Positions 1 to 64,000 of a stretch of 64,000 nt of DNA are shown here, in pieces; the first letter of the stretch is position 1; every line of letters begins with the position of its first letter. This stretch comes from Oculina patagonica (Eukaryota). The position numbers and the translations under genes were made by a program. The stretch spans positions 6,448,001-6,512,000 of the forward strand of contig NC_135761.1 in NCBI RefSeq assembly GCF_052425735.1, in the 5' to 3' direction. Below the pieces are notes generated by a model. That model did not search any database, was not told the DNA's origin, and worked only from the letters and a program-made list of their open reading frames with translations.

Positions 1-502
1 TATTAGTTTTATCCATTGCAAACTCGATACGGCACAGAGGAGAACATTTTAATTAATTTTATTTTAAAAAATCTGAAAAATACGATTTATTTCATAATTT
101 TCATTCGGCAACTACACAGGGCATTTTATATATATTTCATACTTTTGCAACTTTCTTCTTTGCCAAAGGAGAAACACCTGCTTATAATGAAGTACCTCTT
201 GAATCGACGAAAATCAGGAATAAAATTGTTTTTACACAAATTAAAGCGCAGTTTAAAGAGTCTTTAAAAGCTTTGATAAGCTTATGTACTGTGCTGACCT
301 TAGCTTCAGCTTCTTCTGGCTTGTTTAAGTTAAACCTCTTATTATATTGGCGCTTCTATCTCCTTTTAGGTCCGTCAAGAACACGTTTGATCGTGATGAA
401 CATGAACGACTTTAGAATGTTTTCACATGTGCAACCAGCACAGACCCTCCTCCTTAAAAGGAAAAAGGTCGGAGACTGGGTACAAATAAGGCGAAAACCA
501 AC

Positions 503-1300
503 ATGGCGTCGACCGGCGAACAGGTTGTAAAGAAGTCGAAAACTTCCTTTCGTCTCTACTTGGAAGGAATTTACGACTGGGTGCTAATGCCGCCGTATTC
601 CAAAGCGGCCATTTACTGGCTCGTTGTACTGGCGGGTTCATTTATTCACGAGTTTCTTCCCCTCCCGCAGTCCTACCTCTCGAACAAGAGAAACGTGTTC
701 AACGTGTACTTTGTAAAGCTTGGCTGGGGCTGGACACTCGGTCTTTTGATTCCCTTCCTTTCTTTAACTTCATCCGTGTACACTTCTTTCAATCCGACCG
801 CGATGTTGAAACATTTGAGTAGAATGGCCGTTGGTACGTTTGGATGGTATTTCTGGGTTAACCTGTTTGTTTACATCGAGGAGTTGACCGGCCAGTGCGA
901 AGGTGAAGAGACGCTGTCTTCAAAGAAGAGTTGCTATCTCCAGGGATTTCACTGGGACGGCTTTGATATATCGGGACACGCTTTTCTGCTAATCTACAGC
1001 GCCCTTATCATCAGTGAGGAAATCCAAGTTAAAAGATGGTGGTCAACTACGCAAAGAAACCAAAGAGGAACAACTGTGTTCGCCGATCGCATCAGCCCAT
1101 TGGTGGACGTAATTTTCGTCTGTATAAGCTTGTTATTGGTCCTTTGGGAGTTTATGCTCGTGTGCACCACTGTCTACTTTCACACTGTTCATCAGAAAGT
1201 ACTTGGTGCTTTAATCGCCCTGTTCACGTGGTATGTAACTTACGGAGTCTGGTACGAGAATGAACAGTCGCCTGGTCGTCCATGGATCCCTTTGAACTAA
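503..1300 (+). CDS. FITM2: Fat storage-inducing transmembrane protein (FIT/FITM2-like acyl-CoA diphosphatase), intronless, 265 aa
   Basis: FIT family motifs SYLSNKRNVFNVYFVKLGWGWT, WDGFDISGHAFLLIY..L.ISEE and T.VYFHT..QK; several hydrophobic TM segments; start context aacATGG. Confidence 0.93.
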   Translation: MASTGEQVVKKSKTSFRLYLEGIYDWVLMPPYSKAAIYWLVVLAGSFIHEFLPLPQSYLSNKRNVFNVYFVKLGWGWTLGLLIPFLSLTSSVYTSFNPTAMLKHLSRMAVGTFGWYFWVNLFVYIEELTGQCEGEETLSSKKSCYLQGFHWDGFDISGHAFLLIYSALIISEEIQVKRWWSTTQRNQRGTTVFADRISPLVDVIFVCISLLLVLWEFMLVCTTVYFHTVHQKVLGALIALFTWYVTYGVWYENEQSPGRPWIPLN

Positions 1301-1327
1301 TGCTCATTGCCACCGGAAGACGTGTAA

Positions 1328-1649
1328 GAGGGTCTCAATGGGGTTAACCGTTAGCCGTAAAACGGCCAAAAATTAAGCCGTTTGGCGTAAAAAATGGAAA
1401 ATTTTAACCGTTTGCCGTAAAATATGTTAACCGTAAAAATCGGTCAGTGCTTCACTTCATCGTCCCAAAAATGGTCCTAAGACCTAAAATATGTTTTTCT
1501 ATAATGAAAATTGATTTTTAACTATTAAAAACAATGAAAATTAACTTTTAATTTCTGTTAAACGTAATGGAAATAAATTAACCGTTAGCCGTAAAGAGGC
1601 CAAAATTTTAACCGTTAACCGTAAAAGCCACCACCCCATTGAGACCCTC
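1328..1649. mobile_element. MITE
   Basis: TIR GAGGGTCTCAATGGGG / CCCCATTGAGACCCTC; internal TTAACCGTTAGCCGTAAA repeats. Confidence 0.8.
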
Positions 1650-3405
1650 ATGTAAAGTTAAGTCTTTGACTTTGAGACTGAAAGACCCCCTGCTATTGTT
1701 ACCCAGCTTTTAACTGTGTTATTACATTTCTCCGTCTAATGTATTTAAGGAGAGTTAATAAAGTTTTTTTATTTATAGCCAGTGAGTTTCCATTTTTTGG
1801 ACTAGAGAGAACCTCTCTTTAGACGGTAACCGGTAGTTTCGCCTACGAGCCGTTTCGCTAACGTCTCATGCTGATGCACTAAAGTCTACCAGACTTCTTA
1901 TTAATACTTTTTATTCAGAAAGTGAAAACCCTGAATATTTCTTTTTCTTTACATGTAAGCCTAAGCGAAGAGAGACGCGAAAAGACCGCAAACCCTTAAG
2001 TCCCATCCTAAGTCCGACCCAGGGGCAGATATCACAGACTAGACAATTTATTCGTAGTTTTCTTTTATCGTTGAACCCGGGAAAAGAAACGCGAGAAAAC
2101 TAAAAGGTGGCGACCATTTTCGATAAAAGAGTGAATTCCCAATTTCTCCAGAAAGTGTCAAAAATGACATAACCTTAATTACTTATCTGTCCGCTGTTTT
2201 GCAAATATGCAGACTCTATCGGCAGTGAGGGGATTCAGGAATTTTTTAGGAGAGGTGCACCACAAAGAAAGGGCGTGACTGACTGGTAACATAAACAAAT
2301 TTTAAAAGCGAATACTAACCCGCAGGTCATCTAGCTTGCCCCCTCCCCCCACCCTCAAGCTCACTTTGTTCGCTGTTTCTATTGCATTTCTAGCTTTGCG
2401 TCGAAAAATAGAGAAGCTGTGAACAGTGTAACGTATCAGGTTAGAAGGTTGATTCAGCAAGACAAAAGTTTGCGAAAACAGACGGAAGAAGGCCATTCTT
2501 GTAAAATTTGGCTGACGCCATATCATGGTCCATGCACTTCTACTCACGCTGATCAGTCACACGAAAGTGATTTGACTTTTTTAACTGAAACCTGATTTTG
2601 ACGTTCATTCTCTGAAAACGCTCATGCCATTTGGAATACTGAAAGATTTTATTTTGCAAATTGCAAAAGAAAAAACCTTAGGGATCTTTGGCAAAGATTT
2701 TCCTCGCCTCTTTAGTCTGTCACCCAGGAATGAAACTGATGGTAAGGGAATGGGATATGTTATGAATGGGGTTGATAAAGTGGTCAAGAACGACTTAGGT
2801 AGATGAAGTCTACTCAAAGATGCCGGAGACCATCAGTAGGGAAGCCCCTCCCCGGTGGCTTCAAACAGCTAGCAAGCAGTCAAATGGACTTTACCCGAAT
2901 ACCGGAATTTCAGGAGAACACCAGAGTTTATTTTTTAAAAATATATTCAGTTTTGCCCCATTTATTACTGAACAGGACCTTTTCATCGTTCACTCTGTTT
3001 TCTCACAATCATTACGTAAATCGTTGCCTATGGATACCCTGTCGTAGAAGTCAGAAAAGAGCACTGATGTAAGGAAGTTATAAATCTGAGGCTAGAAGCA
3101 TGCCAAGGTGCTCTGTGTGAAGCTATCTCATTCAACCATCAATGTTTCTCGTGCCACTTGGTTCCAAACAGGCACAAATTAAAAATTAAGAAAAATAATA
3201 CAGAATTAACCAGATTTCAAACTTCTTGTAGTAGATAAACAGAAAAATGGCCTCTCTTGTTGGTAACTTATTAGGGCAGCTTATCCATTTTGTTTGCATA
3301 ACTTCACTCCTCTGCAAAACCCAAAATCTGTTGTTTGTCATCAAATACTCCAAAGCTTGTTCGTGTTGCATTGTTGAGTAAAGAATCTAAAGAATTGCGA
3401 AGAGT

Positions 3406-6400
3406 TTATCGATTGTCCAATACTACAATTGTTTCTCTAGGTGATCCAGTCAGTTCTACGAAGATGAAGCGATATTCAAAATTGCCACGTGATCCCTGGA
3501 ATAAGAAAAGACGATAAATTGGTCAATTCACTCTGACAAAAAACGTTTAACAAGTTATTTCACCATGTGACAACATAAATATACAATGTATTGTCAGACT
3601 GGTGACAAGAGACTGACTTGCTAGTCTCATTAATCGTTCTATTTTTGGCAGGGAGTAGGGGGAGAGGGGGGTAGAAGGGACGAAACGATGAGAGCAAAAG
3701 CAGACTCAAGTTTCTGCCTCATGAACCAACAAGGCAGATATGGTAGCCTTCAAGTGTTAATGTTTGTTTTTGTTTTCCTTTAGAGGGTATTTAAAAAAAA
3801 AAAGTGCTGTCCTAATGGAGTAGAGCGGTATAGTGTATCTGGGTGATATGAAATTTACCTTCCTGTGTTCAACTTGACGTTTCAAGAGAACATGTATTAC
3901 TTTTTATATATTATCAAATCTGCCAACATCTCCATGTTCTTTAGACAAGAACTTTTTCCAAAAAATTTCGCACAAGTTCATGTTGCTTGATTTTGATATA
4001 CCTGTTTAACATCAACATGGACTGTTCCTTTTCGTTTGGATCCTGACAAATAAAACTTTACCCTCATGTAGTTTTCACCATCGACTAAGTATTCTTGGTA
4101 ACTGCAATGTAAAACAATCGACTTAACTTCAAAAACATTTTTACTTTTAACTTTGAACAAAGTCACAATTTTAAAGGTCCTCTATCTAAAACAGGGTCTT
4201 AAAAAACGAAAGCGATTCCAACCCACCAAAGTTACCATTCAGTACCCCAACGCCAACACAGCCAAAATAAACACAAACAACTGAACAAGAGTCCCTAGCA
4301 GAGCCACAGGCGAGTTACTTTTGTCTTTAGGTGAGTTGTATAACTTTGCTATATGAAAGCTTTTAAGAGCTGGGAACCCAAGATTTTTTTTTACATAAGA
4401 GCCCACGGGCACCCTGCAATTATTATAAGAGCACAGCTTTGCTTAGGGGTCCAATAAGATCTTTTTGAAGTTTCCACATGTGAATACATAGTAACATTGT
4501 TCAACACAAGGTTCCAATACCTGACATGCCTTCTTCTTCCTCTTGAAGTTGTTTCTCCGTGACCCATGATTGGTTCTCCAATAGCTTCAACTACCTAAAT
4601 TTAACATTATTATCAGAAGCAACTATAAGAGATCAGCTTATGACTTAAAAACAGTAACTTGGAGTCTTGAAAATCCTAATTTTGATTTTTTAGTACAATT
4701 CAATAAGAACAAGCTTTGGGAAATGGTCAGAACTATTGTACTCAGACAGTACGTGGACGACTCTGCAAAATACAGGTGGTCTCTTCATGTACTACCTCCC
4801 TTTCCCACCTTAAAAGATGATGTCTTGTTTGTATAACCCCCACTCTATCAGGAGTAGAAACTTAGAAAAAGATTCAAACATCCTTGTGCCATTTCTCCAG
4901 CAATGCAAGCTTCATGCACACCTTATATGAAAGTCTTAACTTGAATTTTGAGGTCAATAAATTTTGTCCATTTGGCTTACTAGACAGGTGGTATCTTGCA
5001 TAGCCCCCCTATTCCTACACAAGGTAGGTCCTCGTCGAGTACAGTTGTTATGACCACTTCCCTTACATCAATCATTCTGTGACCCAATGTGCCCTTATGG
5101 ACCTTCTGGTTTCCATGGTTACTAGATAACTAGCTAAGTAACTTGAAAATTAAAATATCCAACCATACAAGTATTTGCTTCTCTGTCAGCAGCTGATGTA
5201 ATCTTACCTCTGCACTTGCTTTAACCTTCTTGAGAGCACTGGCATACACTCTGTTTGCACTGAAGCCAAAAAACAACTCACTGACGACAAACCATATCAA
5301 TGCACCTGTGAAAAACGTAATATTTCAGTTGAGTTTAAATCAGTTGCTTTACTGATGACTGTCTTGCAGCAGTAACCAATCCCATGCGTGCAAAAGAGAC
5401 ACAAGTATTAAAAGTCATTAAACATATGGAATTGTCTCAACTTTGCCTCTGTGCTGAAGTTAATTCCGGGGGGGGGGGGGGGGCACTCGAAAAAGTTTTG
5501 TACGGGGAGGCTCCGCCCCAAGCTTTTATCCCTTACCCTTTTATATACCATTTTGGCAGAAATTGTACCCCTTTCGTATACCTTTTACTGAAAAAAGGTA
5601 CCTCTTTCATATACCTAAAAGACATGGCATAGACTTACAATGTAGAACAAGGCGTTTTCTCGTCATTTTCATGCAGCGCTTAATAAATTAAAATAATACA
5701 GCCACAAAGTGCGTCTGTTTGAAATATTTTAATTAAAGGCCCTTTTAAAAACCTAAATGACGGATTTTCATACCCTTTCATATACCAAAACTTGTGAAAT
5801 CCCTACCCTTTTATATACCTGAAGCCTGAAAAAGGTACCCCTTTCGGGCGGAGCCTCCCCGTATAGGCCATTATAAGGAGTACCCCCCCCCCCCCGGGGG
5901 TTTTTCCTCCCTTTTGGTATGGACTATAAAAACACAAGTGTGACACTGAAATTCTACGAATTTATACAATAGATCTTTACAGACAATGTTATATTACAAG
6001 TTACCAGTAACTGCAAATCCAACAAGTATAATTCCAAAGTAGCTAACATCCTTTCCAGCTTGGGCAACTGACATAATAAATATAGAAAAAATATATATTG
6101 TAATTAAAAAACAAGCTAAAACTAGCAGAAATAACAGTAAACTTTAATCTTATCATAAATATAATAATTATATAATTATATTTTGTATTATTCTAGAAAA
6201 TTAATATATCCATACCCCCACCTCCTGCACAGAAGTTTTTTTTTTGGTTTGAGCCCCACACACCTCTAGAAATCTATGTTAAGCTTTATAATACATTTCT
6301 CTAAAAATTAAAGCTCTTAAAACACCCCTCCCCCTCAAAATTTCCAATATCATTCAAATTCCTTGATGAGTCAGGTGGCAGCTCCTGCAAGGTCTTACCT

Positions 6401-7350
6401 GAAAGACTCGCTACTGTTTGAGAAAACAAACAACAGGAGCAATGCACCTAGCCCTAAAAACAATACAACTGCTTAACTATAGGACCAGAAGAATTACAAG
6501 CTTATAAGTGCCACAATACTACTGATCCAGGGGTGGCTAGTTCCACTCCGGTTTGCTTGCAGTTAGTTTCACTCCAGTCTGCTTGCTGTTAGCTTTTACT
6601 GTGGTTTGCTTGCGGTTAGCTTTTATTTGTTGGTTAGGTTTTGTTTCGTTTATTTTGGCATGCACTAAAACCCCGGCAAAACAACATAACCACCGGAACC
6701 ACTGAAACAAAACCTAACCAACAAATAAAAGCTAACCACAAGCAAACCTGAGTGAAAGCTAAGCACAAGCAGACTAAAGTGGAACTAACCACAAGCATAT
6801 GGAGTGGAACTAACCGCAAGCAAACCAGAGTGAAAGCTTACTGTTCAGGGTTTCGGGCTAACCACGGGATTTTGTTTCAGGTGTTTAGTATAGTGTACCG
6901 CTGAAATACTATCCAATTTCTAAAACATTTCAATAAAATTCTTGTGTTCTGTGGTGTTCTGTAGTGTTAGGGGTATCGAATGGTAAATGCGAGACTGGGA
7001 GATGGCGAGACTGATATCTTTTCTGCGAGCCCGGGAGACCTTTTGAAGGCTTTTTAGCCTTGCAAAAGAAATCGAGACTCCGAGAAGGCGTCAAAGAAAA
7101 ATTCGAGACGACGAGATCCTTGAAATTTGGCTATACTTTTGCGAGACACGCATTTTTTGAAGGACCATTCACCACCCCTAGTGTTCCAGGAAGTTCTGTG
7201 GTGTTTTGGGGAGTTCCGTGGTGTTCTAAGTGTCAGCAGCTTCAGTTGCAGGCTATTCTGCAGTTTAGCCGACAGTTTTTTGGAACCGAAACATCATCAA
7301 ATATGTTCCAGACCTCCCAGGGCCTTATTTCTTGCTGTCAACATTAGCAA

Positions 7351-7427
<77 letters not shown>

Positions 7428-7775
7428 CGTGGTTAGAAGGTACATGCAATCACAGTTTTATTATTTGTGAAAAGAATATAAACTCAAACCTTTGGCTCCT
7501 ACTGTTAGTTGTGTTTGGGGTTGTTCTTTCGATTCTACCAAATCTTGAAGAACCGAGCTTTCTTTCTTTTCCTCAGATGTCTTCGAAGAGAAAAATCTAA
7601 GAGAATGATTGGTACTCGCGCTGCACGGGACATGACGGAACTCTAGCGGAACTTCGTGTCTTGCAAGGTCCCTCTTTCTAAATACCACAGGAAAAGCAGA
7701 GCTCTGCCTTATAATAAAGAGTCTTGAAGGAAGCCCTTTGGGAAAAATCCCGCAGACATGTTTCCATAAAAGCAT
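3406..7775 (-). CDS. TIMM21: Mitochondrial import inner membrane translocase subunit Tim21 (6 coding exons)
   Basis: GT-AG exons 7490-7775, 6005-6067, 5208-5305, 4521-4594, 4002-4101 and 3406-3495 join in frame. Product: ...VGAKVAQAGKDVSYFGIILVGFAVTGALIWFVVSELF...VVEAIGEPIMGHGETTSRGRRRHVSYQEY...MRVKFYLSGSKRKGTVHVDVKQGSRGNFEYRFIFVELTGSPRETIVVLDNR*. The N-terminus is basic and presequence-like; the exact start codon is less certain. Confidence 0.9.
5466..5899. mobile_element. MITE with poly-G/C ends (TIMM21 intron)
   Basis: CCGGGGG...TACGGGGAGGCTCCGCCC / GGGCGGAGCCTCCCCGTA...CCCCCGG inverted ends. Confidence 0.75.
6536..6840. repeat. Foldback element with ~24-bp subrepeats
   Basis: TTAGCTTTTATTTGTTGGTTAGGTTTTGTTTC is mirrored by GAAACAAAACCTAACCAACAAATAAAAGCTAA; repeated GCTTGC/GCAAGC units lie on opposite arms. 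Confidence 0.7.
7352..7425 (+). repeat. ~74-nt poly-G tract
   Basis: Direct reading; a single T interruption at 7390. Confidence 0.9.
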
Positions 7776-8460
7776 CTTCTTGCTATGGTAAAATTGCTGG
7801 TTTATATCAATGTTTTTAAAACACCTCCAATACAGACGCCATTTTGTATTTTGTGTCGCAAAGTACGCTGGGAAGACTTGTCCCAATCTCCCAGTGTTTC
7901 ACGCCGCGCGCACGAGCCCGGGAGGAAGGAGGGGGGGGGGGGCATAAGCTAAAATACGCCTGTTTATTCAGAAGTTGAAAAAATTAGCCATTCCGCAGCC
8001 GTTCTGGGAACATGATTTGTGAGTTCAACTGTTTCATTAGGATCGGCACATAAAAAGGTTCGGCGTCTGATCCGATTCAAAGTCGTGACGACCCAAAGAA
8101 CGGCTGACTATCATATGCCATTACTGGGAGAAGTAAAGAGAATACTACAACACGTGGGAACAAGAAGAAACTGTGCTTCGTATCTCTGCGGGAAAGTAAT
8201 GACGGCTTTTTGGTCCCTTACCATAAAAATACCGCCTTTCGCTTACGGGGAAGACCGCAAAATCCAAACATTTAACGGTTGGTCGTGTGATATCAAAACT
8301 GCTAAGCGAAGTAGTTTCAGTTTCTTTTTTAGAATTCACGGAAGTGTATATACCTATAGCGAGTTGTATGTAAATTTCACAAATATATTTACTTATAATC
8401 ACTTTATCTGTTCGATCTTTGTGGCAAACTGAGGTAAGTAAAAAACTATTTCGATAACTG

Positions 8461-11400
8461 GGTCACAATCCCTTCGACTCATGTTGCGACTGGGCACAAC
8501 TCTGAGTTACTGAAATGGCTTGATCTACAATGTTTCATTCTAGGACTGAGTACTGCTCAGGGCCGATATGATTTATATATCTTGCACATAAATTGCTGGC
8601 TAACGCATTTCCATACAATAAAAAGTTGAACGTCCCTTGCAACTTCTGGCCGGTATCAAGGCTCGGCCGGGAAGTAATGAAAAACTGACCCGAAGGAACA
8701 ACAAGCTACCTCTGTAACTACCTCTGTCAAGCGACCGCCGCAACTGATGGCTAACAAAGTAGTTTGACTTCAAAATTTTGCAAAAATCCATCCTTGGCTG
8801 TTTCTTGGAATCCGGCATAATTCAGTTGCTCACCACTAAACAAGTATACAAACTGAACCGCTGCAGGTAGTTTCCTTCCTGACACACTCTGACTCTACAA
8901 CTGCATTTTAAAAAAATCATAATAAATCATAATAGTGTTTTACTGAATTTCTGTCGAGTGAGATCAAACTTTAATGGTTATGGATTTTGTATAAAGAAAT
9001 TGATATTTTGAACAGTTTTGTTTCTTGGAAATTCACAATTCTCTGACTGGGCATTGTGCGATCAATTTTGACAATGAAAAAACAATGTGAGTGACTCATG
9101 AAGCCAGCGTGACCTAACTGTGCTCAGGAGTTCATCCGGTCTGTGCTTATCAAGCATGTCAAGTTACACTTTGTAACTTAATTTTAGTTTCAAAAATAAT
9201 TTATAGTTAGAAAGATCTACGAACCCTTTTTCCCACAACAAAAAATGCTTTCTCGTAAAGCATTTTTCTGTACTTAGTCTTGTATCTTTTTTTAATGTGC
9301 GCTTTCCTATTTTCTTGGAAATGCTGAAATGTAAATTCAATCTATGCTGAGACTATGACTTCCAAGGATGTGCAAAATGACGCTAGCTAAACCAGACCTG
9401 GGCAGCTATGCAGACAGTTTGATCTTTTGATAATGACTGAAAGCATATCAAAAAAAATCCCCGCGAGCTGCTCCTTTTTCGTAGAACTCGGTCGGCTACA
9501 TCAGTTCTGTATCACACTGTCAAAGCTATTCATCAAATCCATACCATGTAAGAGTTCCCATTGATTTGGAATAAAACTTCGTTTTTGTCTACGAAACGCT
9601 GCAGTAAAGTTTCAGAAAACCTTGAGTGATCTTCTTCTTAACTCTGACTCGGCGGACATCAGGAAAATTTCAAATCCATGCAACCGGTCTGCACTGACCG
9701 CGAATCAGTCTCATTTCTATTAAGTGGAAGGCACCATTTGCAATTTCGTTTGCCTCGAAACTATCACTGAGTCATAATTGCAGTAGGTAAAAAAAAAGGC
9801 GTTAAAACAAATAGGAAGATATTCTTACAGTCCGTTTCTTGGTTCTTCTAACCCTAAAGCTTTTTGTTTTAAAACAAATTCGATGTGTCTTGCTTTTTCT
9901 TGGAAATGTTGACAGGGAAAAAGGGAATCTTAATAGAGAGGACGGGCTCCTTGGTCAGCGGCTGGTGGTGTAACATCAAAACTGCTTCACGAAGCATTTT
10001 CACTTTCTTTTTAGAAACATAAAGGTGCATTTGCCTTAAGTAGCGTGTTGTGCGTACAGTTCTCAAATAGATACTCATAGCCTTTTTATATGCTCGATCT
10101 TTGAGGTAAGTATGGTTTTCTTTTCCTTCTGCTTCAGTACAGTTTATAAGGTGACCTCTTGCTGAAATGTTTCTCGATCGCTTGGTCACAATCCGTTCGA
10201 GTCGTGATACGAATGGGCACAACTCTGAGTCACTGAACTGACTTGATCAACAATGATTCCCGCTTTAAATGAGTACTGCTCAAGGCGTTATGGTTTATAT
10301 TGCACATGAATTGCTGGCTTACGTATAGCTTTCTGAACATTCCCTTAACAATCGACCATAATGAGAAGTTGAATGTCGATCTTTTTCATCTTCGGACAAT
10401 AAAGTCAATGAAGTTTTAGCCGGGAAGTACGTAATGATGGAAAACTAACATGAAGAGAGAAAAAGCTACCTCTATCTATAACCTCAATATCCTCTTTCAT
10501 CAGGCAAAGGTAAATCGGTTTGAAGTCACCTCACTGAACGTTTTGTAAATATCTTTCTCCGAAATGTTTCGGCTTGGAATCCGGAAGCCGTCATTCGGTT
10601 GTACTGTCAGACAAGTTTACTAACTGTACTGCCGTAGATAATTTTCTTTCTAACGCATCTCGAATCTGCATTTTTTTTAATTATGATGGCGTTTTACCCC
10701 ACTGAAATTGGGTAAAGTTTGTTCGATCAGTGGATTACAGGAACTTTTATATACCCAAGGCTGGTCCGTCGAGGACTTGCAAATAGAACGTTTACGTACG
10801 ATTTACTGCTTTGTCTCGGCGAATTTTGTTCTAGGAAGAGATCAATAAATAATCAAAACGGCAGATAACGTTTTGAGTTATTTATTTTGTAATAAACGAA
10901 GTGTCGAAGTTAGTCTTGGTCAGTTTCGTTTCTTGGAAATGCATACTCTAGTGACTCGTGACTCCAGCGTGACCTTTTAATATACGTTTTGCTTCATTTC
11001 AATGTCATGGAAATGTTAAGATGGATTTTACTGCAGAAGCAATTCCTTAAAAAGAGTTTTAAAATAACACCGGCTAAACCAAATCTTGCCAGTGTGATCT
11101 CTAGGTAATAAATACGAGTCAAAGGCGTATCGGAAACTTATAACAAAAGCTTACCTGCGTCTAGTTCTTTTTCCGGGAAAACTCGGCCAGCATATCCATC
11201 ACATCAGTTATTCATCAAAGCCATATACTTCTGGTGCATAAAGAGCCTGTATGGATTAAGCGCATATCTCCATTTTTGCCTTCGATAATTTAAGCTGCAA
11301 TAAAGTTCAAAACCTTGTCAGAACAAGGCCAGTTCTCTTCCTTTAATATATCGTCCTTGGCTTCTGTAAGCCATGAGTGATTTTCGTCTCGACGATTAGT

Positions 11401-13165
11401 CTGCATGGCATCATTTTTTTACCATCCGAATTTTTAATCCATACAGCCGGACTCCTGCAAAGCGTATTAAACCTGCACTCATAGCGAATGTCGTTTCTAT
11501 TGAGTGGAATTGCCTTCATCCCGAAGCTAGGACTGAGCCATAATGGTACTGGTAAATTAAAGGCGTTAAAATGGAAATTTTCTAGTACAACAGGGTTAAT
11601 AACTTTTTCTTGCATGAAGTCCGTTTCTTAGAAAATTCAAGTTTTTATTAAAAGTTCAGCATTCTAAGAAATGATATGCTAATAAAATAGTTGACTCTAC
11701 AAACAAGTGCATTTTTGAAATACAAAATAATGCCGGTGTTTTATCCCGCTTAAAATGAGACGAATTTCGTTCCGCTGAGCAGGATCAAACATTTATAAAG
11801 CGCTGGCCCGTTCAAGACTTGCCGATTGGAAGAAAGGCTTACTATTGACGTGTACGGATAAGAAAAAACGATTGATATGTATGGACTATGCATTTAAAGG
11901 GATAATAGAAACGTTTTGGTGTCGAAGCTATAGCTAGTCTTGAGCAGGAGTTCGTTTCTTGAAAATTCAATAGTCCACGGACTGCACATTGTTGATATAC
12001 GATTCTAAGAATAAACTGATAAACTGTGTCTTGTGACACCAAAATGACCTTGATGTAAAAGATTTGTCTTAATGACTACTTTATATGCTTTTCAAGCACA
12101 ATTGATCAGTTTTACCAAGTTATAAATTTAGTTTGAAAAATAACGACTTTTTTTTAGTACAGATAAGATAAGTACAGATTTCTCACTTCGCAAAGTACAG
12201 ATTTTCATTTCGCAAAGTACAGATTTCTCACTTCGCAAAGTACAGATTTTTCACTTCGCAAAGTACAGATTTTTCACTTCGTTTCGTTTCGTTCCGTTTC
12301 GATTCGCAAAGTACAATAAGCCCTTTTTTGCCAAGATTCTGAGAACTTTCAAACTGCTTCCTGAAAAATGTATTTTTGCAAAGGTTTTATTGTCTCCTTG
12401 GCCTTTTAACTCCATATTCGATTCGTATTCTTCGATATGTTTTCCGGCATATTTCTTGGAAATGTTGATGTATGCATGGATATCGAAGAATTAAATATTC
12501 AATATATATATATATATATCCAATCAAGACTAGATGCGCTTTAAAAATCAATCAAGAAGCGTTGGAAAATAACGCTAGCTTAACCAAACCTGGGCAGCTA
12601 TAGTTTGATCTTTGGTGACATGTACACAGGTTACTGTTTATAATATGACTGAAAAGCATATGGAAAAGCTTACCTGTGTAGCCCGTTTTTCGTGGAAACG
12701 TTTCGGCCAGCATCTGCATGATTATAGTTATCCATCAAAGCGTACCATGTAAGATATTATATTAAGACTCCATTTTTGCCTTCGAAAAAGCTGCAATAAA
12801 GTTTACATTTGTTTCAGTCTAGCCATGCGGTTTCCTGTATTGAAGTCTTTTGTGCGGTTTTCGCCTCAACAGTCGGACCAGCTTTAGGGAAAATGGACTG
12901 AGATATTTTCGATCAAAATTCTAATCCATGGCGGCTTCTACGCTTGATCAACTAATCCTGTAGCCACAGAATGCAGATTCTTCTCACCGGAAAAACCAAC
13001 GTAGAATTGCATTTGCCCCTGAACTAGTACTGAGTCATAATGATAACTGGTTAACAGAAAACCGAGAATTTAAAACAAATACAATGAGGCAGAAAGGTCG
13101 AGTTCTCACACTGAGTCGCTTCTTGGAAAATGCACGTTGTTGTTAATAGTTTAAGATTCTAAGAA
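8461..13165. repeat. Diverged tandem triplication of a ~1.4-1.5 kb non-coding block (copies ~8461-9845, ~10184-11670, partial ~12450-13165)
   Basis: Shared anchors in the same order: GGTCACAATCC..GGGCACAACTCTGAG (8461/10184), AT(T/C)CATCAAA (~9529/11210/12730), GCTGCA(G/A)TAAAGTT (~9598/11294/12790), ACTGAG(T/C)CATAAT (~9766/11532/13029). Confidence 0.8.
12157..12323. repeat. ~22-bp tandem repeat CGCAAAGTACAGATTT.TCACTT with a (GTTTC)n tail, probably a transposon end
   Basis: About 4-5 units followed by GTTTCGTTTCGTTCCGTTTC and AAAGTACAATAAGCCC. Confidence 0.7.
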
Positions 13166-16100
13166 GGATGATAGGGTTATAATATGTTAATTAAGTTATG
13201 GCGTAGAATAAAAAGAAATTAAACATTTTATATGGAAATAAGAATAATAACAATAACAAATATTAGCAACATTTATACTCTAGAAGGCATGTTGATGATT
13301 TGTGTCGATGAGGAGGTTTTTGTTTGGAACTCTACCCGGCGACAGTACAGTTTGTCAGTTCATAATTCAACCGGCCGCGATAGGTCCTTCTAGTCAGTAC
13401 AGCTCCGTAATCTTTTATCAAGATAGCAGTGTATAAAATGTTTTAGCACTAGCTATAGCAACATAAATGAAAATTGAGGCTGATTGTGGGAGTAAAACAT
13501 GTAAAAGGGTCCATAAATTAAGTTAAAGGGGGCACCGTGATGAAACGTACCAGTGAAATGGGGGCATTGATATTATTCAGCTGTCCGCGCAATTTTATTT
13601 TCTTCTAGCTCGTAAGTAGGCTGCCACTTGGTCCAATTGTATGGAAAAGTGAAAATGATGTAGGGTGGCGGAGAAGGGGAAGGGAGGGAGAGAGGGAACG
13701 ATTGCGGGAGGGAGGATGGGAGGGGGCCATGATTTATGCTGGCCCTATACAAATACAACGGTTTGGTGCGATAGAGGTCCCTGAGTATCTCAGCTTTCTT
13801 CACTTTGCTTCTTTGAATACCGTAACTCCGGCTGAAATTTATATTATAGCCCATGTCCGGGATAAAAGTCTTTTTCTTGTGATTTTCTTGGAAGTGAAAA
13901 CCCACTCATTATCAGCAGTAGCATACTTGTGGTGTGAATTGATGATCACGTGGTGGTGACTCAGACTGATTTGAAAATGCTAGGTGAAGCACTTTTACTT
14001 GAATACACCAACCCCTGCTTGATTCGAAACTGTGAAAGTGGTTAAACGTCCTCTTAGGTCTTTCCATCTCCACTGGATAAAAAAGGTAATAGCTTCAAAA
14101 TTATCTACATTGAAATGCTATGTGTTTTGTGTTAGAAATATTTCTACGAATTGCATTCTAAATGGTGTTCTTCTATAGTAGTTCGGTACTTCCGACTTTC
14201 TTCCTATATTCGAAAAATTACGCTAGGATACAATGCTGAAGAGTCAAGGGATCAGTTCATGCGGGCTTAAAATTGTTAAGAGGTATTGCATGTCTCAATT
14301 TTTTAACCCGTGCAAGAATAATGATAACTTGGGGCAGAAAAATTAGTAATAAATATCGACTGTAAGTCGAGGCCGACGGTTATGAACGAGTATTCGTCTT
14401 CAACCCAGCCCGCTACTTCTTGTAGTTTAAACCTACGGAACAAACTGTATTTATCGCCCAGAACTGATAATCTTATATAACGAATATTTGTTGTTGTTGT
14501 TGTTTTTTCGTTTTGCCAAAAGAACATGATAATAACCGCGTAAGAGAAGTAAAAGTCAAGCCGTTTTAAAGCGAAACCACTAAAAGTCCAGACTCAAGAA
14601 CCATTTCCGGCTAGCTCTTTCCACTCGCAATTTCAACCGGAGATTCTGTAGCAAGTTCCTTTTTTACTTCCTGGAGGCTGTACACTGTTTAAAGTCTTAT
14701 TCACTTCCTTGTTGATGCGTAGGGAAAAAGCTACTTAAAGACCAACTTGATAGATTATTTTGATGCTAGGAAATCATCAAATCATTGATGCAAAACAAAG
14801 GGATCACGATCTTTTCTAAGAAACGCGTAAAATAATCTTTTAACGAGACACGAATCTTTGATACGAAAATACACACGCTTGGTTTAATAATGTTTAAAAA
14901 TTATGGCTTCTCTTGGGTGAAATAACCTTGGTTTGGCTCAGTAGATGAGATTAGATATTTCTTAAACAAGTGCATGATAAAAATCCGAAGTAACATGAAG
15001 TAAAAGCGAAATTAAGGGCGTGCTTCGACACATATTTGAAGTGTTTAGTCTGTAACACACTATCGTCCGGTTTTTCTTGGAATCTAACCAATCCGTCTGT
15101 TATTTTAGCTTGGTTTACGTTTGTGTACGTTTATGAAAGTTCGCGTCTTTTATTATTTTTGCTATAACAGAAGAGTGCATTTTCTCACCAAAGAAAATTA
15201 AATTTTAAAGCAAGTGAAAAACAAGGCTTTTTCCGCTATGACTGATAGTATTTGATTGCCACTGATAAAACGACTTTGTGCTCCAAAGTTGCTGATTCTC
15301 GGCTTTTCTAAGAAATTTACTGCTATATGTTCACTGAAAATGTGACGAATGTTTATTCAAGACATGGCGAAATAACCCTACAGAGCTCTTGAATATTGAA
15401 CCTTCCATCTGGAGGTATACAGTTCTAAAGGAGACTATCGCTAACTATTGGGAAGCATTGAAAGTCACGACCGGCTAAAATGAACACTGACGAAATAAAA
15501 GCTCCTTTACAATCTAATTTATTCGCTTTTTCCACTTCTCTGTTATTCTCCAGACATGAATGTTTTTTGATAGCAAACAGTGCTACTCCCTAAAAAACAT
15601 CATGATGAGTGCATGAGCACGGTTTATGAGGAAGCGGAAGTTGATAACGTGATAGTGCTACTTCCTCCAGCTGGGACCCCACTTCCGCTCGCTACACGCT
15701 TGGACTACTACTTCCGCTTGCTTTTGCGCCTTTGCGTTTGAACGAGTATCTCCCTGAAAGCAAACTCTTTGTTCCAGTCTCAGCTAGTCTGGCGTTTTGT
15801 ATGCATATGCCTGTTTATAAAAGGCATAGAAAATGTTGGCGGCTGTGTGTTTTGTTCGACTAAGACCAAACGGTACACCGAGTCGTCGGCTCTTCTTATT
15901 TTCCACCGGGAAAGAGGACAGAGCGGGGGTGGGGGCACTCCCCTATACAAGCTATATAGGTATGTCCAGCGACACAGTACAGGGTATGACTATCGTATCC
16001 GAGCCGATTTACTCTAAAATAGGGTATGGTTTCTACACTCTGGTCAGCAGCTAGGTACAATTCCTGGAAGAAACAATTTTATCATTGTTATTGACACTGT

Positions 16101-16508
16101 GAATTTGCAGTAACTGTCAAATGTTTACGCAAACGGAAGCAGTTTGGTCTGAATCGATTTCTGGGTCACGATACGAAAAATCGCATATTTTGGTCTGAAA
16201 TAGGCTGAGGGTTTAGGAAGCGCGCCGCATGCCCCACTAAAATTTTTGGAGAGTATTAGAATTCGAAATATAAATATAATACTTTGATCTCTGCAGCAGT
16301 TAGGTTGCCTCGGTGAGGTGGTCAGACTTCGATAAATCAAGTAGTTGAAACTTTAGTAAACCAGTTTGAGATTTCCCATCCCAGTTCATATATATATGTA
16401 GTGGATTAAATTCGAAAAGCCGAAAGTCTCATAATAGGACACCTCTCAAACGAAGGCTTTCTTCGTATCGACAGGACCTGGACATCGATTGCTGTCTATA
16501 AATATATC

Positions 16509-18485
16509 ATGGGCGATAAAGGTTGTAAAGATTCTAAGAGCTTGCCAGTAGAAGAAACACTCGACAAGCCACTGCCACATCCTGTGCAAGAAAGGGGGGA
16601 TCAGCAAGATCTTGCGGTGAACTTTCTGCGGTGGCTGCGGCTGGCACTTCAACTACAACAGGGTCAAATGATAATACAGGGAGAAGTAGCTCAAGATCCG
16701 TCAAAGTGGGCAAAGCTCTCCCAGTTCAAGACCAATGCCATGCAAACAGTGGGAACCATTTTGGCAAAGTTCTTCGCCTTCTTCGTCGCTGCAGCTACAT
16801 GGATCATCAAGATGGAATCTGAAATTCCGATGGAAAAGATTAGAGAAACAAACGAGCTGAAAGAGAAAGAGGAAGAAATCAGAGTTACTAAGCTAAAGGA
16901 AATCGAGCATCACACATGGAACTTGGAAGAAAAGGTACATTTAATTCGAATCACATTTTTTGTATCTAACAGTGATTTTGTTGCAAATAATATTCTGCTT
17001 ATGAGCAGCTCATGCGTAGTTGTGAAACTTGTGACCACTTCTAAGAGAAATGGCAGCTCGTTTTCCAAAGTTATCGAAGAGCGATTTGAAGCTTCCACTA
17101 AAACAAAAACAAGCTCGGTGATAAGATGGTAAAACAACTATTAAACTCGGTTATCGTAAAATATCGCGATTTGTCAGTGACACAAAGATCGATATTTTGT
17201 TTCGGCAAATACAATCACTTCATCGCCAGCCACTGAAAAATCACGATATTTTGATGAACCTCGTCCAAGAATTGTTTTTATCTAATTTGCAATTACCATC
17301 ATATAAAGTACCTCCAGGAGTACCTTCGACAGCCTTCTCTATACCCTTCAGCTCTTGTCCCTAATTGCCACCTATTACTAATAAGTGTTACTAAAGTTAC
17401 TGCTTGTCTGTTCCTAAAATAAATTGCAGATCAAGCGAGCCAGTCGAGGTGAAAATTCTTTCAGGATCTCCCATATCGAGAACATAGAATGGGAAATGAG
17501 TTTGATAACGGCAAAGGAGCTTGTAGTGACCTGTGGACTTCATATAGCATATTTGCAAGAGCTTGCGGGAAAACTGGAATCAGGAGCACGAGAAGTGATC
17601 ATGATAAAGGAAATGATCATTAAACGAATAATCATTGGGGGACTTGCCTTCGCACTTTGTGCAAGTAAGTTTATCTTAACAAGCTGCTCAGTCACAGCTA
17701 TTGGAACGTAATTTTCTCACTTGCATTTATTAGAAGTACTTTTTCTAGTTCATTATTAGTTGCAGAATTAGAAGTAGAAGTACGTTTTTCTCAAGTGCAG
17801 ATGTAGAAGTGTGTTTTTTAACACTCAGTTAAGGTAATATGCCCTTACTTAAAAAAAAAAAAATAAAAATAAAAAAAAAAAAAAAACAGATCCTAGCAGT
17901 GTGCAGGTCGCGTGTCACATATCAACCTCGAGTCACTCGTAGCTCAGTTGGTTAGAGCGCCCAACCGGTATCTGGGAGGTCATGGGTTCGATTCCCGTCG
18001 GGGACTCCGAATTTGTCTTTGTACCATGCTCGTGTCATTGTTGAAAAAAGATCATCTTTATTACATACAAATACCAGAGTGATCAGCGAGAAAACTGGAA
18101 TAATATGCCAGCTGCAAGACAGTTTAACTGAAATGTTTTTCTTTGCTGTTTTGTTTTACTATCTTCAGTGTTGTATTACGGGGCTTATGTAAAAGAAGCT
18201 AGCGAGACCGGAACTACTGTGAAAGAAATCACGGTTGCAAGCCTCATGGCCGTTGGAATGGCGATGTTCTGTAAACGCGAGGCTCAAGTGTTATTCAACA
18301 ACTCTAAGCTGGTCGGTGAATGCGAACAAGTAAAATACGAGCTGGGAAAATCCAAGCTGGCTTACATGAAGTACAAACAATCCGTGGAAGATACATTGCC
18401 AGAGCAAAAGAAGCTGCTGCATGTAATGGATCATGAGGTCTCCCTGTATAGCTCCCTACAGCCACTGAAGTGTAAGGACGATTAA
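16509..18485 (+). CDS. Uncharacterised helical membrane protein, cluster gene A (325 aa; coiled coil / hydrophobic hairpin / coiled coil)
   Basis: Exons 16509-16934, 17430-17664 and 18169-18485 have GT-AG boundaries and phases 0 and 1, giving 978 nt open. Hydrophobic segments IIIGGLAFALCAMLYYGAYV and ITVASLMAVGMAMFC. The C-terminus is clearly similar to gene B. Confidence 0.8.
17930..18060 (+). mobile_element. tRNA-derived SINE head (intron 2 of gene A)
   Basis: A box TAGCTCAGTTGGTTAGAGC and B box GGTTCGATTCC; irregular acceptor and anticodon arms. Confidence 0.65.
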
Positions 18486-18548
18486 GTCATTTTACCAGTT
18501 GTGAGCCTGTGTGGACAAATAAGTAGCATACCTTTAGATAGGAAACTA

Positions 18549-18649
18549 CAGTTGAACTCCGTTATTTCGAACCGTCCGGGGGAAACAAAAAACAGTTCGA
18601 AATAGCGGGAGTTCGAAATAACCGAGTTCGAATTAGCGGGGTTCAACTG
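18549..18649. mobile_element. Tc1/mariner-pogo-type MITE
   Basis: TA-CAGTTGAAC ... GTTCAACTG-TA. Confidence 0.75.
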
Positions 18650-20491
18650 TAATTAACTACTTAACTTACTCGATCTAAAAATAGTTATCTAAGAAGGAAG
18701 TAAAAATCTCTTTCCTAAGCTGACTTAGCCTTTGACCACAAAACGTGCAAAATCCCCGTAATAGTGCCACGATATAAAAAGCTTACTTTAGTAAAATAAA
18801 AGGAAGAACGAAATGATGTTAGACACGCGTTTTAGGCGATTTTATACCTTTAGCACCTACAAGGCATCTATTGCCCATATTATAGATAAACATGTAATAC
18901 ATACAAATATAACAAATTCTCAGTGTATGCGGTTAATAGTCAGCAAAGTTCTCGGCAGATTACCTTCATTTGAGGGTTAGGAATCTGGAGTGAATCCTTG
19001 TAAGATCGTTTTATTAGCGATGTTCTTTTTAAAGCCTGTTAAAAGTATATTCGCAGTTAGCCGTTGTGGATTCCATGAAGGTGCTTAAAATGAAGTTCAA
19101 GCACAAAAGTTTCTGAGTCACGGACGGTAATCGTCTAAAACATCAAATTGTTAATGTAAAAATTAAAGCTTTAAAAAAAATATGTATGCAGAAATGCAAC
19201 TAGTTTTATTGCATTGCCATTCAAAATGGAGTAAATTTGTTGAGTGTACTATATTTATCCAAAAAAACGTTTATATAAATCCCAAGGATTTGTTGGCAGT
19301 GATATAAATATATTGAGATAGCAACTAGTAGTGACGTATTCGTATAGGAGTTTTGTATTTACCTTGTATATATTATAAACATGCTGCAAACATTTAGATA
19401 ACAATATTAGTTAATAATGTATTTGTTAGGGCCCCTATAGTGGCTCCTACGTAGTTCTAGTAAGTAATAGCAGCCTAATCTGAGTTACTGAATATCATCT
19501 TTGACATGGTTAATTGTAAGTTATAAGAATTTAGGTAGGATTATTTTTCGTTTATATCGCCTTAGAGTACTTTTTATAAGTGCTACAAAAACGTTTTTCT
19601 TGTATGAACAAAATCCGATAGAGAGCAAGCAGATAAAAACACTTTTCTAAATTAAATTGCTTTGTAGCATTTTTCACATAACCGAGTTATAACAAAATAG
19701 CATTTAATCTAACACTAAATTACAACACTGATATATACAAGTGGCAAGTGGAATGTATTCTATTGTATACCACGAGAAAGTGTTGTGTAACTATTTTATA
19801 CCATGCCATAGAAAATACGCATGCTAAATTTTGTTGAGAATAAGATCGCAGTGTACGCTGTGAAGGTTGGGTTAAATACCGTCGAATATATAACGGCTTT
19901 CTTGTATTGTGATTGGCTGTATTTTCTATGGCATGGTATAAATGCGTGTATATCACGGTAATCTGTGTTTATGCCGTGTCAGAGCATCCGCCATCATGAT
20001 GTTTCTATCATTAATTCTCTGAGACATTAATAAAATTGTACAAGAAGTTTAACCGACTGTTAGTAATGCTCCTATCACATTTACAATTTGTTCTAGAAAT
20101 GGCATTAACTGAAATATTTTACATTAAAAATTTCAGGGCTATACATGTACCGGTTTATTTTTTATTGCGAGCAGCATTTGTTTGTTCATTTTTTTCTTCA
20201 TTTTATTTATTTATTCCATTTCAAAATTACAATGATCAAATACAAAAAAAATAAATAGAAGAAGAGAAATGGAAAAGGGCAAAATATAAAAAGCTAATTT
20301 GATGCCCTTGATAATAATGTGCATTTGCTTGTTGTCTGGTGAGGTAGCCGGCTTCTAAAATTCACTCATTTGTTATAACTACCAAAAATTTTGCTGAATC
20401 ACGAGTTAAGCATGCCGTCGTACACTAGTGACTACAACAATCGAAACTGAATCCTCCTAATAAAACGATGCATCTAAAAGAGGTTTCTGCG

Positions 20492-20967
20492 CCCAGGGGG
20501 GTACTCGAAGTATACATGACAGGGAGGGGGTCCGACGGAGCTTCATATTGCAAAACCAAAACTATACACAAGCCTAAAATTTTAGACCCAAGAAATTACC
20601 TGGCATCAAAATTTCCAACCCAAAACTTGACATAAATACTTAAATACCTCAATACTGATTTATTCAATTGAGCAGAACTTTCTGATGCATGATTTTGCAT
20701 CAATAAGCTTATAAAATTGGTATGTCAGTTAATGTCTCTTTATCCTCCCTTCTGCTCCACATTTGCTGATGCACTGATCGCAAAGAAAACCCGAAACGAA
20801 AAGTTCGCTCGGAGATAAAAACCAAAAAAAATTCGCGTATTTTTGTAAGACATAAAAAGTTCGTGACAGTTCTCTTGACCCAAAAAAATACCGAGCATGT
20901 AAATCTTCAACCTATAAAATACGTCGGACCCCCCGTCATGTATACTTTGAGTACCCCCGCCCCTGGG
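20492..20967. mobile_element. hAT-type MITE
   Basis: TIR CCCAGGG..GTACTC.AAGTATACATGAC; 8-bp TSD TTTCTGCG on both sides. Confidence 0.8.
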
Positions 20968-22460
20968 TTTCTGCGCTTAAAATTTATTATTCAAGTTATA
21001 TGTGGATACAGTTTCCTGGTATGTTTCAGCTTCGTCTGTTATAACGTGTTTCGTAGAAGGGGATATTTATGATTCAGGATTTTTAACTTGCTCTAGTGGA
21101 AACGTAGCATAAAATTCATGGGTAAGATTTTGTTGGAACAAAACATTTTTAGAAAATCGTTTTGAAATTCGTCGATGAAGTGCTAGCGCCGTGGTGCTTC
21201 ATGGGATTACATCGTTGTTCTCGATAAGTATTCATCATCATCATCATCATCATCATTTATTTACCACTTCAGAATTAAACATACAAATTTTTGGTTTGTG
21301 ACAGTTGGCACCCTGATGCATCATGGACTATAAGGGACTTTTCAGAGACGGTCATGTAAATCGAAACTGCCAACGGAGCAGTTTCAGTTTTGCTTAGAAA
21401 ATTGAATACATGGGCAGCGATTGTTCCTACTGGGAGTTGTAACGTTCACTAAATATTATATATTTCATCAGTTTTTGGCTCGATTTTTGAGACAAAAAAA
21501 GGCAAGTTAGTGGTCCATCATTGCCATTTGCACGTAGTGTGCATTTGTCATGATCTGTTTATTCGATCGCCATGTGAAAAACAAAAAAAAAACCGTTCCA
21601 CTTGTATGTTATGTAAAACGTTTCTAGGATTAAACTTCTCAGTAGCTCGATATACAGTGATTCATGGTATCAACGATTTTTCAGGATTTAGATTTGTTTA
21701 TTAGCTTTAACTTATCTATATACTCCGGCGAAACGACAGATTTGAACCCCCTTTGACTTGGCCAAACATCTTGCATAAAGAACTTTCTGTCTAGAAAGGC
21801 AGCAATTTATGGCTAGCAAACAAGCGTAAGACTGTTTCACAGAAGCCATCAGGCATTCATTGTACATGTTTTATAATTCAAATCGTATGTAAGTCTAGTC
21901 TACCAAATATTGCAGGTAATTTTATTAGACTGAAAACTATTATTTGTTTATCAATTCCAATTGCTTTTTATAGAATTTAACGGCGTTTTACTCATCTAAA
22001 CATGTTGTGTCAGGGAGGGAAGTGGTCGAGTAGGATCATACTTATATAGTACACCCAAAGCAGGTTGAAGACATGCCACACAGAATATTATTGAAGCTTA
22101 CGATCTAGGGCACTTGGTCTGCAAGAATATTTTTTCGATTTCAAAAATCTACAGATCGATAAAGGAACATGGTATATTCGAAAAGAAGTTACTTTTATTT
22201 TCACGGCAAAGAATTTACTATTTTGGCTTGTTGTGAGGCGTTAACGGCTACACTGGCTACAGTGGACAGACAGAACAATGAGCGTTTACTGGAAACCAAA
22301 TTCTCTCCCAAAGAAATAAAACGTAACGGAAACATTAAGGATTTTGATTGAAGAGAACGTAAAAGAGCCCAAAAGATAATCACAACGATGGCCAATTCCA
22401 TGAATCATGCCATAAATTACCGAATTCTCATCGAGATCACTGACTGGTTGGTATATAATA

Positions 22461-22730
22461 GGAGGCAGCGTGGCCGAGTGGTTAGAGCGCCGGACTTGAA
22501 ATCTGGAGGTCCCGGGTGGATTTGTTCTCGGTCGTCCCGAGTTCAAATCCTCGGTCATGCTTGTAAATAGCCAACAGGTCTGTCTCCTGCCAGTTGGGAT
22601 TTTTAACCATGTTATGTTTATTTAATATATTACATTTGTTCAGTATTTGTTTCATATACACGGCCCCACAAGCTTCTAGCTTTAAACACAAACCGTGTAT
22701 AAATAAAGTTGCTTTACCTTTTTACTTTAA
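22461..22730 (+). mobile_element. tRNA-derived SINE
   Basis: GGAGGCAGCGTGGCCGAGTGGTTAGAGCG head; body GAGTTCAAATCCTCGG..CTTGTAAATAGCCAAC; AATAAA tail. Confidence 0.7.
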
Positions 22731-23099
22731 AGGCCTTGTACACGTCCATTAAATTTGCAATCTATGATATTTGTGTCCATAAACATGCGTATATAAACGG
22801 TTTTCAAGTTTATATTTTAGCTTAGCAGTACGCGAGCGAGTCAAGCAGGTGAACTTAATAAAAAGTACACTGTTTCTTCGGAGCCGTGTTTATATCTCCT
22901 TTTCCTTTAGTTTGATTTACATTAGCGCTAAAGCCAGCTGGAGTTATAAAATGGGTATAGTCCAAAAGCTCCTGTTTTTCTTGGTATTTTGAAGTTCAAA
23001 GCTACTCAAGTTGGCTACGGGCCAAACTAAGCGTTTTTAATTATGCATGCATAAATTACTGAAATAAGATAAACTGAAACCTGCCGACCTAAGCATTTG

Positions 23100-24600
23100 T
23101 TCGATCGGGTGTTTCGCAGGAGGAAACCGAAAGCAAATTTATTTGTTGGATAAGTTAAAGCGTTGAATAGAAGTTCTTCAGTTGTATCTGCAACTCGGCC
23201 CTGCATAAGGTAAGAGATTGTTTATGTCAAATTTAAAAGTGGCTGATTTTTGTTTTGGTTTTATACTGGATTTCTTGGAATCAGGCGCTTCCGTGGCACT
23301 TCCGCCATTGGTCGTTTTGTACATTTCGACAGTTGTATCTTTGTGATCAGTTCTTTATGTTAAAAATATCGCAAACCAGCTTTTCAAAGGGTTGGAAGCG
23401 GAAAATATTTCCGCGAAGTTCAGAAAACGCATTTCTTGTTGTCCGCTCCGGGCCAGCTTCAAATCTCGAAAACTCCTGTCGGAACTGAAACTACGCCAGT
23501 TCAGGAGGCTTGTTGTGTTGACGATTCTCCTGGAAGCTGAGTCATGATGATTATTACGTAAATCTCGTTTAGTTTTATTTTGTCTAGTGTTGTAGAGCTT
23601 TGTAGGCTCAAAACCATTTTAGAGAAAGGAAGATGATCAAACTGATTAGAGAGAGTTTTTAATCGAGCTATGCCAGTTTTCAGTAGTTTAATTGACTCCA
23701 AAACATTGGAAATTGCAATCGCGTTTCTGGGAAATTAAATAATTTCAATAACGTAGCTTAGCTAGATATGACAATACTAACACGGCATATTATGCCTCAT
23801 GATTTGTTTCTCCAATGCCCAAAGAAGACAAAACTGATCTTGAAAACTACTTCAGCCCTATAGGCCCGCACAAAAAGCCATGTCGCAAGAATGAAGCTGA
23901 GATAGCTGGTCGAATTGAATTGAATACTCCTATAAACAGTCTTAAAAGTCTGGCCTTTCTTAGAAATCCTATCCATCAGTTCTTTCCGTTTCGTTTCGTA
24001 AAAAAATCATTTTCAATTTATGCTTTTTTCTGTAAAAACACGTGAAAGAGAGAACTTTTTGACAAATAAAGACAGCAAGGTCGATGATGTTTCCTTTAAT
24101 GTCAGGAGTTTATAAACCAGGCCGATACTAAACTAAGCTGAACATAACGTCGGCTGTTTCTCGGAATTGCCGCTGTCGGTACTGCTTGATGTCTGAAACC
24201 TGTAGTCTGAGAATTTAAAGAATGTTTATTTTTATTACAGGGAAAAACCCCATTGGAACTTTCTGTTTAATTTGGTGGTGGCCCCAGGGCAGACAGTGGG
24301 GTGAGCGGAAGTTAAAATGTCAAGAAAACAAGCGAACAACTGTTTTTGAAGAGAGAGCAAAATGATAGTTGATCTCAGTCTTATCATATCAGTGAGAGCG
24401 TAAATGCTTTAAAGTTCACTTTAGCCATACAAGCCTCTGAAGTGTAAACGATCCGTAGTAAGCATGTAAAAATATATCCATAATGCTAGCACTGTGCGTT
24501 AACTCTTATCAATATTTTAATTATAAACATTTCTATTTAACTTTATTTTTTAACGTCAAAAAAAGGCAAGGGAATCCCCCCTCCTTCTTCCTTGAGGTTC
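23100..24600. promoter_or_regulatory. STAT/IRF/NF-kB motif cluster upstream of gene B
   Basis: TTCNNNGAA at 23272, 23409, 23725, 23957 and 24158; GAAACCGAAA at 23123; TTTCCGTTTCGTTTCG at 23983; GGGAATCCCC at 24570; GGGAAAAACCCC at 24240. Confidence 0.55.
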
Positions 24601-25226
24601 CAAGTACAAAACCGAACGGATGGGCATTAGTAATTTCTCTGTTATTCAATTTTTTTGGAGGGGTGAGTGGTCACCCAAGAACTCATATCTTTTACAATGG
24701 TCAATACATGGGGTATCTAACTACCTTTTGAATCGGAAAAAGTTAAGATTTCAGTTTCGGGGTAAACATTTGCTGACTTGGAGATGCTATAAACCGTTTC
24801 GGCTTAACAATGCACCTTCCCGTTCCTGCATGTAGTAGAATGGGTTTTGCTACATGCCAGTAAAAGCTACGGCTTGGTGTATTTTTCTAGATAAGAATCG
24901 GCAAACTAGCCTTCTGCAATTTTTGATGAATTTAATTATCAATATTTTTCTTGATGAAATCGGCAAACTAGGCTGGTGCATGTACATTTCGCCAAAAAAT
25001 TTATCAAAAATTGAGCTTAAATATTTAAAGCTGTTAAAATACATATACTTAAAATGTATTCTGATGATGAACTAATAGATCGAAAACGTTAAGTCAGTAT
25101 ATTTAGAAAGCTTTTTAACCGCACTTTAAATAGAGTGGTGTAATTTCTGATGAAATTCGATCTCACTTTTGTTTTCATCTTCTTAACAATTTGGCAGAAC
25201 AGCTTTAAACGGACCGACTCGCAACC

Positions 25227-27318
25227 ATGGAGGATAGAGCCCCCGACAATTTTTCTAACCGATCAGAGATGTCCCTGGAGTCACTTAAACATCCTCATCA
25301 AGAATCTGGTGACCAAAAAATGTCCAAGGCGGATGAAGAGTCAATTATGCGCAGTTTATTGGAAAACCCGAAGATACTGGAACAGCTACGTCAAAAGTTG
25401 AACGAGCCTGAAAAAGCAGAGGACCCGTCGAAGATAAAGACACGCTTACAAGCCATCATTGGTTTCTTCCAGTGGTTCGGTTGTGGAAGTCCTTCTTGGG
25501 CGAAGGCCATTTTTCTGTATATTTGGACCAGATTGCTTGCTATACTCACCATGCAGTTACAAACTGGGAAAGAAAACCGTACAGAAATAGATGAGCTGCA
25601 CAAAAACCTGAAGGCAGTCAGTGAGACGCACGAGAAGGTCCTAGAAAAAGTTGGAGAAATTGAAGACAAGGTATAACTTTTTAAAATTGGTATTTTTATT
25701 TCATTCAATTTCTACAATGATTTTACTTGTAAAATCCTGATTACATTTGTTAGTTTCGGCAGATTAGTTTTGCTTTTTCCCCTTTAGTCATCCTCTCATT
25801 AAATCATACATACCTTATATCGAAGAATCGTTGACCACCCACAAAAAGCATAAACCATAAACGATGCGACCCAATATTGTTTACTGGGAAATCGGAGAAA
25901 TAATCGTCGTCTGCTACCGGAAAAACACGATAATAAGAGAGGTTGTAACAATCATGCTCTTAAGGCTCTCAAAAAAGAAAATGTCTTGATAATCAATTAA
26001 CGGAATATTACTAAGCTTACCAAGGTTCTACCAAGAACATCATTGGGCCATATCGTTCATGGTTTATGCTTTTTACACGGTCAACGTTTCTAGCCTCACC
26101 TAATTAAATAACGATTTCTCGAACCTCCCGATAATTAGAACCCAAATTTGTATATTTTCCTCAGTCGAGCACTGCAATTTTCCTTCGATTTCTAGAACCA
26201 ACCTCCCGATAAATCGGCCTTCCTGAGGGGAGGGGGAAGGGAAGAGAGATTCCTCCCTCGCACTTCCTCCCCAGTTTCCCCTCCCCCTTAAAAAAGGCCT
26301 GATACTCAGGGTACCGTAGGTCGTACAATGCGATTAACCCCATGATTTCTCGAAAAAGTGTTCAATAGGCAATTTCCGAGTTACCCTTTGCCTCGGTTTA
26401 AAAACGAGTCTACGTGCGAAATCATTTAAATGAAAATAAGTTTGATTTGCATGAAAATGGTCGGCATATTCCCTACCTATAGGATGTTCGAGAAATCTGT
26501 ATTCTACTCTATATTGCTATTTTTACGCAGATCAAAGAAACCCGTGCAAAAGACTATAAGATCTTGAGCACCGAGAGCAAGGATTTAGAAATTCAGTTGA
26601 TCATTGCCGAGCGTGACCTGGGTAACTGCCAGGATGGCCTTAGTGACGTACAAGGGGACGTCGAGCGTCTCAAAGCTGTGATTGGATGGCGCATATTCCA
26701 ACAGATCATTGGAATTATTTCTGCAGTTGGATTAGCCGCTGTAGGTAAGGTTTATTTCGTTTTCTCGGACGTACTCTGTTGATCAACCATAATTGTGACC
26801 CGTAGTTACTAGAAGTACTACATTAACCAGAAAGGAATTATTTTTGTATTTGCCTTGTCAGCATAAAGTTAAGAGATTCAAGAAGGAAAATTGACTCTAA
26901 CTTCTCGCTGTGACATTTTTTTACCCGTTTAGTTCTCTTCTTCTGCGCCAATGTTTTCAGCGTCCCACAAGAAGGGATACCCTTGGACCGAGTTAATTCA
27001 TTCAGTTCAACAACAGAAAGTACTACACATGTCAAAGTGAAAGGCTTAACGACTTCCGACTTCATAATGATCGCAGGATGCTTAGCCGCTTTGATAGGTG
27101 TACCGTTGAAGTGGATGATTGAGGGTTTATACATCAACTCGAAGCTGTTCACCGAATGTGGAAAAGTCCTCAAAGATGACGTCCGAAAAGCGAAGAGCCT
27201 TCAAACGAAGTTGAAGAGAGCGGTTGAAAAGGAACTGCCCGCAATGAAGAAACATCTGGTCGTCTTGGAGTATGATGTGTCTCGGTACGCCTCGTTGCAG
27301 AAGCTTGACGCAGATTGA
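25227..27318 (+). CDS. Uncharacterised helical membrane protein, cluster gene B (347 aa), paralogue of gene A
   Basis: Exons 25227-25670, 26531-26744 and 26933-27318, phases 0 and 1, 1044 nt open. LYINSKLFTECGKV...VEKELPAMKKHLVVLEYDVSRYASLQKL aligns with gene A LFNNSKLVGECEQV...VEDTLPEQKKLLHVMDHEVSLYSSLQPL. Confidence 0.82.
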
Positions 27319-27734
27319 CTTTAAATTAACTCTGGCGTGAGTACGCGGACCCACGAAATACAGAACGCTTTCCATACAAGTATCGACAAGTAACAGTATC
27401 TTTAGAGCTGAGTGTGTGCAAAGAGATAGCATGTATAGAGATAGTAAATATATACAGAAAATATATATATAAAAGTTGTATGTTAAGTGCTGTCTGGTTA
27501 GCGCCCCCTAATAGTACCTAAGTAGTTCAGGTGTCATAATAACTAGAGGCATAACGGTAGCCTAATATAAAGAGCCGATCATAATAATATTATTGTCAGT
27601 CCATCCGTATTATCAAGTTGTATTACAACCTTATGCAATGACATTTGTAATAAACTTTAAACAAAGAAAAATGTAAATGGTTTCACACAATCGTACGAGT
27701 GCTCGATGCAAATACATGCAGAGCGGGATACTAT

Positions 27735-28099
27735 AATTAAAAGATTGAGACTGCACGGACAGTTACTTAAAGTTTCACGCACGAGGCGATCATCAGACTG
27801 TGCCGTTAATAGCAGTTGAAAGAAAATTTAAACTACATTCATGGAGGGCGGTTTGAGCGATAGAAGCTCTGCATTCTATCCGCTGACAGGTCTACTCTCC
27901 TCAATAAGAGATCTGAATTAATCACCAAGTGCAGGCACGAAAACAAGTTTTATGCAGCCAATCAAAAGCAGGATCGCTCAAACCGCCCTCCATGAATGTA
28001 GTTTAAATTTTCTTTCAACTGCTATTAACGGCACAGTCTGATGATCGCCTCGTGCGTGAAACTTTAAGTAACTGTCCGTGCAGTCTCAATCTTTTAATT
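27735..28099 (+). mobile_element. Penelope-like retroelement 3' remnant with inverted pLTR arms
   Basis: Perfect 127-bp inverted arms 27735-27861 / 27973-28099. The spacer plus the start of the right arm encodes KLCILSADRSTLLNKRSELITKCRHENKF...*, a typical PLE GIY-YIG C-terminus. Direct repeat TTGTAATAAACTTTAAA at 27645 and 28098. Confidence 0.8.
28033..28075 (+). ncRNA. Minimal type I hammerhead ribozyme (mirror copy at 27759-27801 on the - strand)
   Basis: ACAGT-CTGATGA-TCGCCTCGTGCGT-GAAAC-TTTAA-GTA-ACTGT: stem I ACAGT/ACTGT, core CUGAUGA and GAAA, stem II CGC/GCG, short stem III, GUA cleavage triplet. Confidence 0.78.
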
Positions 28100-28173
28100 G
28101 TAATAAACTTTAAAAGTTTTTGTCTCTCTACGAAATCCTGAGTTGTTTCCTGTGGAGAGAGAGGTGAAGAGTA

Positions 28174-28511
28174 CCGTAGAATTCCGGTTATAAGCCCTGG
28201 GCTTATACAACTTCGTAAGGGTTTTTCGGTGGGCTTATAAGCGGAGGGGCTTATATCCGGGAGGGCCTATAAGCGGAATGAAAAAAACGTTTCGAAACGA
28301 GCCCTGGGAGTGTTGATCGAAATACGTTTTTAAGTTAAAAACGCATAATAAAGCAACATTTAGCTCTGTTCAGTACTGTCATCCGGTAGAGGGGGGCTTA
28401 TATCCGGGGGGGGGGGGGCTTATAATCGGATGTATTTTTTTGTTTCCAGGTAGATGGCCCTATAACCGGGGGAGCTTATAAGCGGGGGGGCTTATAACCG
28501 GAATTCTACGG
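28174..28511. mobile_element. pogo/Tigger-type MITE
   Basis: TA-CCGTAGAATTCCGGTTATAAGCCC ... GGGCTTATAACCGGAATTCTACGG-TA. Confidence 0.82.
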
Positions 28512-28975
28512 TATGCCATTTGTGATCTTTAGCCAACTGCATGATTATCTCAGCACAGGACACCTGCAAAGGATGTCGCAATCGTTGGTCATCGGACGGT
28601 TTTTACAACCCATCTCTTTTCTCGAAAGATAAAAGGGAACTAAGTCTGTGACACAGTGAAACTTAAGCCGAAAGCAAACTTTATTTATTAAGGCTGCAAG
28701 AAGTAGTAGACCTCTGAGAAAAACATATACACAAAACAGTAGCATTATAAAGAAGAAAATATTGGAAGTTGACTTCCACACATGTACACATGTAAATGGA
28801 CGTAAAACCTCAAATAACAAACCAATGATGCAAAAAAATAAAATAAAATGGAAACAATTAAACATAGTTTGGAGGTTAAGGAATATTGAGACGAATCGAT
28901 ATGAACAATGAACCTTTCGTCATGTGAACTTTAGCTTCCGTAGCATGATCGAGGAATAGAAATCTGGGATCGGCT

Positions 28976-29838
28976 CCCGGGGGGACTCGAATATGAAAGT
29001 GACGGGGATTCTCGTCGTATCGCTTAGGAGTATAAATTTCGGATTTTTGGTCTCGCTTAGGGTGTTCCGGGCAAAACGCCAATATTTTTAGCCATTATGG
29101 TCTCGTATAGGGTTACACCCGTAGAAATATACAAATATAATTTCTATTCTTAGGGCCTGTTTACATGATTCCGGAATGACTTTCATTCCGTAACGAAACT
29201 CGTTCCTTCATTCCGGAACAAAACTCGTTCCGGAATGAAGTTCGTTCTGCATTTACATGACAGAGTCGACCGGTTCAACCAAAGGCATTTCACGTGCGCG
29301 GTTTTCGCGCGAGATCAAAACAAGATGGCGCATGCTTCGCGCAAACATGTTTTTGTGCCCATCAAATGCCGTATCTACAATTTTAACGAGTTATTTGACC
29401 ATAGCGCTGTTTGTTTGGGCTAAACAGGTAATGCTATTATGTTTTTTGCTCAGGATTCAAACTGTGAAGTCCGTATGCGGTTTCATGAGTTGCGATTTCA
29501 TCTTGGAACGAAATTCGTTCTGTGTTTACATAAAATGTAATTCCAGAACGAAACTTTCATTCCGGAATGAAAACCGGAATGAACTCATTCCAGAATGACT
29601 TGACTTTCGTCTCGGTATCATGTAAACAGACACAGAGAAATGTATGGGGATGGAATGAACTCGTTCCGGAATGAAAGTCATTCCGGAATCATGTAAACAG
29701 GCCCTTAGTTGTTTGGTATCTTTTAGGGGTCAAGAAAAGTTTGAGCTACACCCAGATTGGTCTCTTTTAGGGGTTCTTTTCAAAATTTCCGACGAGCATC
29801 CCCGTCCGTTTCATATAGGAGTCCCCCCCCCCCCCGCG
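28976..29838. mobile_element. Poly-G/C-ended MITE containing a nested PIF/Harbinger MITE (29153-29704)
   Basis: Outer CCCGGGGGGACTC..ATATGAAA / TTTCATAT..GAGTCCCCC; inner GGGCCTGTTTACATGATTCCGGAATGA TIR with TTA TSD. Confidence 0.8.
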
Positions 29839-32800
29839 GAATCGACTTTTTATCAATGGCAGGTTGCCCCAAGGCCGCTCCCTAAATATACCACAAGAAC
29901 CTTTATGACCCGCGGATAGTGAGAAAGGCTCTATTAGTATAAGAGTTATGATATGTGTATCAATAGAAGAGATCTGATTTCCAAAACATGGCCTGTTCCA
30001 GACGTTGGGTTAATTGTAGAGCATCGCAAGGAACGGCGAGTGAAGAAAAGGAGGGTGTTTTTTGCCTTGTAGTCTTCCGCAGCTTACCCTGTCTAGCCGT
30101 TCTATGAGTTGTCTCAATGCAACCAAACATCTTGAATAATTATAACTCGAGCCGAGCTGTATTTCCAGCTGACTTCCTTTAAATTAATAAACTTTCAATG
30201 CATATCGAGAATCTTTTTGGGACTGGACGATTTAAACATTAAAATTGTTGAATTTCCCTGTGTGCTGCAATTTTAAGAGCAAATTGCAATCCAAGCACTT
30301 TTGTTTTCAGTTTCGATTCAGCACTGATTCATGGGATTAGCCTGATTAGAGGCCCCAATAACCAGGAAATGCATCGTATCGAACAGAAATGATGGTGTAA
30401 ATATTTTCATTGTTAGCTATTTATGTGTGCGATTGCCACTGCTGAAGAAGCTCGTCTCATAGCTGAAAACTCGTTTTATTCCCGTGCCGGAATCAATGTC
30501 ATGGCACTGTGCATGCACATCTTTGATTCGTTTTCTTTTGATAGAAAATTGAATACGAAGAAACTAAGAATGAATAACTGAAGAAACAAATAAACATGAA
30601 TAAATATGACACTCGTTTCTTTTCCTAACGTTTTTGGATGCAGGGATTTAATTCTGTTTTCTAGGAATTGGAGACTCAACCTCAAGGGTCATATTCCGGG
30701 CTTCGGGCTTAGCTAGCCAGGTTATATTTTTCTAAAACGCGCGCCATTCTCGGTTAAATTATTCGGAATTTTTTAATCTTGCAAGTTGTACATAAACAGT
30801 TTTCGATAACTGGTTTGTTGGGCTATCGGCGGGAAGGCGAATAAATATTGCATTTAACTGAACAAAAATAATGAAAGATTATTTCTCTGACAGGAAGCTA
30901 TCACCGTCCCCAGCAATGTAGCAATTTCCTTGTAACATGCAATTCTGCTTTTCTTCAAGTGCGGGCTAGGGACATTGTTTTTTATGCCTGGTAATTTTGT
31001 TTTTCTGAAAGGGTAGCGAGCCATTTATATGAGACCTTGCTAGAGCTGTTACCGGAGCGGACTTAGTCACTGCGTGACATGGTGACTAAATGAAGTCTTC
31101 CAGTTCTCGTTATTCAGTTCGTTTTTCCAAAATCCTTGGAAGTCTAGAACAGCCGCAACCAGGGTGAATAAAATAATTAATGTAAAAAAAAACTATAAAA
31201 AAGAAACTTTTTCTGGTTAAAACTAAATTTATTACTTGCTTTCTACTTTCTAAGGGATAAAAGGGCGGTGACAAAGATCAGCTGATTTGGTGTTTTGCCA
31301 AGTCTCGTGAGTTTCATGCTTCATAGATCAGATCAATTTTCTTAACATCAATTACGTTTGCTTATTCTTAGAAAATGAATTATTAAAACATGCCTTAAAT
31401 ATCGTAATATTTTTACTCGTAAATATTGCATTGAGGGATGTTGCTTAGTATGCGGGCAAAAATGATGTATCGAGATCTTAGTGTTTAATCAAACTTCATA
31501 TGTGGCTTAGCTGCATAATATTTTTCTGGGAAATTTGTGGAAGATGGAAGGTTTTCGCTTAAAGGTTTCAGGCAGGGGAAAAACCACTTGAACTCTTTTA
31601 TGGTTAACCTTTCATTTCATTTACAACTTCCCTTTATGATCGATCGATCTGTTTATGCAAATACCGCTCTATTTTAAATATAGTCCCGCGAAATCGATCG
31701 CAATAGTTAACAACTATTCACCAATGAATAGTTGCTTTAGTACTGATTATAAACAGTGACAGAGACAATATAGCCCGAAAGGATGACTTTTGACAAGCTT
31801 ATCCCTGTCAAAGATTTTCTCACACGTGTTGCTTGAAGGTTAATATTAGGAGTTTGCCGCCAATCAGTGCGCGCCAAAAACGCTATCCACTGACAATTTT
31901 TGTGCGTGTAGAGATGAACCAACAGTTCTCCCAGATGAGATTACACCCTACAACTTTGATGTATATCAATCAACAAAGAGGATTTGCAGGTGATTCGAGT
32001 TTAATAGGAATACCTTCACGGAAACTGCACGCGTTCTGGATAGAGTTCTGTTGTTGTTTTCAAACGTTCGGTTGGTCAGGTTTAATACTTTTAACTCCAT
32101 AATCTGGCAGCTGAAAGTCACGGGACAACTCAGGAAAAGCGGAAAATACACAACTCAATTATACCGCTCACATCCCATTCGTTAATATATACTACTTGGT
32201 GAGTTCGGTAGAAGTTGTCTGAACAATTTCTACAAAATACGGAAATACAAGCTTAGGGTTAATTTCAAAAAATGGGTTAGAGACTGTTGTGAGTGTTTTG
32301 TTGACAAATACACGCACGCGCTGGCCGCACAATGAACGAGAAAGCAACGAGACCTCCCATCGGCCTCGTCCGATGCCGGTTCAGGGTCCCAAAATTAAAG
32401 TGGGCTCAAGAATTTTCTCCGAAGAGCGTCTCAGTCGTTTTGCTTCTTGGAGCCCTAAAAATAACAGGGAGGAAAGCCTTCAAAACGTCGCCACAGAGCT
32501 GGGCCCTTTTGTTTGTTTGTTTGTTTGTTTGTTTGTTTTTCTTTGTTTGTGGGGGGAGAGGGGGGGGGGGGGGGCGTAGAAGGGGTAGCTCGAAGCCCTG
32601 AAACCCTGTAAAGCCTGCTTGACGTGTTCAGGTAAACTCTTGTTCGATTGGCTCGTAACTTGAGAAGACAAGCAGGCGTTGGCTTAAGGGACTTAAGGAG
32701 ATGCGCAATCAAAACAGGGAACTCCGACCCTTGGTGTACGCATCTTCCTCCAGTCGGTCAGCTCATAACAACTTACAAATCGGCATCATTTAGACACTTG

Positions 32801-33980
32801 TTGCTGGTGAATCTATCGAGCGTAAAGGTGAGTTATTGCGTAGAATTTTCGTTTTCTATGACTGCACAGTCAAAGACCTTGCGCGAATCACGCGCTGTTC
32901 AGTTCTCAGAGGCAATGGTTCCGCTACCGTGAACATAAGAAATACACGTGTACGGAAATACAGTTTGAGCCGAGCTGTATTTCCAACTGACTTCCTTTAA
33001 ATTAATAAAATTTCAATGCCTATAGAAAATCTTTTTGGGACTGGCCGATTTGAACACCAAACATGTTGAATTTCCCAGTGCACAGAAAAAGTGAGGGTGT
33101 TAAAGAACACCGAGGGTAGTATAAATTTACACCATGTCCGTGTTACCACAACACCAACATGGTGTAATTATAACAATACACTAATTCAGTGTTAACTAAC
33201 ACCAAACTGGTGTAATCGAAACATTGTGCTACACCTTGTTGGTGTTTTTTTACACTGCAACCGTGTAACAAAAACCTTGCACGAGTTTAACACAGCTAGT
33301 ATGTAATTTTACACTGGATAGTGTATGCCAACACGAAATAGTTGTGAAATTACACGAAATGCCAATAGCTGTTATTGAAGTTCTCAGCGGTTTGACATAA
33401 ACGTAGCTGACAAGCATGCATTGGTATTTGAGTAAAACTGAGAAGAGTGATGAGACACAATACAATAAGTCACGTTTAATACCCTTTTTCATTATACATA
33501 GTAAAAGAATAAAACTAAACAGTTTCTGTTTTGCTGGATAACCTAAACCTTACGCAGACGGGGCATGCCATCCCCGCATAACTCTGTCAATATTTGAGAA
33601 AAAAACAATCCAAATTTACATTCACCTGGGAAAAATTTTGTTTTAACTCGTCATTGTACTCAGTGCTTGATGTTTCCTTGGTAATCATATTTTGACAGGC
33701 ATGTTTTTCCACATTTGGAATTTGTTTGTATTCATTTAAAATTTAACCGTGCAATTACGAAAACCAGGAACACCGAAAATTATTTGTAGCATGTTTATTT
33801 TTCTTTATAATTATGATCCCGGTGAAATTGTGCAATTTAGCTCCCAATTCGTACTGAATGAAAAACAACTGACTTATAAGCATGCCACAAACAATTCTAG
33901 GTGTACATGGCTTTCATCATAGGCACGCAGTAACTTTCATGTAGATATATATATACTTTCATGTAGATACTTTTATTACA

Positions 33981-36900
33981 TTATACAGCATCCGCGAGGT
34001 CATATCGCATCCTTACAACCAATGTTTCTATGCCTGCCACTTTTACTTTGTGGAGTAACAAGGGATGATGATCTATTAAAGCATCATAACAACTGACCAC
34101 CTCCTCATTTAAAACCAAAATCTCGTAAGCACACAGATGTTGAATATGCTTGACAGTGTGCAGCTTGTGCCCAACAAACATTACATCTCCATTTGGCAAA
34201 ATATACGTCTCCTTAATCTGAAGGAACTGAGGCAAGAGACCATCGTGTCCAGTCACAAGAATCTGCCTTGCCTGGTACTTTGTTCCAAAGCACTGAATCC
34301 AGTTTGCCCTTGTGAAAAATAAAGGGGAGATATGACTATTAGTAGGGCGATTAACAGAAAGGGGAACACTATATAGTCTTGGAAGTACATATACTGTACC
34401 ACTAAGACAGATCTCTTCTCCTTGGTTTTGAGATGATGGAATCAATTTTTTTAGGGAGTCAAGCTAAGATGACAACCAATAGAAGCACATAGCCATGCTA
34501 GTGCCCAATTGTTTTTTTTATTTATTGTAAATTATGGCTCACGAGATGAAGGCAAAGCATTATGCATAAAAATTACCCAACCAAATAGAACCTTGTTGCT
34601 TTTTTTCTTAAGGCTGAATTGGGAGCTATATAACATAACCTACAGGAAAGAATTTCACATATTTACCTGTAAAGCAAAGTTTCTGGTAGTAAATTAGGGT
34701 AGTGCCTTTGAACAAGATCTTTTCGGCCTCTCGTCATTTCATTAATGGAAACACTTCTTCCTTGAAAAAATATAATAAAAAGAAGAAAATTAAGAAAATG
34801 TAACAAACAAGTAGTGAGCCTCAGTCAAGTGATTTTCAATAATACAGTAAAACGTAGCTTTTAGTAATAAGTCCTACTGGTAATTATTCTTTGAAATTAT
34901 AAACTTTGTAAAACTCATAGTAGTTTGCTCAAAGTTGCTGTGTACATCCCACTTCTCGAAAGCACTACCCACTTTCAGTCAATACGTGATATTTCCCCCA
35001 CTCCATTTTCTAAACTCCTCCGAAAATAAAATCTCCTCTTTTTTCTCAAGCCTTTAATGGCAAAAAGAAAAACAACAACCAAAGATAGACTAATTCAGGT
35101 AAACCATGTACCCATTGTCAGACCAAAATTTCAAACTTCTAAACTAAATTTAATGACTGACTTAACCTTGTTAGAAACCATAGAACCTCATTTGTTCCTT
35201 GAAGTCTACATGTACAAGGTATAATAGTAAAGGCTCTTTGGTGAAAAGGGGAGTAACCCCTGGGATACAAACCTGGTCCATTTTCTTGCGCTGAACGTAG
35301 AAAACCTCCTTCAACAGAAAGCCAGTAACATTGAAGCTTTTGATGTCGCTGGGCTAGTGTTTTACATACATTCTGGAACCCTTGGGAACTCCTTACCAAC
35401 TTCTTGAAATAATGATTTTTGGCCTCAAAGCGCATACACCAAAGTCTGATAAGTGGACCAACCCTGTGTAAACAACGACAAAATGAATGTCTAGGAAAAA
35501 TTCTAATTATGTACATGTACATGTATCTGTAAACATACATACCATGAGTGTGATAAAATTATCCTTATAAAGTTAACATGTATCTACTTAGGCTCCATTA
35601 TCAGCCACTGTTCAATGAAATGAGTACCCACTGGCCTGCCCTGAATGCATGGCTGGGAAGGAACAAAAACAAGACCTGAGAGAGGCAGAAATTGAGCCTA
35701 TAACTATATCTACTGTATTTCCTCTATTTAGCCCCCTCCCCCTTTTTTGACCCCTCTCGTGAAAATGTAAATAAGCCCCCTACCTATATTAAGTCCCTTT
35801 TCTCCACCACCTGCATTGAGCCAAGAAAACAATTAAGATGTCATTTCCAAAAAATTAATACTTTTATTCACCATTGCACTTGGTGAAAAGTGAATTTTGT
35901 TGCTGTGCTGTCATGTAAGCTTGTATTGACAGTGAATATCAATCAGAATTTTTATATCGAGTATAAGCATGACACTGTGTCTTGTAAAATATTTTAAGCC
36001 CCCTCCCTCTATTAATGATCATACTAATGTTTTGATACCGTTTTCAAAAAAAGGTCTTTTTACACTCACTCAATAAGCTGCCGAGGATAGTGTACCATGA
36101 AATGCTGCTTAGGGGTTATGTTCTTTGCTGGATATCGCAACTTCATCTCTTGCAAATAATCTCTGATAAGAATCCTTAAATAGGCTGCTGCTCCAGGGCT
36201 TGTCACTGGGGCACAACACAGGTCAACAACATCAAGTAAATCACAAAAATGCAGCAAATTGCCATTGTCTGGTGGAACCCATTCACTGATCATAAGGGGA
36301 AAGTAGCGTGCCAGACACCACATTTGGGCCGCTGAAACCAAAGCCAAAAAAGGGGTTAAATGAGAATATAAAGAAATTAAAGCTTTTGAGCTTGGTAATG
36401 GTATGTCACTATTTACCAGCAACAAGTCAGCGAATCCAAGAACTGCACTGGCTAAGCCCTTGTACAAGAAGACCAACTCACTTGTAACATGGTAAGGAGG
36501 CTATTGGGATGCCTTACAAGGAAAAATCCCAAGTCTCTGTTTGGAGTTATGCATTGGGCCAACCACAACAGTGGCATTAAAAATTCTCCTGATCATACAA
36601 ACTAAAAACTAGGAATGAGACTATTATGTAATATGATTGAATTAATAAGGCATAGAAAGTAAATATAAAATATGTATTATATTAACCCTGTAATTTCTCC
36701 AAACCAAAAATTATTTATTTAACATTTTAAAAGTTTTAAGTTAGCTGTTAACCTGATTGTTTGAGGCTGTCATCATGGGAGTTCAAGGTTGAGTTGGTTA
36801 TATTTGAAGGTTTGTTGGAAATTTCAACCACTCCATAATCAAAGGTCTTGATCTTATCATTCAGCATTTCAAGGGTAAAGAAACGCATCTCCACAATAAA

Positions 36901-38827
36901 AAACTTAAGAAGTAACTTCAGGTGCCGAGGTATAACACCCTCAAACAGGTCATGCATGACATCAGAAGGGAGTCCATCCACTACATGAAAATAATAACTT
37001 TTATTTAATGGTGACTTCCTTTTCACTCCATAGACTGGTATGCAAGAAGGATCAGCTTCGATCTGCTCCAAATGATGATCATGCCCTCTTCTGGTTCTTA
37101 GCACAAATTCCTCCTCAGTAAACTTTGCAAAGAAAAATAACAAAACCATATTTAGTATTTAATGCAATGATACTTAGATATATTATCAACCTCGTTTTTG
37201 CTGGCTTAGTCATAAGGGCCTGCATACATTCAACCTCAGAAAGAGGGCACCACTGTAAAGCAGACACCTTGCAAAAGTGCACATATGGTTGCCTATAGCT
37301 TGTCAGTATTAACTGAATTTTACTAGTTTCTTTGTAACTTAACTCTCTATGAGGCAGACACCTCTCTAAGGTGGACAGCTACAACTGGCCCCACAAGTGT
37401 CTGCCTTAGAGAACGTTCACTCAAAAATGGACAAGTTTTGCAAATTCAATTAACATGGACCAAACATGATTATAAGTTTAGTAAAAGTTTCACTGTTATT
37501 GCTCAATTTCAGATTTATTGAAAGCATATCACATCAATGAACACCTGCAACTGTGAATGTGCCACAAAGATATTAGAAAACATTTTTTTCAAGCCATTTT
37601 TGACTGATTGTTGATCATATTCTTTGAAAAAAAGCCTGCTTAATATTAATTTAGGACCTATTGGTTTTATCTCAGTACGGTTGTACATACATGTGCAGTG
37701 CAAGAGAAAGAATTTTTTTGTTATTAAGCAGTCCATCTTTTATAGCAGTCTAGCTATTTGTCAAATTTTGTATCACTCAGGAAACCAATCAGAACTGCTC
37801 TAAATTTCATTGTGACCTGTCTTAGACAAATAACAAGTATAGTTTCCAATATTCATTCATTTATTGAGATATCACCTTTTCTTGGAGTTCTTCTGGCGTT
37901 CCCATGCAAAACCTGCATCGCCTGTATGCATTAAAACCTTCCATAAAACCTCCCCAAGAATGACTCCCCAGATTGTCTGCCAGGCACTGTCCTAAGGTTC
38001 CATTAAAATGCCTAACCACACCATTAATTTTAAAAGGAATTCCAGCATCCTGCAAATTAAATGATACAAAGTGTGACACTACAAGAAATGGTTTCAACTT
38101 CTACCAGTTAATTATTTATACCTGCAGAGAGATTATTGTTTGTTGAGGGCTGAAGAGGAAACTTGGTAAGCCAGGAATGTGGTTCAAACCTTAAGTGCAA
38201 TGAAGGCTCTTTAGCTGACTGTAGTTGACTTGGTTTTGTTCTCTCTTGGGAGTGAGAGGCTTAATGTAATTATAGTGTACTATCTTTATATATAACTTAC
38301 AGACTCCAGCAAGTTAATCTCCACCATAAATCGATGTAAAACTTTTTCAAATCCATACTTTTCAAGGTAGCGCGAGGGGCAGATAATCCCTAGCTGTAAC
38401 GAACTCAAAACTGAGCGGTATTTAGGATGGAGATTTCCAAGCATCCAGTAAAATGCACCTATTAATAACACAGAATATGATAGGCTTAGTAAAAAATTGT
38501 GTGTAAAAACTGTATCTAATTATGATTTTTTAAATAAATTTGCTGGTCTTGACAAAAGATGAGATGAATTATCAGTTGAGTGTGCCGGCTGTTTTAGATG
38601 TTTAAAGTATTGAACCAATAGGACTATTAAAAGGCAGCTAAGCAGTACAAACCAATTTTGTGTTTTGATGATTTAGAACCAAGGGGGTCACACACATCAA
38701 ATTCATCAAAATATGTCATTATCTGCAGGGCACTGGAATTTAAGGAGAACAGGGGATGGTTTTTATAAAAATTTCCATCACAAAAATCCTTTATTTTTCC
38801 ATTTGTCATGCTGTGGCCAGATTCAAT
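33981..38827 (-). CDS. EnSpm/CMC-type DDE transposase, 5'-truncated (8 exons recovered)
   Basis: Exons 38653-38827, 38301-38458, 37876-38049, 36753-37122, 36070-36331, 35273-35463, 34667-34760 and 33981-34308. Motifs YFDEFDVCDPLGS, YWMLGNL, ADNLGSHSWGGF..CRFC, DVMHDLFEGV, TPKQHFMVHYP, WCMRFEAKNHYFK. No start exon found. Confidence 0.85.
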
Positions 38828-50333: not shown

Positions 50334-52569
50334 TGATAATTTGTTCATTTATAGTGGGCTTTTTAGCATAAAATTGATTAAAAGCGCATTACAATATTAC
50401 AACGTTTAAATATTACAAAAAATAAGTGACTAGGTGAGTAAATTAGTAAAGCTTTGATTTCTTTAATTGTTTTAAGTAAGAACTTTAGAACTTGATCAAC
50501 ATTAAAGTTTCGTTTAAAACATTGCGATAATTAGTCAAAGTGGTCCATTCAAGTATAGAAAATTAGTTATCTATCTAGCGTAAAGTTAGAGATACTTGTT
50601 ATCAATATCGGTTATTTTCTTTTTGTAGGAAATAGGATTGAAGTAGTTTTAAATCCACACCGATAAATGAACTTTAAAATGTAACCGGGGGGCTATACTT
50701 CCCCTTGCTAGCTTCATATTAACACGAGCAAGAATATATGTATATTTTTCAACCCTATTTCTGCTGAGAGAGATTAATATCTTAATTCTCATTACAATAT
50801 CGACCATTGTCAAACAGACAGGTGGAGAGAATAACCAAATAAGGAAGGGCATAGTCTTGATGTACAGCAAATTCTCTTAACCAATTTTTAACGAAACTTA
50901 TGTCTATTAGTTAGGAGAATTGATATTTTGAGCTCAGTACTTAAAGGGTAGAATAATTTTTGATTAAAATAGTTATAGAGCATGTATAGTACTGAAAGGC
51001 TAAGTATACTGATAGCCAAGTTGTAAAAAGTAAAAGACTTTTTGCATTTGTAAAATGTTATGCGTTTATATTAGAAGTTTTTAACCTTCTAAAAACATAT
51101 GTACTCAATATTAACTGCTTTTGGCTTGTTAGAAAAATGCTTTTCTTAAATAAAAAATGTTCAGTTGAGCATAATTTCTCAAATGTGCAACTTTTCTGCG
51201 CTTCACATGGATTAGGATGGGTTAGCATTTTGTACGACGCATAGCGGAAAACAAGAAGATTTTGAGAGCATATTTGTCATATACATATGCTATAAACTAA
51301 AAAAAATTATTTATCTTTTTCAATTCGAAGAAGGAAATGCGATGATTATTAATGTAAATCCGGGATCGAAGTTCCACTGGTTATTGTTCGCGGTTAAGCA
51401 AATTATATAGTACGAACTGGCAACAAAAGATATTTTTCCGAAACTCTTCTTGAGATGTTAACAGTTAGGTCTGCGTTAGAGCCCAGCGGCCTATCAGGCC
51501 GGAGCTTGTCTTGCCCAAGAACACAAAAACCAGGGCTTAGAACAGAACGCTCGATCCCGGGCCCAGCGCACTAACCGAGGATGGATTGTCCAAAAACTGA
51601 ACAGTTGGCCCACTTGGCCAAGAAGCAAAGCTTCTAGAGCAACTGTTAAATTTGAGGACGATCTTTCAACAGGAGCATTAATATCCTACAACAAGAACAT
51701 TGAGAAGCTTGAGAAGCTTAAAATCGGTTCAGTACAGCAGAAACCACGAAGCAGTTACTTAAGTAGCACTCAGTCCGACTGTGTTTGTGTAAGTCACAGG
51801 GCTTGCATGAGCTGTATTAGTGTGCATAATATAATATCTAGAACGCTGTCGAGATTGCATTATTACTTAATGACATGATGGTTTCAATTTATAAATGTAT
51901 CTCACACAATACTAATATAGATTTAGGCAAGCCTAAAAGCGGAGCTCCCCGGTTATATGCCCTTTACATTTTTTTTAGAATGATTTTTTATTCGTGTTAT
52001 TTTCTTTATATATATTATGTATTGTTTTTCACCATGAACAACAGCACCAAATAAAAGTAAAAATAGTTGATCAATCAAAAGAGGATGATCATCTAGCAGT
52101 TTGTGCATAACCTCCCAAAGATATATAAACTCTCAAAGAGAAACTAGAACAAAGAAAGCGTTGCTCTAGAAAATATCCATACACCCACCATAACTGGTAT
52201 GTTATAGCTGTACATAGCATACAACTGGAAAGTTTTGCATGTAGCTTGTCCCACCCCCCCCCCCTCAAACGGGGGCCCTATTGGAACAGTGACAGTATTA
52301 TTTCCCGATACTATAAATAACAACAAATAACTAATCTGTGAGACACCTGACCCACAAAACAAAACAGCTGTGTTTAATGTTTTATTATTTAATGACTGAG
52401 TTCGGTTTTGGTGAAGTAAAAATTTGCCTATGAACAACATATATTTTATCAGTTATTATTGTATTGCAACATGTGAGATTAATTTAGAGATTGATGAACT
52501 GTGTATCTCATTATCATGATTACTGTTCTTCACAGTGTGGGCACTGGGAATTAAATGTTTGGGTAGGTA

Positions 52570-52875
52570 AAGCCTGCTGTTGAGCCAAGTGGCTCATCAG
52601 GCTGGAGCGTAACCAGGTTTCTGCAGGATTATTAAGCGGCTAGGAGTATTTCTACTCCCCCTGGATGGGATGCTAGTCCATCGCAGGGTTAACCCCCCCC
52701 CCCCTCCCCCAGCAGTAAATAAGCCGGTACCCATTTATACACCTGGGTGAAGAGAAGAACTATGAGAGTAAAGTGTCTTGCCTAAGAACGCAACGTAGTG
52801 CCCAGGCCAGGTCTCGAACCCGGACCGCTCGATCCGGGGTCCAGCACAATAACCATTAGGTCACCAAACCTCCCA
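52570..52875 (-). mobile_element. tRNA-derived SINE (shorter related fragment ~51475-51577)
   Basis: The reverse strand begins GGGAGGTTTGGTGACCTAATGGTT...GGTTCGAGACCTGG; body contains GGCAAGACACTTTACTCTCA and CCCAGGTGTATAAATGGGTACC. Confidence 0.72.
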
Positions 52876-53072
52876 CAAATGTTTGGGTAGCCGGATGATT
52901 TTTATATTGTGTTGTCAGAGATCCCTTAAGAAATACGTACATGGATGAGCCTTATCTGGCTCTATTTCATTAACTTTAAAATTACACCTGACCACATAAA
53001 TTGTATTTCACACAGAGTACATAAGTATTAGTTGTACATGCAATGAAGAAATAATATATTCTGATTGTTCAT

Positions 53073-56000
53073 TTATCTCTCTCTCTCTGTGTCTGCAACT
53101 CTCTGTGGAAATTCTGCTACTCGTGTTAACCCTGAAAAAGGGAAAATAACAGATACCATTTTGTTGATGATCATTGACATCAAATGAATATTTATAATTT
53201 TAATTGAATTTATTCAGAACATTATACAGATACATAAAAAAGATAGTTATTTTTCCAATTTTTGCATGGGCCAGGGAATGTGTTGGGGGATACATGTATG
53301 TTTAGAACCAAAAAGTCCTTTCAGAGTGAGTGTGTCAGCAAAACCTTTTTTTACCTACTGAAGACACTAATAGTGCTATCAAAAAGACCCGGCACATGGC
53401 GAGGCTTTGATGAATGTTTTGGGGTGTGAAACACCGGCTTAATTCAAGAGTTCCCTACAAAATGATGTGTCTTTTGAGACTCTTACAATTATTTATCTCT
53501 GACAGGTGCTGTTGAAAGTACTGTGATTAAGTCCAGGAAAGCTTACATATTCTCCCTAAAACTTTTATCAGGGATGTAGCTAAGAAAACACTTAGCCGGT
53601 TCATCAACAAGCCCAGCTGGCTTTTCTGGCCTAAACAGCTCTAAAATTTTACTAAGTCTTTGTGTTCACGTAAAATTTCAGCTGAGTTTAAGTTCTATTT
53701 CTACATTTGCCTGGTACCACAACAAGACAATTTATGTTAAGTTAGGGAGCTTATTAGCTATTAAGGTTTAATTAAGGTATTAACAAAAGGAATTCAAACA
53801 CAACAGGTCAATTTGCACTTCTCCCACAAAATCATTACAAGTATTCCGGTATTTTGTCGGGTCAGGTAGCAGATCTTGTTGGGTCTTTGCCCTCATACCC
53901 CTCCTCCACGGTGGGGGAGGGGTGCATTGTATGAACAACGAAAACATTTTACTTGAACAATAAAAACATTTTATGTACATGTGCTGTTACATATAAATTG
54001 TGTATATTAAATTCCTCAATTGAACGAGGATTTTAGGGAAATATACAATGTAAACTTACCAAGGGGTTAAAACGCATACCATTTTTCAAACCCAAAAGTT
54101 TTACACTTGAAAAACAAGTTTCATGCACTAATGTGTCATGGAGCTTCTTTAATATCTAGCTAAAGAAAGGTATAAGCTGACACTTATGTAATGATTACCT
54201 GCATCACCAATTTCACTAACTGCACCCCTTGACTGCTTTCCCTGCACTGAAAACAAAATTTATACATATCAAAAACCTGTTAAATTCTTAACTTGCATCC
54301 TGGCAAAAAGTATGGAAATCCTAACAGCAAGTTTTAGAAAGACAACAGATTTACCAAAATAAATGATAACTTCAAACTGCATCTTACACCCTCCATAAAT
54401 ACTTCTTACTGAAATTGACCTCAAAAAACTTGTTGTACATGTAAATAAATAATACATGTACATGTATTATTTACTTTTAATTATATAATCCTCGAGTCAT
54501 CGCAGACAGGCCCATTTTGAACTTATTTTTTTCACGATCAAAAACTAATCCTACTTCTCTTGTAGAAAAAAAATTGGCAAAAATATTTGATTTAGTCACT
54601 GCTTTAAGTTGGAAAACTTTGAAGTCTTAAAGAATTGTACGAGTCATGTGCAACCTTCCAGAAAGCAATGCTCATAGCCACAGGGCTAAAAAAGTACCCT
54701 CTGATTATCTGGGGCAAGTAGATTTTTCTGTCAAGCAATTAATTTTTCGTGCCTGTTTGCGTAATTTAGGTTAAAAGGCCCAGGCAAGTCGTCTACATGT
54801 AAATTATACAGTCACAAGTTTACTAAGAAACATAATCATGCACAGTCCTAGGCAAGCAAAATTTGAGAGCTGCTTGTTAACCACAGGGCAATCTGGAATT
54901 TATTTTTTTCCAAGCCCTTATCCTACATTATAACTTCAGGATCAGCTTGGTTGTTATAACTTAAGAAAATTTCATGATCTTTCGCATAACATTTTAGAAT
55001 CTGTGCTATATTCTTTTATGTACCATATTTATTCGATTAAACGCCACGGCGTTTATTTAATTTTTCGTGATTCGAGTGCGGCGTTTATTAGAGGAAAGCG
55101 TTTATACGAGGGCGGCGTTCATTTAAAATTCAATTTATTTCTTGTAAACAATAGTATGGTAACTGAACATTTAAATTTAAAAAAAAAAAACAGAAACATG
55201 TTTTAGTGCATGCCTGAAAAGTCAATTTCAATACCTTAAAACCTTGTTACAATCAAGAAAAATATTTTTTTTGGCCTGCTCAAGCTTGATTATTACTGCA
55301 TTTGCTTTCCGAGTCTGTTATTCGAATGAATGCTGCATCATCATGATGCAGCGTTTATTTGAGGGCGACGTTTATTAATATTTCTGTTCTAATATGTAGC
55401 GCTCATTCGAGGGAGGCGTTTAATCGATTAAATACGGTAAGTTATAAAAATATGAAAAAACTAATCAATTTATTCTGAGAAAGGCTGTAAAATCAGATAA
55501 GAAATACAAAACTTTCACAAAACGTTTTCACTCATAACATTCATATGATAAAAATATAAAAACTAAAATAAGGAAGACTACGCAAAGTTCTCAGTGAAAA
55601 ATAACAGAGGTCATGGAGAAACTATATTTCGCTAAGACTCTCAGCTAGCAATGTCCCCTATACAGTATGGGGCCCAGTTCTCGGCCGGGTCCAGTTCTCG
55701 GCCACTTTGTGTTCAATGCGTTTTTTCACGCCTCAGTTGAATTAAAACAAAAAGTTATTTACATCCAGCGATAGATTTACATTTGCGATAGACTGATTCT
55801 TGTGCTCTAAGTATCGTTAGTTTGATCCTTCAACACGCTATAGAAAGCTCACACGTCGAGTTTACGCGGAGGTAGGTTAATTTGTTTTCCCGAAATCTTG
55901 TTTGTTTACGGCTCCTTGAAATTCTTGGATGCAGTTAAATTCGTATTTTATCCGAAAGCCCCAACCAAAAGAGCTAATTTTTTGCATGTGAAACGTAAAA

Positions 56001-57666
56001 TAATTCAGCTTTCTGCTTAAGTTAACTTTTCGTTGATTCTTTGTATTTTGTTGGTCTTAATTTACTTCGGAATTTTTCCGTACGACTTTTGCGTATTTGC
56101 CAGTTCTCGGCCACCCTGCTCGCTATCACAGCTTAGAGCTTGGTTTTTAATATAATTTCATCTACTGCAGCCAGAATAAAAGAAAGAAATGTTTTAAAAA
56201 TAAAGTTCAATTAAATCTCTAAGTTTTGAGCTAACTCTTGTCTTGTTTATTATTTCTACAACACCTGACTCTTTCAAGACCCTTCCACTGCAAAGTAAAC
56301 CATCTAAGGGCCTCTTCATATGATCCCGGTTGACCGGGCTGGCCCAGTTACCGAGATCTCAGCTCACTCCTATTTTCTTGTAAAATTTTGGATGTGTTCA
56401 TATGATAAGGTGGGCCAGCCCGGTTACCGATATCTCGGTTTCTGCAACCGAGATCTCGACAACCGGGAAGAATATTTTCCCATATGAACGCTCCAGCCCG
56501 GTCGCCGGGACGCAACTTTTTTTGAAAAAATAGCTTCCCTTTCGTAATTGGGCGGTCCAAATGGTTTAATTTTGCCTTGTATTTATTTCCACTTCAGAAA
56601 TATGCGAATTAGCTTTATTAATAAAGTTACATGGGTCAATAAAGCTACGATAGTCGCGAAAGATGCAACTTTATGTGTCGCCATTTTGCCTTCGTTTCTT
56701 GAATTTTATCCCCGTCAACCGGGCTAAAATTTTCCATATGAACAGAGGTCAAAATCCGTCCTGGTAACTGAAACAGTTCGTAAACCGGCTCATGTGAAGA
56801 GGCCCTAAATGCATTGGTCACACAACACAACTCTGCGGTTTTGCAAGAACCTGCAAAAAGCCTCATAAAAATAATTTGCGATCGATATAACATAAATAAG
56901 TTTACAGAGTGATTTTATGACTGTGAAAATTAATTGAGCCTTTTTATACGGAAATTACGCATAAGCTTTTTGGTGGCCGAGAACTGGGCCCACAAAAGGA
57001 GATTTTATTTTTATTATTGTTCGGGATAATTAATTATTAACCGGTCGATAGCTTTACACCAAAAAGCTGAATAATGTAGAAAGCTCTGGGAGAAATTTCA
57101 AGTTTCTTTGGTTATTCTGAGAAAAGAAATACTAGTTTACGTCTATAGTGGCCGAGAACTGGGCCCCATACTGTATTGCATCTGACTCGACCACATTCTT
57201 ACAAATTTTCATGTAAATTTTGTTCTCTACTTGTTCTGTACTCTTTCCAACGTTTAAAAGTGGTGTGTTCTTCCTACTTCGGTGATTTAACTACAGAATA
57301 AACAAATTAACGCGGATAGGAAAAACCAGAAGTAAGGTATGCTTTGAATACAACTCGTGTTTAAGACAAAACGAATTTCAGTTCATTTAATAAGTCTATG
57401 TCCTTGTTTGACATACCGGTACACGACTGAGAGCTAGAACCCAGCTTCGTTTAAAAATGATGTACAGTGTATTAGGTTGAATGCTGGTTAATCTAAATAC
57501 CAAAGACTTTTCTAATCTGTTAAAAAATGAACATCAATAGCTCACCTTGTTTTCGTAAAGGAATGTTGTCTTTGACCGTCTTTGCTTCAAACTCACCAAG
57601 AAGCTTGGAAGATTTTCCATTTCGATCGGCCACAATCTTTACTCCTCTACTAACTATGGTTGTCAT
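53073..57666 (-). CDS. Candidate small spliced gene, 75 aa, unknown function
   Basis: Exons 57546-57666 (GTGAG donor), 54199-54246 and 53073-53131 are all phase-1 compatible: MTTIVSRGVKIVADRNGKSSKLLGEFEAKTVKDNIPLRKQVQGKQSRGAVSEIGDAGLTRVAEFPQRVADTERER*. TATA-like TATATA near 57935. No homology recognised. Confidence 0.4.
55663..57173. mobile_element. Tc1/pogo-type non-autonomous element with nested Harbinger MITE (56308-56805)
   Basis: TA-CAGTATGGGGCCCAGTTCTCGGCC / GGCCGAGAACTGGGCCCCATACTG-TA; inner GGGCCTCTTCA.ATGA TIR with TAA TSD. Confidence 0.82.
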
Positions 57667-58922
57667 CGCGGGTGAAACGAGGAATATATCCAGAAATAAT
57701 GTATCTGTAATAAACTGTCTTTAAAACTGAGTTCTTCGTGTGCTTTTCAATCGAGGAGTCTTCATGCTTAGTAGTGAACTCATGCGTACGCTTGGTAAAT
57801 CGGCATGCTGTGAGATTGTTTCCTGACTTTTCACACAGCGGACTTCCTCAAGTTAGTCTCCCCTTCATGTAATTCTAACATTGTCAACAAGAGCTAAGAA
57901 TGATTTTTTTTCCTCGCGTTTAAAACTTCCTACTATATAAAGCTTAGCTGAGTAGAAATCGTTTTTAAAAAAACTTTTTTGCTAAGGCCTTGATAGTAAT
58001 GATTTTTCCCGCCAAAAGACGCGGGTTGCCACCGGAGCCTAGCTCGTTCCCAGGCCTAATCCGTGCGTACGGACGTACGTACGCGACAACCAAAATTTCT
58101 CGGTTCGATAGGATACCATTTGCCCTGTCTGTTCCCTTGTACCCGCATGTTACCAATGGAGCTACGCTACGCGCCTTCGGCGCGTGGAGCTCCGCTAATA
58201 AACGATTGAAGTAGACGACTAGACAATGTAAAGTTTTAAGACTTAGCAAAGTGCAGTGTATTGGTAATACTGTAAGGTGCGGTTTCACCTGAAGGTCGTG
58301 TGCTTTTCGGTATTTTCCAGCCATTGCACTTTGATGGGACAGTACTACAACTGTTTACCGCCGGGGAACTACTATTGTCAAGAAAATGATCACAACTTGT
58401 TGATGAATGATTGAACATTTGTTTCATACCATTACTGTAATAGCAATTGATGAAGGCTTTTAGTCCTGAACCAAAGTATAAGGACTGGGAAATACTGAAA
58501 CCCATTATCAGCCACCTTAAACGGAAATATCTTGTTGGTGTTTCAAGGAATCCAAGGAAACTTCACTCATCCCATGCATCTATGTATTGCGGTATTTTGT
58601 AATTTTTTGAGTGATTTTTGGGGATGTTTGGCAGGTGATAGTTTTTTTAAAAGAATTATTAAAATTTAGACAACTAAGAAATATTGAAAATTTAATGTGA
58701 ATTTAACATTGGAATTTGAAGTTAGAAATTGGCAGACGGACACCAAACAGTCCCGTGACATCCTGGAGTGTTTTTGCATGGGGGTCAACTGTGTGATGAT
58801 GTTTCCATTTTTTTCTTCAATCCCCACTGATAAAGAACTGTTGTTGGTGTTATGTTGGTGTTATCACATGTCAAGCCTTTAACAAGGTATGAAAGAACAC
58901 AAGGATTTACATTATTCTGGTA

Positions 58923-61580
58923 CACCCCTCTGTAACAGACCTGGTGACACCTGATTTTCCACCAGGTTTTCAACCAAAATCGACCAGGGAAGTAAAAAAT
59001 CCACCAGGTTGATTACTTACTTTTTGTATGCAATAAACTTAGCGGGGTAATCGTGCACAATTTTCCGCACCGATGTCGCCTAACGGCTGTAGATGACACC
59101 GTCGTTTTTTCGCATTGTACGTAAACAACTGAAGTAATATACTCTTTGTATCCTGCTCTTAGACGGAGAAAAGTGGCAAAGGAAAAACAGAATCGAATTT
59201 AAAGGCATCGGACTTAATTTCTCTTATAACAAGTCCTTTTAGGCTTTCGCGTTATACGGCAAACGGGCCGTTTTGCGATCCCCGAGCGTTCTTTGTATCG
59301 AACAGTGCATTACAGCCACTAGATCCGCAATGGGTAAATTTAGCAAATCATTGTCACAATGAGCCTATGAGTATGATCATACTATTGACACTGTCAGTTT
59401 GCACTTGGACTTGAAGCAGTCGTGTTATATTCCTGAAATCCTCTGAAATTCTCGCACGTTTTTGTCCATCAGAGATCATACACGGCACGCAATGCATGCA
59501 GAAGCGATGACGAATAGAAGAACAAATTCCGCCGACCGCCTTATGATATAAGGCGATGGACTGACGTTGTCGCCTTAAAATGATTCCTTTAGATTCATGT
59601 TACTTTTACAGTTCTTAGCAGGCCTGTAGGCAGGATTTAAAACGACGGTTCTTCAGAGCGCCAAAGATCTGAAAGATGCAACCGTGTGAATGCCGAAGAT
59701 GTAAACTACTACTGGGGGTCCAGGGGGCATGCCTCCCCGGGAAATTTTGAAAATTAGACAGGCCGAAATCACATTTTGTGCGTTTTGAAGGGAGTTTCAT
59801 AGGCAACTAGGCAGCTTAAAGTAAACTTAAAAAACACGATTATTTCTAGTCCTTTTCAGTTAAAATCAAAGCTCCTTATTTTTGGAAGGGGAACGCGCTT
59901 CACCAGGCAACCAACCTTGCGCTTGACGGATTACACCACCAAAACATACATTTACGACTTAAATTCCTAAACCGCGTGTTGAAGGATATTCAGACAGATA
60001 TTCGATATGTTTCAAAAACAAATTGGGAGAACGTTTCGCGGGATCATTTTCTCGACTCCCTAGTCCCTAGTTTGAACGTCTCTCAAGCCCTGCTAATCTG
60101 ACTACAAGTTTAATTACTTTTCCAGAAGGTAAATGACATAAATATTTATTATCAAAAGAGCCTAGCCTAACACCAAGAGACAGATCCAGAGGTTGTCTCG
60201 CGCGGGCGCGCCTAAATTTAAACGGTCCGTTTACCATTAAAATTGCAAAATGTTAAAAATGCCGGCCCTTATTCGTTGATCCATTTTCAGTAGGTTATAG
60301 CATACAGACGTCAAAATAGAAAACCGTTTGCTTATATCTTTTACAGGTCGAATAAATTGTCTCTTTTTTCGGATTAAGCGAGCAATTACAAATACGTTTT
60401 AATGACTGCAGTCATCGGCATCAATAGTTTCATGCAGGCGAAAGCTACACAAAGTAATATTTAGACAGTACTTACAATTTAAGGCAGCTTAATTAAAATT
60501 TACCGTCATACGCCACTTGAATGATCTTGAATGTATTTGAATAACTTGCGTATTTTTTACATCACATTGTGCTGGCGGGCTGCAAAGTTTTTACAACACG
60601 ATATTTTTTACATCAAACGCCTCTCAAACTGCTCAAGGCTACTAAATCGACGAAAAAAGGCCGTTTAATACTCACCAAGAATTATTTCGGTCAAGCTGAT
60701 TATCCTCTGCGTAGTTATTCGATAAAACGCTGTAGAAAGCCGGGTCAAAAATACCGTATTTATTCGATTAAGCGCCCAACCTCGAATAAGCGCCCACCCT
60801 GAAGGTAGGAAAAGTTAATAAGCGCCCAGCCTCGAATAAGCGCCCACCCCTCACCCTTCAAGAAACTTAAGTGCACAAGAGGAGTATTGATTATTGAAAG
60901 TGACTAAGTTCTACTAAGAAGACTTCCCTCATGACCGAGTTTTCTTACTATTTTTCAAAGACTTTCAATGAACAGTCAAAATTTTGCTTTGTTTTGTTAC
61001 AAAAATAGACTTCTTTTTGTTGAAAATCGCGAAAATTTAATAAGCGCCCAGCCTCGAATAAGCGCCCACCTCGAATAAGCGCCCACTCTCAAGGTCCAAA
61101 AATTTAATAAGCGCCCAGGGCGCTTAATCGAATAAATACGGTACTTCCACACATTTGTTTTGGGCCGCGCGCGCTGTTCAAATCGCTCTGAATCATTCAC
61201 AAGCTCGTATTACATACAGAAAAGGAAACAGATCTGTCTTGTCTCTTCAGTGATGTGCTTGACAACGGAACACGCGACAAAAACAATAGAAAAAAGTTAA
61301 CAATTACCTTTTGCTATACCGTATTTACATCAAGTTATAGTCAATTATTAAATTATCTTTTTGCCGCGCGTCGTTTTCTTCTGTTTATTAAAGCCAGCAG
61401 AAAGATTTTGGTTGATTTTTCCTGACCAGGTAAACAAAATTCTTCACCAGGGAGAAATAAAATTGACCAGGGATTTTTCAGATACCGGTATTCACCAGGG
61501 ACCAGGGAGGTCAAATTTCCACCAGGGAGGGCAAAATAACCCACCAGGTCGGGTTTCACCAGGTCTGTTACAGAGGGGTG
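58923..61580. mobile_element. hAT-like non-autonomous transposon, 2.66 kb, with nested repeats
   Basis: TIR CACCCCTCTGTAACAGACCTGGTGA; 8-bp flanks TTCTGGTA / TTCTGGTG; subterminal ACCAGG repeats. Confidence 0.8.
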
Positions 61581-61816
61581 TTCTGGTGCTCAATTTTTGC
61601 GTAACTAAAATTAATGTTACTCAAATTCCTGATGGATTCTGTCTTAAACTGTTACGAGCTTAGTATTTCCAAATTATTGCATGTCAATGTAAGGCAAGAC
61701 AAGACATGCCTTGGTTCTTATGTAATTCTCTTAAAAACACATAAGATATTGACTATAATTTTGTCTGTGCTATGGCAATTCACAGTGGGGTGGTCTTGAT
61801 GTGTCTTTAACTTGTA

Positions 61817-62806
61817 GACTGGACTGGACTAGTAAAACGCGGACTAGTAAAACGCGGACTTGTAAAACGCCTCTAGACACTTCGAATTCCTTGGCCACAA
61901 TCATCTTACGGCTCTCTTCAATACATAATGTCTCAAAAAAACAGTAACCTCAGAAAGAAGTCAGAAGCAAATAAGGTCGAAAGACCGAATTTGAACATAT
62001 AACGGCAAATGTTCTAATGTCACGAACGTAGGAGTCGTGTAGGCCCGTCACCTTTATTTACCACATACTGCCCCCAAATTAAAACAGTACCCTCAGAAAG
62101 AAGTGAGAAGCAAATAAGGTCGAAAGACCGAATTTAAACATTTAACGGCAAATATTCTAATGTCACGAACGTAGGAGTCGTGTAGGCCCGTCACCTTTAT
62201 TTACCATTGACTGTTGATTTCTGGACGGGCCCCGTTCTACCTCGTGCGAGCAATACAAACGACTGCACTCAACAGACGTCAAGTAGTGGAAAGAAAGAAA
62301 CATATGCACACAACTCATAGCATCAATCCCGTTGTTTTAGTAGGGGTTTGCAGAACGAACATGTGCTATACTGCAAAAACATCTCCACGCTAAAACAGAC
62401 CATAGAGTGCTCAAAAAAGCTAGAAATATGCCGTCGAAGAAACACACAAGAGCTTCAAACACAAATTGTTTCGCTCGCTAAACCGTTTAGTTTTATCCGA
62501 TTTACAAGCGCTTGTTTTACAAGTCCGCGTTCTACAAGTCCGTGCTTAACAAGCCCTTGTTTTACAAGTCCGCGTTTTACAAGTCCGCGTTTTACTAGTC
62601 CTCGTTTTACAAGTCCGCGTTTTACTAGTCCGCCTTTTACAAGCCGCGTTTTACCTGAGTCCGCGTTTTACTAGTCCGCGTTTTACAAGTCCGCGTTTTA
62701 CTAGTCCGCGTTATACTAGTCCGCGTTTTACAAGTCCGCGTTATACTAGTCCGCGTTTTACAAGTCCGCGTTTTACTAGTCCGCGTTTTACTAGTCCAGT
62801 CCAGTC
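61817..62806. mobile_element. TIR element with 15-bp subterminal tandem array
   Basis: GACTGGACTGGACTAGTAAAACGCGGAC / GTCCGCGTTTTACTAGTCCAGTCCAGTC; (TTTTAC.AGTCCGCG)n at ~62505-62795; internal duplication ~61938-62063 / 62081-62206. Confidence 0.75.
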
Positions 62807-64000
62807 CTCGAAATACAGTATGCCAAAACTCCCCGCCCTCTAAAGATAAGTCCTTGACGGTTCTTGTCGTTTTTCGGTGCCTATTCATCTTCGGCATCTT
62901 TCTCATCCACCTCTCGTTCTGTCCTGTGTCTGTCATCACACGAAAGAAAAGCTGATTCTCAGAAAATCTGCCACAAAAGGAAATTGACAAAAACAATATG
63001 AAAACCATATATCGAAAGTTTCTTATTCTAAAATTTTATCATACGTCTTAATTCAGAGCTACAAAGAAGTTCCTCCTTTTGAGTTATTGATACTGTTCTT
63101 ACAGTACCTCTTTCCACTAGCGAAATTTTACAAAATTCCTTCGCGGCGAAAAGGTAGCGCGAATCCAGAACAGACTCCAATCGAGAGTGGGTTAATTCTA
63201 GATTACTATTAATTAACTATTACAACATTCATTTTTAAAATAGTTTCCCAAGCCGACTAAGCTAACTAAACGTCGAGTGTATCTTTCAGTAAACAAAACA
63301 TGCCGTTATGACGCCGGAAATCCAGCTCACGCATACTATACCCCGTGACTCACGCAAACCTCCGACTTACGTGCTACTACAGTCATTCCTTTCTAAACAT
63401 TTTTTTTTTTACCACCACCGTACCTTTCTACCCAAAAAACTCATGAAACCGCCCGGTTTTAACCTGTTTTAACCTTTCAAAAATTAGAGCGTTCGAAACT
63501 AAATAAGATCCGTAATCACAAACAACATACAGCCGTTTACCAGCACTCTTTAAAACTCCTGAAACCCTTCAAAATCAGGCAAAATAAATCTTTGAAATAA
63601 CCTTTATCAATGTTTCTTATTTTTTATTCAGTTCTATAAAATGCCTTTCATACACTACTGTCAAACAAAAATTTCAATTTCCTCAAAGTTTCAAGACAAA
63701 AGAATAACAAATATTTCGTGCACAATGTAATTTGATTAAGCCAATATTATCACGTCTAAAAATACTTCAAGCAATTCAGAGAAAACCCGTTTTTTTTTTC
63801 GTATCAACGAAAACCACTTTCGAATAATCAATACATGAAAATAACAATAAGATCAAAAGGAAGAAAGGAACCTTTCTAATTATTTGAAGACTTTCAAAGC
63901 CGTGATATTATGCATCCAATCCGCGATAAAATTTAATTACAACAAAATCCAAGTTCTCATTTTAAATTCCATTTTTTTTTTCAGTTGATACCTTTATCCA

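What the first reader, a model, noticed from the sequence alone, without database searches (positions are those of the whole stretch)
8002..16069. Homotypic array of 23 STAT/GAS palindromes in 8 kb
Seen: 23 TTCNNNGAA sites by hand count, with TTCTTGGAA (9) and TTCTAAGAA (5) dominant and a perfect TTCCGGGAA at 11171. A rough base-composition estimate (assuming ~62% AT) gives about 3 by chance. Duplication inflates the count, but many sites lie outside the triplicated block. Inference: a STAT 'super-enhancer' for gene A. BCL6-type factors bind a similar site and are an alternative explanation.
Basis: partly seen in the sequence, partly recalled or inferred. Interest (0 to 1): 0.75.

Follow-up and report, generated by a model that had tools for sequence, protein, structure and literature searches.

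The report
Conserved STAT-type site array in coral
Upstream of an uncharacterised gene of the stony coral Oculina patagonica lies a dense array of 27 short palindromes shaped like STAT docking sites; a second coral has the same array with every base kept except the central one, so it is very probably a real, selected control region, though no protein has been shown to bind it.

Summary
There are 27 TTCN3GAA sites in 8002-16069, not 23. The genome mean is 3.5 per 8 kb and dinucleotide shuffles give 4.05±2.03. The excess is specific to the 3-base spacing (N2 = 3, N4 = 0), and 20 of 27 sites fit the STAT5-type consensus TTCYNRGAA.

Duplication does not explain it. A diverged tandem triplication (8276-13185) holds 17 sites. 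Counting one unit plus the unduplicated DNA still gives 15 sites against 2.1 expected.

A syntenic locus from another coral has 26 sites in front of the orthologous gene, again specific to N3. Seven of 16 comparable window sites are conserved there, against 7.6% of random 9-mers. Across aligned site pairs only the central base varies freely.

The array covers alternative non-coding leader exons and the 5'UTR intron of gene A (LOC144649232). Paralogue B has a smaller conserved cluster. The genome encodes a STAT5-like protein.

STAT binding, inducibility and "super-enhancer" status are untested. All TTCTTGGAA copies point the same way, which fits growth by tandem duplication or an asymmetric motif. 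Other notes from this scan report conserved GAS-type sites at other loci of this genome.

The parts
8002..16069 (.). Array of 27 TTCN3GAA sites, 20 of them TTCYNRGAA. The 9 TTCTTGGAA copies are all on the + strand.
8276..9958 (+). Tandem unit U1 of a diverged triplication. Sites at 8335, 8802, 9022, 9312, 9478, 9897.
9959..11621 (+). Tandem unit U2. Sites at 10555, 10829, 10930, 11171.
11622..13185 (+). Tandem unit U3, partial: it lacks the leader-exon segment. Sites at 11625, 11662, 12003, 12337, 12453, 12689, 13120, 13157.
8313..8324 (-). ISRE-like element AGTTTCAGTTTC (GAAACTGAAACT on the minus strand), just upstream of the U1 leader exon. The TTTCAGTTTC core is conserved in the other coral. 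The U2 counterpart is TTTCACTTTC at 9998-10007.
8340..8433 (+). U1-type non-coding leader exon. The start is approximate. The donor CTGAG|GTAAGT sits at 8433|8434 and lies in a block 83% identical over 153 bp in the other coral.
   Evidence: sequence; no contig evidence for use of this copy
9982..10105 (+). U2-type leader exon with donor TTGAG|GTAAG at 10105|10106. In contigs of three runs it is joined to a gene-A-like exon that differs at 2 bases from the assembly.
14021..14085 (+). Proximal leader exon (start approximate) with donor AAAAAG|GTAATA. It is joined in a contig to the first coding exon of gene A. Exon and donor are conserved in two copies in the other coral.
14086..16474 (+). 5'UTR intron of gene A with 6 TTCN3GAA sites (14142, 14814, 15074, 15306, 15330, 16061). 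Acceptor is acag|GACCTGG.
16475..18485 (+). Gene A (LOC144649232, uncharacterised, 325 aa). ATG at 16509. Coding exons 16509-16937, 17427-17663 and 18159-18485.
11295..12673 (-). Intron of a spliced minus-strand transcript with no long ORF. Donor ACACAG|GTAAGC, acceptor tttattgcag|C. The contig covers 13128-12674 and 11294-10077.
   Evidence: record 26 of X9; sequence
11618..11677 (+). Conserved paired-site module (TTCTTAGAA at 11625 and TTCTAAGAA at 11662, 37 bp apart). It is 83-88% identical to two places in the other coral.
13111..13166 (+). Second copy of the paired-site module (13120 and 13157). It is 84% identical to the other coral.
12170..12281 (+). 23-bp minisatellite inserted in U3. 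It is the only part of the array with copies elsewhere in the genome.
23272..24166 (+). Second, smaller cluster of 5 TTCN3GAA (4 TTCYNRGAA), upstream of the gene B ATG (25227) and after a predicted leader donor at 23209. Three sites are conserved in L037 and two in L038.

Best explanation
The region is a conserved homotypic array of GAS-type transcription-factor sites (TTCYNRGAA, mostly tTTCTTGGAAat). It forms the 5' control region of gene A (LOC144649232) of Oculina patagonica. It spans about 6 kb of upstream DNA with two or three alternative promoter and leader-exon modules, plus the 2.4-kb 5'UTR intron. The array grew by tandem duplication of promoter modules that already carried several sites, and selection has kept the sites while the DNA between them decayed. 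The most likely binding protein is the coral's single STAT5-like STAT, bound as a dimer on each palindrome, with many sites together giving strong signal-dependent transcription of gene A. A smaller conserved cluster would do the same for paralogue B. Shown here: the enrichment, its spacing specificity, its position relative to the exons, its conservation and the position-specific constraint. Inferred: that STAT is the binding protein, that the array activates rather than represses, and which signal drives it.
For: Enrichment and N3 specificity rest. The enrichment survives removal of duplicated copies. The motif is compact: flanks carry almost no information beyond about 3 bases, so it is not part of a longer repeat. 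The units have no copies elsewhere in the genome. 20 of 27 sites fit TTCYNRGAA, against 34% of sites in the background (P = 2e-5). A syntenic locus of another coral (ENA ERZ25067872, protein about 58% identical) has no sites in the first 4.95 kb, then 26 sites in the 11 kb before the gene A orthologue. Within that, 25 sites lie in 9.0 kb with N2 = 2 and N4 = 4, and 9 are TTCTTGGAA. 7 of 16 window sites in the collinear part are conserved, against 7.6% of random 9-mers (P = 9e-5); all 7 sites that lie in alignable blocks are conserved, against 23% (P = 3e-5). In 16 aligned site pairs the mismatches per position are 1,0,0,0,4,1,1,0,0, while aligned columns overall differ at 28%. So only the central base is free, as in a dimer-bound palindrome. 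Three of the 5 gene B sites are conserved in L037, and 2 in a further coral contig (L038). Leader exons are joined to the gene A exon in contigs and are conserved. A STAT gene whose pieces match human STAT5A/B best lies at C7:18.35-18.36 Mb. GAS is defined as TTCnnnGAA (PMC3564941), and clusters of partly conserved STAT sites mark STAT92E enhancers in Drosophila (PMC2877871).
Against: No binding or expression data exist. All 9 TTCTTGGAA copies, and 21 TTCT left halves against 8 AGAA right halves, point the same way in both corals. A symmetric homodimer does not require this. It fits common descent by tandem duplication, but also an asymmetric motif for another factor. Only 2 sites are the canonical vertebrate TTCCNGGAA. 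The third paralogue of the family has no cluster. The exon-wise search with Pfam STAT_bind was blank, so the STAT gene was recognised only from pieces. From memory, not checked here: cnidarians may lack a canonical JAK, so the activating pathway is unknown. Retention of sites among the three paralogous units is compatible with neutral decay once ascertainment is allowed for (my own calculation, 36 data).
Confidence: 0.6

Rival explanations
1. The array is a functional, selected cis-regulatory array, but a factor other than STAT reads it. That factor would recognise the directional word T-TTCTTGGAA-AT; candidates are a BTB zinc-finger protein (BCL6-like), a Rel/NFAT-type protein reading TGGAAA, or an unknown cnidarian factor.
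For: The strand bias is strict: 9 to 0 for TTCTTGGAA and 21 to 8 for TTCT against AGAA, in both corals. There are weak flank preferences (T at -1, A/T/G at +1 to +3). TGGAAA occurs 14 times on the + strand and 5 on the - strand.
Against: Both half-sites are constrained and only the centre is free, which is the signature of a dimer on a palindrome. The spacing is strictly N3. A BCL6-like core occurs once, and BCL6 constrains the centre. TGGAAA as such is enriched only about two-fold. The bias is also explained by tandem duplication.
Confidence: 0.2
2. The motif acts in RNA rather than DNA. It would be a sense-strand element (UUUCUUGGAAAU) in the long 5'UTR introns of genes A and B, or its complement in the spliced antisense transcript, bound by an RNA-binding protein.
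For: All copies are in the sense orientation of genes A and B. Much of the array lies inside introns or in transcribed DNA, and a spliced minus-strand transcript exists.
Against: The conservation pattern is symmetric about a free centre, which is not expected of a single-stranded RNA motif. Several sites lie upstream of the most distal leader exon seen. N3 palindromic spacing has no obvious RNA rationale.
Confidence: 0.1
3. The array has no function and is a by-product of repeated local duplication of a unit that happened to contain the word.
For: A tandem triplication exists. The uniform orientation fits common descent. Retention among the three paralogous units is not clearly above neutral expectation (my calculation).
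Against: The excess persists outside the duplicated DNA. The sites are conserved far above their flanks in another coral, where only 41% of the DNA is alignable at all. Paralogue B has an independently conserved cluster in DNA that no longer aligns with that of gene A.
Confidence: 0.05

Closest known systems
Clusters of STAT92E sites in Drosophila enhancers (vvl, trh; Socs36E intron)
   Same: Many TTCnnnGAA sites are spread over kilobases, in upstream and intronic DNA. Conserved and non-conserved sites are mixed, and spacing is too wide for tetramers. Such clusters were used to find STAT-regulated enhancers (PMC2877871).
   Different: The density here is higher, at 27 in 8 kb, and is dominated by one word in one orientation. 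Drosophila STAT92E also uses 4n sites, and there are none here. Binding and regulation are proven in the fly and not here. The Socs36E detail is from memory.
Vertebrate GAS elements of STAT5 targets (TTCYNRGAA)
   Same: The core, the N3 spacing and the Y/R inner positions are the same. TTCTTGGAA and TTCTAAGAA fit the STAT5 consensus. GAS is defined as TTCnnnGAA (PMC3564941). The coral STAT pieces match STAT5A/B best.
   Different: Vertebrate targets usually carry one to four sites near the promoter, often in pairs 6-20 bp apart. Here there are dozens, and the conserved pairs are 37-43 bp apart. The STAT5 consensus and the spacing figures are from memory.
BCL6 binding sites (TTCCT(A/C)GAA)
   Different: Tested here: the centre is unconstrained and only one TTCCTAGAA-type core is present. 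BCL6 itself is, as far as I know, a vertebrate protein.
Interferon-stimulated gene promoters combining ISRE and GAS
   Same: A perfect ISRE-like AGTTTCAGTTTC lies just upstream of the U1 leader exon, with its TTTCAGTTTC core conserved in the other coral and GAS-type sites around it.
   Different: The ISRE core is not enriched in the region (2 against 2-3.5 expected). Corals have no known interferon. IRF binding is untested.

Membership tests
GAS / STAT-binding site array | Palindromic half-sites TTC...GAA with exactly 3 bases between them | tested here: met
   27 N3 sites against 3 N2 and 0 N4 in the region. The same holds in the orthologous locus: 25 N3, 2 N2 and 4 N4.
GAS / STAT-binding site array | Inner positions Y and R, with a free central base (TTCYNRGAA) | tested here: met
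   20 of 27 sites fit, against 34% in the background. Cross-species mismatches fall on the central position (4 of 16) and hardly anywhere else.
GAS / STAT-binding site array | The organism encodes a STAT with a DNA-binding domain | tested here: met
   Open frames at C7:18.35-18.36 Mb include FIIEKQPPQVLKIQTKF, a piece matching STAT5A/B at E = 7e-8, and an SH2-like piece. The Pfam STAT_bind exon-wise search was blank.
GAS / STAT-binding site array | Sites conserved between species above the surrounding DNA | tested here: met
   7 of 16 conserved against 7.6% of random 9-mers (P = 9e-5); 7 of 7 within alignable blocks.
GAS / STAT-binding site array | Physical binding by phosphorylated STAT dimers | not testable with these tools
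   Needs EMSA, DAP-seq or ChIP.
GAS / STAT-binding site array | Signal-dependent transcription of the linked gene | not testable with these tools
   Only contigs of runs guessed to be RNA were available; no condition series.
Super-enhancer | Exceptional Mediator/BRD4/H3K27ac load over clustered enhancers | not testable with these tools
   No chromatin data.
BCL6-type site | TTCCT(A/C)GAA core with a constrained centre | tested here: not met
   One TTCCTAGAA-type match (10829, on the other strand); the centre varies freely.
Heat-shock element | Inverted nGAAn units, that is TTCnnGAA spacing | tested here: not met
   3 N2 sites against 3.7 expected.
Dispersed repeat / transposable element | Copies of the unit elsewhere in the genome | tested here: not met
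   Only the 23-bp minisatellite (12170-12281) has matches elsewhere. The 12-mer TTTCTTGGAAAT occurs just 683 times in 529 Mb, 5 of them here.

The most novel reading that the evidence does not exclude
Stony corals may run an ancient, interferon-independent inducible gene programme of the STAT-plus-IRF type. In it, arrays of GAS-type sites with a promoter-proximal ISRE-like element drive lineage-specific small membrane or coiled-coil proteins (genes A and B) as effectors. New promoter modules would be added by tandem duplication. With the other GAS-type loci noted by this scan in the same genome, this would outline a coral STAT regulon that predates bilaterian cytokine signalling.
Probability: 0.3. 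Interest if true: 0.7.

Novelty: new member of a known kind. Interest (0 to 1): 0.55.

Why it matters
To my knowledge no direct STAT target enhancer has been defined in a cnidarian. It is also unclear what STAT does in animals that lack the classical cytokine/JAK system. This locus offers a concrete, conserved and very dense set of candidate sites, with clear predictions: binding by the coral STAT5-like protein, and induction of LOC144649232 and its neighbour. That makes the question testable with EMSA or DAP-seq, ATAC-seq and challenge RNA-seq. It is also a clean example of a homotypic site cluster that grew by tandem duplication of promoter modules and was then held by selection while the surrounding DNA decayed.

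Tried and rejected
- **Dispersed repeat or TE origin:** rejected. Only the minisatellite has copies elsewhere.
- **Further diverged copies of the unit** in 13.2-16.5 kb or upstream of gene B: nhmmer found none.
- **Global MAFFT alignment of window against orthologue:** it misaligned because the duplication structures differ. I replaced it with chained BLAST blocks.
- **Global pairwise alignments of U1-U3:** too gappy to test site retention. My hand classification gave 13 of 17 copies intact, which is compatible with neutral decay after ascertainment, so I did not use it as evidence.
- **Pfam STAT_bind search of the genome:** blank. STAT_alpha gave one weak exon that led to the gene.
- **ISRE, kappaB, ETS and NFAT words:** none clearly enriched in the region.
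- **Pfam and ESM Atlas on the gene A/B products:** nothing.
- **Third paralogue** (C4:6768121, minus strand) and a related contig (L039): no cluster.
- **More species:** contigs carrying P0002, P0004, P0005 and P0006 are under 3 kb; P0001 is not on record. A metagenome scan with the gene A exon found nothing.
- **Loose contig ends:** the one at 9226 comes from an unrelated locus on C8. The one before 9982 is not in the assembly.
- **Variants in related corals:** none of the 40 listed fell in a site, but 206 were not shown, so this is uninformative.
Full report
**1. The observation**

A pattern search finds 27 TTCNNNGAA sites between 8002 and 16069.

Several independent expectations agree on about 4 sites for a stretch this long.
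- The whole genome (529.4 Mb) holds 232,489 such sites, or 3.54 per 8,068 bp.
- Eighteen 10-kb stretches taken at fixed positions on six chromosomes give 3.85, with a maximum of 11 in 10 kb.
- One thousand dinucleotide-preserving shuffles of the region give 4.05 ± 2.03, maximum 11.
- The rest of the window gives 5.8.

The excess is confined to the 3-base spacing. TTCN2GAA occurs 3 times and TTCN4GAA not at all, against 3.7 and 3.5 in the background.

**2. What the motif looks like**

An unbiased k-mer comparison against background puts TTCTTGGAA (9 observed, 0.15 expected) and TTCTAAGAA (5 observed, 0.09 expected) at the top, apart from words of a minisatellite.

Twenty of the 27 sites fit TTCYNRGAA, against about a third of sites elsewhere (P = 2e-5).

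Aligning all sites shows almost no information beyond about three flanking bases, giving tTTCTtgGAAatg. The word is therefore not a piece of a longer repeat. The 12-mer TTTCTTGGAAAT occurs only 683 times in the genome, and five of those are here.

The one oddity is orientation. All nine TTCTTGGAA copies are on the + strand, and 21 sites begin TTCT while only 8 end AGAA.

**3. Duplication**

The region contains a diverged tandem triplication: U1 8276-9958, U2 9959-11621, and U3 11622-13185, which is partial. Alignable parts are 68-82% identical.

The units have no copies elsewhere in the genome. Only a 23-bp minisatellite inserted in U3 (12170-12281) does.

By eye, six site positions are shared between units. 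The spacers sometimes differ while the half-sites are kept, for example TTCGTAGAA / TTCCGGGAA / TTCGTGGAA. The ancestral 1.6-kb unit was therefore already dense in sites.

Counting U1 plus the unduplicated DNA gives 15 sites against 2.1 expected (P = 9e-9). DNA wholly outside the triplication gives 9 against 1.4 (P = 1.5e-5). Duplication multiplies the signal but does not create it.

**4. What the region is**

The organism is Oculina patagonica. Gene A is LOC144649232, annotated as uncharacterised. Its coding exons are 16509-16937, 17427-17663 and 18159-18485.

Contigs from runs guessed to be RNA were laid on 8200-14199. They show three features.
- A leader exon ends at 14085 (AAAAAG|GTAATA) and is joined to the exon that starts at 16475 (acag|GACCTGG). 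This exon lies 34 bp before the ATG.
- A second leader ends at 10105 (TTGAG|GTAAG) in U2. It is joined to a nearly identical exon that differs at 2 bases and is not in the assembly. This could be an allele or an unassembled copy.
- A minus-strand intron spans 12673-11295, with textbook splice sites. I had predicted those sites from the sequence before seeing the contig.

U1 has the same leader and donor (8433|8434). The array therefore covers two or three alternative promoter and leader modules, the 2.4-kb 5'UTR intron (6 sites), and a spliced antisense transcript that has no long ORF.

A perfect ISRE-like AGTTTCAGTTTC lies just upstream of the U1 leader, with TTTCACTTTC at the matching place in U2. 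The ISRE core as such is not enriched in the region.

**5. Paralogues**

Only three family members exist in the genome.
- Gene B (ATG at 25227) has 5 TTCN3GAA sites, 4 of them TTCYNRGAA, within 0.9 kb after a predicted leader donor at 23209. Its upstream DNA does not align with that of gene A.
- The third member, 256 kb away, has no cluster.

**6. Conservation**

The C-terminal exon of gene A found a 58%-identical protein fragment on a 2.19-Mb coral contig (ENA ERZ25067872). Two overlapping loci give 28.7 kb of the syntenic locus.

That locus has no TTCN3GAA in its first 4.95 kb. It then has 26 sites in the 11 kb in front of the gene A orthologue. Within that stretch, 25 sites lie in 9.0 kb, against 4.2 ± 2.0 in simulations. 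N2 = 2 and N4 = 4 there, and 9 sites are TTCTTGGAA, all on the + strand.

Only 41% of the window's upstream DNA can be aligned to this locus, at 81% identity. Even so, 7 of the 16 window sites in the collinear part keep all six half-site bases, against 7.6% of random 9-mers (P = 9e-5). All 7 sites that lie in alignable blocks are kept, against 23% (P = 3e-5).

In 16 aligned site pairs, the mismatches per position are 1,0,0,0,4,1,1,0,0, while aligned columns overall differ at 28%. The pairs are not all independent. The pattern is still clear: the central base drifts and the other eight positions do not.

Other features are conserved too.
- Three gene B sites are conserved in L037, and two in a further coral metagenome contig (L038).
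- The leader exons, their donors, the ISRE-like core and two 60-bp paired-site modules (37-43 bp between sites) are conserved as well.

**7. Which factor binds**

A strict N3 palindrome with Y/R inner positions and a free centre is the GAS shape bound by STAT dimers (GAS = TTCnnnGAA, PMC3564941). That TTCTTGGAA fits the STAT5 consensus is from my memory.

The genome encodes a STAT at C7:18.35-18.36 Mb. Its open frames include FIIEKQPPQVLKIQTKF and a piece matching human STAT5A/B at E = 7e-8, ahead of STAT6.

In Drosophila, clusters of partly conserved STAT92E sites are a proven way to find STAT-regulated enhancers (PMC2877871).

A BCL6-type reading fits worse, because the centre is free and only one BCL6-like core is present. 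Heat-shock elements and a transposable-element origin are excluded.

**8. What remains open**

No binding, chromatin or expression-response data exist, so "super-enhancer" cannot be judged.

The uniform orientation has three possible explanations:
- descent by repeated tandem duplication, which I favour;
- an asymmetric motif read by another factor;
- an RNA-level role.

The third is unlikely, given the symmetric constraint on the site. I give the conserved, functional site array about 0.85, and STAT as its reader about 0.6.

**9. Context within the scan**

Three other notes on this genome report conserved GAS-type palindromes in promoters of other lineage-specific gene clusters. I did not test them. 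They suggest that this array is the densest example of a wider pattern.

Noticed in passing
window 7353-7425: A run of 73 G (97% pure) lies immediately upstream of the array. A G-run sits at the matching place in the other coral, about 300 bp before the conserved leader module. It may be a conserved G-quadruplex-forming boundary.
   Followed up: partly
window 8313-8324 and 9998-10007: An ISRE-like AGTTTCAGTTTC (U1) and TTTCACTTTC (U2) lie just upstream of the leader exons. TTTCAGTTTC is conserved in the other coral. The full 12-mer pattern is expected only about 0.04 times per 8 kb.
   Followed up: partly
window 10077-13128, minus strand: A spliced antisense transcript with a canonical GT..AG intron (12673-11295) and no long ORF overlaps U2 and U3 of the array.
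   Followed up: partly
window 9982-10106: Contigs from three runs join this leader-like exon to a gene-A-like exon (ACCTGAAC...TAAACAT). That exon differs at 2 bases from the assembly and is absent from it. The 30 bases preceding 9982 in those contigs are also absent from the assembly. This could be an unassembled copy or a divergent allele.
   Followed up: partly
window 29169-29689: Eight copies of the palindrome (T)CATTCCGGAATGA lie within about 500 bp. They account for the local excess of TTCN2GAA.
   Followed up: no
window 6538-6625 and 6728-6838: Two short arrays of 26-27-bp tandem repeats are reverse complements of each other, making a potential long hairpin.
   Followed up: no
window 12170-12281: A 23-bp minisatellite (AAGTACAGATTTCTCACTTCGCA) has arrays on at least seven other chromosomes (C1, C3, C5, C7, C9, C12, C13).
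   Followed up: partly
window 503-1300: An intronless 265-aa ORF with several hydrophobic segments is the upstream neighbour of the array. It resembles a fat-storage-inducing transmembrane (FIT) protein; this is from memory and was not tested.
   Followed up: no
G000:C7:18350000-18362000 (L034, L035): The STAT5-like gene of O. patagonica. Its exons encode DNA-binding and SH2-like pieces.
   Followed up: partly
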